The translations under genes were made by a program, and so were the position numbers. Under the pieces are notes generated by a model. It worked only from the letters and a program-made list of their open reading frames with translations, did no database searches and was not told where the DNA came from. From Eremomyces bilateralis CBS 781.70 (Eukaryota): a stretch of 64,000 nucleotides of DNA. Where the stretch lies: the NCBI GenBank assembly GCA_010015585.1, contig ML975157.1. One strand, 5' to 3'. Positions 1 through 64,000 of the stretch are shown here, piece after piece. Position 1 is the stretch's first letter. Every line of letters starts with the position of its first letter.

Positions 1-979
1 GCTGCAAAAAGTACCTGAAGAGTGTTAGGCTGAGTGTGCACCACACTTCTCACCAGAGGGTCCTCACCGAGAACAATACAAATACAAAGTAGTTTAGAAT
101 CCAGCTTCCGGTAGCGGATTTGACGCCAAACCCGTCACTCCAGGTTCGCCAGTCGCGACATTGATTGTAGTCTGCTACCTTTAGTACATGCGAAGCGGCA
201 TAAAGAAAGGACATACCTTCGTAGCCCCAACAACAAAACACCTCATTCAGGTAGAATTTCCCCCCTGCGTCCACATTACTGCAAAACCCGCCTTTCACAT
301 CCGCCAACCAATTGCTCGTAATATCAATGAAGGCCGCAATGGCTCCGCACGCGATGCCCGTCGCCACGAGCACCAACCAAATTTGACTAGCGTCCCCCAT
401 CAAATAAAGGTAGCCGAGCAAGCCATTCGCCGAGGATTTCAAGACTCGCAATCGTTGTCGCTCCTTCGAGTACTCGAAGATCCAGTCGATGGCCGTGAGA
501 TCATCGTAGCCCACGCGTCTACCGGGGCCTTCAACATACCAGTCTAGGGCGTTTGCATCCTTGGTATCCTGAAGCTGAGCGCCCGCATCGCTCGGGCGAT
601 CGAGATAGCTGAGCATGGCATCGGTGGAATCTCGTCGTTGCGGTTGGGGTTGGGAAGCTTCGAGTCGTCCACGGGCTGGGGCACGCTGCGCTGGAGATTC
701 TATGCGGCCGCCTGATAATGGAGAGGAAAGAAATCGTGGTAGAGAAAAGCCAGGCGCAGCTTTCTTCTTTCTTTTAAATGTGGTGCTGCAAGCTGTCAGT
801 CATAAGTCTTATATGGATGTCGCAAGGCGCATAACTCACGGCTCAGGAATAGACGAGTCCAGAGGGTCCTGGGCTAAGAGAGGATCATCATTGTCACTCT
901 CGTCATCTTCCACTCGCGCTTGGAGCTGCGATGTTGAGGACTCGGCCTGCTGGTCGTATGGGGACGGCGAGTCCGACAT
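1..979 (-). CDS. CLC-family voltage-gated chloride channel (Gef1-like), 5' part; the gene runs off the window start
   Basis: Motifs YDDLTAIDWIFEY, hydrophobic WLVLVATG..AAFIDITSNWL and GFC/FCCWG are typical of fungal CLC N-termini. Start ATG at 979; after a GT..AG intron beginning at 839 (CTGAC branch) the frame continues into ORF 50..616. Confidence 0.85.
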
Positions 980-1433
980 GCCTGCTCAATGGGAAAGACA
1001 CCCGATCGCTCATACTCGGTATCTACACGGGGGGTTGCGAGTAGTAGAAACAAAACTTAGATTAACCCTGGAACATTCAAATTCAAGGCCGATCATGTAT
1101 CATCCATGTTTAGATTCGGCGTACATCAGACGCAGCCCTCCCACTCCAGTGACTTCCTCCGTTGGGTGGTGATGTCCGTCAGGGTCTGAGCACGTGACCT
1201 CGTGACGGAGTCACGGAGAGTTGAACTGATGCCTGAGGTTCTGAGTTTTTGCCTCACCTCCATCGATGCCATTCAGTTGATTGAAACTAAAACCAACCAC
1301 TCTCCAACATCCAAGGCATCGACAAGAACGGTGCAGACCAGCAGCTACCTTGTGTTCTGAACTCATCCTTTCCTCACCTATAAATCCATTGAACGGGACA
1401 CCGCATCTTCGCTGTGTTGTGGATCGATCGAAA

Positions 1434-3155
1434 ATGGAGGGAATAGATTTGGAGCAGGTCAACGCCCTCCGAGCGAAACTTGGTATCCAACCAATACCTA
1501 CCCCGGGGTCGAACGGTCTCCAGTTCAAAGACAAGGGCGAAGACGGCTCGGACCAGGAGGAAGCAAGCACGCACGAAACACGCCAGGCCGCAGCTGGCGA
1601 CAACTGGCTGCAGCTGCAAGCCGAGCAGGAGGCGAAGGACAGGCGACTGGCGCAGAAACTGCAGATCAAGAAGCAAAGGGATGCGGCACAACGGATCGCA
1701 AAGCTGAAAGGCCGGGGTTTGGGAGACCTGGACGAGGACGAGGATTTGGAGGACGCGACTTCATGGCTATTGAAGTCCAAGAAGCGACAGAAGAAGCTCG
1801 AGAAGGAGAGGCAGAAGCGACTTGAAGCCGAGCTGGCGGAGAGAGAGAAGCAGGCCGAATACACCACATCAGACCTGTCGGGCTTGAAAGTTGCGCACGA
1901 AATTGATCAATTCGGGGAAGAAGGTGATCAGATCCTGACTCTCAAGGACACGACTGTTGGAGATGACGAGGACGAGGATGATGAGCTTGAGGATCTCGAT
2001 CTACGGGAAAAAGAGAAACTCCAGGAGCGCCTGAAGTCGAAGAAGCGCAAGTTCGCTTACGATCCGAATGCCACCACAGAAGGATCCGGGCTGTTGAGCC
2101 AGTACGACGATGTCATCGATGGAAAGAAGAGGATTCAAATCTCTCTGGATGACATTCAAAAGCAGGCCACAACTCCGGACGTCACCATGAACGAGACCGA
2201 TCAGGAAGGGCCCAAGATGCCCGAGATGGATAGAAAACGGAAGAAGCGGCGGATGAGGGCTGCGGAGTTAGCTCGGCAGCTGAGAGACGGGGACAGCAAC
2301 GCCCCTGAAGACGAGGAAGTTGGGCTCATTATTGATGAAACCACCGAGTTCGTTTCCTCACTCAGAACTTCCACCGCACAAAAGAAAGAGACTCGAGCGT
2401 CAGCGGCGACACAACCCGAGCCAGCGGCGATTCCTGCGCTGAAGTTAGAAGCCGATAAGCAACCGAAAGCAGAGCCTATGAGGAGTCCTTCACCTCCTCC
2501 CGAGACGGACGCCATGGATGTTGATCTTCCCAAGCCTACCGAGCCCGCCATTCAAGAGGTAGAGAAGATTCACGACGATCTGGGAGAGGAGGAGAATCTC
2601 AACAAAGGCATGGGTGCTGTCCTCGGCATGTTGACATCTCGGGGTATTCTGAACCGCGAAGCGGAAGAGGATAAGAACGGGCTTCTCCGAGATCGCCAGC
2701 GTTTCCTCTCGGAGAAGAAGCGGCGCGAAGAGGACGCGGAACGAAAGGCGCGTCTGCAGCGCGAGCGCGACCGGCAGAGCGGCAAGCTGGATCGAATGTC
2801 TGTACGAGAGCGGGAGGACTATGCCCGAAATCTCAACGCGCAGCGCGATCAAGCAGAGTCGCGCCAGATGGCCGACATCTTCAATCGCGAGTACAAGCCC
2901 GACGTGCAGCTCAAATACGTGGACGAATACGGTCGACGACTGGATGCCAAAGAGGCTTTTAAGCATCTTAGTCACCAGTTCCATGGCAAGGGTAGTGGAA
3001 AGGGCAAGACGGAGAAGAGGCTCAAAAAGATCGATGATGAGAAGAAGAAGGAGGGGATGAGTCTGTTGGATACCAGCCGTGATACCGGTGGTATGGATAA
3101 TGCAGCACAGAATAGGGCGAAGACGAATCGGCAAGCAGGCGTACGACTTCAGTAG
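1434..3155 (+). CDS. SNU66: U4/U6.U5 tri-snRNP protein Snu66/SART-1, intronless
   Basis: N-terminal HIND-like LEQVNALRAKLGI; LSGLKVAH; ILTLKD; C-terminal YKPDVQLKYVDEYGR..KEAFKHLSHQFHGKGSGK. Confidence 0.93.
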   Translation: MEGIDLEQVNALRAKLGIQPIPTPGSNGLQFKDKGEDGSDQEEASTHETRQAAAGDNWLQLQAEQEAKDRRLAQKLQIKKQRDAAQRIAKLKGRGLGDLDEDEDLEDATSWLLKSKKRQKKLEKERQKRLEAELAEREKQAEYTTSDLSGLKVAHEIDQFGEEGDQILTLKDTTVGDDEDEDDELEDLDLREKEKLQERLKSKKRKFAYDPNATTEGSGLLSQYDDVIDGKKRIQISLDDIQKQATTPDVTMNETDQEGPKMPEMDRKRKKRRMRAAELARQLRDGDSNAPEDEEVGLIIDETTEFVSSLRTSTAQKKETRASAATQPEPAAIPALKLEADKQPKAEPMRSPSPPPETDAMDVDLPKPTEPAIQEVEKIHDDLGEEENLNKGMGAVLGMLTSRGILNREAEEDKNGLLRDRQRFLSEKKRREEDAERKARLQRERDRQSGKLDRMSVREREDYARNLNAQRDQAESRQMADIFNREYKPDVQLKYVDEYGRRLDAKEAFKHLSHQFHGKGSGKGKTEKRLKKIDDEKKKEGMSLLDTSRDTGGMDNAAQNRAKTNRQAGVRLQ

Positions 3156-4092
3156 TCGTATCAAGGCTCAAGCATCGCTTCAATCAGTATGGGACTTAGG
3201 TTACAGAACAGTTTCAATTCTGGTCTATATCTTGTCAGAGTCGGCCTCAAATGCAACCGTTCCTATGCTACTATGCTACATCCACTGAATTTGTATGGTT
3301 TCTAACAGTCATGTGTAGCCACACAGAAATAGGATGGATGCAGCTGTGATAGACTATATGATACGTAGGTCTCATTGCTGTCACCGTTGGAACACGATAC
3401 GATTCAGGGGTGATATCACGTGACCTGGGATGTTTCGGATAAATATTTTCGCGAACTCCGACTTAGTCAGTACCTGACGTTCATCCCTTGAATTGAAAGG
3501 GGCGCTGTTGGGAACAATGAATTGGTTGATCACAAAGTTAGAACATTTCATACAAGCAACATGTGTCAATAATTATCGTAGGTTGAAACATCTGATAGCT
3601 AGTACGTGTCCTATTCTACTTAACACACGACTTAACAGCAGTCTCCAGTTCATGTAGCAAAGCCACTGAAATAGAGTGGGATCGGAAGCCAAGCAAGACA
3701 AGGGATGATATCAATATCTCATTTTGCTGGACGCTACTTGTCATAGCTCCATAGAATTACGGCGCCGCATTCGTTGTATAGAAAGCTAAAGAAAACAGAA
3801 GCATATAGTCGTTCCAAAGCCAAGAAGGATTCTCAACACGTCCCGGTAGGCAGTGATGAACTGCGTTCATTTCGGAGTGGAACCAGTGAGACGGAGTATT
3901 AGCTTAGACATTGGATGCCTCGAGTTTATTAGGAGCCTCATACGGGACAGCTGTGAACTTGTCTGCTATTCCGCATGCAGGTATCCCTCATCTAAACGCG
4001 TCTGAGCATTCACACCAACCATTGCCACAGTGATACACGCAGAACATTGAACCAGCTCCCATCTTTCAGCTGGTTAGATCCGCAAACTATCA

Positions 4093-7000
4093 TCACTGCA
4101 AAGATTCCCGCAAAGATTCCCTAATCTTTTCCAGCCAAAGCTCATGCCCACACTGCGTGGACATGAACCAATCGTATAGCTCCCGCAGCGAGCCTTCCAC
4201 ATCCCGCTTCCAAGGAATACGCAGCTGATTCATCGACCGCTCTCTCCGCCGCCACTCAATGACGGTCGCCGCAGCGATGAAGAGCTGCATCCCGACGAGC
4301 AATACTTCAGTTGTGAACGACGGGGTCAAGCCGGAACTTGAGTGCCGAGCGACCAGTTCAGACCTCCGCATCTCTTTCATCGAGTCGGCAACCCACTCCT
4401 CGAGTAATAATGCCGAACCCGGATCAACAGCACCAATCTGCATACCATCAAGAACGGTACTCCATCTTTTCGCCTCGCAAACCCGGTCAATGTACAAATT
4501 TTGAGCTTCCACGTGGAACAGCTCTGCAGTTTTGTGTCCTTCTTCTTCTAGAATTTGACGGATGGATGGAAAGTCACTTTGCCGAAGGACGGCCTCACCT
4601 CCTCGTTGACCGACCATTCGCATTATGGCAGGACCACAGAATTCCGGGAGCCAGCGACATTCGACGCCCATGAAGGATACTAGCACTTCGTGTGCCATGC
4701 TCGGAATCATTAATCCAATATGCACCGAGCACATTTTCTTGCTGCGCAGGAGACGGGTGGCGATAGTGGCACCCTCCGCCCGAACATCCTCGTCATCATC
4801 CACTAAGGTATCGCTGATAGCGAAGAGGAGTTCCACAATCAATGACGTCTCGGAAACCGTTGTCCAGAAGTTCTGTAACCCTTCAATGGATTGGCAAGCT
4901 GCTAGACGCTCAGCTGGTTCCTGTAAATAATGTGAGTTACTCTCTTCATAGACGCTGGGGATAGTGGGTATGAGCTTACGTTGTAGTCGTCTAGACTTAA
5001 TCCAATGCGACCGAGGAGGAGCTTTAAGTGGACCATTTCATGCCCAACCTCGAGTCGTTCTTCGAGACACCACCCCAACAACTGGCCCCAAAGCCGGAGC
5101 CATGCATTCGAGATATCCCGAGTCGAATTCTTGGAACGAACCTGCTCTTTTATAGTCTTGTCTAGCAGCGCTACGGACTGTGCTGCCGTTAGTGGAGACC
5201 GAGGCGGTATCGGTTTGGAGCTTGGAGTCAGGAGTGTCGAAAGACTATAGACCGCCGCCTCCGTTATCTCGGAAATAGAAGATGCAAGGATTAGTTCTGC
5301 TAACACCCGACAGATGCCTTCGAGTGCCCCTGGAGGATCTAGCCTTTCGAACGATGCAAGCCTCCTGATAAAGCCGACACAGGTTGATTGACTATCGGTT
5401 TCGACAGACTGGATGGACTTGAACAAGAACGCTTCCATACGATCCTTATCTCCGAACGGCAAACCGGCTCGATAGGCAAGCAGAGCGAATTTTAGTCCAG
5501 CCTCTTGTGCAACTTGAAAGAACGGAGCCTGTGATGGGTCCCCTGGCTTCTGTAGGAGATGAGAAGTTGTAATGAGCAGCTCTCCGTATACATCAGGGAA
5601 ATGCTGGACTTGCCCAGCCTCTAGCATGGTTTCATACAGTACCAGGAGACTGTCAAACAGCGATGCAAACGTCACCGGTGATTTCACAGCCTTTAACCAT
5701 TTGGTTATGCTCTGGCCAATGGTACGAGATAAACGAGGCATATCACCTGTACTAGTCAGTGCATGTAAGAAGTTATCCCTCAAACACAAACTTACAGTCA
5801 TCAAAGCGCTTGAAAGAAGGAGCTTTAAGGAGATGCTGGAAGCACAGAATACGACCCTCAATCATGTTTTCGCATATTTCGACTTCATTCAATCTCTCCA
5901 AGGCCAGTTCGAAGTCGTGAATGTCGACGATACGCGAATATGTCCTCGCTGCCATGTCCCGAACATGCCAATTTGGACTACCACTCAAAGACTCGACCAA
6001 GTCGGCAATGCATTGACGATTAACGCCAGTTGGAGGTGCCCTGTCAAGGATATGAAGGGCAGCGAACAGGCCTTCTGAATCGTGGGAAGAGGTGGATGCA
6101 ACATTTTCCTCCATGATCTTGATGATCGTGTTCAGGATGTCAGGAAATCTCGAGTAGGAGAACCTCATCACCGTGGATGAGTTGCCGGAGCCATCTGCAT
6201 CGCTGGCACCAAGGAGTCGATCAACCAGAGTTTGGAAGAGCATCAGTGCCGCATTTCGAATGGGCCAGCTTTGCCGCGATTAGCTCTATTCAGGGATTGC
6301 AATATCATACTGGAACTTACGCGCGCGCATCGACTTGTGTAGCAAGCTGCAAGCCGACCTCGATATACGCTTCGGAGCGCTCGGCCAAGGATGACGACGT
6401 AAATATGGATCGGAGACAATTCAGCGCATGAACTTGAGAGAAGCTATCGTCAATCGCTTGGTTTGAAGTAAGTTTGCTGCATGCTAGCACATGCAGCTGC
6501 TTCATTCCCTGCGAGAAAAGCCCATCGTCTCCGTACGAGAGTAGGGAGACATATATAAATGGAAGGCCGGCGGAGCGCCGGGTTATGGACGTCCTCGTGT
6601 CCATCTTCTGGAAATTTTGCTGCAGATGTAAGTATGACACTATTTCAGAGAGGAGGAACAGTCCTCGACTTACATTGTACCAGTCCCCAAGGATACGTTG
6701 CTGACCTGCGAGCGCTAGCTGCTTGCAGCAGTCACTCAGAGCCAGCGAAACCGATGAAAACGCACCCCGGTGCCGGATTTCTAAGAGCTGCTTCTGGCAT
6801 AACCTGCCAATTGTTTCCACCAAGGACAGCCATTCCGGGTCACTAAGACGAGAGAACCCGCGGAGCTTGGTATTAATGACGAGTGCGCTCATCAGCTGGC
6901 TATTTGAATACGGTCAGCGAATCTGCATATTGTAATGACACGATGGACTTACCTCGACTCCTTTATGGCCCTCCAGGAAAAGCTCAAGACGTCTTTAGTA

Positions 7001-9215
7001 TCCAGCGACTCTTCCACACTATCCGGAAGATGCCCTTCCGGCGCATCATTGCACACGACATCCGATACGGAGCTGCAAATACGCTCTAGAGCGTCCACTA
7101 TCCCTAAGGTCCTCGAGTGCCACCAATTCCTCTCAATCTCGGAGATACTGTGGAGAGGTTTATTCATGTTCATCCACCGTATCACGTATTGCAAACTCGC
7201 CAACGTCACATGGACGGGAGAGGCCTCCACCGCTTCATGGATGGAGCGCTCTAAGATGGCTATCGCGTCTTTGAGCCGGTTCCAGAGGCGGTCCACGATG
7301 CCGAATCGGCTCTTCCACCAATCCGGACTGTTCAAGGTGTCCCCTGCATTCAGGATTTGTTCCACGGCCGAATAATTCATGGGCTCGTGTGCAGAACATC
7401 GCTGAAGAGCGAGTCCGTACAATCTCGCCACGCCGTCCGCATGATCCGCTCGTCCCGATGCGAGCGCGATCTTTTCGGCCGTCAAAACCAAATGATCGAG
7501 TTGAAACACCGGACCGCCCTTGCGCGGTTCGCGAGACAACACGTCCGAGAGTATCTGTAGCGAGAATATGCTGTCGGCACGGACGTCGGCAAAAGGATCT
7601 TGTACAAGCTGGCGCAGCCCAGATAGTAGCAGCGTATATCGGATGTTGTTGCGACAAGGCCATTTCAGTTCGGGATGGACACGAATGGACGAATATTCGG
7701 GAAAATACATTCCGGCCTTCGCGAGCATGTGGAATAGCTTAAGGCCTGTGATACGTCGCGGATATGTGGCATCGGGACTGATACAGGTTTCGACATAACC
7801 GATTATCGACCTGACGAACCGAACGTGGTTTTTATATCGATTCAGGAGGGATATGTCGGCATCTCTCCGGAGCGCCTTGGCCATGGAAGCTGCGGCGGCT
7901 CTCACCCGATCGATCAGTTTCTGAGCCAATGCGAGGAATTCTCCACGGAACCCAGGTGACGGGTCATCGGCGAGGTGATCCCAGTTTCGGCGAAGTTGAA
8001 GCAAAGACCCTTTGGTGAGGGGTCTTGTGACCGTGGAGGAGACGATAAGAATCGACAGCGCTGCTACCCGAACTGTGGGCCTTGAGTCTGGGAGAAGGGC
8101 CCCAAAGGCTTTGTCTGGCACGCGGACTACCTTATTTTGGAGGCGAGGAGTGGATTTTTCATTGCTGTCTGGAGAAGTCATTAACATTTGAACAAAACCC
8201 CTGAAAGCGGACACCAACCAAAGATCTCCACTGCACCCATCCGGATCCCAACCTGCAGAAGCTTGCACAGGATTTCGAATGCACTCTGCCTTGCTGGGTC
8301 AACAGAGTCGAGCGACCCAGCTCCATATAGATCATCCAGACCAAAGTATCGAAGCGCCGACAAATATCGCTCTGGGCCGCTGCGTGCCAAGGCTGGAAAT
8401 GCATAGGTGCTCAGGGGCCCAATCGTACTTGGGTCGTCCCGTATGATCTTCTCCAGTGGATACACCCACAGTGGGACTGCGCCTGCTTCCCAAGTGGCCG
8501 TGATGCCTTTTGGCCCGAGCAAGTACGTCAAGAAGTTTCCTGTTGCTGTGGCTGCATCTTCGAACAAGGCACATTTCAGAATATGTCCGAACAAGGCACA
8601 GGCAGGGTCATGAGGTTGTCCATCTGCTTTGAGGTCGATGGATTCAAGCGAGCTTGCTGTGGTCAGTACCTCAGTGCTTGATACCAACCCTTTCGAGAGA
8701 AAGAGGTTCAGAATGTGCAACGCCGGCTTTATGCGAACTGGGAACTGACGCTTGACAACTATGACAGTTACTTGTCCGAGAATGTTACTTACAAGGCCTT
8801 TCCTATACTCGAGGCGGATCTGGAGTAAGGATGCGAGCGTGGTGACCAGTTGTCGCATCGCTGGAGCCTTCGCGACATCCGATCTGTTCAAGTACAGTCC
8901 GAACAGTCCGACCAATGTACCATCCGTGGCAATGCTATCTCCGAGGTCCTTGTCGACAGCATAACACCGACCAAGGAGTGCGCACAACGCATTGTATGCG
9001 GCTGTACGGTGAGTGCTTGTTATATTCAGTGCCGCTGCGGTCTGGAAGCACGTGTCCCGAGTCTGTTCAAGTTCTTTGAAAATTGTGAGTTCCCGGGGAT
9101 CAGAAAAGGGGAAATCCAGGTCCGGGATGATGCGCGAGACATTTTTTGCGAAGTTGAGGAGGAGGTGCTCTGGCACCGTGCCGTCTCTGAGGATGAGACC
9201 AGATTGGAACTCCAT
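4093..9215 (-). CDS. TRM732: Trm732/THADA armadillo-repeat protein (DUF2428), multi-exon
   Basis: DAPEGHLP, SWRAIKES, TRRSAGLP, QVHALNCLRSIF and WPIRN motifs. Six GT-AG introns (donors near 8218, 6952, 6673, 6320, 5795, 4979) join the ORF fragments in frame. Confidence 0.88.
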
Positions 9216-10296
9216 CTCCGGTGTATGGTGATGCCGGATATGTGCTCTCAATTAAACGGACTGAAACAATCCAAAAGTTGATACCCCATCTCGGTCATGG
9301 ATTGCACTCGACGAGCTGGCCTGGAGGTTTGATATCAACACCTGTTGTCAAGACTATGTCGATGGTCGTCGCATATCAGAATTTATTCGAGTGGGCAGGA
9401 GCAGCAAGTCGGTCACCACAGACCCATGTCATTGTGGCGGTGCATATACACTTAACGCCTCGTCGCCTTACTGCCTCATCCTCCACCTCGCCTCGCTCTC
9501 CTGGCCATTGATGTCTTCATTGGCCATTAATGTCTTGGCGATCCATGTCTTGGCCCAACGCTGGATCAGCGCAGTCGTGCAGCAGCCAGTGCTTCACCTC
9601 ACTTCCTTTTCCGAAGCTCCTCTCCAGACACACGGTTCTCTATTCACTGCTGGATGTCATTTCGTGATCTTTTCCGATATTCAGTCTCCCAGTCTCCCTC
9701 CCTCCCTCTTTTTGTCCGCTTCTAAACCCCCCTCATACCCTTCTTGAATCCTTCTCCTCTACAATTCTCTGGATACCTATCTCTAGATCTCCGTTCCTAA
9801 CCTCCGCGATCCCTCGAGGTATCCCTCTGCCGCTCGAACACTGCCCTCTTCCACTCGCTCTTGGGATCACTGCATCTGCTCTCACCAAGCCTGTATCTGT
9901 GCATCTGCATTTCCTCCACTGGGTAAGTCGCGTGGGTTTATTTCTAATCTTCCCAGTCGGCGATAAGAGCAATTGACTCCCCATCTTTGTCCACGTTATT
10001 ATCAGGAAGTTCCTCTGTACGGGCCTTTTTGCTTGGAACGGTATACCGTTTCCGCGCATATTAACCTTCCTCAATACCACGATCAACTACTAATTTGCCG
10101 CCTAGCTATAGGTCTTATCATATACACTTCCCGTTCGATCTACCCTTTCATTGCGCCGACGTTCGATTAGTCGGTAAGAGTCAATCTTTATCAAGCAGTA
10201 TCACTATCCTTCTCACAATCGGATCTTGCAGCAATCGAATCTTCCTAGTCACCTCGAATATCCGCAGATTCGACACATCTTCTTCATCAATATATC

Positions 10297-11226
<930 letters not shown>

Positions 11227-11502
11227 TTGGCGCACCGTTGGCCGGCATACGCAGTTGTCTATCTGGCGTTTAGTTTCCCAGCGACTCAGGGCGTGGGCTT
11301 TCCCCATGCAATCCTCTGAGGTGATGGCGTTTACAAGAAGGGATTTCCGTTTTGTCCATGCGATTGCATGGAGTTTCACGTTCACAAGCACCAATGCGTG
11401 TGCATCTTCTGAGTTCTGCCATTAGGCTCAAATATCCCTTGAGTTGAGAAATCCGGATGGGTTCATCCAACCAAATCCTGCCGTGCCCGTGAATGATCGA
11501 CC

Positions 11503-12627
11503 TTACTCTAATCCAATCCGCTTCCGGTATTGTTCAATGTCGGCCCAGTAGTCTTCGTCGCGAGGCTTTTCCACAGTGCCATCATCATTGTGATGGTCCC
11601 TGCACCATTTTATAAAGTCAAATTCCCGATCATAGAGTGGAACTCCATTCTCATCCGTCGGCTCATCTTCATAGAACCGCCTATCATTCAACTCTTGTCG
11701 CTCATTTTTGATCCGATTGAGATGATCCTGGTATTTCTCCTGTTTCAAAACATTAACCCCTGCAAGAATCTGCACAGGCACACAAAGTTGCAAACCTACA
11801 TGGAATACCAGAACCACGTTTCCCGTCTGTTGATGGACAGCTTGGGTTCGTTTTATCATCCCCTGGAGGTCTCCGTCCGTCTTTAGTTTTCTCACTGTTC
11901 TCGATGCGGTCGGGTCGATCCACAGCCAGTCACCATCCTTCGCGCTATAACCCTCGGGGAAGTCATCCTCAGCAGTCTGCCAATTCCTACTGTTCCTTTG
12001 AAGCGCTTCCAAAAAGGTCGGCAAGGTCACGTTGTTGGAATAGTAGAGGGATGAGAGGCGCGTCCGATCCATCTTCCCATCATATGTATAGTGAGCCGAC
12101 AGCTTGATGCTGAATTGAGAGGCTTGTTTGTTATCTGCGCCGGGAAAGCACTCCTTGTCCTCAACCTTCATCTTCTCATTCTCACTGTGGAGGAGATGCC
12201 TCAATCTAGCGGCCAAGCTGGCCCACGAGGATGTTCTCTTGGGCAGTGAGTTGTCTTGAGTAACTCCCACCGCCTGCATTCTTCTGTCCATGATATCATG
12301 CGCCGTACTGACGAGGGTTGGGTTATCCCTGATCTTCGCTTGCAGATTATCTTGCGTTGCCGTCAATTCCGCGTGTTCATCGGCCACATCATTAGCCAGG
12401 CCCTCGAGTGTCGAATCCCACAGCTGAGGTTTGAGCGGATGTCCCGAAAGTGCCTCTGCGTACATCTCCCCGACGAAGGCCGATTGATCTTGAAGGTCGA
12501 AGCCGTGGTCAAGGAACTTCACGTCCATGTCGCTGGCTCGAAGGTGGGCCGTCATGGTGTGGACAAAGTCCTCGGCTTCCGCGACCATGTAGTCACTGCT
12601 CCGTTCGCCCTCTACGTGTTGCTCCAT
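11503..12627 (-). CDS. Hypothetical protein, no family recognised
   Basis: 374-codon ORF with protein-like composition; probable in-frame 60-nt intron 11799-11740 (GTAGGT..AACAG). Confidence 0.6.
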   Translation of the reverse strand: MEQHVEGERSSDYMVAEAEDFVHTMTAHLRASDMDVKFLDHGFDLQDQSAFVGEMYAEALSGHPLKPQLWDSTLEGLANDVADEHAELTATQDNLQAKIRDNPTLVSTAHDIMDRRMQAVGVTQDNSLPKRTSSWASLAARLRHLLHSENEKMKVEDKECFPGADNKQASQFSIKLSAHYTYDGKMDRTRLSSLYYSNNVTLPTFLEALQRNSRNWQTAEDDFPEGYSAKDGDWLWIDPTASRTVRKLKTDGDLQGMIKRTQAVHQQTGNVVLVFHVGLQLCVPVQILAGVNVLKQEKYQDHLNRIKNERQELNDRRFYEDEPTDENGVPLYDREFDFIKWCRDHHNDDGTVEKPRDEDYWADIEQYRKRIGLE

Positions 12628-13589
12628 AGGTGATGACTAGTTAAGTTTCGAGTAAGCCCTAGGCACTCTTCCACTTTGAAGTAGTCGTCAATGATGAGAT
12701 ATAATCTTAATAAGATAAGTCGAACGCAAACAAACGGTCCCTCCAAGGACAATTATGAGTTAAGGACATTGGATAGAGATCATTAGCTCACATCTGATAT
12801 CTGGAAGTGGCGTGGAGAGGTAGCGAGGTAGTTGTAGCATTTAGTCGCAAGTTTAAATGTAGACCATTTCCCTGTTGAATGCGAGCGTAAATCTGCTTGA
12901 TGAGAAGAATGCTACGATAAGAAATATTCTAATGGATACCGTAGGCAACACTCCACCGTGATAGGGCAGTGATATGAGATAGCTGGAGATATCGAAAGGT
13001 CGTCATCACATCCAGAAGGGAACACAAGCACCGAGTAAGGTCGGGTCAGCATGCAATTAGCAGCAAGAACAACGGATGAACGGGCACAAATATGGAAAGG
13101 GATTCCTATTTCCTTCATTTAGAAAACAACAGGGTGGGGGAAGACGCCATTCCCCTACTATCTGAATTGTAGGTAAGCATCCGGGCGATTGTATGCCACC
13201 GCACCTGTACATATAGTAGCACTTCGATCCAGAGCAAGGAAGCATAAGAAGGATTTTTGCCATCCATTTCAAACTATAGTACAACAGTATCTTGACATCA
13301 TTGGAAGCCGCAAGACCGATACTCACAATGTGTGAAGTGCCCTCACACAATGCACCATTCCATCACCCAACGCAGCCACCTGGATTCGTAGACAGTGCAT
13401 GGTGCTTCCATTTTCCCACCGTTTCAAGTCTATGCAGCCAACCAGCTCGCCCAAGTTGAACCCTTTAATACCATGACATAATGTCAAGAGCTTGGATTCC
13501 AAACGCCTTGCTTTAATGCATCACAAACGTACAGATAGGAATGGTCGCCGACGTGGGAGACGTGTCTGCCGTAAGTGTGGAAAACGAAA

Positions 13590-14303
13590 TTAGAAGAAAG
13601 CTCTTCGCGCAACCTGGATGATGTTAGTTAGGAATAGTCTAGAAGAAGTGGGAAATCCGCTTACCGTCCATGCTCCTGCAGCAGTGGCAACAAGCCCTCC
13701 TGAGATCATCATCTGCTTCACTCCCCTGGTGCTCTTGAAGACTATACCACTTAAAGCCCCAGCAACCACACTGTTCGCCGCATCATGCTTCCCTCGGTAG
13801 TGCCCAATCGTCGAGTTGATTCCGTTGTATACCAAGGCAACCACCCCGGCGGAATTTCCCAGGAACGGCCCTCGTCTTGTGACGGCGTTCAAGATGTAGT
13901 TCAGCTTGAGTCGCGGCGATGCGGTCGGCGGCGATTTGTTTAACCCTTCGGCAAGGCCCCATGCTCCTCCAACGGTTAGGGCTGTGAGATACGTGACGCC
14001 CGTTCCGTAGCAGAGGTCATCCGACCAGCCGCGGGAAGGCAGGGCGGAGTTAGCGCCCGGGAGGTCTGAGAGGGCCGAATCTTCGAGGGTGAGGAATTCT
14101 AGGGAGTCTTGATTGAGGCCAGCGAGGGGATGGAGCTGTGATGGGTCGTACGATGCCGTCGGGCCGGAGAAGAAGGAGGAGACATCATCCACGCCGGGCG
14201 CGGTGATGGCGCCCGGGCTGGCATCAGCGTACGATGAAGTCGGGGAAGATGTCGATGGGGAGGGGCTCGCCTTGCGGCCGGTGAAGGTGTCCCAGATAGA
14301 CAT
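13590..14303 (-). CDS. TIM23: Mitochondrial inner membrane translocase subunit Tim23
   Basis: LPSRGWSDDLCYGTG, NAVTRRGPFLGNSAG, HYRGKHD; in-frame intron 13664-13614. Confidence 0.96.
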   Translation of the reverse strand: MSIWDTFTGRKASPSPSTSSPTSSYADASPGAITAPGVDDVSSFFSGPTASYDPSQLHPLAGLNQDSLEFLTLEDSALSDLPGANSALPSRGWSDDLCYGTGVTYLTALTVGGAWGLAEGLNKSPPTASPRLKLNYILNAVTRRGPFLGNSAGVVALVYNGINSTIGHYRGKHDAANSVVAGALSGIVFKSTRGVKQMMISGGLVATAAGAWTVSGFPTSSRLFLTNIIQVARRAFF

Positions 14304-14539
14304 GATGCCTGATGCAAATATGGATTGCTCTGCGGAGGATACAACAGCACGACGTTCAAATCAAGCGTCAAGAATCGGGAAAGTCAGAACAGAAATTTTG
14401 GTTGAGTCGGGTCACGTGGTGTACGACAGGGGTAGCGCGGGACTCGGCGCCTCGGCGATGGGCGACCCAACAGAACAGTGAATGTTTTGTATTTTCGTTG
14501 ATATCTCCCCTCTCAATCTCAGTAAATTCTAAATTCACA

Positions 14540-15271
14540 ATGGCTCCTCGCCCTGGACAAAACATATCTCTGACTATCATAGTAGCCGCTACGGCAAAAG
14601 AGCTTGGGATAGGCAATGCGGGCTCGCTTCCATGGCGGATCAAGCAAGAGATGCAATATTTTGCACGCGTCACGAAGCGCGTCCCTCTCGATTCATCGAC
14701 ACATATCAAGCCCGATTCCACTCGATGTAATGCGGTCATTATGGGGCGAAAGACCTGGGACAGCATCCCACCTAAATTCCGTCCTCTCAAAGACCGACTC
14801 AATGTGGTCCTCAGCCGAAATTCAGAATTTACCAACGCACAGCCTGCCACGAGTACCAGCCTTGGTCTAGGCGATGTCGTTTATGCGTCCAGCCTTGAAC
14901 ACGCGATAGAAGTGCTGGGATCCATGGGGCAAGCCCAGGTCCGGTCTGAGCTGCCTACGGATGAAGATGCTACTCGTCGAACAGCGACAAACCCGATCCG
15001 ATTGGGGCGTGTATTCGTGATCGGCGGCGCCTCAGTCTATCACACCGCTTTGCAGCTTCCCCAGACGAAACATATTCTTCTTACCAAGGTTCACAAAGAA
15101 TTCGACTGCGATACGCATTTTCCATTGAACCTGGGAAGCCGGGAAGCCATAGAATCCGGCTGGTTGCAGAAAAGCAAAGGCGAACTTGAATCCTTCATTG
15201 GGGAAGATTTGCCTGATGTTCTCGAGGAAGAAGGGGTTAAGTTTGAGTACTGTCTATACGAGCGAGGATGA
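14540..15271 (+). CDS. DFR1: Dihydrofolate reductase
   Basis: IVAAT..LGIGNAGSLPW, NAVIMGRKTWDSIP.KFRPL.DRLNVVLSR, VFVIGGASVY, FDCDTHFP. Confidence 0.97.
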   Translation: MAPRPGQNISLTIIVAATAKELGIGNAGSLPWRIKQEMQYFARVTKRVPLDSSTHIKPDSTRCNAVIMGRKTWDSIPPKFRPLKDRLNVVLSRNSEFTNAQPATSTSLGLGDVVYASSLEHAIEVLGSMGQAQVRSELPTDEDATRRTATNPIRLGRVFVIGGASVYHTALQLPQTKHILLTKVHKEFDCDTHFPLNLGSREAIESGWLQKSKGELESFIGEDLPDVLEEEGVKFEYCLYERG

Positions 15272-17897
15272 ATGAGCTTCGATGGTTTTGTTGGTTGCAT
15301 TTCAGGAGGCGATATGTCATCCCTCAGTTATGCGCTAGCTTAGGTTGTGAAGCAAGTATCTGCTACGCGGCACAATACATATCATCTCGAAGGGTCGCGG
15401 TTCTCGAAGCTCGAGGTCAAGGCTCCTATATTGAGGCGAGAGACGGGCTAAAATTAGGCTGTGCCTCACGGCTGGTCGCAAGAATCGAGCGGCGGTACCA
15501 TTCAAAACGCAGAATATCTTCTCATAGCAATATTCTTATTCAGCAAGAAGTTTGGTTCTGCCACATCAGTCTGTAAGTCAGAACCGAGACTTCCCTCATT
15601 GGGCCGAATCTTGGAGTCTAACCTATTCCAGATCGATCAAGTTATATTCCGAGCGATCCAGCATCAAGCACCTCAGAAATATAAGGTCATTAATTCTTCA
15701 TTTTGAGGAGCCAAATCAGGATCCCCTTTAAAGCAAAGAAAATATTTTGTCCAGAATATGTGATTGTTATAGCATTACAACGTGACGCTGTTGGTGTAAT
15801 AAGCGACTCGGGACCAAGAGCTAACCACTCGGCCAAAAGGCACAGTATTGGCGCACAGCCATACTGAGGGTTCTGCACCATAACTATGTACTACTACCTA
15901 TTGTTTTTGCTATTGTTCCTTACAGTTGGCCTACTGGTAGCTACTACCAGAGTGGGCTTCAGCACTGGATGACTTTGATTTGCTAATTAGCCAACAGTCA
16001 TGAGTCAATTTATCAGCTTCTTCAATCTTTCTTCAACCGTTCTGCAACTTTTCTTCAGCACCAATACCTACTACCGCGACCTTTTCTCGAAATGGCCATT
16101 CTTGCCCGACATCAAGTTTCCTCTTCGCCTTTGATGACCCAATCCTCCCATGCACCATTCAGAAGTATCACTCCATCAGCTACCAGAAATGCTAATCGCA
16201 TCGAGCTCTCATTTGCATTGGTAGTTGACGGCAAGGCCATCCTCCTAAGCTTAGAGGAGCAATGAAAAGAGCTTACCAGAATCTTCCCAACCACTCATAG
16301 TGCGTGGATAGGGTCGCCATGGCCCCTCTCAATCGGCCGTATTCCGTTGCATCTCACCAAAGAAAATAACGCCAAGGATCTCCTAAACAGAGGCAACCAG
16401 GGTCATTCCATAACTAACGCTCTGCCTCAATACAATCTCAGAAAGAGCCGTCTCCATCTTGCCCGGACCGCCATTCTCAATGATTATGACGAGGTACTGT
16501 GTTGGGGTTCTTTCGGTTTCAGCAGCCAGGCTCTCGAGATTGTTTCTCCGTGTCCTCTAAAATGCTGATTCGGGCGGGCTACCAGATATCGTTCCACAAA
16601 TACAAACCTGAACTCCTGAAGGCGTCGAGGCTGTCGGACATCAGCTAATCAGCACCATCGAACATTAGAATGGGATTTACGTTCTCGACTCGAGGTTTTG
16701 AAAACGAGTAGGAGCGCTAAACCCGAAGAGGCAATCACAGGTGCCCAGATTACAAAGGGCCGAAGTCCCCTGATATTGATCCCACCTCATATTATGGAAT
16801 CACGATTAGCATTACTCTGACGCATATTTTCCTCTAGTCAGCTTGAAAATGGCAAAGTCGGTTTAGTTGTCAATAAGGTCCAGAGCAGCCACCAAAGCTA
16901 TTTTATGGGAAGGGGGTTCATTTCTGGGACCCAAACGGAATATCTGCGTTTGGTTGCTTTGCACCTGTATTATCGCAGTTCGGGCAGGAGACCGTATTAA
17001 TGCGATGGATGAACCACCGCGAGAGTTTCTTAACGGAACAACCAAGGGAAGAATGTCTCACAATGTTAGGCAGCAGGGAGATCTCTATAGGAACAGTATA
17101 AAGATATATAGCTAGTATCAGAACCTACGAAAAATGGAGAGGAAAAAATAAAAGAAAGAAAAGGAAGGCTAGACAGCAAAAGTCAGTGTCCCGCAGCGAA
17201 ATTCGTCCGTGATTATGGTGGGAGGGCGGGGAGGCCAATGAGCCCGCACAGGACGGAGGAGCACTCCATATCTATAAGTGCCTCAGCAATCTTTTGGTCC
17301 CCATGGGGCAGAGCCTGCGCGGGCCAGGACAAGGCAACTGCCAAATTTCTTCTTAGATATCAGTGCTTCCACGGGGCGGATCCACATACTCTAATACCCG
17401 CCTACAAGCTGCGATCTTTCGGCCATGGACTGCCTAGAACTATCCGTACACAACCATCAGATGTAAATTACTGGATACGAAGTCAGGAAATATCTGATGC
17501 TGGTTGATGAACCCTCCCTGGCGCGAAGGCCCGAGGCTAGACTTAATTAAGCAAAGCCTGAGCCACTGTCGTGGGCTCGTGGCAGGGCTTTTTCAAACTT
17601 CTGGACAGCAAGAATTGCGAAGGTGACAGGGACGGACGAGGCTTCGCTACCTCTTCAGATCTCCTCCATGTTGTTCGGCTCTACATCACCGCGTCCCGAT
17701 GGATATATCCCCCCATTCAAGAGTGCCTGCTCGGAGGCAGGATCTTTGAAGAAATTGCTGTCGTCTGCGTGTTCGAGTTCGACGCGCTGGACCGGTGCGG
17801 TTAGATTCATTGCGAAGATATTCCAAACAAAGACATTCCAAAGGACCTAAACGCCCTTCCAAATGCAAAGGCACTATTATAAACCCAAGGGTATCAT

Positions 17898-19092
17898 TCA
17901 AGGCTTCGATGACGAGACCGCCTCCTCATACCGCGGCGGCGCCTCTGCAAAGACACCATCTGTGTCTCGTGCCGGCCTCTCTGGCTGTGGAGTGGTGGTG
18001 GCCGTCGTTGCAGTAAAAATATTCGACAGTTCCATATTCGTGCCATGATATACTGAAGATGGCGTTGTGACTACGTTTGAATACGTAGTCGACGTGCCAA
18101 CCCCGTGTTCCGTCGAGCCACCATCATGCGATGAGATTGGCTGGAAGGTCTTTCGTCTCTTCCTACACGCACAGCAGATATAGCAGCCAAGGCCTAAGGC
18201 GACACCTATGGACCCGACCACAATGCCGGCGATGTTGCTGGGGCTCAAGCTCTTAGATTGGGTTTTGGATTCGGGTCCGTACGTTGGAAGGCTACGGATA
18301 TTAGTCATGGTTCCATTGAATCGTGGTCTGGTAGGATGCTCACGGCGGTAGCGAAACGTTGTTACTGCGTATGAAATCGACGACAGCGGTGTCCGTAGGA
18401 TTCCATGCGACCACTACTCCCGACGCGCTCACACGGAAATAATTTTCCGAATAAGTTCGCTCGGCTTCTGTAAGGGTATATGACGATGGCCGCACGTCTG
18501 GCCATCCTGGTGTCATGCTCCATAGATTTGTGAGGGTTGTGGCAGATTGACTACATAATGGATAGTCATAAGTTGCCACTTTGGCGATAAACCTCGCCCC
18601 ATTGCTCGTCCGGGTTGATGTAGATGTCCAGGTCGGTGCTTGAAATCCGCTAGGGCAGCAAATGTACCGTGATTCCGATTCCGACGCCGATGGCCTTCCA
18701 GCCGTGAAACTTGCAGCATAGGTATAACCTGATGGGCATACGCCTGGGGAGTAATATCCTACTGAGGATATGATTTCACTGGCGGGCATCAGTTGACCTA
18801 GAGCGGTTCGCGTTGCTGATGGAGTGAGTGTAGTGTAGCCCGTGATTGTCGCATAGGTTGATGGTGTCGGTTCGTTGGTGTCAGTTGTGATTTGTATCAG
18901 GGCGGAAGTAACGATGCTCTCCGTGGGTGTTGCAAAAGCATTGGGTATGCATTCCGAATCGAGACCAATCGTGCTTTGAAATCCGAGAAAATAAGACGAG
19001 CCCCATAACGTCGTTGTTGAGAGACAGGAGCTTGGAGGGGTCCATTGTGTATTTAGTGCTCCCAGAGTAACAAGAGCGAGCGATCGAAGCAT
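17898..19092 (-). CDS. Fungal Ser/Thr-rich, Cys-containing single-pass membrane protein
   Basis: TQWTPPSSC, YYSPGVCPSGY and CCPSGF motifs; intron 18343-18292 joins two ORFs in frame; TM segment IAGIVVGSIGVALGLG followed by RKRRK; cytosolic PPRY. Confidence 0.8.
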
Positions 19093-19893
19093 GTTTACGC
19101 TCCGCACGAAAGTTCTGGATGTGAATTTCGTGGATCCAAATGGCTTTTCGGATGCCTCCCTAGATGTACCTAGTAAAACGTTTGCACTCTTGCGTTGCTG
19201 ATGAGTTGCATGAGTATGATCAGGTGTCGCGGACTCGACATCATTGATCATTCACGAATCACGATAGATGAATTGCGCTTATTTTTCCCGTTCACCTCCG
19301 TTCCTTTTAATCGATCTTAGCAAAACAAAACCGGAGGAACCACCCCTGGATTGTGAGCATAGCCCGAGGCCAATTTTACCACCTGAGTAGAGGAGAACCC
19401 TCACGGTTTAAGGGGACTGCAATACTCCGTACGAGGCTTGGGGATTGGCTCGCGTCCAAGGCCAAGAGTGGCTCATCGCCAAAACCTAAATGAATTAGAA
19501 GCTAGAGTCGTATTCGATCTTGGCGTGTCGATTTTGTTGTCCGTGCATCGATTGCCACGGCGAGCCCGCGAGCCGCCAAACCCGGCGGGTGTACATTGTA
19601 CAAAAATCAAAAGTACTCCGTAAGCTCTGTGAACATTCCAAATTCGTAAGCAAAGGACAGCATCCACAGGGACGATGAGCAAATACAGCCCGAGCAAGAA
19701 GAGGTACAAAGAGCCAGGAACTCATCATGGCATCGGGGCAGGTTTTATGTGCAAAGCGTGCTACGAACACCTCCGCGGACTCTGAGTATGAAGTTAGTTC
19801 GTCGGACTAACTTAGTTAGCCATGTCAAAACGCGCATTGATAGTTTATACTGCCTGTTGTATGGAGTACGTTAAATTTCAATCTTCAAATCCC

Positions 19894-19923
19894 AGCGTGG
19901 CTCATCTTAGCGTGGCTCATCTT
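19894..19923 (+). repeat. Perfect 15-bp tandem duplication (AGCGTGGCTCATCTT x2)
   Basis: Directly visible, about 155 bp upstream of the PIG-P pseudogene. Confidence 0.9.
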
Positions 19924-20078
19924 CTGCCCAATCATGTGGCACTCGCTCTGCCATGTGGGGGTACCCAGTACACCACGTCACCACAGCGTTCACTTTCCCC
20001 AAACTCCACATGACGACTCTACAATGTTACGGCGTACATCTCCAGCTGTCACTTTTATGAACTGCGCTCCACACAATC

Positions 20079-20864
20079 ATGGCACCTGATAGAGGGAACG
20101 GTGACCTCAAAGGTCTGCGATTGAAGTCTGAGCCGAGTCCGCCTACTCCTCCCGCGAATCGGGAGCCAGCCAGTGCTGAAGTTCCAAGCGGAACCCCGTT
20201 GTGGACAAGAACACCAGTTCCAGCACGCATAAATCCCGCCCCATGACGCCGGACTCGAGCGACATCGAGGAGCTTACGGGCAATGGAACGAGCACACCCG
20301 CGAGCACTGCGGCCGCGGTCGCCACGTCCGCACGAACCGCCATCACCGTCCCGTGCGCGTCGCCGAAGTTTCCCACGGACGGGTACTGCGGCTTCGCGCT
20401 ATACATGGTGTCGTCGTCCACGGTGTTCCTAATGTACCTGCTCTGGGCGTTACTTCCGTCGCAATTCCTGCACCGACTGGACATCTACTACTACCCAACT
20501 GATGGTGGGCGCTGGCGGTGCCGGCATGGCTCGTCGTGCTGCTGGTGTATATCTACGTCGCGCTCGCTAGCTACAACACGTAGCAGTTGACGCTGCCGAT
20601 GAAGAGCATTGAGAATCTGGTGAACGTGGCGGCGCAGATCGCGGTGGTGAACTCGTCGGGAAAGATTGTGCTGCAATGGGGGATCGGGCAGACCGTACTG
20701 AGAGACACTCCACAAGGAATAGGCTCGTAATTGGGGCGGTGATATCGGGGAAAGTTGTGGGCTGGAAGAGGTTCTGGAGTGAAGGGACGGATGCAGCCAT
20801 GGATGCACCCATTGGTGCTGTTTGCGAGATCTTATACAGCTCAAATGGTGAAGCCGAAAGCTAA
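20079..20864 (+). pseudogene. GPI19: PIG-P/Gpi19 (GPI-GlcNAc transferase subunit) pseudogene
   Basis: GFALYM..S..FLMYLLWALLPS.FLH.LDIYYYP, frameshift near 20498, then WWALAVPAWLVV..YIYVALASYNT with a TAG at 20581. C-terminal FWSEGTDAAMDAPIGAVCEILY is in another frame, and there is a further frameshift in the N-terminal part. Confidence 0.85.
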
Positions 20865-21555
20865 TTCGAACCTATCAGTACGATTCGGGAACGGCGCGTG
20901 AAATACCTAACAGAATATCCTCCCTTGGAGTGAAAGGAATTTGACATGGTCTCAATCATGCAATGGATTGCAAATGCATGCAAAAAGGGTAGATGAACCT
21001 GAAGACATCACCACGTGCTTTGATGTCGTTCCAGCTCGATTCATATAGAGCAATAATAGATGGACTTGGGTCGGATATGTCAGATGTGGAGCACCAACAA
21101 TGCGAGAACGAGACGTGAACAAGCTTGCTTCTCGCTACAAATAAACGGCGGAAATTGCATTTGTTTTTGCAGTCTCTCACAGAAGAAATGCGTCTAGCTA
21201 CCAGCAAATAGTGAAATGCTACTCAGCCTGGTCTGCACAAAATACTGCAAGCATGCGATAAATTGCATACGAGCACAACGAAACATAATTTGCTTGGCAG
21301 GCCACATGCGAAGCCTTACGAATTTCTATATTTCAAGGTTGGCTTAATTGGATGCTCTGTAGACATTCAGAGTATATGAAAATATTCTATGACGGAGAAT
21401 TAGAGCACTGTTCTGAACCCTAATGGAGACGGATAAAGGGACTCTAGAGCAAGATGAAAGGGGCATCTTTCCGAATTTCTCCCTTAAACTCGTTCGACTG
21501 GAAGCCTCTCGAAAAGCACTGGCTAAGTTCTCTCCTCTAGTGCTCCAGATTCAGC

Positions 21556-22879
21556 ATGTTCGCCACACTTGTTCTTATGATCTTGCCTTTCGCGGCAGCG
21601 GCTCCGGCTCCCCAGTCGCCGGCACAGACTTGCCCCGCGAAAAGTGGCCACAATGGAGCCATGGGCGGCATCTTCGGTATGGATTTGCCTGGCGGCGGAG
21701 GCCTTAGCGGAACTCTCGGCGGAACCGGAGGCAGCGGAAGCTCTTTCAACCTCAGTGGCATCTTGGGCGGAGCCGGAGGCAGCGGAGGCTCTTCCAACCT
21801 CAGCGGCATCTTGGGCGGAGCAGGAGGTACCGGAGGCTCTTTCAACCTCAGCGGCCTCCTTGGTGGAGGAAGCTCTGGCGGACTCGGCGGGCTTTCAAGC
21901 GGCGGCTTTGACCTTTCCTCCCTCTTTCCTGCCGGGGATGAATATCCCAAGGGCCCATTCCTCGTCTCCGATTACCTCTCTCCCGGCACCGGCCCCTATC
22001 CGGCCGGAATCATCAAAGACGCCGGCCTGGAAAACCACACTGTCTACGCTCCCTTGGGGCCGCCGCCAGCTGATGTCAAGCTCCCAGTATTGATCTGGGG
22101 TAATGGTGGCTGCACGTCCGCCGGCACGCCATACGGAGCGTTCTTGACCGAAGTGGCCTCGTATGGCTACGTCGCAATAGCGAACGGCGCGCCGGGACCA
22201 GCTCCTCCTGGGGTCGTGGACGAGGCGGGCAATTCAGTGACCATGTTGCCAGGTTTTGAGGATAGCCCGCTAGCCTCAGGGACAACTGGACTTGCTGCGA
22301 TGGCAGGGAGCCAGTCAAAGATGTCGGATATGTTCGGTGCGATCGACTGGGTGGTTGAAGGTAACGCGGCTCGATTTGGAAATGTCGATACGGATACATT
22401 TATCACCGCCGGCTCGAGCTGTGGTGGACTGGAAGCGTACTCGGCCGCGTACCAGAATCCGAAGGTCAAACTTACGGTGCTGTATAATAGTGGGCTCTTG
22501 GACGAGTCGAAGACGTGCCTCCTCAGCGAGTTGAAGGCTCCCGTGGGATACATCCTTGGTGGGCCAAAGGACATTTCCTATGAGAACGTAAGTCGCTTCT
22601 TTCTCCGCAACGAGTTTCTGTTCATCATCTTGCTAGGGCAAACGCGACTATGAGAATCTTCCTGCTGGCCTTCCCGCGTTCTACGGCAGCCTTGACTCTG
22701 GTCATATGGGAACTTTCTTCACGACCCACGGCGGCAAGTATGGAGCGGCAACAGTTGCACTCTTGGAGTGGGTTCTAAGAGGAAATGCGACGGCGAAGGC
22801 TATTTGGACTGTGCCAGAGTCTAAGGGAAGTTTGGTCTCTCAGAATTGGAACATTACATATAAAAATTGGGTTGATTAG
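21556..22879 (+). CDS. Secreted alpha/beta hydrolase with an N-terminal Gly-rich repeat region
   Basis: Signal peptide; LPVLIWGNGGC; nucleophile elbow AGSSCGG; GGPKD (Asp); intron 22588-22636, then GHMGTF (His). Confidence 0.88.
21704..21870 (+). repeat. Coding tandem repeat, 48-nt unit, about 3.5 copies (NLSGILGGAGGSGGSx)
   Basis: AACCTCAG(T/C)GGC recurs at 48-nt spacing (21748, 21796, 21844). Confidence 0.9.
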
Positions 22880-25019
22880 GTGCTCTTGAGACTGAGAGCT
22901 TTGAACATATGAAGAAAACTCATTGCTGGCAGTAGGATATACTTATGTTTTTAAGGGTTTGGGGGTAACGGGAGTTTCAAACGGAAATCAGCGCTATATT
23001 AAAGTACTCGATGCAACGGCGCTAAACTATAAACGGAAATTCCTCGATACCACCCGCATCTAAATATCTCCAAGGGTACGTTGTATCCTGGAACAATAAT
23101 CAATATAAAATTTTCCGTCAGTCATGCTCAATGGTCTATTGGGTCCCGGTTCAGATCCGCGCCCGACACTGTGTATGGTCTCGGCAGTTGACAGTGGATG
23201 ACAACTTAAAAAAGGGACCATATCCCAAGTGTAGGAAGGAATTTTAGAACCACTAGTTGACGCAGTACGATGAACTTCTATAAATTGATTCTTACTATTC
23301 TCGTTGCTGACGCTGTCACTATTCCTCAACACAATGGCCGACATGGGGTATCTTGTACGCTAGGAGACCCCAATTACCTCCCATTTGGCACTGTGGGGCC
23401 CGGAAATATTGGAGGGTTTCAGCCAGCAATTATGGAGAACCTGGAAATTGCACCTCGCAGCGAAAATTTCCTGAGTCAGCAAGGGTTTACTAGCCGTTTT
23501 GGCTCATGGCGCCTTGGCGACAGAACTTACTTTTTATATCCCATTCGTCCTGCAAAGTGAAGCCATCCCCAGATCCTCTCACCACCTAAAATGAATCGCC
23601 GGCGTAAAATCGCGGTGGTGCTGCTTATCTTGCTTATCCTGCTCAGGCGCCGTACGCAACAGGAGTGGTCTTGATGAGTATAGCATTCTGCTTCTCCGAA
23701 AGCGTATGCCACTTCCGCCGATCCTCGACAAGCCGCTCCTCCTCCGCATATACCGAGGTGACTGCAGGCATCGCACGCGTTGATTTGGTGATAGGGAAAT
23801 CAGAATGGGATGCAATCTGGGTTACAGATCTTGGGCGTTATGCAGGCGACCGGATCTGACGTTAAGATTGACAAATACGCTAATTAGGTCGGATATGGCA
23901 GTTGAAAGATGCGAAAATCCTGGAAATTGACCTAGAAATCTTTTTCAGGTCAACTCTCTGCATTTAGCCGGCTTATGAACTAATATCTAGCGGTTAGGTT
24001 GGCTAACTGGGTATGGCCATATAAAACACGCTACGCTGTCGAATTTTACACAAAACGTAATTTCCAGCGATCCACAAATGCTGACAGAAACCCTCCAATG
24101 CACCCATTACAGAGGTAGGTGCCGCGCCACTTTCCATGGAGAACTAATGCTGAATGCTTCGTCGCAGAATGGATGCTATAAAGGATGCCCGGAAGGCCAA
24201 GCCTGCAATCCGGTCTGCCCGGAGAGCAGGATGGGAGTTGCATATGCGTGTGGTTCTCCGAGGTAAGTGGAATTCTATAATTCATCATCTGGCGTCAATG
24301 TGTTGCTTACGCCTCTCTAGCCACAAGAACGACAATCCAATCTGTCTTGATTAGAGCGATGGGGGCAGAGCTTGGAGATGACAGGGTTTTGTCTCAAAGC
24401 GAACGACCAATCGTGGAGAAGGTGCTCTGCGTGTCGATCCTGTTAGAAGGGTTTTTGAGTAACTAACTTAATACTGTGTACATCACCCTTCCACGACGAT
24501 AGCCACGACCTCATGGACATACCAATGTGAACATTTGCAGTTTGCCCTATTATCTGACTAATAATAGATAATTAGTTCTTCTTCTTTAGCTTTCTAATAA
24601 ATGAAAGCGGTTCTCGCAATCTTCGCGGTTAAACCGTCTCTGCTTAGTACTTCAATTCATCGAACATCTTTAGAACTTTGTAACGCTCCTCGCTATTCTC
24701 AGAAGCATCATGTTCACCCCCTTTTCATCCATATAATAGCCAATGTCCAGTCCTGCCGCTCGATGAATCGCTGTCTCACCACTCACTCTTTGTAGTGTTT
24801 TACTGTGCAGACAGCAGGCGATAAAACGGTCATCCTGCCATGAGGAAAGGTCTCATATATCAAGAAGTGACTTAGATTATGACTTGACTAATAATGTAAA
24901 GGTATCAACATATGTGCAGGTTCTGAATCGCTCAGAAGTCAAAAGTACACCGACTTCGTCCCAGCACAAATGATTCCACCACATTGGGGGGAGGCTCTCT
25001 TTGTTACCCCATTACCGCA

Positions 25020-25620
25020 GGCCTGGGGCCATCACATCTATAGTGGTACGCGTGATCAGGCGCTTACCTCCCATAACATCAAGCCCGGCTGGTCAAAGAT
25101 AGGCTTGTATCCATTTAGTCCAGCCATGGTACTCAAGGATATCCGGAAGCCACTAGCCGAAATATACGTTCCAAACGATGAAGAAGTGACGGTTTACAAG
25201 GAAACATGCTCTAAACGCCAGTCATATTGGAGGGTCTTACCCTGCTCCAAAGCCGTATTGAAGATGACGCTCAACTGCTAGACAATCCCAGCAAACAGCG
25301 CTTACAGAAACTGGCGAATGTTAGCGTAAAGACGTTCTCTGAGTGCGCCCTCCTTCTCTATGAGAACCGGACCTTGTTCAAGCAAAACAACGAAAGTAAT
25401 CGTCGCCAATCAACTCTGTTAATGGTAGGTGGGGAGCCGAAAGTGATGGGTTACGAGGATATTGTCGAAGCACGAGCGAAGCGTGATGCGAACGAAGCGA
25501 TCGCGGTCAAGGGGAGAGGCGATTTAAAGCGGAAAGGTACTGTGTCTGTTTCGAAATACGCCAAAAAGACGGAAAAACGAAGTGGAAACCGCTGAAGAAG
25601 AAATCAAGACTATGGAGCTG
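25020..25620 (+). mobile_element. pogo/Fot1-like (Tc1-mariner superfamily) transposase C-terminal relic
   Basis: QALTSHNIKPGWSKIGLYPFSP..VL followed by QRLQKLAN..ALL..EN..LFKQNNE..RRQST..KVMGYEDIVEARAKR, typical of fungal pogo C-termini; frameshifted, no TIRs found. Confidence 0.75.
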
Positions 25621-25697
25621 GACAGCTCAGTTCCGACGTTTGTGCCAAGATCGGATTGATATAAGGATAAGTTCTTAGAGCTGTGCCTCTCAATAAT

Positions 25698-26301
25698 CTA
25701 CAGTTTCGCCTTCTTGGTAGCGAAATCATCCATATCCACTTTCAAAACGGTCCCCAGTCTTGAAATCATATAATAGAACCCCTGTAATCTCATGTTAGCA
25801 ATTCCCCACCCCCTCTTTCCAAGTAACTCCCAGAATCACACTTACTTGTAAACTAATTAGCTCTACGATTTCTCTCTCGTTGAAGTACCTCGTCGTCTCT
25901 CCCCACAGCTCATCCTTCACCTCCGGGCCCCGTACTATCGCCTCCAAGAAACTCAGCATCGCGACCTCGCGCCTCTCAAACACCTCATTTCCGCCACCAT
26001 TGGCAAAGTGACCCGCGTCTCGAGAGCTAGCAGCCTGGAGCGTCTCCCGCTGCGTCTCCGTGATGCCTGCCTTTTCGCTGAGCATTATGTGGTGGTCCCA
26101 TTCATAGCTCGAACCGAACCTCACGGATAGGTATAATGTCGCCAATTCTCTGAGCTTTCTGGATAGGGAGAGGGAGCGGAAATGGGCAGTGCCAATGGCG
26201 GTCCAGTGGTCGGCTGTCGATGGGGAGTAGGCAAGGAGCTTGACAGCGTTTATGGTTGGGCGAGAATTATATGTATAATTTGGGTATGGGAGACGTGCCA
26301 T
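25698..26301 (-). CDS. AhpD/carboxymuconolactone decarboxylase-like protein with C-terminal -AKL
   Basis: MARLPY..., LRELATL....RFGSSYEWDHH...AGIT, REIVELI; intron 25845-25782, then GFYYMISRL...KKAKL*. Confidence 0.85.
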
Positions 26302-27227
26302 TTTATTGCTTGCACCAAGTGAATGTTGAGAGAGGTGAGTGGCAGATACCTTTTTAGGGGTAGAAATGGTGTGAGATGATAGTCTTTGCGAAAGGGATTG
26401 GACCGAGAACTTTGGGAGATGAGGATAAGTTAGGCATACCACGATTAGTTTAGAGAGTCTGAACCTTGCTCGATTAGTGATCTGGTAAAATCCTCGGCTA
26501 AGACGGGTTGGGTGCAACGTGTGCAATAATGACCCCCATTCCATACGGTCAAGCCAAAGAGGGGAACAAAAGGAGTCATGTAGGGCGCGCTGAAGAGCAG
26601 ATGTATCGTTGTGTCCTAAGCTGTCGCCCCAAACGGTCCGCTGGTGCTATGCCGTTATTAGAAGCTACTGGAGTGGAGGCGTCCGATACGGTAGTTAGTC
26701 AATAATGTGATAGTTAACTCGACATCTGGATGAACGAAGGTTAGGACGCATATATCATCGCAACAATCTAACCGTCCAAGTTGGTCACGATGAATGGAGC
26801 GGGCAGCGGCGCGTCTTTATTGCCCCATCTGCTCAACAAAGATGGGACCAAATGGGCACTTCGAGCGGACTCCCGTCCTCCACCCCTGCTTCCTCCAGCT
26901 TTTGACCCCTTGGAGCATATGTTGCCATCAAGATTCCACATTCCGTGCTAACGTAGTCCGGGACTTTGATTTGGGTGTTATCGACACCAAATGCCCGACC
27001 TGTGCTGGATTTGAGAATTATACTCGGCATTAAGCCATGGAGCAACGCATAAATATGTTTGACCCTCTGGGGATCACTTCGTCTGGAGCAGGCCATATCA
27101 GCAGTGCATATATTTGAGTCTCGGTGCTCCGTTCGTTTACAGTGACATCCTATCCTACACCGCTACCAGTCAGACTTAGGGATATCAAAGAAAGCATCAA
27201 CACCGAGGACTCCGAGACGACGACATC

Positions 27228-28232
27228 ATGGTCACCGAAGCAGAAGCAAAGCAGATATTCACCGACTCGATTCACTTCGATTCGCTCATAGTAGCCAAAT
27301 GGAGCCCTGAAACTTTCGCTGCACTGCATGCCAGCGGAATCACGGGGGCGTCATGCACAATCTCGATCTGGGAAGACTTCAAACAGTCGATAAAACAAGT
27401 CGTCCAATGGAAGAGGTGGTTCGAAGAGCATGAGGGAATCATTGTGCAGGCGTACACGGCTCAAGATGTGCGCCGAGCGAAGAGTCAAGGCAAGACGGCG
27501 ATCCTCCTGTCCTGGCAAAATACCGCTGGCATTGAAGACCAGCTCGACTACTTGCGTGTGTTCCACGAGCTGGGAGTGCGCAAGATGCAGCTGACTTACA
27601 ACACGCAAAACTACTCTGGTGCTGGATACACGGAATTGAACGACTCGGGTCTGACGGGATTTGGGCGCGAAGTCGTGGATGAGATGGCCAAACTGGGAAT
27701 GATTGTCGATCTGAGCCACGTCGGCGACAGGACTAATTAGTGAGGATACCATCAATTATGCCTCCAAGCCTCCGTGCATTTCTCACGGTTTCCCAAGAGG
27801 GCTCGTTGACCACCCTCGAAACAAGCCGGATGCACTCCTCAGCTGTGTACCGAAAAAGGTGGCTACGTTGGTATCAACTGCTTTGGCCCGCACATGCCTA
27901 AAGGCAACGACAGTACTATAGATGATTATGTTGCCGCTCTTGACTACACCATTGCTTTATGTGGCGAGGATCACGTTGGCATCGGCTCAGACAACGCAGA
28001 CGGCCATAAGCGGCCCAGTGCCTTCATGGACTGGGCCAACAAGGACAAGGGCTACGCCCGACGTTCGACACCTTGGGGAACCTCTGCAAAGGTTGTCAAG
28101 CCACTTGGGCCTCTGGAGAACCGACCTGAATTGCCTGTCGCAATGGCGAGAGCCGGCTGGAGCGAGGAGAAAATTAAAAAGGTGTTAGGGGAGAATTGGC
28201 TGCGATACATGGAGACCATTATAGGCAGTTGA
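27228..28232 (+). pseudogene. Bacterial-type membrane dipeptidase (peptidase M19), intronless, disrupted
   Basis: MQLTYNTQN..G.G, DSGLTGFGREVVDEM..LGMIVDLSHVG, SH...HPRNK.D, GEDHVGIGSD, DKGYARR, KVLGENW. A 4-bp insertion at about 27735-27738 creates TAG TGA; a 1-bp deletion lies near 27841. Confidence 0.85.
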
Positions 28233-28487
28233 AAAAATAAATAAATTATAGACACAAGAGTCTCATTAATATGGCTCAAATGAACCAGGGGCCATGGTGA
28301 CGGTGTCGAGGTGATGGCGAAGATAAGGTGTATCCTCAGAGCACAAGACACTGTCGAAAAGAGATCATCTATAGTTACTGATAAAACAGCGTAGCTAGGT
28401 CATACAGAATGCTTAAGACCCGGACACTCAAGAATGGGGGACAATTTTAGGACCTAATGTACAAATAGTTAGATTTAGAAAGTCTAG

Positions 28488-30554
28488 TTACTTGTTCCAA
28501 TATTCGTGTAGCAGTTCAAGGTCCACCTTGTCCTCGGCCTTGAGGTAAGATGTCAGCTTCTCAACACCTCCGATCCTTTCCCGCTCCGTCCAGCCACTGC
28601 CAAAGTAGGCATATCTATTCTTTTTTGCATCTCCTGATCGATCATAATCAAAGTCTTCCCATCGCGGCTCACGACAAATCATGATCCGATGATGTCCGGA
28701 TCCTGGCCACCAAACCAGAGTTCGAGGCTTCGGTCCTGAAGACTTCAACCACGAGCTGCAAGTGTCGCTGACGACTTTGTCCTGAAAGTACCCCAAACAA
28801 AGGTCATTGAAATCCTCCACGGCCTCCCTTGAAGGCGTGATGGAGCGATATGATTGGAGCTGGAGTTTACGGATAACCTTGGCAATGTATGTAGCTGATA
28901 TCTCGCATTGCAGCGGGATGGATCCACCTCCACCATTACTTTGCGCCTAGAATTCCATGTTAATATATAACGGAACAACCATCACGGAATCTCGCGGTCT
29001 CATGTCATAAAAGGATACATACCTGGAGAATGAAGAAGTAGTTGGGCATGTCGGGGGCCATGATCCCAAAGTATGTCTCCGGATAGCCTACCGCTCCTCC
29101 ATTTGCCCAATCTTTGCTGATGTCTACGCCGTTTCGGCCAACCGTTGGAAAATAGGGAACAAAACCGTTTGAAAACCCCGTCGCAGCGATGATCAAGTCG
29201 ACCACACGCTCCTGTCCATCGGATGTCACGATTCCTTTGGCCGTAACACGATCGATTCTGTCCTGTACGAAGGTGACCTTTTCATCCTGTAGTGCCTCCA
29301 GATATCCAGGAGCGGGAGTCAGCCGCTTGCAACCGGGTGCAAAGTCGGGTAAAAGCCTGTCAAGCCATTCTTTGCTACCGTTCAGCTGGCGAGACATAGT
29401 CTTGATGCATGCTTCTCGAAGCTCCTCGTTGTCCTCGCTGCCCAGGATTGTCCGCTGGAATCGTTCGTGAAGATTCTTCTCGATAGTGCGTCGATACGCC
29501 ACATACTCCTCAGGATCATTGTTGAACTTTCTTATGTCCTCTTTCGTGTACTGGTAACCACCAGGATTACCGGCTTCAGCCTGGACCGTGTTTTTCTGGA
29601 GGCTCGGAGTCACCCAGACTTTCGATCTCACGTAGTGATCGAGGTGGGCAACTTTTGGGAGGATGTTCGGGACAATTTGTTGCCCACTTGCTCCGTTGCC
29701 AATCACGGCGACACGTTTGCCTGTCAAGTCGTAGTTGACATCCCACACTGCAGTGTGTAGGACAGGGCCCTTATATTCGGTCATGAGACCAGGGATGTCC
29801 GGCATTTGAGGCTTGCTGAGTCGACCTTGGGCGTTGATGAAGAATGGGGCGGTATCTGTTGTTATTACACCGGTGTCCATGTTCTTGACTTGAATTTCCC
29901 AATTGGCCAGATTTGGTATCCATGTTGCTCTGATGACCTCTTTTCGAAACTGGATATGCGAGCGTACATTGTACTTGTTAACTATGCTCTCATAGTATTC
30001 ACGGATTTCATGGCCCCTAGAGTAATATTCCGACCAGTGATGGTTTGGAGCAAACGTCGTCTCTACTCATCAAGATTAGATAAACAAATCGAGTCGCACG
30101 GATGTCACCAAAGACCCTTACGATAACAGTGAGACGGCACGTCACATCGAACACCAGGATAAACATTCTCAGCCCAGGTCCCGCCCTTTGAGTGTGACGC
30201 TGTTAGCCAGTTCATGAGTTTTCCCTTTTTTTTGAGTGGGCGAGGGCTTTGGGCCTACAAGCTTTGTGTTTTTGTCGTAAATCACATATGACAAGTTTCG
30301 GACCTTGTAAGACAGCAAGATTGCCGTGATAATACCCGCAAGGCCGGCACCAACGATGATAATCTACAAGACTCAGTATGCTCACACATTTGACGGGCGT
30401 ATGCTTTCCATACCTTTACCGGTTGGTCAGGATCTAATGGTCTAGCTTCAGGGTAGAAAGGAGGTCGGGTGGCATCATCCAGATGGTCACGGGCAGATGG
30501 TGATGACGCTCGCGGCGTAGTCGAATGTCGCTGATGGGCCACTGCAGGGTTCAT
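28488..30554 (-). CDS. Class B flavin-binding monooxygenase (FMO/BVMO-like)
   Basis: IIVGAGLAG, GGTWAENVYPGVRCDVPSH, fingerprint YKGPVLHTAVWD, VIGNGASG, PGCKRLTP, ATGF. Introns 30413-30364, 30258-30186, 30121-30063 and 29022-28947 give a continuous ORF. Confidence 0.9.
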
Positions 30555-30574
30555 TGTAACAAATAATTTGCATA

Positions 30575-31950
30575 TCTCATGATTGATCATCTGCTCAATC
30601 ATTTGAACAACTTGTAGTAAGTCGCCTCTTGAACTCATAAGGTAGTCATTCAAAACCTTGTGCATTCCTTCAACAGGAGAAGTAGTAATTTTGTTATAAT
30701 ATCAGTGATGAAACGTCTATGCAGCTGCCCACTCGGTGCACGTATGGTATTGATTTTCGCATAGATATGTGCAAAGTTCTCGTTGGTCAGCATGATCTTT
30801 CAGTAATACGTCCCACTTGAATTGGAACTCAAGTGGTCTCTTTATGTAAACAAGCTGTTCTAATTAGGTCTATTGTTTCTTGTGTAGTCAGAGCTGGAGC
30901 ATGCCTAGGCCCAACGCTTCATAAATTTAGCCCGTTTATCACCGATTTCCTGCTTCTCTTCTCTTGTTATGCCATTAGCGTCTCGCCAGGTCTTTTGAGC
31001 CTTTGTCTGCACAATCTTATTGATATGCCATACGTATCAGAGTTGTAGAACACCTGGAAACAGAGTGCGAACTGCCAGTTTCACTGCATCCTCCTGACCG
31101 CTGATGAACATGCGTGGCTGTGGTGCCCCTGTATTGAGGAGGAAGTTTGAGATTGCCTAATGGTAGTCTGCTTGTGTCTCGTTACGGAGGAAGTAGAAGC
31201 CTGCAGAGAAGAAGGTCTATAGATTGGTGCAGCCAAGTATGTGCAACAGTGGGAGTTTGTACTTGTTGGTTCGGTACGTAGAGTCTATCAACAGGACATC
31301 GGGATTCGCAAGCAGCAACTCGATCTGCTTCTGGTAGGCAAAGAAGAGACTATGCACGTGGTTCTCCACATCCTTTTTAACAGTATGTATTAGAGACCCA
31401 TTGCGGGATAGAGAGATCGTCCAACAACGTCTCGATAGGACTCCTCCCGTTGAAGTGCTTCTTTCTAATTACCTTCCTCTCACTATGGATGTTGGTAGCG
31501 GAGACCAGCGTATCCGGATCCTCCTTTTGAATAGCAGCCAATATCTCCATCGGCCGCGCCCCAGTATATATCATGAACTAGATCGTGTCTTTCTATGCTA
31601 TTGTCCGTTTACGATAGATATTATGCGCGCTAAGATAAAGTGATCGGGGATAGTTATAATAATGGTTTCGAACCTCCCGCTTCCACTGGTTGCGATTCGT
31701 CTTGAAGAGAACAAGCTTAAAAGGACCTCCTGTTGCGAGAGTACTTGTGCTTCGAGCCCTTGCTTTTGACTGATACTTTTTGAATCGATCGCAGTGGTTG
31801 TAATATCGTGTTTTAATATCGGTTTTGTGAGGGTAGCTCTGCTTGACTACGAAGCCGTAGCCATGCTGCATGCCATGGACCAACAGCTACTCAATTATAG
31901 TAGTTATTCTAGTATCGACAATCTGAACGAGGCCTCGAAAGGTCAGCAAG
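30575..31950 (-). mobile_element. Mutator-like (MULE) transposase relic, degraded
   Basis: FAR1-like N-terminus (HGYGFVVKQS..CDR..PFKL), LLIDSTYRTNKYKLPLL, xWHINK, TTSPVEGMH; several in-frame stops and frameshifts. Confidence 0.88.
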
Positions 31951-32991
31951 GAGTGCAAGGCCTTATAATGCGTTGCGAACACGTCGCAAGGCTGCATTAG
32001 GAAAATATGCGCTAGGTTAAATCGGGCGATTAATTTCCATTATTAGTACTAGTTAGCATTGGGGACAAATCTCACCAGCCTTGAAAGTTTGGGGGTTGAA
32101 ATAAACGAAAACAGCCAGGCGCGCTAAGACTGATATAGAACGCTAGTCCCAAAGAGGTCCTCACTTCTCAGTTTACAATTTACATAATACATGATCCTCC
32201 TCCCCGCATCCGGCATCACTGATCACATGCCGCCATCTGTGCTCTGGTCGCCTCTGGGAAGCGCAGAAGCGAGGCCTTGGACTCGGTTTTAGTCCAACGT
32301 CACAGTTCAAGATGCCCCCCATTTCTAAGTCACACAGTATACCACTAATGTCCACAGAAAATTATCTAAGTAAAAGCAAATAAATGTCAAGAATACTTAT
32401 CACTACAGTCGATAAATGCATTAATCTTCCGACTTCAGAGTGGCGAGAGTACAAAACTAACCCCGCATTATCCATCCGTCATCGATGGCAACTACTATAT
32501 ACTTACAGGTACTATGTAACCAGTCTACCACAGTCCACAAGTCCGCATCTGTTTCATTGTCTGTTTGAACTTTAATGCGAATTTTGCACGGCGCATGAGC
32601 TTCCAGGGTCCCAGTGTATCAAATTCGGGCGAACTAACAATGGCGGCTCCGCGAATCATCAGCCCGGGTAAACTCGCTCCATCCTCTGACCGTCCGGCGT
32701 TTCTTCCCGACTTCGGGAAACCCGTCATCGCTAGGGTGCAGATCGACCGAGGCTCATCAGGATTCCGCCCATCTCGACGACCGCTGACCAGAGAGCAACT
32801 CAGGAACCGCCGGGCATAACTGGAACTCTGGGATGCCTGTGTCGTGCGTCCCAGTTGGTCTCGGGACCTGCGAATTATTGCGTGCGCCGAGATCTAACCG
32901 ACTGAACTTTTGAGTCCTGCTTGTCTTAAATAACTAACCGGCTTGCGCATGTCTCATCGCATCGCATTCCCGCTACTTTTCCCGCTTGCCT

Positions 32992-33003
32992 TCCGTTCGG
33001 CCG
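32992..33003 (+). promoter_or_regulatory. Carbon source-responsive element (Cat8/FacB-type)
   Basis: TCCGTTCGGCCG matches the yeast consensus YCCRTTNRNCCG exactly, about 140 bp upstream of the SFC1 ATG. Confidence 0.6.
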
Positions 33004-33140
33004 CAGTTCAGAGTCATCCGCCCTAGGAGCTCTTGTGTTTTGCTTCCATATTCGAGTTTTTGGTGTTTCAATTGCGTATATATTTCACGATCTGATCTAC
33101 GCCACCTTGTCCAACCGACCTGACCTGCCTGTCCCTCACA

Positions 33141-34408
33141 ATGGCTGCGAACACGACGAAAGGCCCGGGTGGGAAGAAGCCTGCATCCGTGGCAACCAAC
33201 TTGATAGGCATGTTGGCTTCAATTTCCCGCCAACAAATCGTCACTAACGCCGTATACAGCTGGAGGAGGTGCAGGCATGATGGAAGCGCTTGTTTGCCAT
33301 CCATTGGGTATGTGACTGCCCATAATATTTCTATATCCCGAATCTGACCTCCTCCAGATACCATCAAGGTCCGAATGCAGCTCTCAAGGAGAGCGCGAGC
33401 TCCAGGGGTCAGTGCACTGTTTCCACATCACTGTAGGGCGAGGCTGTTGACGCTGACAATGCTCCGGCGGTATAGGTTAAACCGCGTGGTTTCATAGCTA
33501 CCGGCACCGAAATCGTGAAGAAGGAGACACCCTTGGGGTTATATAAGGGTCTCGGGGCGGTCCTGACGGGAATCGTACCCAAAATGGCCATCCGATTTAC
33601 CTCCTACGAGAAATACAAGCAATTTCTCGCAGACGAGAATGGCGTCGTCAGCGGACGAGCAACCTTCCTTGGTTCGTTATCCCCCGATACTATTGATTTT
33701 CTCGACCTTGTTCACTGACATCCACTCAGCTGGTCTGTCTGCCGGTGTCACAGAAGCTGTGGCGGTGGTTACGCCTATGGAAGTTATCAAGATTCGGCTA
33801 CAGGCTCAACACCACTCGATGGCAGACCCATTGGATGTTCCCAAATACCGGAACGCCGCCCACGCCTTGTATACGGTCGTAAGGGAGGAGGGATTTGGCG
33901 CTCTGTATCGGGGTGTATCACTGACGGCCTTAAGACAAGGAAGTAACCAGGCAGGTGAGTGATGTCTCCCAACGAGTTGATCAAACTCGGTACCAAATGC
34001 AGATCGAGGCTAATGATGTCCGGTATAGTGAATTTCACTGCCTACACATACTTCCGACGTTGGCTCCAAGAGTGGCAAGGAACCACCGACCTACCATCGT
34101 ACCAAACCATGTTCATTGGTCTCGTCTCCGGTGCCATGGGACCCCTTTCGAATGCACCGATTGACACAATCAAAACCCGCCTTCAGAAGACCCCAGCCAA
34201 GCCTGGCGACACCGCGATGGGACGCATCGTGAACATCAGCAGCGACATGTGGAAACAAGAGGGCACGCGAAGCTTTTACAAGGGCATTACTCCTCGGGTC
34301 ATGCGGGTAGCTCCGGGGCAGGCCGTGACGTTCACGGTGTACGAATACCTCAAGGGCGTCTTGGAAAAGTCCAGAGATGTGCTACCGGGCGGGAAGTACG
34401 AGGAGTGA
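33141..34408 (+). CDS. SFC1: Mitochondrial succinate/fumarate carrier
   Basis: NLIAGGGAGMMEALVCHPLDTIKVRMQ, GIVPKMAIRF, PMEVIKIRLQAQ, ALRQGSNQA, PIDTIKTRLQ, ITPRVMRVAPGQA. Introns 33208-33259 (GC-AG), 33308-33357, 33408-33475, 33672-33729, 33955-34028. Confidence 0.95.
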
Positions 34409-34916
34409 GTGCTGCGAATGCGAGATTGAAATTTTTGGGTTTCTGTGCTTTTGTGTTCTTCTTGGTGGAGCATCCTATCTGACTACTATATTAGAGGGTC
34501 GGGTAAACAGCAAAAGCATGTGGGCACGGCGTCATGACCAGTTACAGACCTATTTCCTCACAGATAGTCATTGAAGCGATTCATCGAGCATTTTCCATTG
34601 GCCTTCCTATATTGCTATTGCAAGCTCTTTCTTCATCAAGTATCTACATTTCTATAGAAGGCAACGAAAGCACGTTATACCTCTAGCGGCGATGACAGAA
34701 GCTAGACTATGGAGGCATAGTTTAACATATCTACAATCCACGTGAATATCATCATATTGAACCTAGTCGATCGATGCGGAATAGGAAATGAATGGCCCAA
34801 GGTGATGGCTCTATCCTGTCATGCCTACGTGAATCCATAAGGCCAAATTCCCCGAGGCTGCTCTTAGCACTTGCTTGCGCTTTGGACAACGTCCAGAGCA
34901 ACTGGGTTGGAGCTGT

Positions 34917-36036
34917 CTATCGCCGCCCAGGGCGCTTTGGCTTCGAAAACCCAGCTTTCTCCTCTACTTTCGGAGCGAACTCGTCTTGAATCATGCTCAC
35001 GGTGATCTCGGAGGGGTCACTCGCCTCAAGCTAACATGCGCGTCAGAACTTCCAAAACCCCAAGTCCACTGGGATGATCGTCATACCTTCTTTGCAAGCT
35101 TCAATCCAGCCTCCTTCTCTGCAATCGTTACAACGCCTCGCTTAGAAGCGGCGTAGAGCATCTTCTCTTTCGGTTTTGCCGTACTTGGGCACGTATAGAG
35201 GAAGAGAATGGGCGCATCCCCATCGGCATTCGGGTGGCTGTATCTGTAGAAGGTATACCGTGGCTCTTGCGATGATATTGAAGAGCTCAGAGAGGCGACA
35301 TCCACGGATTCAGCGGGGCCGACCAGCTCTAGTTGTTCCGCCTGCACATCCATCCGCTTAACTCCATGAATTAGACATTGATACTCTGGATCGTATCCTA
35401 CGACTTACAATTTGCAGGCACTCGGAGCCTGAGCCACTACCCAGCGCTCTCAGCGCCTCAACGACCCCTTCTCCAAGCTTCGAGCCCACCTTACTCGTCC
35501 CATATCCGCCGCCCCTCCGTCCGGTTCCACCGCTCTCCAACGCCTCTGCCTCTCTAATCCCCTCCAGATCTTTCTCTTCCTGCGTCAACGGCCGCTCCGC
35601 CGAGGCGTGCGCTTGATGCTTCTTCCACCCGTCGTCGGTCAGCTCGTCCGCTTCCGTGACGAAGATCGAGTCGGCGAAGTGCTCGGACCCGAGCTCGCGG
35701 AGCAGGGTCAGCCGTGTGGACGCGAAGAGGGTCTTCGAGCGGACCGGTGCGGCGTCCGGGACGTAGGTAATGGCGATAATAGCGCTGTCGGAGTTTCGGA
35801 GGATGATGTAGAGGGCTTGGTCTCTCTTGAGGTGCTGGGGGAGGTCGGTTTTGGAGGAGACATTATCGAAGGGGACGAGGGCTTCTTTCTCGATGACGGC
35901 CAAAAGGGCATAGAGGCCTGTGTCGTTCAGAAAAGACTTGAAGGCATTGTGTAGTTCCGCGCTTGCTTCAACACTGGTTAGCCACTTGCGACAATCGTGT
36001 TATGATATGGAACGAACCGGAGATTCCTGACTGCAT
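34917..36036 (-). CDS. TWF1: Twinfilin (two ADF-H domains, actin monomer binding)
   Basis: MQSGIS start, YVPDAAPVRSKTLFASTRLTL.RELG, PRYTFY, YTCP..KEKMLYA, C-terminal FSKPKRPGRR; three introns. Confidence 0.93.
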
Positions 36037-36564
36037 TTCGATGGAATCCTTGGTATATACTACAGGTTGACAGAAAAGCTGCCTTATGAACCCGTGAATA
36101 TGCCTGGACCTTGACTGGTATATTCCTCTTCCCGCGTCTTGGTTATCACCGAATTCCTGGATGGTCGGGTTCTCGCCTCTCCAGCGCCTTAAACATTCGA
36201 GCGCCATGGTTGGAGTAAGATTCCCCGGATTCCGCCGCCCGCTCCGCTCCGGCCCCACTTCCGCCCTGTTCCTCCCACTTCCGCCCCAATCTTAGCGAGA
36301 ATCCCGCACACCTCCCTCCTCTCCACCGCACCATCCCAGCCGGAGACACAACTTTCGCATGAAGCTGTGTCAAAGTCGTGATTTATCACCTCCCCGAGCC
36401 CACAACGAAACCGCCCAACTCTTCCTCGGTACGTGATTGCAGTTCCGTCGGAGCGCACATCTTTTGCACATCACTCTGCTCCTCGACTCGTCGGTCCCAG
36501 CTAATTGAGCCTGACAGCCCCGACCTTGAACTTCCGCATCTCAACCGAATAGATCTCAGCAGCC

Positions 36565-37471
36565 ATGGATCAAGCAAAGCTTGCACGAATGCAAGCGTCG
36601 GTGCGCATTGGTGAGTGATGATTTCATGCAAATTCGTAGCAATGTCGAAAGATGCTGTCATTATCTCCGTTTGAGAAAACCATGGCTGACTCCGGATATA
36701 GGGTGAGTGATGTCCACTTTCGGGTTTTGGATTCTATTCAAGCCGACGAGCACTACGACGGCATCTACCGCTTGCGAAATCCATCGGAACACGCGGCATG
36801 GTGGTCTCGCTCGTCGATGCAGTGTCGGGTGCTGCCAGTTTTCGATAAACATGAGCGGTCATTTCAGCTAGGATGGGCAAAGGCTAACATAATATCCTCT
36901 AGTGGCAAGGGCACACCGCGCCGCAAGGTCAAGAAGGTCCACAAGTCATCAGGCACCGATGACAAGAAGCTTCAAGCGGCGTTGAAGAAGCTCAATGTGC
37001 AGCCGATCCAGGCCATCGAGGAGGTCAACATGTTCAAGGCGGACGGCAATGTCATTCATTTCTCGGCACCTAAAGGTATGCGCGATATGTCTAGTCTCCC
37101 AGTACCATCCATGATGGAATCGATGCCTTTCTTCTCTTTAGCTTGTCTACAGCACCCTATCTCATGCCGCTACTAGCTCCCGCTCGTTCATTTACTAACT
37201 ATATGATCTCCTAGTTCACGCTGCGGTTCCCGCCAACACCTTCGCCATCTACGGCAACGGCGAAGAGAAAGAGCTCACCGAACTTGTCCCCGGTATCCTG
37301 AACCAGCTGGGCCCCGACAGCCTCGCGTCGCTACGAAAGTTAGCCGAGAGCTATCAGCAGATGCAAGGCGCCGGTGGCAAGGGTAAGGAGGGCGAGGGCG
37401 AGGCGGACGACGATGACATCCCGGACCTGGTGGCCGGCGAGACCTTCGACAAAGATGAAGGCGTCGAGTAA
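36565..37471 (+). CDS. EGD1: Nascent polypeptide-associated complex beta subunit (BTF3)
   Basis: Exons 36565-36610, 36702 (1 nt), 36903-37075 and 37215-37471 give [69 protein letters not shown]. Confidence 0.96.
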
Positions 37472-38057
37472 AGTCGCCTGGGGAGCCAGGTTCCCGAACG
37501 AGGCCGGACAGCAGGACGATCGCGCGAGGACGCCGTACGGTGATAAGGGACGCGCTCCTTCCACGGGGGCTGGGATTCTACTAGGGAGTTTTAAGAGTAC
37601 GCATTTCTCTATCCAGGTGGACCGTTCTGGAAAGGAACCGGAAGAAAGGATTCAGGCACGCATGCATTTTCCAGCGATCAAAGCAAACGAGTCAAAAGTG
37701 CCTTTTCCATCCTCAACCGGTTTGGTGCTGTGTGTTGCGTGATCGTCAATCCATTGAGTCGGCCGGTAGGATTCTCATGCGTCTGGAAAGTAACAATTGC
37801 CCATCACGTTTCGATATGATAATACCGTCGTGGAAACAACTGGAGATTACCGATATCATACTAGCACTACAGCCGGCTGGCTGAAACGGGAATACGCATG
37901 GTATCTCCCTATTGTTGTACTGTACAATGCAACGCTTAGTGCATGCATTCAATCAACAGCCACCCAATGCCGAGAACCCCTGGGAAGGATGGTATACTAA
38001 TCATGACTCATTAGGCCTCCATAAACAACGCTATACATAATCTTGCCCCGCTGAGAA

Positions 38058-40371
38058 TCACCAGCCGAATCCTTCCCCATAATACCAGATACCCTGCGCC
38101 CCGGTCCCTTTATGCACCGCCCGCTCATCACTCAACCTGACCGTCGCCCCCCGCACACCATCCATCATCCCCAGCGGCCCACACGCCAACACGCCCGTCT
38201 CCCCGCGCGCCTTCTCCAGCACCGCCCGGATGATCGGTTCGGGCGTCGGGCGGCCCGTGGCGAGGTTGATCGAGGGGTGGAGCGACGGGGACGTGGACGA
38301 TTTGGTGAGCTTTGGTGGCTCGGCGCTGGAGGGACGGGATTCGGAGTCGGCGGGGGTGATGCCGCATCGGCAGACGAACTCTGAAGGAGCAGAGGCGTCG
38401 GTGGGGGCGCAGCAGCAGCAGCCGGATGGGCCGCATCCCCCGGTGTTGCTCTGGGGGTCCTGGTCGTTGTCGGAGGACTGGGAGTCGACTTCGTGGACTT
38501 GAACCGGGACACCATCAGAGGGGGCGATTCCTTTTTTCAAGGCCGATTTCTCATCGACGGCGAGGCTCCCATCGGATGCAGCGGGTTGAACCTGCTTGAC
38601 CTCTCCATGCGTCACCTTTGGTTCGGGTCGCTTCTCACCGTAGTGGAAATGGCCCAAGGACTGGAGGAGGTTGCGATGCTCGCCGACGTACTCATCGTCG
38701 CAGGTGCAACAGACGCTGACGTCGAGCTGTACGTCTACGCCATTCGCTCGGAGCGACTCGACTTCCGACTTGGCATCGCAGAGCTGGCTGCAGAACCAAG
38801 CCAGCTGGTGCCGTGATTTGACCGCCCATATGAATCGTATCCGTCGGGTCGCCGCTATATCGGGGGGGTAGATACTAAGTGCCCGGTGCGAAGTCGGAGA
38901 CGCGGAGTGCATCGCCGACCACCGTCTCACCACGTCCCGGATTATAGGAACGCAAAAGGTGGCTCCTGTAGAACCGGCGAAGAGCACAAGGCTGTCGAAC
39001 TGCTCCGGTGGTCTCATGATCCCGTAAGGACCTTCGATGGCAGCCATGCGGGATTCGATTGTAATAGGTAAGCTCACTTGGTCACTCTGAGAATCCGTTC
39101 TTTCTTTTGTCTCTGCCGTCGGTAGGATCGGCGCCTGCTGATCTTTGGATGCAACATGGTGCAACCTCCTGGTTCCACCAGTACGTGCTCTGATAACGAA
39201 GTCCATTTTGCCATCGGACGGGAGGCTGGCAATGGAAAAAGGGTGACTTTGTAAAGGGGCGATTGAATGGCAAGAGAGATAGACATGTTGTCCAGGTCGC
39301 CATGACATAGGCGGATTGCGGATAGTGAGGCGGGTATGATCAGGGGCTAGGGGTGTCAATTCCGCGCGACAAGCCCATGCGCTGTTCATGGCGCCGGAGC
39401 GCCTTTGCTTGGGATGGAAAATGGAGAGATTCAGGTAGAGCACGCGCAAAATCCGTGCGACGCGATCGAAAAAGAAGAACGCGACAGGAAGCCACAAAAA
39501 GATATGGACTTCCTTGGGCGTGTGGATCATGAGAACCCCGATCAACGCGCCGATCGAGATGATGTGCTGGGCGACGAATATCTCATACCGCCACCCTCGG
39601 ATGGGGGCAATACTGGAGATGACGATCCACAGCAGGATACACCAGGCAATCAGGCCTCGTTGCGTTAACGGATCCGTCCGGATCTTGCGCTCTATAAAGC
39701 CTCCATACGGAGCCCAGGCCGTGAACCAATATCCCATATGGATCGTCGCACTGAACAGGAGGCAACGAGCAGTCCATCGGTGCAACCAATTGAGGCGCTC
39801 GTATCCCAGACCTGTCAAATAGCCGATGATATTATTCTTGCCGGCCAGCAGGAATATCAGCGGAATCTGAGAAATCGTCACGAACCCCGTACGGTAGCCG
39901 ATGTTCTCCATGGACCACCGGTCGCGCGTGTCGAATCCATAGAGGCCTAAGGCGACGATGAGGATGATGTTGGCTACGATCAGGGACGTCTTGCCGAGCG
40001 TCGGGAATCGCATATGCCAGTTCGAAATGGTAACAGAAGTCAAACTTGCATTGCTCGCTTCTCGGGTTACTGCAGTCAACGTTGCATACGTCTCAGCCAA
40101 AAGAGATTTGGGTCGAGAAGGGTCGGGTGAGCGTTTGCTCGCAGCCCATATTCTAACATGACCATCAGCGCGCCGTCCTGAGATCAAATGGAACAGCAGG
40201 ATATCCTCACCTTTGCCTGTAAATAAAGTAATTTGTGACGTTGGCTATACACGCAATGGCAATTGTAGTCCCTACGACGCCCCAATATGCTTGCGGAAAA
40301 GACATCAGAGGAGGCATTCCTTTGGACGATCCGCCCGACATGCCTCCCATGCTATGGCCGGCGTGCGACAT
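38058..40371 (-). CDS. Ferric/cupric metalloreductase (FRE family)
   Basis: LAGKNN, heme His pairs (WLHRW..ATIH; AQH..MIH), FAD motif HPFSIAS, EGPYG, AGSTGATF, ACGP, EGFGW. Exon 1 is 40371-40211; intron 40210-40153. Confidence 0.93.
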
Positions 40372-40993
40372 GATGAAGGTATGGAGTGCACCGATAGATT
40401 TCCAAGCTCTTGTATTGTCTCAATGAAGACTTGTTTGTTGGGCAGACCCGGGGTAGAGACGGTCAAAGTCGAGCGCGCACTCGGCTAGATGTTATGAAGA
40501 CGAAGTGGCGGGCGGAGGTTCAACTCAAGAATCGACCCACCAGCATCTCCTCGGTCGATGAAGTGCTACAGGAGGGCAAATGACGATATTGTGGTTTGTT
40601 GTAGGAGAGACGAATGTGTCTTTAGGTTAGCCAATGTGAACGGATCCGGTTATGCCGGTGATGATGTTTGCGACTTTGCGTCAGCCGTCAGGGTCGATTT
40701 ATGCTGGAGTTGGTTCCGCAAGTGTCGCATGTCCAACGTTTACGCCGTTCCACTTGATGATGGATGCATCAGGTCGCGACAGTGGAGAAATGCCACATGG
40801 ACTTTGCCTCGTTCAATTGCAAAACAATTCAGTGCCCGTGTGCAGGGATTAATGCAGCTATACCGGAATACAGTCGTGGAGTGTCGAATATATTCCGGTG
40901 GCAACCGTACTTTTTGTCGAGTCTAGTAATGCTGTCCGTATCCGCACCCCGTCCGAACGGCGATTGGGACTTGAATGCGTCAGTAAATCTGAG

Positions 40994-41597
40994 TGAGCAG
41001 CGATACAGGGAAAAACTAAGACACGATCCGTCCATGCGCCAAGTCGCATTGTGCACGAGCTGCGATCCTCTGTGGACCTGGTTGGACCCTATTATTGGCT
41101 GAGTATCCCTGTTTCCTCCGAATTGACCAATGATAACTTGCTCAAAAGATCGCACATCCGGCCACCCCTGTCATTTCTGATTTCGCTCACCAGGCCTTTT
41201 CCGCATCTGAAGTCGAGGCAAATGATGATTGATGACAATGAACTTGCTCTACGGCCCATCGTTCATGTGTCCTGGTTTCGGGCCTCCAACCCGGCGGTAC
41301 ATGTAATACGTTGACTGCAGTAGTTTAATCCAGTAATACCCGCAATCCCGTTTCCATTACCCTCTGTGGCACCTGACACCGATCGTAGCACCGATATTAT
41401 GTACTCCAACGCTCCTTAACTCTGGACCGCATAAACACCTCATAACAATAATAACCACGACAATTTCCGCTTGAGAAATATCTATTGACAAAGTACATCA
41501 CACAGTACTAATAAGACCGGTAAACTTCGGACGCTATTCGGTGTTTCTGGGGCTCAAAAACGACCTTATATCATATCCCCTTCAGCCGTCTTTGCTC
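40994..41597. promoter_or_regulatory. Cluster of Mac1/Cuf1-type GCTC(A) cores in the FRE-CTR divergent promoter
   Basis: TGAGCAG 40994, TTGCTCA 41138, GCTCA 41185 and 41552, TTTGCTC 41591. Short motifs, so some could be chance. Confidence 0.45.
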
Positions 41598-42125
41598 CTC
41601 CTCATCTCCAGCTTCGGCATTTCCTTAAACCTCTCCCTTCCTCCTCATCTGGTGGATCGTCATCCATCCAATCTTTCAATATAACCTTGCACTCTGATCT
41701 TCCCCATATTCTTGGGTTGGCCCTACCCTATATCTCTCCAATTGATTGCGCATTCCACCATCATCCTTGTCATCCCACTCAACAATCTGGTCCTCGACAT
41801 TCCATAGGTTCGAACTTAAGTCGCGGAAATCTTTCTTCTATCTCGACCTTGTGAAGATCCCAGGGCTTCATCTATTCGAAATTAATTTCCCGTGCCGCCT
41901 CAACGGTCACTAACCAGGACGCCGGAACCCCCATTTTCGGCTTTCGAATTGGCCAACATCCATTCTCCCGAGTTCACACGTCGGCGGCTTCCACCCCGAA
42001 CTTCGGATTCGAACATTGGCCAAAAGCTTCGCAAAATCATACGAAGCCTTCGCGAAAGATTCATGCCATCAGGTCTTCCTATACCCCAGTGGCGCATTGC
42101 GAAATCCACGACCGCTTCCGCGAGC

Positions 42126-42857
42126 ATGCCATCTCTATTCCTCCTCGCCTTCCTCCTCCCCTTCACCTCCGCGCAACACACCCATGGCAGCACTTCAGAT
42201 TCCACTTCAGGTTCCACGTCCGCCAGCATGCACGCCTCGGAAATGGTCATGGCCTTCTTTTCCTCGACCACCACCGCCCTCTACTCCGACGGCTGGACGC
42301 CCTCGTCCGCCGGCGCCTACGCCGGCACCTGCATCTTCTTGATCGTCCTCGCCGTCGTCTTCCGCGCGCTCCTCGCGGCGAAACATCGTCTCGAAGCGCT
42401 GTGGCACGACCAGGCGCTCCAACGACGGTATGTGGTCGTTGATGGGAAGCCAACAGAGGCGGAAAGGATCCGTGACGCGGCGACCGCGGGAGAGGCGGCG
42501 GAGCGGGACGCGGGTGGGTTTTTTGGGAAGGACGCCGATGTACGGAGCGGGGTTTTGTCGATCAATGGGGTGGAAGAGGAGGTGAGGGTGGTGCGGGCGC
42601 CTACCGGACCGGTCCAGGCCTTCAGGTTGACAACCGACGTGCCGCGTGCTGCTCTCGTCGTCGTCATTGTGGGTGTTGGGTACCTCCTGTGAGTATACCT
42701 TCGGAGCCAGGGAGAAACGAAACCAGAGCTAATACTTCGCAGGATGCTGGCGGTCATGACCCTGAACGTAGGGTACTTCCTCTCTATCCTCGGAGGCACT
42801 TTCCTAGGTGAATTAGTGTTTGGGAGATTCGGTCATGCAGTGGAGATGAACCACTGA
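42126..42857 (+). CDS. CTR-family copper transporter
   Basis: M.M.F..L..WTP.S.GAYAGTCIFL; intron 42689-42742 creates YLLMLAVMT (MxxxM) followed by GGTFLG (GxxxG). Confidence 0.95.
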
Positions 42858-43628
42858 TATTTCGTCCGTGGAAGCCATTTTCTTCCAGGGGTTCTCGTTC
42901 TGCATGCCGGCAGTAATCATCGTTGCAATTGTATAGCATGGCGTTCTGGTTATGGCCTTGTACAGGTGGATGCCCGGTGGTGGCTAACTTATGTGACACG
43001 TTCCCTTTTCATGTTCATATCAACCAAAGTTCAAGATTGGTATTGTCAATTCCTTTCCCACCCTTCGTGATCTATTCATTGAATGGGTGATGTGTCCAAG
43101 GCGTCATTCCGAAAAGCCGAACTACGGATCCGCCCATGCTGTCTGCCTATACTCTACGTGTACCCAATGTCACGGAGGACATGTCTGTACTTTGCAATAC
43201 CCTGAAACTGGTTGACCTTGGCATGGTCTATATTGCTTGCAGGTGGCAATCCATGGCTTCGGGTCAGCTTATAAGTACGGAATGACCGACCAGAATCTGA
43301 TACAACCTGAATCAGCATGTCTTCCGCTTCTATTCCGAGCTGATGATTATAAAATCGTTCACATCGATCGCATCAAGCCACTCCGTCCGCGGACAAGGCG
43401 GGACAAGCTTTAAGCCACCTGGTAGACTGACTGCACTCCACAGTCAAACATGTTTCCCATTATGCCGTTCATCCGTCGAACACCAACCACATCTCAAGAT
43501 GCCCATCCTACCGCTTCTTCACGCCCGATCGTTCGCGAGGCAATTGACGCCGCAGCGGATTTCCCAGCCCACGATATCCGGAACGAGCGCATCTCAACTC
43601 CGACCACCAAATGCGGAGCCCAGAAAAC

Positions 43629-43645
43629 GTGCTCAATTCCGCTCA
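43629..43645 (+). promoter_or_regulatory. Tandem GCTCA cores (GTGCTCAATTCCGCTCA), candidate Mac1 sites upstream of the BIM1-like gene
   Basis: Two GCTCA cores 10 bp apart, about 670 bp upstream of ATG 44314. Confidence 0.4.
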
Positions 43646-44313
43646 ACGAGGCGTGCGACCTGCGACTAAGGTTTACGAGACCCTCGCTAGCCTGCATTAG
43701 CGGCATGGCGCGTCCTGGTTGCCGTTTCGATTGGCCCGTCGTCCCGGGAGCCGGATGGTCGGATGCGGACTAATCATGCTAAGCTTTGGTGGCGTGGTGG
43801 GGTCGGCAGGGAGGAGGGATGTGGGCATTCAAAGCTGGCGGGGGCAATGAAGCAAGTGACGGAAGGTGCGAAGTTCAGGAAAGAGCGAGAGGTCTGGGGA
43901 TGCGGCGAGACGGCGGACAACGGTGGATGCCCAGCGGTTGTGGAATGTAGAGGAAGCAATACGACACCTAGCTCCCCCGCCAATTGCACTACCTGGTCAT
44001 ACATATATGGTACGGAGTTACAGGTACGTAGTTCAGTAAACAAATGCTCGGCTAGCTGGATCATAGTATGACGGTGACGTCTCTAGCAGTGGATTCGACG
44101 TCTGGTGTAATCACAGGCACTGGATGTGGCAGGTTTAAATAAATAAATGGATCCTTTCCTTCATTCACCTCTCTGCCCCAGCTTGCATTTCTGCTGTACT
44201 TTTGACCTGTTCGACTTCGACTAACAACCATTGACATCTCCAAACTTCTTTGATGAAAGTTGAATTCGTCTTCAGAAATTGACACCAGCTCGATTACCTA
44301 GCTCCCACCTACC

Positions 44314-45032
44314 ATGCATATCTCCGCCGTCCTCCTTTCCCTCCCCGCCCTCTCCTTCGCCCACTTCCACCTCCTCTTCCCCCCCGTGCGCGGCTCCTTC
44401 GACGCCGGCTCCTTGGACCAGTACCCCTGCGGCGGCCAGAACACCGTCGGCGACCGCACCGACTTCCCCATTTCCGGCGGCCCCATCCAGATCGACAACG
44501 AGCACACCGAGTCCAAGATCCAGGTGCTCCTGGCCCTCGGCGAGAACCCGACCGGCGATGACTTCGTCTACGTCATGCTGCCGACCATCTACGCGCAGGG
44601 GCCGCAGGAGTTCTGCATGGGCATGGTGGGCGCGCCGGCGGAGGCGAATGTGACGGAGGGGACGAAGGGGACGATCTCGGTGGTGACGAGCGGGGATTCG
44701 AATGGGGGGTTGTATCAGGTGCGTTTGGCTGGGTGACGCAGGAATGGCGATGGGCGGATGCTAATTGCAAGCAGTGTGCGGATGTCACTTTCGTCAACAC
44801 TCCGCTGCCGGAAGCCGAGTACAACGATAACTGCAAGAACGCCACGGGCATCCAGGTTTCTTCATCAAATGGGAACGCGAACGGTTCGAGCTCAGCTACT
44901 TCTCCATCATCCAGCAGTGATGGCGGTGCCGCCGCATCGCCAACGTCGACGCCTGGTGCCGCCTCTGTCAACGGTCTGGGTCCTGCCCTCGCGGTTGCGG
45001 TGGGAGCCATGGGTATTGCTGCTCTATTGTAG
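44314..45032 (+). CDS. GPI-anchored LPMO-like copper protein (X325/BIM1-like)
   Basis: Signal peptide followed by mature His1 (HFxLxxPxxRG..PCGG), second His at mature position 48, GD..GGLYQCAD across intron 44719-44774, Ser/Thr linker, hydrophobic GPI signal. Confidence 0.9.
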
Positions 45033-45550
45033 ATTGATTGTTCTTATGGGAGTGTGGAGCAGGTTTCTAACGTGCCTGGCTCGAATCGAGGTTGATTGTG
45101 GGATGAATCATGAATGGTGTCAACACGCGCTAGGGGCAACCTGTGGGCGGGTGGATAATAATAAGTAGCTGAAATCATCGCCTAGTCAATTGTCTAGCTG
45201 GTATACTGGACCCTTATTCAATCAATGAAGCATAGCACCTCTTCATCGTCTTCGAACTACTTGGCTTCTCAGATCGCCATCGACCACCTGAGGCTATTTC
45301 TACGCAACCGAATATCTGACCGTGCAAATGCTGGCGCTCCATGTCTGCAACCTTTTGCACAATCCAACGCTAACTGTAGCCCCCCATAAACGCTAAATGC
45401 AACCGGAGATCGCTTGATGCAAATATTTGCTGAAAGCGAAACGACAATGGGGACCATATGATTAGAAACTCCATTCAAATGCATGACTATCGACCCGACT
45501 AGGAAAGGATGAAGGAGGAAATTCGGGGAAATGCAGATACTCCGAGTCTA

Positions 45551-48500
45551 TTAGCTCTTCTTCGGGCGATTCGGCTTCAGAAAAGGATCCGCCTTCTTCC
45601 TTTTTGGCGGGACCATATGCGGTCGTGAACGGGGAGTTGCTGAGGAGGCGCCAAAGGTGGACGCCGATCCTGAAGCCGATCCTGAAGCCGATCCTGAAGC
45701 TGGCGGGTATCCCGATGCTTCCTTCTTGGGCTGGACTAGGGGAACGTGAGCAGACGATTGGCCTGGTTCACGTTTGATAGTGGTGGTTGTGGTGGACGCA
45801 ATTTGATCCTTAGGCCTAGAAGGAGGAGCGTCGTGTTTTGGTGGGCCCGAAACAACAGGAGATTCGCGTTTCGGCAAAGGCACGGCTCGGGCTCCATGTC
45901 CCTGTGCTTGCATCTTCTGCTCCTGCTCCCCATCTGGGGTAACTGACCGCTTCCGCTTCCCGGGGTGCGAAACCCCATTGCCATTTGATTTCACACTGCT
46001 GTTTGCTTCATGCTTGGATAGAGATGACGTAGACTGTCTCGCGCTCGAGCTACTTGAATTTCCCGAGTCGATATCCATCGGCGTGGAATTTCCATAGGTG
46101 GCCGCGGAGAGAAGATGCGACCTGGGCGCGGTAGGAGCGTTCAGCATCGGTGGGGGGAGTGACGTTCCGCCGCCCCTGCTAATCATATCCTTCCTCAGCT
46201 GTTGAATGGCTCCCGCTTCTGAGTAAGCTTGTCTCGAGCGGGCGTCTTGGATCAACAGCCGCCAGAACTCGCCTCTCACCAGCGTTTCGGAGTTTCCAAG
46301 AACCCATAGCGACGATTTCGCACGCGTCAGCCCGACGTTCATACGCCGGATATCTTGTAAGAAACCGATGCTGCCTGATGCCGCAGATCGCACGCAGGAG
46401 AAGATGATAATATCGCTTTCTCGACCCTGGAACGCATCGGTCGTGTTGAATTCCATGAAGTCGAGGATCTGTGAGCCGTATCGAGAAGAAAACCTGGCTT
46501 TGAGCTCTGAAAGCTGCGCCTTGTAAGGGGTAATGATGCCGATCTTGCCCTGGAAATCGAATCCTGGACACATGGTGCGCAGGGACTCGAAGATATCGAG
46601 GGCCGCATCGATTTCCGCCAGATTCTTCAACGAATGAGATTTCCCGGCCGAGTGCTTCCCGCGTACATCGAAGAACCGATATGGTGAAAGCACTGGGTGC
46701 GAATGCCAGTCCCGGACGCGCAAGCTATCCATACCGGGACCGTCCAAGAGACGGCCGTCATAGAATGTTTTGCTCGGAAACTTGCTGATCGACGGATGCA
46801 TACGATACTGCGTGTCAAGCAGATGCACATCCTTCGCGTGGTTTTTCTGCATCCGCACGAACAGACTTTGCTCGTACTGGAATTCCGCAGCGGCACGGGA
46901 CAGAACGGTAGGCGGCAATTGCTTGGGATCACCAACAAGGACGCACTTGTTGCACCCGTACTTGAGGGGGATCAAGGCACTCATCTCGACGCACTGAGCC
47001 GCTTCGTCGATAATGACGGTCTCGAACTCGATCTCGAGATTTTGGAACATATCATGTCCGCTGGAACTCAGCGTCGCACACAACACATGCGACTCCTCAA
47101 GGACCTGCTGTTGAATCCTTCGTCGAGTGAGGTCTCTGTCTCTGGCTGATCTGGTTTCCGTATCGCGTGCATCATCGATCATACGGGACAGTTTCCTCTT
47201 TTGGTCTCCGAGTTGGTCGAGCTGAGTCTTTAGCTCCGCCATCTTGTCGCTTCCCGGCTCCGCACTGTCCATCAGAAGCCGAGTATGTTGAAACTCATCG
47301 GAGAATTTCTTGTGCTGGGCCGCCAACTCCCCCACACTCTTCCTTGACTCCGGCGTATCTTTGTTGGTTGCTTGGATTTTGCGGTTTACCAGTTCCTCAA
47401 GCGTGACATCCAAGACCTGAGGATTGACGGCTTCAGTTCTGCCTAGTCGAACAACAGAGATCTTGCGTTGCTGCCCGTTGGCAGTCGTTACGCCTTGGCG
47501 GAGCCGCATAACCAATTCGTCAACGGCAGCATTACTTGGAGCACACACCAATAACTTCCTGCTTGGCGGTCGATCGGCCTGGTTTTTGTTTGCTATAGGG
47601 CGAAGGAGCTTCGTCCCCTGTTCCCCGTCCCGAAGAACGTTTGTCAGCAAAGCGCCAACAATTGCCACGATAGTCTTCGTCTTTCCAGTTCCAGGTGGAC
47701 CCTGGATTAAGGTGAATCCATCATTATCGATAGCGAACTTGACCGCTTTGGATTGGGCAGGGTTCAGACTGTAGTGTCGGGCGAACAGATCCGTCTGCGC
47801 ATCGGTATACGAAAGGAGGGGGGACGGCTTGGCCCGGACGATTTCATCGCAAAGGTCGTAATGCGGTAGGCCCACCAAGGCGCCATATTCTCGCTCCAAG
47901 GTGGTCATTGACTGGACTTTGACTGCAAAAACAGTCCCATTCGGTACCAACGCGCTGGACAGGGGATTATTGGGCACTGCTTTGAGAAGAACCTCCATGC
48001 CGGTGCCTTTCCGTCGGACTTTCGATACTCTTGCAAGACAATGCGGCTCATCGGCGGCATCCACGGGATTCGAGGCTTTCGATAATAGGAGGATATCCGC
48101 CTCGGAGACCCGGTTGGTCTTGTCATTGCCGCTCAACGCTACTGCGACCTCGATGAAGGAGTCCACTGATGTCCGATTTGCGATCTTCAACCCGAATGGT
48201 GTCGGTGTTTCATCTTCGCGGCTTTTAATGAAACCCTGCCACGCTTCCAACACAAGAAGAGGCTCAAATGTTCGTCGGTAGCTGGTAGGATTCGTGAAAG
48301 TGTTAATGACAGCACTGTATTGGTCCGGGTTCATGTTGGGCGGGTAAACCCCTGTGCTGAAATAGTCCCATCGAAGAATGGTTTGGTGCAACTCGGTCAG
48401 ATCAGGCGCGAGACGCGCCCGCATGTCGCGAGCGTTTCTTTCCAGTCTCTTCTTCCGGACCGGCATGTTCGGTAGCTCAGCCAACGGCTTGCATTTGGAT

Positions 48501-51500
48501 TTGAGGCTTATATGCGCTGTCCGAGTAGCGGTGGCTCCGAATAACTCAGCATCCATCGCATCCATCTCCTCATCGTCATCGTCAGGTTCGCTCTCTTCGT
48601 CGGAGGCGACCATCATCTCCGACTTCTTCGTGGAATGGTCCTTCACCTTGACATTCAAGTCGCGAAGACCAGACCCTGCATTGCCGACCTGACTCCTCGC
48701 ACGGAGTGCTGCCGCCCGGTCCCGCTGTTTCTTAGCTTCGAGTTCTGCCGCTCGCTTTTTCCTGAACTCGGATAGGACGGCTTCGTTCATCGCAGGCTGC
48801 GGTCGCGGTGGCACGGCTACCGTCGCTTTTCGGGCGGCTTGCAACTTCTTAAACGCAGCGGCTCCCGGAGCCAGGTCGGTCACAAGTTTCTTGATACCTT
48901 CCGAGGGCGTCGAAGAACCTGAAGCCGAATCGTCTCCGAGCCATGAGGAGATGGACGTTTGTTTGACGGTAGAGACTTTGCGCTCCTCCTTTATCTTTGA
49001 AGGTTCTTTGACGTAGTGTGCCTCTTCCAAAGCTCGCCTCAACCGGGCCATATGATGTGTGGATAGTTTGGACTTCGTCTTACCGGTGACGATATCAAGG
49101 ATGTACTTAACAACGTCCTCGGAGATCTTGATATTCTGAGCATGAAGTCTGGTGATGACCTTCGTCACTAGGGACACGATCTTCGAATTCAAGAACTCAT
49201 CTCTTAACCGCAACCACTTGACCATAGATGACATCGTCGTGTTCGAGTGCTGAAGCAGGTGTCCTCCGGTGTCCAGAGGGTCGTCTGTTTCCCGATTTCC
49301 GCCCTTTTCAATGGCCGTTTTGAAAATCGGAAACTGGTAAAACAGACGATCAGCGAACTCCATCGTATCCCGACAGAATTCAATTAGGCGATGCTTTTCA
49401 TGCCCAGCGTCACTCCAGCCCTCGGTGCATTGGAAAACCATGGTAAGGAAGCTCCACGTTAGCTCCCAGAAGTCTTCCGCGGCATTTGCACTCTCCCTGG
49501 TGATGGCCATAGAACGCAACAAGCCGTCCTGACTATCGCACAAGACATCCGTGACATCCGCAATGATTTTTAGCAGTGCCGCTGCAGGTGTATGGGATCG
49601 TCCTCCCGTGACATGCCGTGTTACGGTTGCGAATGACGAGAGGATGGCGTAGAAGTCAAGCTCCAGCAGAGCTCGAATTGCTTCTTTGCGGCCTGTTTGC
49701 TCTGTGAAGCGCTTGACTAGTTCCATCGCTTCCTGGCGTGTGCTCTCATGCGGCAAAATGAGAGCAGTAAGAATTGCCGTTGCCGTTATCCTGCCCCTGA
49801 ATGCTACTTCGAGGGATGGAATATCGAAGGTGCCGAGCCGCTCGAGCGTTTCGCAAATTTGCACCAGCATCTCATCCAGAGTTTCATTGAATTCGTTTTT
49901 TGCTGTTCGTACGTTCATTTTGTCGTCTGCCTCGAAGTTGAACGGTTCTACCCCCGTCAGCCCTCTCACGCCTTGAAGTATGTACGTAGCAAGTGATATA
50001 TTGCCATCGCGTACGCCTCGGACCACCCCCTTCCACAATGAACGACAGAACTCGGATTTCTCTTGCGGAAGATCGCCTTTGGCGATGTGCCGTCGTCTGA
50101 TGCATATCGCGACGCCGTCCAGCCCGATCGATTTTTGTATTACTTGAAAGCACGGCTTTCGGAGCACATTGGAGTCTTGGTGGGAAGGGCTCTGCTGAAC
50201 TTGTTCAAGCAAAACGCTCTTGTAGGTGTCCACGACTTCCAGCATTTCACGCACAGTAGTGAAGCCCACAAAGTTAGAGGTGGAATCGACTTTTTGGAGC
50301 TGGGAAAGCAAGCTGTCAAGCAGCTCAATACCTACCAGGACGGCATGCGTGCGAGCATGCTGTGGATACCGGGTCTCTTGATATTTAGAAAGCAGCTGGT
50401 CGCAAACAGAACGGCAAAAAGTGACCCGGTTAATGGGCGGCACGGAAGCTGCGAAATCTTTGATCCAACCAAAGAGTCTTTCCACCCGAGGACCGCTTGT
50501 CGCTGTGCTAGATGTAGATAATTCCACCTCTCGCTGAAAGGCTGGGTTATTGAAGATCTGGTCAGACACAGTTGCTGGAGAGATTGCTCCCATGGCCATG
50601 AACGAGTCCCACACATCGTTCGGTGCGATCTGGAGAAGGCGCTCGAAGGAGGCTAAAAGATCGGGATATCCGGCAAAATTTATCGACATGTGTTCCAATG
50701 CGAGTTTGCACAGGTCAACGTCCATGGCTTTAAGGGAATGAGTGACAAGATCCTTGGTGAGTTTTGCAACTATTAGCTTCACCCCATCCCAGAACTTGCG
50801 TAGAAAGCCGGCGTCCAAGTTGAACTTTTGGACCCGATTCATAGCCGTGAGCAATGGGTCTTTGATGGTTCCGTCGAAATCGTAGGCTTTAATTTCCCGT
50901 TTGTACTTTGATAAGTTGAATGACGCCCATTCGTAGCGACTCCGAGTGTCGGAGAAGAGGAAGTAGAACATCGCAGGAAGCAAGTCATTGGTACGTAAGG
51001 GCTTCTTCGTCTGAATCAGTTGAAACGCGGGATCGAAGTGCTTTTCGAGCAGGTCCTCTCGACCTAGAAACGCCAAGCAACTCAATGAGTCGATGAAGGC
51101 GCAAAGGAGAGAGAAGGGAACCGATTGTGGACTCCGCTGGGCCGGGGCCAAGCTTTCGAGGTATTGACGCGCGTTGTCGAGTCCGCTGGTGATGCGATCA
51201 ACGTCAAATTGGTCGACTACCTTCAGGAAATCTCGAACTTCTGAGACCTCGTATGCGCTGGGAGTTGCTGGTCAGCATCTCGATCCATCTCGTTCGGTTT
51301 CAAGTCCTTTCACCTTTCGAGCGCATGCTTGAGATCCGGTTTGAGTCGGTGGTAGCGCCGGATGCAGACATCGCAGGATCGTAGTCTTGCGTTGATCCGT
51401 TGAGTAACTACTTCACGAGGTCCCTCCGCTTCTGGGCCATCAAAAGCCAAAATCTGCAGACACTGGAACATCAGCTGCGTGCGTTCATCCACTTCGGCCA

Positions 51501-51735
51501 GTTTTGCCTTCCGCTTGGTCTTTTCAGCCGCCGTTTCAGTGTCCAAACGCTCCCGCAGGTCTTCATCATAGTATACGGAATTGTCATCGTCGCCGTAACG
51601 AGGACAGAAGAGATGGACGTCTTCGGAGAGGGCGCTTAATTGGCTATAAAGGATAATGCACAATTAGCAGGAGACATCAAGTAAACGACATGCAATCGGA
51701 TACCCATACCTGATACTACTGAGTACTTCCGCCAT
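45551..51735 (-). CDS. SEN1: Sen1/senataxin Upf1-like RNA/DNA helicase
   Basis: SEN1 N-terminal HLFCPR..C..CI..YH; TT..REY; QGPPGTGKT; CAPSNAAVDE; IIDEAAQ; VGDPKQLPPT; QYRMHP; FQGRE; RRMNVGLTRAK. Two 5' introns. Confidence 0.96.
45666..45700 (-). repeat. 12-nt coding tandem repeat (SASG) x3 in the Sen1 C-terminal tail
   Basis: GATCCTGAAGCC repeated on the + strand. Confidence 0.85.
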
Positions 51736-52800
51736 GATCACGACCCTCCCATCAGCCTGGACCCTGTGCAATTGCTCACTGCCGATTCTGTGGGAATCAT
51801 TGACTGAGCATCTTTTCGGAGCGGAGAAGGTTGGATGTTGTTGAGGTGGTAAAACCAGATGGACGTAGGGTGTTCTAGATTTGAGGAGGATTAAAAGTGA
51901 ACCGAAGTTGTTTATATGGTGGAGCGGTGACTGTCGTGACGGTGGATACCAGTGGACTGTGTTGTGACTTTGTCACTGGGGTGTGTTACTGTAGAGTTTG
52001 GTGACGGAGATGGACTACAGATTCATCAGGAGAAGGTCTAGAAAATGGCTGTTCCCTTCATATCCTTGAGTCTTGGAGATCGGTGTAACAGATATAGATA
52101 AGTAACTTCGGCTTGGAGTATAATTATCCAATACCTATTCCGTACTTTCACTCCAGACAGACGCGGGTCTATGCCAGCACGTGCAATGGCTTGGGACGCG
52201 TTCGCCAATCATGTGATTCCAAGGATTGCACTAATGCTGATCTCGCACCGAGCACGTCACAGGTCTTCTACTGTAGTGATTCTAATTTCACTTCACTTCA
52301 TTACCAACGACAATAATAACCTCACAACATCGGAAAGTGTGGGTAGGAAAGATACCAGCATCTAAAGAATGGCCGCCACGATGAGGTTGGAGAGCATGAT
52401 CTGTCCACGCCATGGCCGCTGTCAATTTGGAGGACATCAGAGTTAGTTACTTCTAGTCTGCTCTGATACTCCCTTGTGCCAGTGGCATTCGACTGGCAAG
52501 ACATGCGGACAGACAGTCATCGCTTCTGATATTCTTGCCCTGCAATGATTTGAATGTAGTTTATCTATCTTGAGATCCACGGGAGACATTCCTCTTGACA
52601 GTGGGCGAGCAATGGCTTTCAGAATTGACCAAACAGCATTACATTCAGGGGGATTGGCTGATCTTCCACTCCATTTAGTTGAAAATAGTCTGCGCTGCAC
52701 CAAGTTCGAATCCTCCTGCATTTCTCGTGGAAATTGTTGCTATTTCCATGTGGTTTGCGTATCCCGTAGTCGAATATCGCGTTCAGAGTCCCAATGAATC

Positions 52801-53646
52801 TCAAATTTGATACTCAGGGATTGGCAGGGGCATGCATCGGAGGACTATCAAGACCGCAACGAGGAGCACTCCAACACACGCGCCTGCTGCGAAGCCGCCG
52901 AATATTCCGTCCAAATCGTGTTTTTGGCCCCTCGCCGCAGGCCCGTGAGCATCCGGAGTTTCCCAACTGGAAGCTGCGCTAGGTTCCATTAACCGATGAG
53001 ATGGTCCAAGTCTACTCTGAATACTTGGTAGCTCCGTGTCGAGGTTTGATTCCGGGGCAGCCTCTGCAGCTGGTGTACTCTGGTCTCCAGCCGGAATCGT
53101 TGTCACAGGTATAGGATTGATGATAGGCAGTGCAAAGGTATTCGACGGCGTACGCTGCTGCGGCTGCCTCGGATTCCGGAGCCTTCGAACCCGGCGCAAA
53201 CATCCGTCCAACGAATTAAGCAGCACATCCTCCGGCCCACCCACAAACGCCCCGTTACCGTCCGCGAGCATCGGACTCTCCTTGATCATCGCCGCCATCT
53301 CCATCTTCGCTTCGAGTACCCGCCGTTCGAGATCCTCATAAAGCTGCTTGTCTCCCGAAGTAGGCAAAGATGAGACACCTTGGGAGGAGCGACGAAAAGG
53401 TCTTTGGCATCGCACGCATGCGCATCGGTTGAGAGGGGTCGAGGGAGGTGGTCCATCGGTCTGCGCTTGGGCTGCCAACATCGATACTCGACTTGCGGCA
53501 AGCGGAACGGAAGTCACGGATATTTCTTCAGGTGGACTTTGGGATGCTGGCGTAGATGTAAGGCGACGCTGAGCGCGACGAACGATGAAGGCCCCAATGT
53601 TTGCCCGGGTGGCCGAGGGAACGGCTTTGCGTTTAATGGCCGTCAT
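52801..53646 (-). CDS. Hypothetical protein, possibly tail-anchored
   Basis: 281-codon ORF; CxCxxC; coiled-coil-like LERRVLEAKMEM; C-terminal hydrophobic GIFGGFAAGACVGVLLVAVLIVL. Confidence 0.55.
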   Translation of the reverse strand: MTAIKRKAVPSATRANIGAFIVRRAQRRLTSTPASQSPPEEISVTSVPLAASRVSMLAAQAQTDGPPPSTPLNRCACVRCQRPFRRSSQGVSSLPTSGDKQLYEDLERRVLEAKMEMAAMIKESPMLADGNGAFVGGPEDVLLNSLDGCLRRVRRLRNPRQPQQRTPSNTFALPIINPIPVTTIPAGDQSTPAAEAAPESNLDTELPSIQSRLGPSHRLMEPSAASSWETPDAHGPAARGQKHDLDGIFGGFAAGACVGVLLVAVLIVLRCMPLPIPEYQI

Positions 53647-54016
53647 TCTCGGGTCGAGGGTTAACTGGTACTGAACGATGGAATACTAATAGTTAACGCA
53701 AGAAAAAGGTGTGTGATGGAAAAGTGAACATAATGATGTCCAGGGTTCCATGATGATTCAGTCTTCCACACACGCGATCAAACATGAAGACTTTCCGACA
53801 ACAGTGGGCGATTGAATCAGTGCCAGGTTGTTCCTTCCCTCAACCAATCGAGGGAGCGTTGTCGTGCGCATAAGCGGCAGTGAAGAGTCAGTCTAATAAT
53901 GTCATCAATGTCTCTAGTAGAATATTTCACTCAAATAACGTAGTTTTATTTAGTCCGGCCCATATAAACCGATCCGGAGAGTACTATATATTAGCAGGTT
54001 TGGTATCAAATCACAT

Positions 54017-55763
54017 CTAGCGCTCCACCTCGACAGGTACGTGACGACCACTTCCAACGATGCTGCCTTGCCTAACCACCACGTCTACGTCTTCGTGCCT
54101 CTTCTCCTGTCCTCGATAGCTTGTCCTCCCACGCGCAAACCAATCCACAGCAATGATGATGATAATGACAGCGTACACAGCCGTGACGTAGTTCATGTTC
54201 CCAGCCTCCACGGGCATGGAATAAGGGAAGCTATACATCACAATGGTGAAGAGCGTCCAGGAAAGCAGAACGCAGTTCGCAGCGAGACCAACCGGACCGA
54301 ACCAGAAGGGTCCATGTTTGATGTTATTGCGGCCCTTGATGAGGAGGCAGATGATGGGGATCGCGTAGGAAACGTAAAGCAGCACGATGCAAGCCGTGAC
54401 CATGCTAAAGGAGCACAGGTTAGCAGCAATCCTTGGATCATAATGGGAACCATGACTTACGAGTTGAAGGCGGTATATGATCCCAGGTAGAGCAATCCGA
54501 CGAGGCCGGAAATGAAGCAGCTCACTGTATGCGCCATCCATGGCACATCGAGCGTCGGGTGAACCTTCGACAGCCACTGGTGACCCGGGAGACCGCGATC
54601 CCGGGCGAAGGACCAGCACAACCGAGACTGCCAGGTGTGGGACGCGATCTGGCACCCGAACCCAGTCGCGAGGATCAAGGACTCAAGCACAATGGCTCCC
54701 GTCTTGGATCCAAGCGCCCGGTAGTACAGTTCGAGGATTGGAACGAGGGTGTCTGTGTCGACCATGTTTTCGAACGGGCCCACGATGCTAAAGAACATCG
54801 AGATGCAGTAGCAAAAGGAGGTGGTGAAGCCAATGGCCACGGTGCCCAGGATTGCGATCGGGATATACTTCTCCGGCTGTGGAACTTCCTCAGCCATATG
54901 AGTGGCGGAATCCAGACACGCGAACGCCCAGTTCGTGTTCACGAGGCCGACGATGAATGCCATACCATTCTGGCTCCAGCCGGTGTTATTGATGAAGGTA
55001 GCGAAGACGAACTTGGCCTCCTGGTGAGTTGGCGCCTTGGAAGGGACAGTGATGAGAATCACCAGGAAGGAAGTCAAGGACGTGTACAGGGTCACCTGGA
55101 CGATGTACGGCAAGGCTTTTCCGAAGCAATTGAAGAGGTAGCAGAAGAAGTTCACGACCTGATACGCGACGAACACATGCCACGGAAGGATCACGCTGCG
55201 AATAGGTTAGCGGTCAAATTTCAGCCCAGGGATTTATACGAGATTCCTTACAAGTCAGGATGGGCCAGCTGCCAACAACCGCAAAGGGCGCTCCCAAGCC
55301 CGGCCGCCACGCTCGCGGAGGTGAAGATCGAGCCCGTCCAGGCGAACCAGCCGGTAAGGTAGGACGCGAAGTTCGCGTACTTCTTCGGCGCCAGCTCACT
55401 CGCCCAGAAATACTGGCCGCCGGCGTTCGGCATCGCGCTTGCCAGCTCCGACAGGGAGATGGCGACGCAGCTGGAGACCAGCCCGATGATCATGATGCCG
55501 TAGATGATGAGCAGCGGTCCGCCGGAGTTGATTCCGGTCACCATGGCTGCAGAGATACCGAACCAGGAGTTGGTGAGGGAGAAGCCGACGCCGAGGACGG
55601 ACCAGACGGAGAAATTGCGCTTCATGTCTTGGGTGTAGCCCATCGCCGCCAGCTTCATGGCATCCTCGTCGACGAACCCGGTATCATAGTTCGAGGGATT
55701 CTCCGGATTCTCCGGGGAGGTGGCGACGCCGGTGGCCTCGATGGTCTTTTCTTTCGTCTCCAT
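54017..55763 (-). CDS. HNM1: APC-superfamily choline/ethanolamine-type permease (Hnm1-like)
   Basis: GVGFSLTNSWFG, SELASAMPNAGGQYFW, DSATHMAEE, SRLCWSFARD.GLP, LGSYTAFNS, NMNY. Introns 55251-55196 and 54460-54405. Confidence 0.88.
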
Positions 55764-58330
55764 TGCGAACGGTGTTGGCGTTCTACGCCAATGGATTGAT
55801 TCCGGACAGTATGCGGTTCTGGGCTCGAATGTCGTCTCGAATATCGTCTAATGTATGAGGTAGGACCGCAGAGATATATCCAAAGAGGGTGTAGAATAGA
55901 GATATCCCACTATATCATATCTCAGAAGTGTGAGATGTTTTCGATGATAAGATCAACTGCGCATGGTGCCTTGAGTAGTACCAGTGCGTAGGGTGCTGGG
56001 CGGCGAATGCTACTGGTAGCAGAGGTTATCGATATGGTTTGCTACTGGAAAGCGCGCGGTCCACAAGCGCTAAAGACGCAACAATATCAGTCTACAACAG
56101 TAGATAAGAGGTCGTTCACGGTCAGAGAGGGACAGAGGGTGAATGGCAGGTTGTCGATCACAGCAGGATTGTCGAGGCGAGCTGTGGGACGTAAGGTATA
56201 TACTCCCAGCTGCAAAATATTCAAGGGACCGCAAAATATACTGGTTCCTGTCATGTCAAAAGTCTCAAAGTCTGAACGCATCAACCCACCCTACCCAGTA
56301 ATTCTCTTAATACTATAGTAGTTCCCAGTTCCGCCACGGGCTCGGGAGCGCGGTAGCTTAGGCTGAATCGGGCGTGGCGTGGTGGTAGTTTGATCATTTG
56401 TTGGTGCGATATGAGTTGGAGGTTCGCAACTTGCTAGACATACAAGACGACGACGGAGCAAAAAACCGCATTTTGCGTCTGATCAACCTCCGATCCAAGC
56501 CTTTTTTGACGTAATTACTAGGTTCTCGACTAGGAAGTTACTCCACGTCGTTGGAAGCGGGAGCCAGCCACAAATCCCACCACCAGTCCGAGATAGGTTC
56601 ATGCAGGTGCTAGGGAGGGGGCGGATGGCTGGCCTAGTGGCCAATTGAAAAGGCAGGCCCTCGCCGAAAGCAACAGAGGACAGGGGAACTGATTGAAGGA
56701 TTCCGAAACATTCTGCAATCGATTGACGTAGGGGAATGATATGTAACTACGGAATACCTATCGTCAACTGATCTATCCGACCATCCCCACCACCTGGTGA
56801 CCTGAGACTTTCGAATGCATGTCGTCCAGGATAAGGGGAGTTGGACTTACGCGATTAGCAAGATGTAACTATCGTACATGAGTTCCGACGAATGGACAAA
56901 AGGTTGAATATTGAAGCTACCCAAGAAAGGAGGGTCGTCTGATCTCTGCGTGTAAAATGCTGTCCGGTTCGAATCGCATGCCCAATTGCACATACATTCG
57001 AATTCCCACCCCTTCTTGTCCTTGCAGCATCCACACCCGAATATCCTGTAATACTTATGGACGGTTGAGCCCAAATCGGCCACTCCGACTCCAGTGACGG
57101 CGGTCACGGCGCTACAACTGCGAGGGATTATCTTAGCTGGATAGCTTCTTGTGATTCCCTGCTTCGAGATGGCTCGATTCTGGAGTCTGGCCTCCCGAAT
57201 CCTAACGAAGCTCTCGCTTCCCCTCCTTACCCTTAGAAGCAGCATACATATCAATATTGCTCCAACACGGCAATTCCGCCTAATGAATCCAGACTTCCCG
57301 ATTTCTCGATGATGATATCATGAGGATCATAGTTCCACCGTTGAAAAAACGCCGAACAACGGGCACGAAGAGGGGCGGGCTAGGGAAGTGGGTTGGCGTC
57401 AGAGATTTTAATTTCTAAATTTTATCTGATGCCTGTCGCGTCAGTCAAAGTCCAAAGTCCAAACGATCGCTCGATGCCCGTCAAACCGTCAACCGCCGTC
57501 AACGCGCCAATGCGGAACTGCCAATTATCATTGACCAAGCCCTATGGCTGTTGTGGGCCCGTAGTTCAACCCATCTCGATTCTCAGATTTCGTCGATTGG
57601 TCGGACGGCGCAAAGTCGCTCGCTGCTGTAGAGTCATCGGGAATTCGGGATACATGTAACTACAAGCTCTGTGAGCATGGGGTGCGAGTCAACGGCCGAG
57701 TACTGTTTATATAGGTACCTTGACATTAATCGGTTAAGTAAATGCCAATAAGTACTGTGAGGGTACTCAGCAGGGTCATCCTACCTCGATTCAGTCACAG
57801 TTCGCGAAAGATGTGCAACTCAGAAGTACATCCAGGATTTATACGTCATCGGTAGATCAGAGTGTATCGCATGCCTCAGAGACCAAAGCCGATGCCGACA
57901 TGCATTCCTTCGCCTTGATCGATCTTCAACTTAATTTCGCCATCGATACTTGTTGGGACAGTTCGACGGCACGGTTTTTATTCCCATCGTGAACAATCGG
58001 GAGGCTCCAAGCGCAGCCAGTCCACAATCCGTCCAACCATCGGGGTCCAAACGGGCCATGTCTCACGAACCCGACTAGGGGTGTTCCCGATACGATATCG
58101 TCACGATCTTGCCATATCGGTTATCGTATCGGTGAGGAAGAATCCCGCCGATTTATATCGGCCAATCGTATCCGCAGAGACACGGCGAATGCGAATAAAT
58201 ATCGGCAAGATCGTCGCCGATACGATTATCGTCTCCGATATTGGCGCTAAATCATGAGTTCGTCCTAATTTGGTATTCTCTCCTGTATATCTTCTCGCAG
58301 CGACGGTAATAATGTCTATTACGCGCAATA

Positions 58331-59300
58331 NNNNNNNNNNNNNNNNNNNNNNNNNNNNNNNNNNNNNNNNNNNNNNNNNNNNNNNNNNNNNNNNNNNNNN
58401 NNNNNNNNNNNNNNNNNNNNNNNNNNNNNNNNNNNNNNNNNNNNNNNNNNNNNNNNNNNNNNNNNNNNNNNNNNNNNNNNNNNNNNNNNNNNNNNNNNNN
58501 NNNNNNNNNNNNNNNNNNNNNNNNNNNNNNNNNNNNNNNNNNNNNNNNNNNNNNNNNNNNNNNNNNNNNNNNNNNNNNNNNNNNNNNNNNNNNNNNNNNN
58601 NNNNNNNNNNNNNNNNNNNNNNNNNNNNNNNNNNNNNNNNNNNNNNNNNNNNNNNNNNNNNNNNNNNNNNNNNNNNNNNNNNNNNNNNNNNNNNNNNNNN
58701 NNNNNNNNNNNNNNNNNNNNNNNNNNNNNNNNNNNNNNNNNNNNNNNNNNNNNNNNNNNNNNNNNNNNNNNNNNNNNNNNNNNNNNNNNNNNNNNNNNNN
58801 NNNNNNNNNNNNNNNNNNNNNNNNNNNNNNNNNNNNNNNNNNNNNNNNNNNNNNNNNNNNNNNNNNNNNNNNNNNNNNNNNNNNNNNNNNNNNNNNNNNN
58901 NNNNNNNNNNNNNNNNNNNNNNNNNNNNNNNNNNNNNNNNNNNNNNNNNNNNNNNNNNNNNNNNNNNNNNNNNNNNNNNNNNNNNNNNNNNNNNNNNNNN
59001 NNNNNNNNNNNNNNNNNNNNNNNNNNNNNNNNNNNNNNNNNNNNNNNNNNNNNNNNNNNNNNNNNNNNNNNNNNNNNNNNNNNNNNNNNNNNNNNNNNNN
59101 NNNNNNNNNNNNNNNNNNNNNNNNNNNNNNNNNNNNNNNNNNNNNNNNNNNNNNNNNNNNNNNNNNNNNNNNNNNNNNNNNNNNNNNNNNNNNNNNNNNN
59201 NNNNNNNNNNNNNNNNNNNNNNNNNNNNNNNNNNNNNNNNNNNNNNNNNNNNNNNNNNNNNNNNNNNNNNNNNNNNNNNNNNNNNNNNNNNNNNNNNNNN
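58331..59300. other. Assembly gap (970 N) inside the hAT element
   Basis: Run of N. Confidence 1.
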
Positions 59301-60533
59301 AATGCCCGTAACAATGAAGTTATGGCCTCAGAATTGTTCCATACCTTGAACGAAAAATGTGGCGCAGAGACGCTCCCAAACGGGCTTCTATTCCGCGGAG
59401 TGGACAGCTACATCCGCTGCCTGGCCCATATTTTGAACTTAATCGTTCAAGATATCCTTCGCGCCTTGAAATCAGGAAGCGTGGAAGAGGCATACACCAT
59501 CTGTGATAGCTTATACGCTGGGGGATCTATATCGAGTCAGACAGCATTGTCTAAGCTCCGCATTCTCGCTCTCTGGATTGACCGGAGCCCACAGAGACGG
59601 CAGAAATGGAAAGAAGTCTGTCAATTCATGAATCTCTCGGAAAAATTCATTGAATATGATGTAGAGACTCGTTGGAACTCTACCTATCGAATGTTAGATG
59701 ACGGGTTAAAAGCAAAGGCTCAGATCAATCGATACCTAGCCCTACAGACGGAGATACCTTCCTTTACCACCGAGGAATGGCAGCACCTGTCTCAGATTCA
59801 TCAAGTACTGAGCAAGTTCAACGAGCTCACCCTGTTCGTATCAGAGCGAAAGCCACAGATCAGCCTTACCGTCCCACTCTATTATGAGCTACATGATTTA
59901 CTCAATGAGGGGTCTGAAGCTCAGGGAGTCTTTTCGGGATTAGATCGTGATATTGCCCAAGCAATCAAGGAAGGAATGAAGAAATACGAGAAATACTACA
60001 CCTTTATGGATGAATCAGATACCTACTACACTGCTCTGATTCTAGATCCTCGGGTGAAAGGAGACCTAATCCTCAATGAATTAGAGGATAAAGAGGCTGG
60101 GAATCTAATATTAAGAGCTGTCCGTAACAGTCTTCATCAGAAATATCCACTTCGGAACCGCGAATCGCCTAGAACGGTATTACAGCAGTCGGCATCGGAA
60201 ATCAAGACGGTAGAATCCCGAATGCTCCAACGGCTACAGCCTCAAGCGGTGCCCCTTCTGTCCGATATTGATCGGTACTTTGACAGTCCTCGAGTTAGCA
60301 ATATTGATACTACAGATCCGAATTGGCTTTGTAACTGGTGGCGAGTACACAAGGATGAACTGCCTCAAATGGCAGCAGCAGCAAGAGAGTATCTACCAAT
60401 TCCATCGTCAGAGATGTCAGTGGAACGATTATTCAATGCGGCAAGAGATATATTAGGTATCCGGAGATATTCGATGAAGGGTGAAACAATGCGGATGTTG
60501 ATGTTGATAAATGATCCCTATGCAAAGCCCTAG
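59301..60533 (+). CDS. hAT transposase, C-terminal part (N-terminus lies in the gap)
   Basis: RCLAHILNL (CxxH), DVETRWNSTY, ALILDPR, dimerization domain WWR..LPQMA..AR.YL.IPSSE.SVERLF; no stops. Confidence 0.93.
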   Translation, partial: NARNNEVMASELFHTLNEKCGAETLPNGLLFRGVDSYIRCLAHILNLIVQDILRALKSGSVEEAYTICDSLYAGGSISSQTALSKLRILALWIDRSPQRRQKWKEVCQFMNLSEKFIEYDVETRWNSTYRMLDDGLKAKAQINRYLALQTEIPSFTTEEWQHLSQIHQVLSKFNELTLFVSERKPQISLTVPLYYELHDLLNEGSEAQGVFSGLDRDIAQAIKEGMKKYEKYYTFMDESDTYYTALILDPRVKGDLILNELEDKEAGNLILRAVRNSLHQKYPLRNRESPRTVLQQSASEIKTVESRMLQRLQPQAVPLLSDIDRYFDSPRVSNIDTTDPNWLCNWWRVHKDELPQMAAAAREYLPIPSSEMSVERLFNAARDILGIRRYSMKGETMRMLMLINDPYAKP

Positions 60534-62252
60534 AATTCCAGCAGCCAAGTTATCCAAAAATCTTTATAGAAATCAGATTGAAGCTAGTCCTAATGAAGTA
60601 GTTTACCGATTCACCGATTTCGCCGATATTGACAAAATTTAACGGATAAAATATCGGTAGAATAGAAAGCTGCCGATATGAATCGGCGAATCGTATCCGC
60701 AAACCTGAAAGGTTGACGATATCGTATCCGTGCCGATATCGTATCCGCAAAATCGGGAAATCCGCCAATCGGGAACAGCCCTAAACCCGACCAAAAGATC
60801 TGTCCGCTCTTATCCCAAGCGTCATGATATCGCATCAATGGTTCCCTCCCCTTTGTTACCCCATCCTCAGCGACAAGCTCGCAGATCGAAGCCTATATTG
60901 CAGGGTTATCGCGCTGGATCAAGCGCGAGACTCCGGGACGCCTCCCCTCCGTATCTGCACGGGAACGCCCAGATCTCGTGTGCGACCCACGGTGCGGGTA
61001 GCCGGGTGGTTGGCGTGCCACGACATAAGGCATGGCTTTCTTTCGAGAAAGTTCGCGGGTTCGGCGGATGGGATGGCTGGGATGGGGTGTTTGGAGAGCG
61101 GTTCGACCAATCGTAGAGGTAAGTGTGGGATTCGGATGGAGGTCGTGGTTCGCATTTCAATGTTATTTGAGGGGTCTGGAGAGTATATATTCTCGTCGTC
61201 ATCCGTGAGGTTCAAGTATCAAACGACTTTCTGGTCAGCGGACGACGGAATTGGACTTCTTTGATATACCGTTGTTTGCCGTCTCACTCATATTGGGAGT
61301 CTACTATAACGTGGAAATTAGTATGTCAGCGCATGAGAGGAGCACTTCTAGCTTTTTGCAAGTTTCGCTCAGTCCAGCACTATTACTCTAACCGGGCCAT
61401 AATGACCTGGCATTAGCTGTGACAGGATCAACTTGGAATCTCCTTGACATATGTTGTCTAGCCGAACGCTCAAGCAGAAGTAACCCATGATCTGATACTC
61501 ATTTTTGGAAACGAGGGCCAGCGTAACCACGCTTGACGTTGCCGAGACACGCCTCTCGCGATGGCGATGGAAAGATTGAAACAAGACCATGAAATTACGG
61601 CCCACCCGAATGCATTAACCCTGGAAGGCCGCGAGCTACGGGAACGATCTGTCTATCACGAATATATACCTAATACAGTGATGTCGAAAGCATCCATCCC
61701 ATTAACCCTCCGTACAATCAGATCCATTCCGAACTTCGTTCACTCGCTCCAATTGATGTTCCTCATAGCATGACTACGTTGCCTTGTCGTGATAGCAGAG
61801 CTCGGGCAACGATCCAGCTAAAGTGAGTGACGAAAACGGAGGCAGAGATTGGCATGGAGTCGAACCGCCTCGAACTTTGAGCCGACGAATCGCATTATGA
61901 ACCATGAGAAGCTCCCTCACCCCATCCGCAAACGCAAGGCAATAAATGAGAAGGGAAGAGACAGACCGGATGAAGGATTTGGAGGATGCGAATGATTTCA
62001 AGCACATAACGCCTGACCCACGACCGAAAGTAGCCATACCGTCCGAACCAAGCCCTTCGTGCAGCAGCTGTGTTGGACATGACATCTGAAATCTATTTTG
62101 ACTCGAATATCGCTGACGATCCTTTTTCGGGTAGGGAAGGTCGAAGGCAGATGGCGAGTCACCGTTGCGCCAACCGATCCCATATTATATCATCATACGG
62201 ACTGAGAATGTTATGCCACGCCAGGGGATCATCTCTACAGACAGGTTCCCGT

Positions 62253-63100
62253 CTATTGGTGTTGAGGGTGGGTTGGCATCCGATTCTGAGGTAGCCCTGC
62301 GTATGAGCCGCCGGCCTGCTGTTGTTGCTGCAAGTATGTCTGATACTGGAGCGCTTGTTCTGGTGTCAGGCCATATGGGGTCGGTGGCATACCACCGCCG
62401 GGGGGCATCCCGCCTCGAGCTTGCGGGTGGGTTTCCTCGGGAGACTCGACCGGCGGTTCGCCGTTGATGTCGTTATCGTTGGCACTGGTGGGCTCGGGCG
62501 CGTTGAGGCAAGCCTGATCCGATGGTCAGTTACAGGGAACCCAAAGACATCGAGCGGACGCAAGGGAACATACCTGAATGAGGTTCTTGCCTTCGGGCTT
62601 GGTGACGAGAGGTTGAAGCTTGGGAGTCGTGAACGTGTAGACTAGACCGGTCTCGGAGACGACGAGCAGTAGCACCTGCGTTCCGGTAAGGACGGACAAT
62701 TCGTACGCCTAGCGGAGTAATGGTTAGCATGTACATTTGAAAGCCGACGACGAAGACGTGGAAGACACGCGCCGACGCGGTGTTACTCGACGGGGTTCCA
62801 AGCGACGTTGCGCGACGGGCAACCGATGCAGGTCCGTACCTTCTTCATGATGCCAGCCTTTCGCTTGGAAAAGGTGATGTGCCTTCGCGACTTGTCCTGG
62901 ATGAACTTAATTTCAATTTTGCGTCGCTCACGGCCCGGCTTGTCATCATCATCGTCATCGTCGTCCACGTTGCTGGGTCGCGGTCGCTTGGTGCCGCGAT
63001 TTGCATCGGCTCCCAATGCACCATTGCCATTGCCGACACCAGTGTCATCGACAGCCGACTCAGAAAGCTTCTGGTCGTGATCGGTGATTTCGGTTGCCAT
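62253..63100 (-). CDS. MCM1: SRF-type MADS-box transcription factor Mcm1
   Basis: ERRKIEIKFIQDKSRRHITFSKRKAGIMKK|AYELSVLTGTQVLLLVVSETGLVYTFTT..EGKNLIQ|ACLNAP. Introns 62839-62709 and 62573-62514. Confidence 0.97.
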
Positions 63101-64000
63101 TTTGGGAGATGAGTGGGCGGTTGCTCTGCAAAATGGATGCTTTAGGAACTGTGTTTTGTCTTAACTCTTTGCGGTCGAGTGTGGCCCTATGTGGGGATTA
63201 CCTGTTTGGAGAGGAGGGTAACCGAAGAGAGGAAAGGCGGTCGGGGGCAGTTTGGGGGGGTACGGGCAGTGGATGCGGCCGACCGAGGGAGAGGGCTGAG
63301 AAAATGGGCTGGCGTCCGTCAAGTCGGAAGCGAATGAAAAAGCTGCGAGCGTAAGAACCGAGCAAATCAGAGATCAGAAACACGCTGTGCAGCAGTGCAG
63401 GTAGGTGTGCCAGCTCCTAGAGAAGAGTCGGATAAGGATGCGAGCTGGATGAATCGGGGCAAGTGACAAAGAGGAATGAGGAGATGTTTTGGGGCTGGCC
63501 TGGTGAAGGAAGACAGGCGATAAGGCACACGCCGAGAGCTTGAGCAGTGAGAGTGAGTAGTGAGCAGTGAGAGCCCTGAGACACGGGGACGGGGAAAACC
63601 ACATGCACCAGTCCACGGTCCATCCACCACAGCAGATGAGGAGACTAGACTTCAGTGCTGATGCATCAGAAAGATGAAACCGATGGATGGATCCGATGAG
63701 TGGCGGGCACCAAGACTGTTGTGGCACGCAAGGGATGCAGATGGGCGGGGTGATGAGCCAAAGATTCTGGTTCTTTGCATGGAATAACAATTGCACACCC
63801 CTTGCCGATCATACCGATCATACATGATGTGTGTTTCTGGTGCAATTGTCTCCAATAGCCAAAAGGCGCATGCGTGGAGGTGAAGCCTGAAGGGGTAAAG
63901 AAGAGGTCTAGTCTTGGTGGGTGATGACGGGACAGTCAAGCTCCATTAGAGTAGATGGATATGAGTGATAGGAAATCCGGAATAATATGAGGCACGTACC

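Follow-up and report, generated by a model that had tools for sequence, protein, structure and literature searches.

The NAC-beta gene of Eremomyces bilateralis CBS 781.70 raises the question of whether a single nucleotide, G36702, serves as an exon in its own right. The gene lies in a stretch of 64,000 nucleotides of contig ML975157.1, referred to here as the window, and positions are counted from the first letter of that stretch. A sequence-only reading had noticed that joining the first two coding exons directly leaves the message one nucleotide short of the conserved RIGGKG motif, and had placed in the gap between them a donor GTGAGT, a branch site GCTGAC, an acceptor TAG, a lone G, and a second GTGAGT, followed by an exon start at 36903. 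All of these elements are present at the positions given in Table 1, and the reading frame does shift unless G36702 is included. We conclude that G36702 is very probably a genuine single-nucleotide exon of this NAC-beta (EGD1/BTF3-type) gene: the mRNA carries one extra base, that base is flanked by AG and GT, two sets of splice signals are present, and no single canonical intron accounts for the junction.

Table 1. Layout of the NAC-beta gene in the window, with splice signals and transcript support.
Feature	Position	Strand	Details
5'UTR intron	36429..36517	+	89 nt, GT..AG; RNA contig joint 36427 to 36517, cut moved +1
Exon 1, coding part	36565..36610	+	ATG at 36565; ends ...GTG CGC ATT G; covered by mRNA contig
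Intron 1	36611..36701	+	91 nt; donor GTGAGT at 36611, branch site GCTGAC 36685-36690, acceptor TAG 36699-36701
Single-nucleotide exon G (very probable)	36702	+	second base of GGT (Gly-17); skip in the mRNA contig is 291 nt rather than 292
Intron 2	36703..36902	+	200 nt; donor GTGAGT 36703-36708, branch site GCTAAC 36883-36888, acceptor TAG 36900-36902
Exon 2	36903..37075	+	T + GKGTPRRK...SAPK + G; starts TGGCAAG (T GGC AAG)
Intron 3	37076..37214	+	139 nt, ordinary phase-1 GT..AG; 139-nt RNA contig joint
Exon 3, coding part	37215..37471	+	stop TAA 37469-37471; identical to database protein P0007 over this stretch

The identity of the gene and the consequences of each possible junction were established by translating the alternatives. 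With G36702 included, the product is a 158-amino-acid NAC-beta that reads RIGGKG and agrees at 156 of its 158 residues with the database protein P0007, which is recorded as nascent polypeptide-associated complex subunit beta (precomputed Pfam PF01849). It contains both the NAC domain (PF01849) and the N-terminal RIGGKGTxRRK motif that identify NAC-beta, EGD1, and BTF3 proteins, a motif that we take to be ribosome-binding. Joining 36610 directly to 36903 produces the frameshift that had been foreseen for an mRNA lacking the G, with a stop after 42 codons, and use of a donor at 36615 would yield RIGDGKG. Two placements of a single intron, 36612-36902 (TG..AG) and 36611-36901 (GT..TA), give the same mRNA as the one-nucleotide exon. 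A cDNA alone is therefore no proof of a micro-exon, because such non-canonical introns would yield the same letters.

In the arrangement that we propose, two complete U2-type GT-AG introns of 91 and 200 nt would flank G36702, with a separate donor, branch site, and acceptor for each, and the Gly-17 codon would be assembled from a first G supplied by exon 1, a second G supplied by the micro-exon, and a third base supplied by exon 2, so that the ribosome-binding motif is restored. In both introns the acceptor in use is the first AG past the branch site. Acceptors are usually chosen by this branch-to-first-AG rule, which would account for G36702 not being skipped.

Transcript evidence was taken from the assembled contigs of one public run (X1), whose kind had been guessed as RNA, over the region 36200-37900. 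The run behaves as RNA and not as DNA, and was taken as such because it shows three intron-sized joints and has no cover over intron 1, intron 3, or the DNA upstream. The main mRNA contig (record 4 of the run; 3952 nt, depth 1755) joins 36610 to 36902, a skip of 291 nt that equals 91 + 200, and is identical to the window on both sides of the joint. The spliced mRNA reads ATTGGTGGCAAG, which encodes RIGGKG and is the cDNA that the sequence-only reading had predicted. The joint is ambiguous by 3 nt, and none of the four placements that result (GT..TA, TG..AG, GA..GT, and AG..TG) is a canonical GT..AG. The competing outcome named by that reading, the RIGDGKG junction from donor 36615 with its 288-nt skip, was not found among the run X1 contigs, which drop rare forms, and neither was a 292-nt skip with loss of the G (min_share 1), a search to which the same property of contigs applies.

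RNA depth differs sharply between the two introns. Intron 1 has zero depth over 36611-36700, and the bins 36599-36655 and 36656-36712 contain exactly 12 covered bases each. Intron 2 is represented by a separate 176-nt RNA contig over 36701-36876 at a depth of 121.6, compared with 1755 for the mRNA (~7%). No depth was recorded in the same run over intron 3 or the upstream intergenic DNA, so the cover of intron 2 is not DNA contamination. The intron 2 contig starts at 36701, two bases 5' of the intron 2 donor, and is therefore not purely excised intron; position 36701 is that of the first 31-mer common to unspliced RNA and an intermediate from which intron 1 has been removed (…ATTG-G-GTGAGT…). 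The contig contains no exon 1 letters and ends at 36876, 11 nt short of the branch A; no contig of the run passes from exon 1 through the G into intron 2. The depth asymmetry fits a slower removal of intron 2, after that of intron 1, although this is only a hint; neither splicing intermediates nor lariats were directly observed among the run X1 contigs, which cannot show order or the ends of molecules. A snoRNA-like RNA hosted in intron 2 was also considered as the source of the 36701-36876 contig and was rejected as unsupported, there being no Rfam match in intron 2 with E of 10 or below, an ordinary fold (z = -0.23), and no CTGA (box D-like) motif visible by eye. Upstream, the 5'UTR intron is also present in unspliced form, as a separate 147-nt RNA contig across 36400-36545.

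The strongest evidence comes from the orthologous loci. Metagenome contigs were scanned by an exon 2-led alignment, and the best 80 of 398 confirmed relatives were kept; these loci are contigs from metagenomes and are not phylogenetically independent. The conservation of YAG-G-GT in orthologous introns, which had been put forward as a check, was borne out, the intervening sequence and its arrangement being found in 78 of these best 80 of 398 (77 parsed by pattern and one, L025, by hand inspection). In all 78, exon 1 ends in R[IVTL]-G/GT (slashes mark splice junctions), exon 2 starts AG/N-GGC, a direct exon join is one nucleotide short, and an internal AG/G/GT is present. L028 is a fully spliced, cDNA-like contig that reads RI-GGA-GKG, and the contig of L071 ends 65 nt upstream of exon 2.

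Junction profiles were built from 64 distinct sequences, that is, 63 loci and the window. Each contains exactly one branch-site…AG/G/GT, and the AG, the G, and the GT around the micro-exon are invariant (64/64). Position +3 of the donor is A or G in all 64, and all but one (63) have G at position +5. Exon 2 begins with A in 23, C in 25, T in 16, and G in none, which is the behavior of a synonymous third position in a GGN codon. Intron 1 measures 54-487 nt (median, 95) and intron 2 measures 68-252 nt (median, 135), both within normal fungal sizes. A CTRAY branch site is found in 63 of the 64 sequences for each intron, 10-19 nt from the acceptor and mostly 11-19. The ordinary intron 3 occupies the same position in 63 of 64, once with a GC donor, the 64th being a truncated contig. 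The degree of conservation of the micro-exon is about that of an ordinary intron position in this gene, and no higher; with intron 3 equally conserved in position, conservation of the micro-exon does not by itself imply a special function.

Chance was assessed with a strict composite motif consisting of CTRAY, 3-35 nt, YAG, G, and GTRNG. Three occurrences of this motif were counted on both strands of 394,642 nt of DNA flanking the related loci, which corresponds to ~0.0018 per 240-nt gap; the motif was observed in 73 of the 78 loci and in 0.11% of 12,400 shuffled gaps. Of the five loci that miss it, two have CTAAA as the branch site; the others have GTAAAC as the donor, AAG as the acceptor, or an N. 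On the plus strand of the 64-kb window, G36702 is the only strict match. The bare AGGGT is not rare, with ~0.19 expected per gap and an occurrence in 15% of shuffles, and evidential weight was therefore placed on the full motif and its invariance. The interiors of the introns have diverged to the level of shuffled sequence, with a median identity of 0.50 versus 0.50 shuffled for intron 1 (372 pairs) and 0.53 versus 0.52 shuffled for intron 2 (400 pairs). The splice signals have thus been kept by selection and not by recent common descent.

The loci were anchored to classes by blastp of their predicted proteins against 77 named proteins; five of the class assignments were checked in taxonomy, and the remaining ones follow general knowledge. 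Dothideomycetes are represented by matches to Ophiobolus (L002, L006, and L035; 99%), Epicoccum (L011; 99%), and Pyrenophora (L048 and L079; 98-99%), and Leotiomycetes by matches to Hyaloscypha (L013, L016, L031, L033, and L070; 99-100%). Two loci match Exophiala of the Eurotiomycetes (L030 and L049; 97-99%), and the Lecanoromycetes are represented by Pseudevernia, Alectoria, and Letharia (L044, L060, and L068; 97%) and by Lasallia (L054; 96%). The single-nucleotide exon is anchored to at least four classes, namely, Dothideomycetes, Leotiomycetes, Eurotiomycetes, and Lecanoromycetes. It probably occurs in Pezizomycetes as well, to which one locus (L032) was tentatively assigned by its similarity to Pyronema and Wilcoxina (93-94%).

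Spliced messages from other lineages point the same way. Transcript-type proteins, defined as full-length open reading frames on contigs of ~1 kb, some of which include an in-frame 5'UTR, have RIGGKG at the junction and match the one-nucleotide-exon models of L005 (P0037), L016 (P0086), and L035 (P0009) at 99.4% identity. They are independent mRNA support for the exon in those lineages. L005 and transcripts of the P0035 type were also considered as the same sequence; their upstream in-frame peptides differ, and they are close relatives. Among 216 database proteins, 52 read RIGGKG from their own start, and those of them that are full-length on short contigs can come only from spliced RNA.

Public gene models tell a different story about the junction, as had been expected of gene predictors confronted with a one-nucleotide exon. 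The exon 2 peptide matches NAC-beta proteins (precomputed Pfam PF01849) at 89-100% identity, the 120 matches listed being at 91-100%. The closest among the matches listed is P0007, the protein of E. bilateralis CBS 781.70 itself, which reads RIGDNGT. It differs from the one-nucleotide-exon product only at residues 17-18, with DN for GK, exactly at the junction. A brute-force search found only one route to this DN, which combines donor 36615, a 4-nt exon CAAT at 36640-36643 (with an implied 25-nt intron), and an acceptor at 36909. The P0007 gene model is contradicted by the RNA contig.

The same difficulty recurs across 94 named NAC-beta proteins that were tabulated as a subset of all named matches. 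The junction is correct (M…R[IVTL]GGKGT) in only 15 of the 94. One extra residue (RIGxGKG) is found in 20, and 8 are one residue short (RIGKG); exon 1 is kept with other insertions in 37 and is absent in 14. In all, 79 of the 94 tabulated entries are wrong at or before the ribosome-binding motif. The extra residue x is T, N, I, D, A, E, or H, as expected when the GT at +5/+6 of the true donor serves as a donor, and is a gene-prediction artefact of predictors forcing the frame. Affected annotations include those of Aspergillus unguis, A. filifer, A. fumigatus models, Penicillium, Paecilomyces, Rasamsonia, Ophidiomyces, Botrytis, and Monilinia. With annotation as a proxy for DNA, this pattern suggests the same architecture in Aspergillus, Penicillium, Botrytis, and dermatophytes.

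Several other readings of the junction have to be weighed against these data. The mRNA contig is equally compatible with a single 291-nt intron excised as a whole through non-canonical sites (GT..TA at 36611-36901 or TG..AG at 36612-36902), to which the internal AG-G-GT would be irrelevant; the joint is ambiguous over 3 nt and was listed as GT..TA, and the resulting mRNA would be the same. Such an intron is very improbable nonetheless, as it would leave unexplained both the invariance of one sole branch-site…AG/G/GT (64/64, with a chance of ~0.002) amid randomised interiors and the sharp contrast in RNA depth between the two halves (0 versus 121.6). It would also need TG or TA splice dinucleotides, which, to our knowledge, are essentially unused by the U2 spliceosome. 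Use of the weak donor at 36615, or of another cryptic junction such as that behind the RIGDNGT of the public model, draws on the 20 of 94 annotations with RIGxGKG and on P0007, yet the sole joint reported at the junction skips 291 nt and not 288, the extra residue is that expected of a prediction artefact at the +5/+6 GT, the DN of P0007 depends on its 4-nt exon and 25-nt intron, and 52 of 216 proteins read RIGGKG from their own start; we regard this reading as more improbable still. Hardly any probability attaches to an assembly error that dropped a boundary base from a plain phase-1 or phase-2 intron. An assembly gap does exist elsewhere in the window (N at 58331-59300), but the same one-nucleotide deficit is found in 78 independently assembled loci, and the RNA contig shows no differences from the window on either side of the joint.

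A further alternative accepts the exon and concerns its purpose. An obligatory two-step splice dating from approximately the base of Pezizomycotina could have been selected as a checkpoint, such that skipping of the G (36610 to 36903), or failure of the second spliceosome assembly, would frameshift the transcript and lead to its decay, tuning NAC-beta dosage and tying NAC-beta output to splicing capacity. Skipping does introduce a premature stop after 42 codons, and the arrangement has been lost in none of the 78 loci. Against this, no skipped isoform was found among the contigs (min_share 1), which drop rare variants, and the equally conserved intron 3 indicates that persistence needs no special selection. 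The checkpoint is thus unlikely, and the regulatory switch proposed by the sequence-only reading gained no support from contigs that cannot show rare forms. Much better supported is a weaker reading, in which no known single-nucleotide exon is older or more widespread than this one; it would occur in model and pathogenic moulds alike and have no regulatory role. In the interpretation that we favor, the arrangement is ancestral to a large part of Pezizomycotina and has been about as stable as the gene's ordinary intron. It is most simply seen as a frozen accident, one that could hardly be reversed without damage to an essential motif.

How might two introns separated by one base be removed? With the intron 1 acceptor and the intron 2 donor so close together, two spliceosomes would not be expected to occupy them simultaneously, and published views on spliceosome size thus favor sequential removal by intron definition. 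The process would be akin to recursive splicing, except that one base is kept. The proposal that ordered splicing is required holds in the sense of one intron being removed after the other, but not in the sense of a fixed order, since the intermediates are legal whichever intron goes first. A G stands at position -2 of donor 2 both before and after removal of intron 1, and the micro-exon G occupies position +1 of acceptor 1 in either case. With splice-site contexts that barely change and either order legal, the order is not fixed by sequence alone. The depth asymmetry in run X1 makes an upstream-first order somewhat the likelier of the two.

Juxtaposed acceptors and donors are familiar from other systems. 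Zero-nucleotide recursive splicing reportedly takes place at ratchet points in Drosophila, in work attributed to Duff et al. in 2015 and to Burnette et al. in 2005. Like the NAC-beta junction, ratchet points have an acceptor and a donor side by side inside an intervening sequence, and the upstream exon is joined first, after which the site becomes the new donor. Unlike it, they keep no base and lie in very long introns, whereas the NAC-beta junction keeps one base between short introns (medians of 95 and 135 nt). A zero-nucleotide ratchet point, with AG directly against GT, was rejected for NAC-beta, whose AG and GT are parted by a G that stays in the mRNA.

Closer in taxonomy are the stwintrons (spliceosomal twin introns) of Pezizomycotina, which the available text of the source (PMC5587772) describes as introns in which an internal intron interrupts a splice signal of an external intron, so that consecutive U2 reactions are needed; in the alternative [D1,2]/[A2,3] stwintron, the internal introns overlap by one G. 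Stwintrons so described share with NAC-beta the same group of fungi, consecutive U2 splicing, a nearly superposed acceptor and donor, and a bearing on intron position differences of one nucleotide. In a stwintron, however, the external intron has canonical signals only once the internal intron has been excised, and no base remains between them, whereas the NAC-beta introns are complete and one base is kept. A stwintron was likewise rejected as a parse of the NAC-beta junction: both introns have an intact GT, branch site, and AG, and no split-signal parse fits.

The nearest counterparts are true single-nucleotide exons. In the sections of the article by Guo and Liu (2015; PMC4674806) that we draw on, a single-nucleotide exon A of Arabidopsis thaliana APC11 is proven by substitution constructs, is needed for the reading frame, and had been mis-annotated in GenBank as one intron; the authors proposed intron definition with a sequential, recursive-like removal of the two introns, and both rice APC11 paralogues are reported to be without an intron. 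As far as those sections describe it, APC11 resembles NAC-beta in having one frame-essential base between AG and GT inside a supposed single intron, with mis-annotation as a result. The APC11 base is an A proven at the bench, and the NAC-beta base is a G known here from sequence and RNA contigs and kept in 78 of 80 loci from several fungal classes.

A second case, in a cytochrome P450 gene of Fusarium (CYP621A), was described by Nelson and Syed (2026; PMC12940212), whose abstract presents it as the second reported single-nucleotide exon and the first in a fungal gene. According to the available text, it has an AGGGT core and SRA read support and is found in 20 orthologous genes of Fusarium/Nectria taxa (24 genes in the Discussion), and the gene is seldom expressed, with no function known for it. 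The features that this text shares with NAC-beta are a fungal host, the AGGGT core, a G in the middle of a Gly codon within a conserved motif, a phase-1 boundary meeting a phase-2 boundary, and a longer-than-usual intron. Unlike CYP621A as described there, NAC-beta is a conserved, highly expressed housekeeping gene (contig depth, 1755), and its exon is found across four or five classes of Pezizomycotina at the least. In the origin scenario offered for CYP621A (PMC12940212), a boundary base was lost within a conserved motif and the frame was rescued by a cryptic AGGGT. Rescue of a base lost at a boundary inside the conserved motif could plausibly have taken place in NAC-beta as well, AGGGT alone being present in about 15% of such introns; alternatively, a second intron could have been gained one base away from an older one.

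The open full-text literature yielded two nuclear single-nucleotide exons, that of APC11 and that of CYP621A in Fusarium and close relatives, and within that literature, which leaves subscription journals outside, no report linking NAC, EGD1, or BTF3 to a micro-exon was found. The NAC-beta exon is a new and far more widely conserved case of an already known but very rare class. Its wide presence would provide a natural and genetically tractable substrate on which two spliceosomes meet splice sites one base apart, suited to asking in which order the introns are removed and what keeps the base from being skipped. A systematic error in NAC-beta annotation also comes to light, one that can be corrected by a simple rule.

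Beyond this gene, the mismatch between a phase-1 and a phase-2 boundary around a G offers a searchable signature for more single-nucleotide exons. On the minus strand of the window, one strict motif match lies at plus-strand coordinate 59831, which is about the number expected by chance in 128 kb.

The public NAC-beta protein of Eremomyces bilateralis CBS 781.70 (P0007) reads RIGDNGT at the single-nucleotide exon's junction, and the sole route to this reading is through a 4-nt exon, CAAT (36640-36643), placed after a 25-nt intron (window 36615-36643 and 36909). The P0007 junction, with its invented CAAT exon, is an annotation artefact.

The donors of introns 1 and 2 share an 11-base identity, GGTGAGTGATG. 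At the other orthologous loci the first donor is unlike the second outside the consensus, and the identity is therefore peculiar to the genome of the window. It could have arisen by chance, by local duplication, or by gene conversion.

Most of intron 2 is covered by an RNA contig at approximately 7% of the depth of the mRNA contig, whereas introns 1 and 3 have no RNA contig cover at all. The 3' end of this contig lies 11 nt short of the branch A at 36887. An Rfam search of the covered region gave no family match, and its predicted fold showed nothing unusual. The 5'UTR also contains an intron, the spliced form of which is found in an RNA contig with a depth of 1874 at the joint, while a separate contig with a depth of 1243 retains it. 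Together the two contigs point either to alternative splicing or to a second start of transcription within this intron.

Coordinates of features in the window
Feature	Position	Strand	Remark
5'UTR intron, 89 nt, GT..AG	36429-36517	+	spliced in one RNA contig
RNA contig, 147 nt	36400-36545		5'UTR intron retained
11-base donor identity	36610-36620; 36702-36712		introns 1 and 2
RNA contig over intron 2	36701-36876
Assembly gap	58331-59300		970 N
Further strict motif match	59831 (+ coordinate)	minus

The split Gly codon takes its third base from the start of exon 2; this base is A, C, or T, and in none of the 64 distinct orthologous sequences (63 loci and the window) is it G; codon bias could account for the missing G, as could avoidance of a second AG/G register beside the acceptor. 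One orthologous locus, L019, has an additional intron within exon 1 (…AAGTTGGCTC/GTACGT…CTACAG/GCATGCAA…) besides the 1-nt exon arrangement. Intron 1 is unusually long in L012 (487 nt) and L080 (475 nt) compared with the median of 95 nt, and both loci have a short intron 2 of 82 nt. The donor following the micro-exon in L012 is GTAGGC.

Elsewhere in the window, the dip in GC content at 58 to 60 kb is only apparent, because the assembly gap falls there. Besides position 36702, a single further match to the strict motif (branch site…YAG/G/GTRNG) was found in the window; the chance expectation for this motif is about one per 128 kb.

Follow-up and report, generated by a model that had tools for sequence, protein, structure and literature searches.

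A metalloreductase, a CTR transporter and a BIM1-like protein encoded side by side in Eremomyces bilateralis: a likely copper-uptake cluster

The locus described here raises the question of whether a metalloreductase (FRE), a copper transporter (CTR) and a BIM1-like protein of the X325 family that are encoded side by side serve a single route of copper uptake, and whether the X325 protein takes part in that route or is a neighbor with another role. All coordinates refer to the window, the whole 64,000-nucleotide stretch of Eremomyces bilateralis CBS 781.70 DNA that was analysed.

Gene models and protein families

The three genes are consecutive and all are spliced. FRE lies on the minus strand (40371-38058; exons 40371-40211 and 40152-38058, intron 40153-40210; 751 residues) and is followed on the plus strand by CTR (42126-42857; intron 42689-42742; 225 residues) and the BIM1/X325-like gene (44314-45032; intron 44719-44774; 220 residues). 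FRE and CTR diverge from a 1,754 bp promoter region (40372..42125), and a 1,456 bp spacer (42858..44313) joins the CTR terminator to the X325 promoter. No gene was found inside either spacer: the longest ATG reading frames are of 122 codons (FRE/CTR) and 108 codons (CTR/X325), and a Pfam search with six spacer ORFs of 113-142 residues gave nothing above cut-off. The gene models and these spacer checks confirm an earlier note on this DNA, which had described three adjacent genes with FRE divergent from CTR. The introns of all three genes are seen as joints in run X3, presumed to be RNA, and the joints are absent from DNA run X1; the 220-residue X325 product is identical to a database protein of this strain. 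The 26.9 Mb genome contains at least three PF20238 loci, at least three Ctr genes and at least about 12 FRE-type loci, and no Ctr or FRE match was found near either of the other two X325 paralogues.

The family assignments of that note were borne out by HMM search, all three proteins scoring above the Pfam cut-offs. FRE matches PF01794 (9e-28), PF08022 and PF08030, which cover its transmembrane haem, FAD and NADPH domains, and displays the haem His pairs H178/H192 and H250/H264 together with HPFS at 357, GPYG at 428 and FAGSTG. Its first 24 residues (40300..40371, minus strand) form a His/Met-rich peptide that resembles a Ctr ectodomain, precedes an extra weakly hydrophobic segment and is probably extracellular. 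Of 15 distinct trio loci, 13 have Met- or His/Met-rich FRE starts and the other two (L009 and L011) have theirs beyond the sequence inspected; this N-terminus is suggestive of a preference for Cu(II) over Fe(III). CTR matches PF04145 (3e-23; 83.3 bits against a cut-off of 25.3) and has a predicted signal peptide, a His/Met ectodomain (H18, H20, M35, H36, M40, M42), MxxxM at 189-193 in TM2 and GxxxG at 206-210 in TM3; M40 and M42 precede TM1 (66-84), in keeping with the family feature of a Met about 20 residues before TM1.

Exon 1 of the third gene matches PF20238 (5e-26; 92.3 bits against a cut-off of 27). The protein comprises a putative signal peptide (1-16), a domain (17 to about 165), a Ser/Gly/Thr-rich stalk and a hydrophobic tail (202-220). 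The hydrophobic N-terminus ends in Ala16-His17, a pattern in which cleavage after Ala16 would make His17 the mature His1, and residue 17 aligns with residue 1 of the crystal chain of Laetisaria arvalis LaX325 (PDB 6IBH, 6IBI, 6IBJ), the sole solved structure with a sequence match to the window protein (1.9e-11; about 33% identity). All 82 aligned homologues share His17 (codon 44362..44364, plus strand), and His64 (44503..44505, plus strand), the mature His48, is at least 90% conserved among them and pairs with LaX325 His49; His17 and His64 are with certainty the brace ligand positions. Both these residues and the GD..GGLYQCAD motif are thus present as previously noted. Asp128 (44695..44697, plus strand), on a Gly-rich loop, is likely the third copper ligand judging from the sequence, its position being held by Asp in 181 and His in 87 of 277 pattern-matched proteins (268/277 Asp or His). 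However, a loop insertion shifts the register, so that LaX325 Asp122 pairs in the HMMER alignment with Asn130, two residues after Asp128; the proposed His-His-Asp site is likely, with its two His secured by alignment. Membership of the X325 family stands, and the GPI anchor is a prediction from the C-terminal pattern of stalk, small residues near 196-198 and hydrophobic tail.

The predicted X325 structure (pLDDT 83.3) superimposes on LaX325 6IBH with Z 20.1 and rmsd 1.7 over 139 residues, compared with Z 10.3 for the next-best fold family, and Foldseek gives 6.6e-11 against 9.7e-4. AA9, AA10 and AA11 lytic polysaccharide monooxygenases (LPMOs) were accordingly rejected as the closest family, their folds reaching at most Z 10.3, and no LPMO Pfam family matched the protein at E 0.1. 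One might still imagine, from the His brace, the LPMO-like fold (Z near 10 against AA10 and AA11) and the adjacent electron source, that X325 is an active polysaccharide monooxygenase supplied with electrons by FRE and with copper by the CTR route, but we regard this as highly improbable. Besides the much closer fit to LaX325, the available parts of the literature record no polysaccharide activity for Bim1 and several X325 members, the conserved Asp/His could fill the free copper site of the brace, and a copper enzyme would be unexpected under a starvation-activated element.

Persistence of the trio and its promoter sites

Synteny was surveyed in 49 metagenomic loci drawn with a Dothideomycete-weighted query, in 22 of which 2 kb or more of sequence precedes the X325 match. 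CTR lies directly upstream of X325 in 21 of these 22 and FRE is present as well in 20, in the order and orientation of the window. When loci are collapsed at 90% nucleotide identity, the trio is complete, with order and orientation kept, in 15 of 16 groups, so that the linkage expected of relatives is seen in 15 of 16 distinct loci. In the full sample CTR and X325 adjoin in tandem in 28 of 49 loci and convergently in one more (L026, where CTR is downstream of X325 on the opposite strand). The arrangement is not universal: one locus with 5,992 bp of upstream sequence (L046) has a P450 gene there in place of the trio partners, and its X325 protein is closest to one of Exophiala.

No flanking gene is common to more than 6 among 16 loci and the window. 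The flanks thus change while the trio persists, which argues against passive block synteny. A NAC-beta gene is found near the locus in Pleosporales, where it is on the X325 side, and also in the window, where it is on the FRE side; because it also stays nearby, some of the linkage at the locus is ancestral.

The intergenic regions carry candidate binding sites for a Mac1-type regulator. One Mac1-type site, AACTTGCTCA (41135..41144, plus strand), precedes the CTR ATG by 991 bp and the FRE ATG by 764 bp, and a second, AACGTGCTCA (43626..43635, plus strand), is 688 bp before the X325 ATG. The former fits the consensus DHNTGCTCANNN from Mac1 ChIP-seq in Fusarium oxysporum, DHNTGCTCA with the core TGCTCA (PMC11563359). 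An unbiased k-mer search of the spacers ranked TGCTCAA first among 7-mers between FRE and CTR, and TTGCTCA first between CTR and X325. Tested against 300 dinucleotide shuffles, TGCTCAA occurs in 13 of 16 FRE-CTR spacers (2.6 expected) and CTTGCTCA in 9 of 16 CTR-X325 spacers (0.7 expected), counts reached by none of the shuffles; since some spacers can be aligned to each other, the 16 are not fully independent. Downstream controls showed no TGCTCA enrichment (6 of 14 against 6.4 expected). The core is found in 13 of 16 X325 promoters and is absent from those of L011, L013 and L034. The genome also encodes a putative Mac1-like copper-fist factor: of its two PF00649 matches, the match at C4:900512 is followed by a Cys-rich CxCxxxCxCxxCxxH stretch, which we take to be the Mac1 motif.

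These observations bear on the reading that X325 is a passive neighbor of an ordinary FRE-CTR pair, with another role such as HAM-7/IDC2-type cell-fusion signalling. FRE-CTR pairs that have no third gene are indeed common, the A. nidulans ctrA-freC pair being found in 110 of 127 species, and the nearby NAC-beta gene indicates that some of the linkage is ancestral. We nevertheless consider a passive neighbor very unlikely, because X325 has its own Mac1-type site in those 13 promoters and the trio persists while its flanks reshuffle, with NAC-beta at opposite ends. Moreover, a separate paralogue on C2, motif-free within the 17 kb around that gene, is presumably a better HAM-7 candidate than the window gene.

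Counterparts in other fungi

The earlier note knew of no described physical cluster of FRE, CTR and X325. This does not hold, since Sugui et al. (2008) reported that Afu6g02800, Afu6g02810 (ctrA2) and Afu6g02820 of Aspergillus fumigatus are adjacent and co-induced and deleted them together (PMC2481287); the same three gene types thus stand side by side there as in the window. Afu6g02800 belongs to PF20238 (1.5e-37), is 35% identical to the window X325 over 188 residues and in a one-direction search has the window gene as its best match in this genome (5.8e-17 against 5.4e-4). In a FastTree phylogeny of 99 sequences the window protein and an Aspergillus leporis homologue fall within one broad clade. 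The window CTR and FRE are inferred from gene order to be the counterparts of ctrA2 and Afu6g02820. ctrA2 is down 4.85-fold in excess copper, a response that Afu6g02820 does not parallel, its level under excess copper being listed as lower in an aceA mutant than in wild type. In the accessible text of the 2008 paper, Afu6g02800 is called only a putative GPI-anchored protein, with no copper assay, and is not recognised as a copper protein, unlike the reading proposed here; menadione sensitivity is the sole phenotype reported there for the triple deletion (PMC2481287). We found no literature that reads the trio as a Bim1 module.

Divergent reductase-transporter pairs that are bound by Mac1 and share a promoter are described in F. 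oxysporum (fre9/ctr3 and fre12/ctr1b; PMC11563359) and A. nidulans (freC/ctrA; PMC7705104). They resemble the window in their divergence, shared promoter and TGCTCA core, and differ from it in having no reported X325 gene. F. oxysporum fre10, a direct Mac1 target grouped with Afu6g02820 in the published tree, is paired with the uncharacterised FOXG_02393, and ctr1a, the ctrA2 orthologue, is unclustered (PMC11563359).

In Pseudogymnoascus destructans, an ascomycete BIM1-like gene again goes with an FRE, and both are induced by copper starvation with BCS: BLP2 (VC83_03095) rises 3.8-fold in RNA and 11.9-fold in protein, and the FRE (VC83_03096) has the adjacent locus tag (PMC12113139, PMC13208438). 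Unlike in the window, CTR1a has a locus tag (00191) distant from the 03095/03096 pair. For BLP2, FRE and CTR1a the A. fumigatus homologues listed are XP_747797, XP_747795 and XP_747796, which are consecutive accessions, and no remark on BLP2-FRE linkage was found in the available parts of these reports (PMC12113139, PMC13208438). Cryptococcus neoformans Bim1/Cbi1, a GPI-anchored X325 protein that has a His brace and is induced when copper is scarce, acts with Ctr1 and so parallels the pairing of an X325 protein with a Ctr in the window (PMC7529816, PMC9258870, PMC7924993). However, the Cryptococcus locus tags (CNAG_02775 and CNAG_07701) are far apart, with no linkage described in the sections available, and basidiomycete-type proteins have a GGDG loop, which in the window clade is replaced by an x-[D/H] loop with one or two more residues.

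Some of these data would also suit a copper-regulated cluster in which X325 is no donor to CTR, and instead buffers copper in the wall or has a wall-integrity or oxidative-stress role during starvation. BLP2 is within the top 4% of P. destructans proteins in every condition, and its authors suggest a matrix role (PMC12113139, PMC13208438); the wall of Cryptococcus is defective in Cbi1 mutants (PMC9258870), and menadione sensitivity could be taken likewise. Furthermore, in F. oxysporum the gene found apart from FRE is CTR, and in P. destructans it is again CTR that is separated, there from both FRE and BLP2. Against this stand the joint action of Bim1 and Ctr1 in Cryptococcus and the adjacency of CTR and X325 in the tandem and convergent loci counted above. 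Poor copper supply to Cu/Zn-SOD also yields menadione sensitivity, and a role as wall component or buffer without donation to CTR is in our judgment unlikely.

Proposed working and significance

We consider it likely that the trio is an old Pezizomycotina copper-starvation, Mac1-type copper-uptake cluster, corresponding to Afu6g02820/Afu6g02810/Afu6g02800, that works by capture, reduction and import. Under low copper a Mac1-type factor would act on two sites, one in the promoter shared by FRE and CTR and the other in that of X325. The X325 protein, presumably GPI-anchored, would hold Cu(II) on the cell surface by means of the His17/His64 brace closed by Asp128; the fold and both His are observed, and metal binding and the role of the Asp are proposed by analogy with LaX325 and Bim1. 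FRE, whose motifs are present, would reduce Cu(II) with electrons that come from NADPH and travel via FAD and two haems, its copper specificity being suggested by the His/Met-rich N-terminus and the regulation of homologues. Cu(I) would then be caught by the His/Met ectodomain of CTR and imported via the MxxxM pore, as expected of the family. Ascorbate scarcely reduces Bim1, and H2O2 causes it to release copper; copper may therefore leave the brace before reduction. Of the co-regulated capture-reduce-import unit envisaged earlier, co-regulation is favored by the 15/16 linkage, Mac1-type sites in both spacers and BCS induction of BLP2 and FRE, whereas the hand-over of copper by X325 is a step that we infer.

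A more elaborate scheme is put forward tentatively and with considerable doubt. The trio may be an ancestral three-part relay of filamentous ascomycetes in physical contact, in which the brace protein would give Cu(II) to the outer Ctr-like His/Met peptide of the reductase, where it would be reduced in place and passed as Cu(I) to the transporter; a CCC...CxC loop conserved in the cytosolic domain of the reductase would sense imported Cu(I) and stop reduction. In such a relay the Asp/His switch of the third ligand across lineages would tune affinity, Mac1-bound FOXG_02393 would belong to the X325 family, and the A. fumigatus triple mutant of 2008 would amount to a knockout of a Bim1 module in an ascomycete that went unrecognised as such.

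The component families, the pathway logic and, from A. fumigatus in 2008, the physical trio itself are already known. The trio reading reinterprets that existing triple deletion, which the accessible text of the report presents with no low-copper assay. Ascomycetes carry several X325 paralogues, and one X325 clade is singled out as the copper-acquisition form by its linkage to Ctr and FRE together with the Mac1-type site in the promoter of the X325 gene itself; identification of this single clade offers a specific test.

The gene trio and its linkage in relatives

Three consecutive genes make up the module: an FRE-family metalloreductase of 751 residues (40371-38058, minus strand, intron 40153-40210), a Ctr copper transporter of 225 residues (42126-42857, plus strand, intron 42689-42742) and a BIM1/X325-like protein of 220 residues (44314-45032, plus strand, intron 44719-44774). 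Matches of the three proteins to PF01794, PF08022, PF08030, PF04145 and PF20238 all lie above the Pfam cut-offs, which confirms the families proposed in the earlier note, and its statement that no gene intervenes also held; i.e. extra genes hidden in the 1,754-bp FRE-CTR and 1,456-bp CTR-X325 spacers were looked for and dropped, neither spacer having a supported one. The introns of all three genes appear as joints in contigs of sequencing run X3 and none does in the DNA run X1; X3 is only guessed to be RNA, and its contig depth is unfit for ranking genes. The X325 protein is 100% identical to a sequence whose source names Eremomyces bilateralis CBS 781.70. As lower bounds, the genome contains at least three PF20238 loci, at least three Ctr genes and at least about 12 FRE-type loci.

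The trio is flanked by NAC-beta on the left (36565-37471, plus strand) and SEN1 on the right. A run X3 joint in the NAC-beta gene, 36610 to 36902, has non-canonical ends, and farther left 30282-31886 (minus strand) holds broken MULE-like transposase remnants, of which the piece at 31217-31465 matches PF21056 (2e-6) and PF10551 (6e-5).

A single scan of metagenome contigs, using a 12-sequence query alignment weighted to Dothideomycetes, yielded 197 pattern matches, with X325 confirmed at 49 loci; the partner genes were sought there by local tblastn. The full trio is found in the window's order and orientation at 20 of the 49; at seven more CTR lies directly upstream of X325 and the contig ends before any FRE position, and at one (L026) CTR is downstream of X325 on the opposite strand. 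Of the 21 loci at which neither partner was matched, 20 have less than 1.4 kb of upstream sequence and were treated as uninformative. L046 alone is a true exception, with a P450-reductase gene upstream, a sugar transporter downstream and an X325 protein nearest to one of Exophiala spinifera. Among the 22 loci whose upstream sequence reaches 2 kb or more, 21 have CTR; merging those that share 90% nucleotide identity leaves 16 groups, of which 15 carry all three genes, so that X325 is linked to FRE and CTR in these relatives. By nearest named protein, an approximate placement, the trio loci are Pleosporales, Aureobasidium- and Elsinoe-like, or near Blumeria or Xylona.

The trio stays linked while the surrounding genes turn over. 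When 16 loci and the window were all compared with one another, no flanking gene was common to more than six; NAC-beta lies on the FRE side in the window, whereas in Pleosporales it is on the X325 side; and local tblastn matched SEN1 at none of the 49 loci. Several public gene models of Pleosporales (P0056, P0064, P0065, P0072, P0083, P0088) join X325 to the downstream NAC-beta, probably an annotation error because two separate genes, about 0.9 kb apart, are seen at the loci. A loss of FRE-CTR in Pleosporales, considered from these fused models, was ruled out, the order there being FRE-CTR, X325, NAC-beta.

The predicted X325 copper site and paralogues

The only solved-structure match by sequence for the window protein is LaX325 of Laetisaria arvalis (6IBH; E 1.9e-11), onto whose His1 and His49 the alignment places His17 and His64. 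An AlphaFold2 model from 82 sequences (mean pLDDT 83.3) matches 6IBH with Z 20.1 and rmsd 1.7 over 139 residues, the best-scoring LPMO reaching Z 10.3, and Foldseek concurs with the X325 fold; His17 and four cysteines are invariant across the 82 aligned sequences. The earlier note had expected a His-His-Asp site, of which the two histidines stand and the aspartate is likely. In the HMMER alignment Asp122 of LaX325 pairs with Asn130, and Asp128 is two residues earlier in the same loop. Among the 277 proteins, out of 438, that match a loop pattern, a sample with many fragments or close relatives, position 128 carries Asp in 181 cases and His in 87, while the Asn130 position varies; for this reason Asp128 is the likely third copper ligand. 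Histidine at this position, seen in many Pleosporales and in Geopyxis and Lineolata proteins (P0011, P0020, P0039, P0152 and others), suggests a His-His-His variant of the site. The GPI signal was read from the sequence pattern only.

The other X325 paralogues of this genome (G000), on contigs C22 and C2, show no Ctr or FRE match inside the 17 kb stretches around each. The C22 paralogue, whose ATG is preceded at ~190 bp by a full Mac1-type site (2200-2209 of locus L002, minus strand; near 65,730 of C22), may parallel the strongly induced BLP3 of Pseudogymnoascus destructans. The N-terminal loop of the C2 paralogue (L003; near 1,347,200 of C2) is longer and its 17 kb lack a Mac1-type 10-mer; we take this paralogue to be a candidate HAM-7/IDC2 counterpart. 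The Histoplasma "expression library immunization antigen 1" (P0312) is also a PF20238 protein, with the loop type of Aspergillus fumigatus Afu6g02800.

Mac1-type words in the spacers

A ranking of all 6- and 7-mers in the window's spacers and those of 15 distinct trio loci, with gene ends extrapolated, put TGCTCAA first among the 7-mers in the FRE-CTR spacers and TTGCTCA first in the CTR-X325 spacers. Measured against 300 dinucleotide-preserving shuffles, TGCTCAA occurs in 13 of 16 FRE-CTR spacers (2.6 expected), and the CTR-X325 spacers contain TGCTCA in 13 of 16 (7.6 expected) and CTTGCTCA in 9 of 16 (0.7 expected); for each of the three, 0 of 300 shuffles were as high. Downstream of X325, by way of control, TGCTCA is found in 6 of 14 regions (6.4 expected), two too-short regions having been dropped and the 14 including some coding sequence. 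The core is missing from the X325 spacer of L011, L013 and L034 and from the FRE-CTR spacer of L015. These words were picked after ranking, and the loci are not fully independent for such counts because several spacers align with each other; the outside standard is the Mac1 ChIP-seq consensus of Fusarium oxysporum, DHNTGCTCANNN (PMC11563359), which the spacer words match.

The window has one predicted Mac1-type site per spacer, at 41135 and 43626, and a Mac1-like copper-fist gene is encoded in the genome. The 10-mer AACNTGCTCA, whose source set included the window, has three matches in it vs 0.63 expected (4 of 100 shuffles). The third match, at 59809, falls in the very AT-rich 58001-60000 (GC 0.165 and 0.324), possibly a RIP-mutated repeat. 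Yeast-style Mac1 patterns applied to the window alone were uninformative (TKTGCTCR, 9 matches vs 9.1 expected and none in either spacer; TTGCTC, 41 vs 38.4), and the signal emerged only across relatives.

A proposed copper pathway and its published counterparts

The analysis establishes the gene structures, the protein families with their catalytic and pore motifs, the X325 fold, the linkage and the promoter words. Beyond these a pathway is proposed in which low copper would lead Mac1 to switch on all three genes, the anchored X325 protein would hold Cu(II), FRE would reduce it, and CTR would import the Cu(I). Ascorbate hardly reduces Cryptococcus Bim1, and H2O2 makes it release its copper (PMC7529816), so copper may exit the X325 brace before reduction. 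The cluster FRE has a Met- or His/Met-rich, Ctr-ectodomain-like N-terminus, which could be seen in the window as well as at 13 of the 15 distinct loci, and a CCC...CxC-type cysteine loop in its NADPH domain (38300-38480, minus strand), whose CCC recurs at 10 of 11 loci compared (L008, L009, L011, L013, L021, L031, L034, L042, L048, L050). As sequence features both fit a copper role, and the cytosolic loop could bind Cu(I). The CTR begins with an apparent cleavable signal peptide followed by Gln-His-Thr-His (42126-42185, plus strand), as in L015; most other loci open directly with Met/His-rich peptides.

The earlier note knew of no described cluster of this kind, a claim that holds only in part. 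The physical trio was in fact printed in 2008: in the accessible text of Sugui et al. (PMC2481287) A. fumigatus Afu6g02800 (putative GPI-anchored), Afu6g02810 (copper transporter, ctrA2) and Afu6g02820 (metalloreductase) are adjacent and jointly up in hyphae with normal vs CGD neutrophils (table values 11, 8, 3), and the triple deletion is menadione-sensitive and normal on low iron and against neutrophils; no mention of copper limitation was found in that text. Afu6g02800 (P0400) is a PF20238 protein with 35% identity to the window protein, and in this genome it matches the window gene best; the window CTR and FRE are putative counterparts of Afu6g02810 and Afu6g02820. The trio's parts and pathway logic are likewise known. 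The literature search, which covered few subscription titles, found no paper in which a Bim1 module is recognised in the trio or the trio's synteny is surveyed; the original Bim1 and LaX325 papers may mention the neighbourhood.

The P. destructans genes with the adjacent tags VC83_03095 (BLP2) and VC83_03096 (FRE) are both up under BCS, and the A. fumigatus homologues listed for BLP2, FRE and CTR1a have three consecutive accessions, so that we infer them to be the A. fumigatus trio; BLP2 protein is abundant whatever the condition and may belong to the wall or matrix (PMC12113139, PMC13208438). F. oxysporum fre10 stands beside Afu6g02820 in a tree file and shares with FOXG_02393, an uncharacterised gene, a divergent promoter bound by Mac1, and ctr1a, the ctrA2 orthologue, is unclustered (PMC11563359). 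An identity for FOXG_02393 was not found in a search of the paper, 12 of 17 supplementary files and file 16, and homologue lists. In F. oxysporum, and apparently also in P. destructans, CTR has moved out of the cluster. Under excess copper A. fumigatus Afu6g02820 is higher in wild type than in the aceA mutant and ctrA2 is down 4.85-fold (PMC8425704), in whose single supplementary file a copper response of Afu6g02800 was not found. FRE-CTR pairs occur in 110 of 127 species for another A. nidulans pair (PMC7705104), and Mac1 depletion in Histoplasma leaves CTR1 and CTR2 unchanged (PMC9040751).

Counting against the copper reading are the CTR departures, the abundance of BLP2 in all conditions and the Afu6g02820 vs ctrA2 mismatch under excess copper. 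The reading of the trio as a copper-acquisition unit is nevertheless well supported by conserved linkage and by Mac1-type words in both spacers, and we hold it to be quite probable. To the published trio this analysis adds that its third gene is BIM1-like, that the gene order is broadly conserved, and that the promoter of X325 itself has a Mac1-type element.
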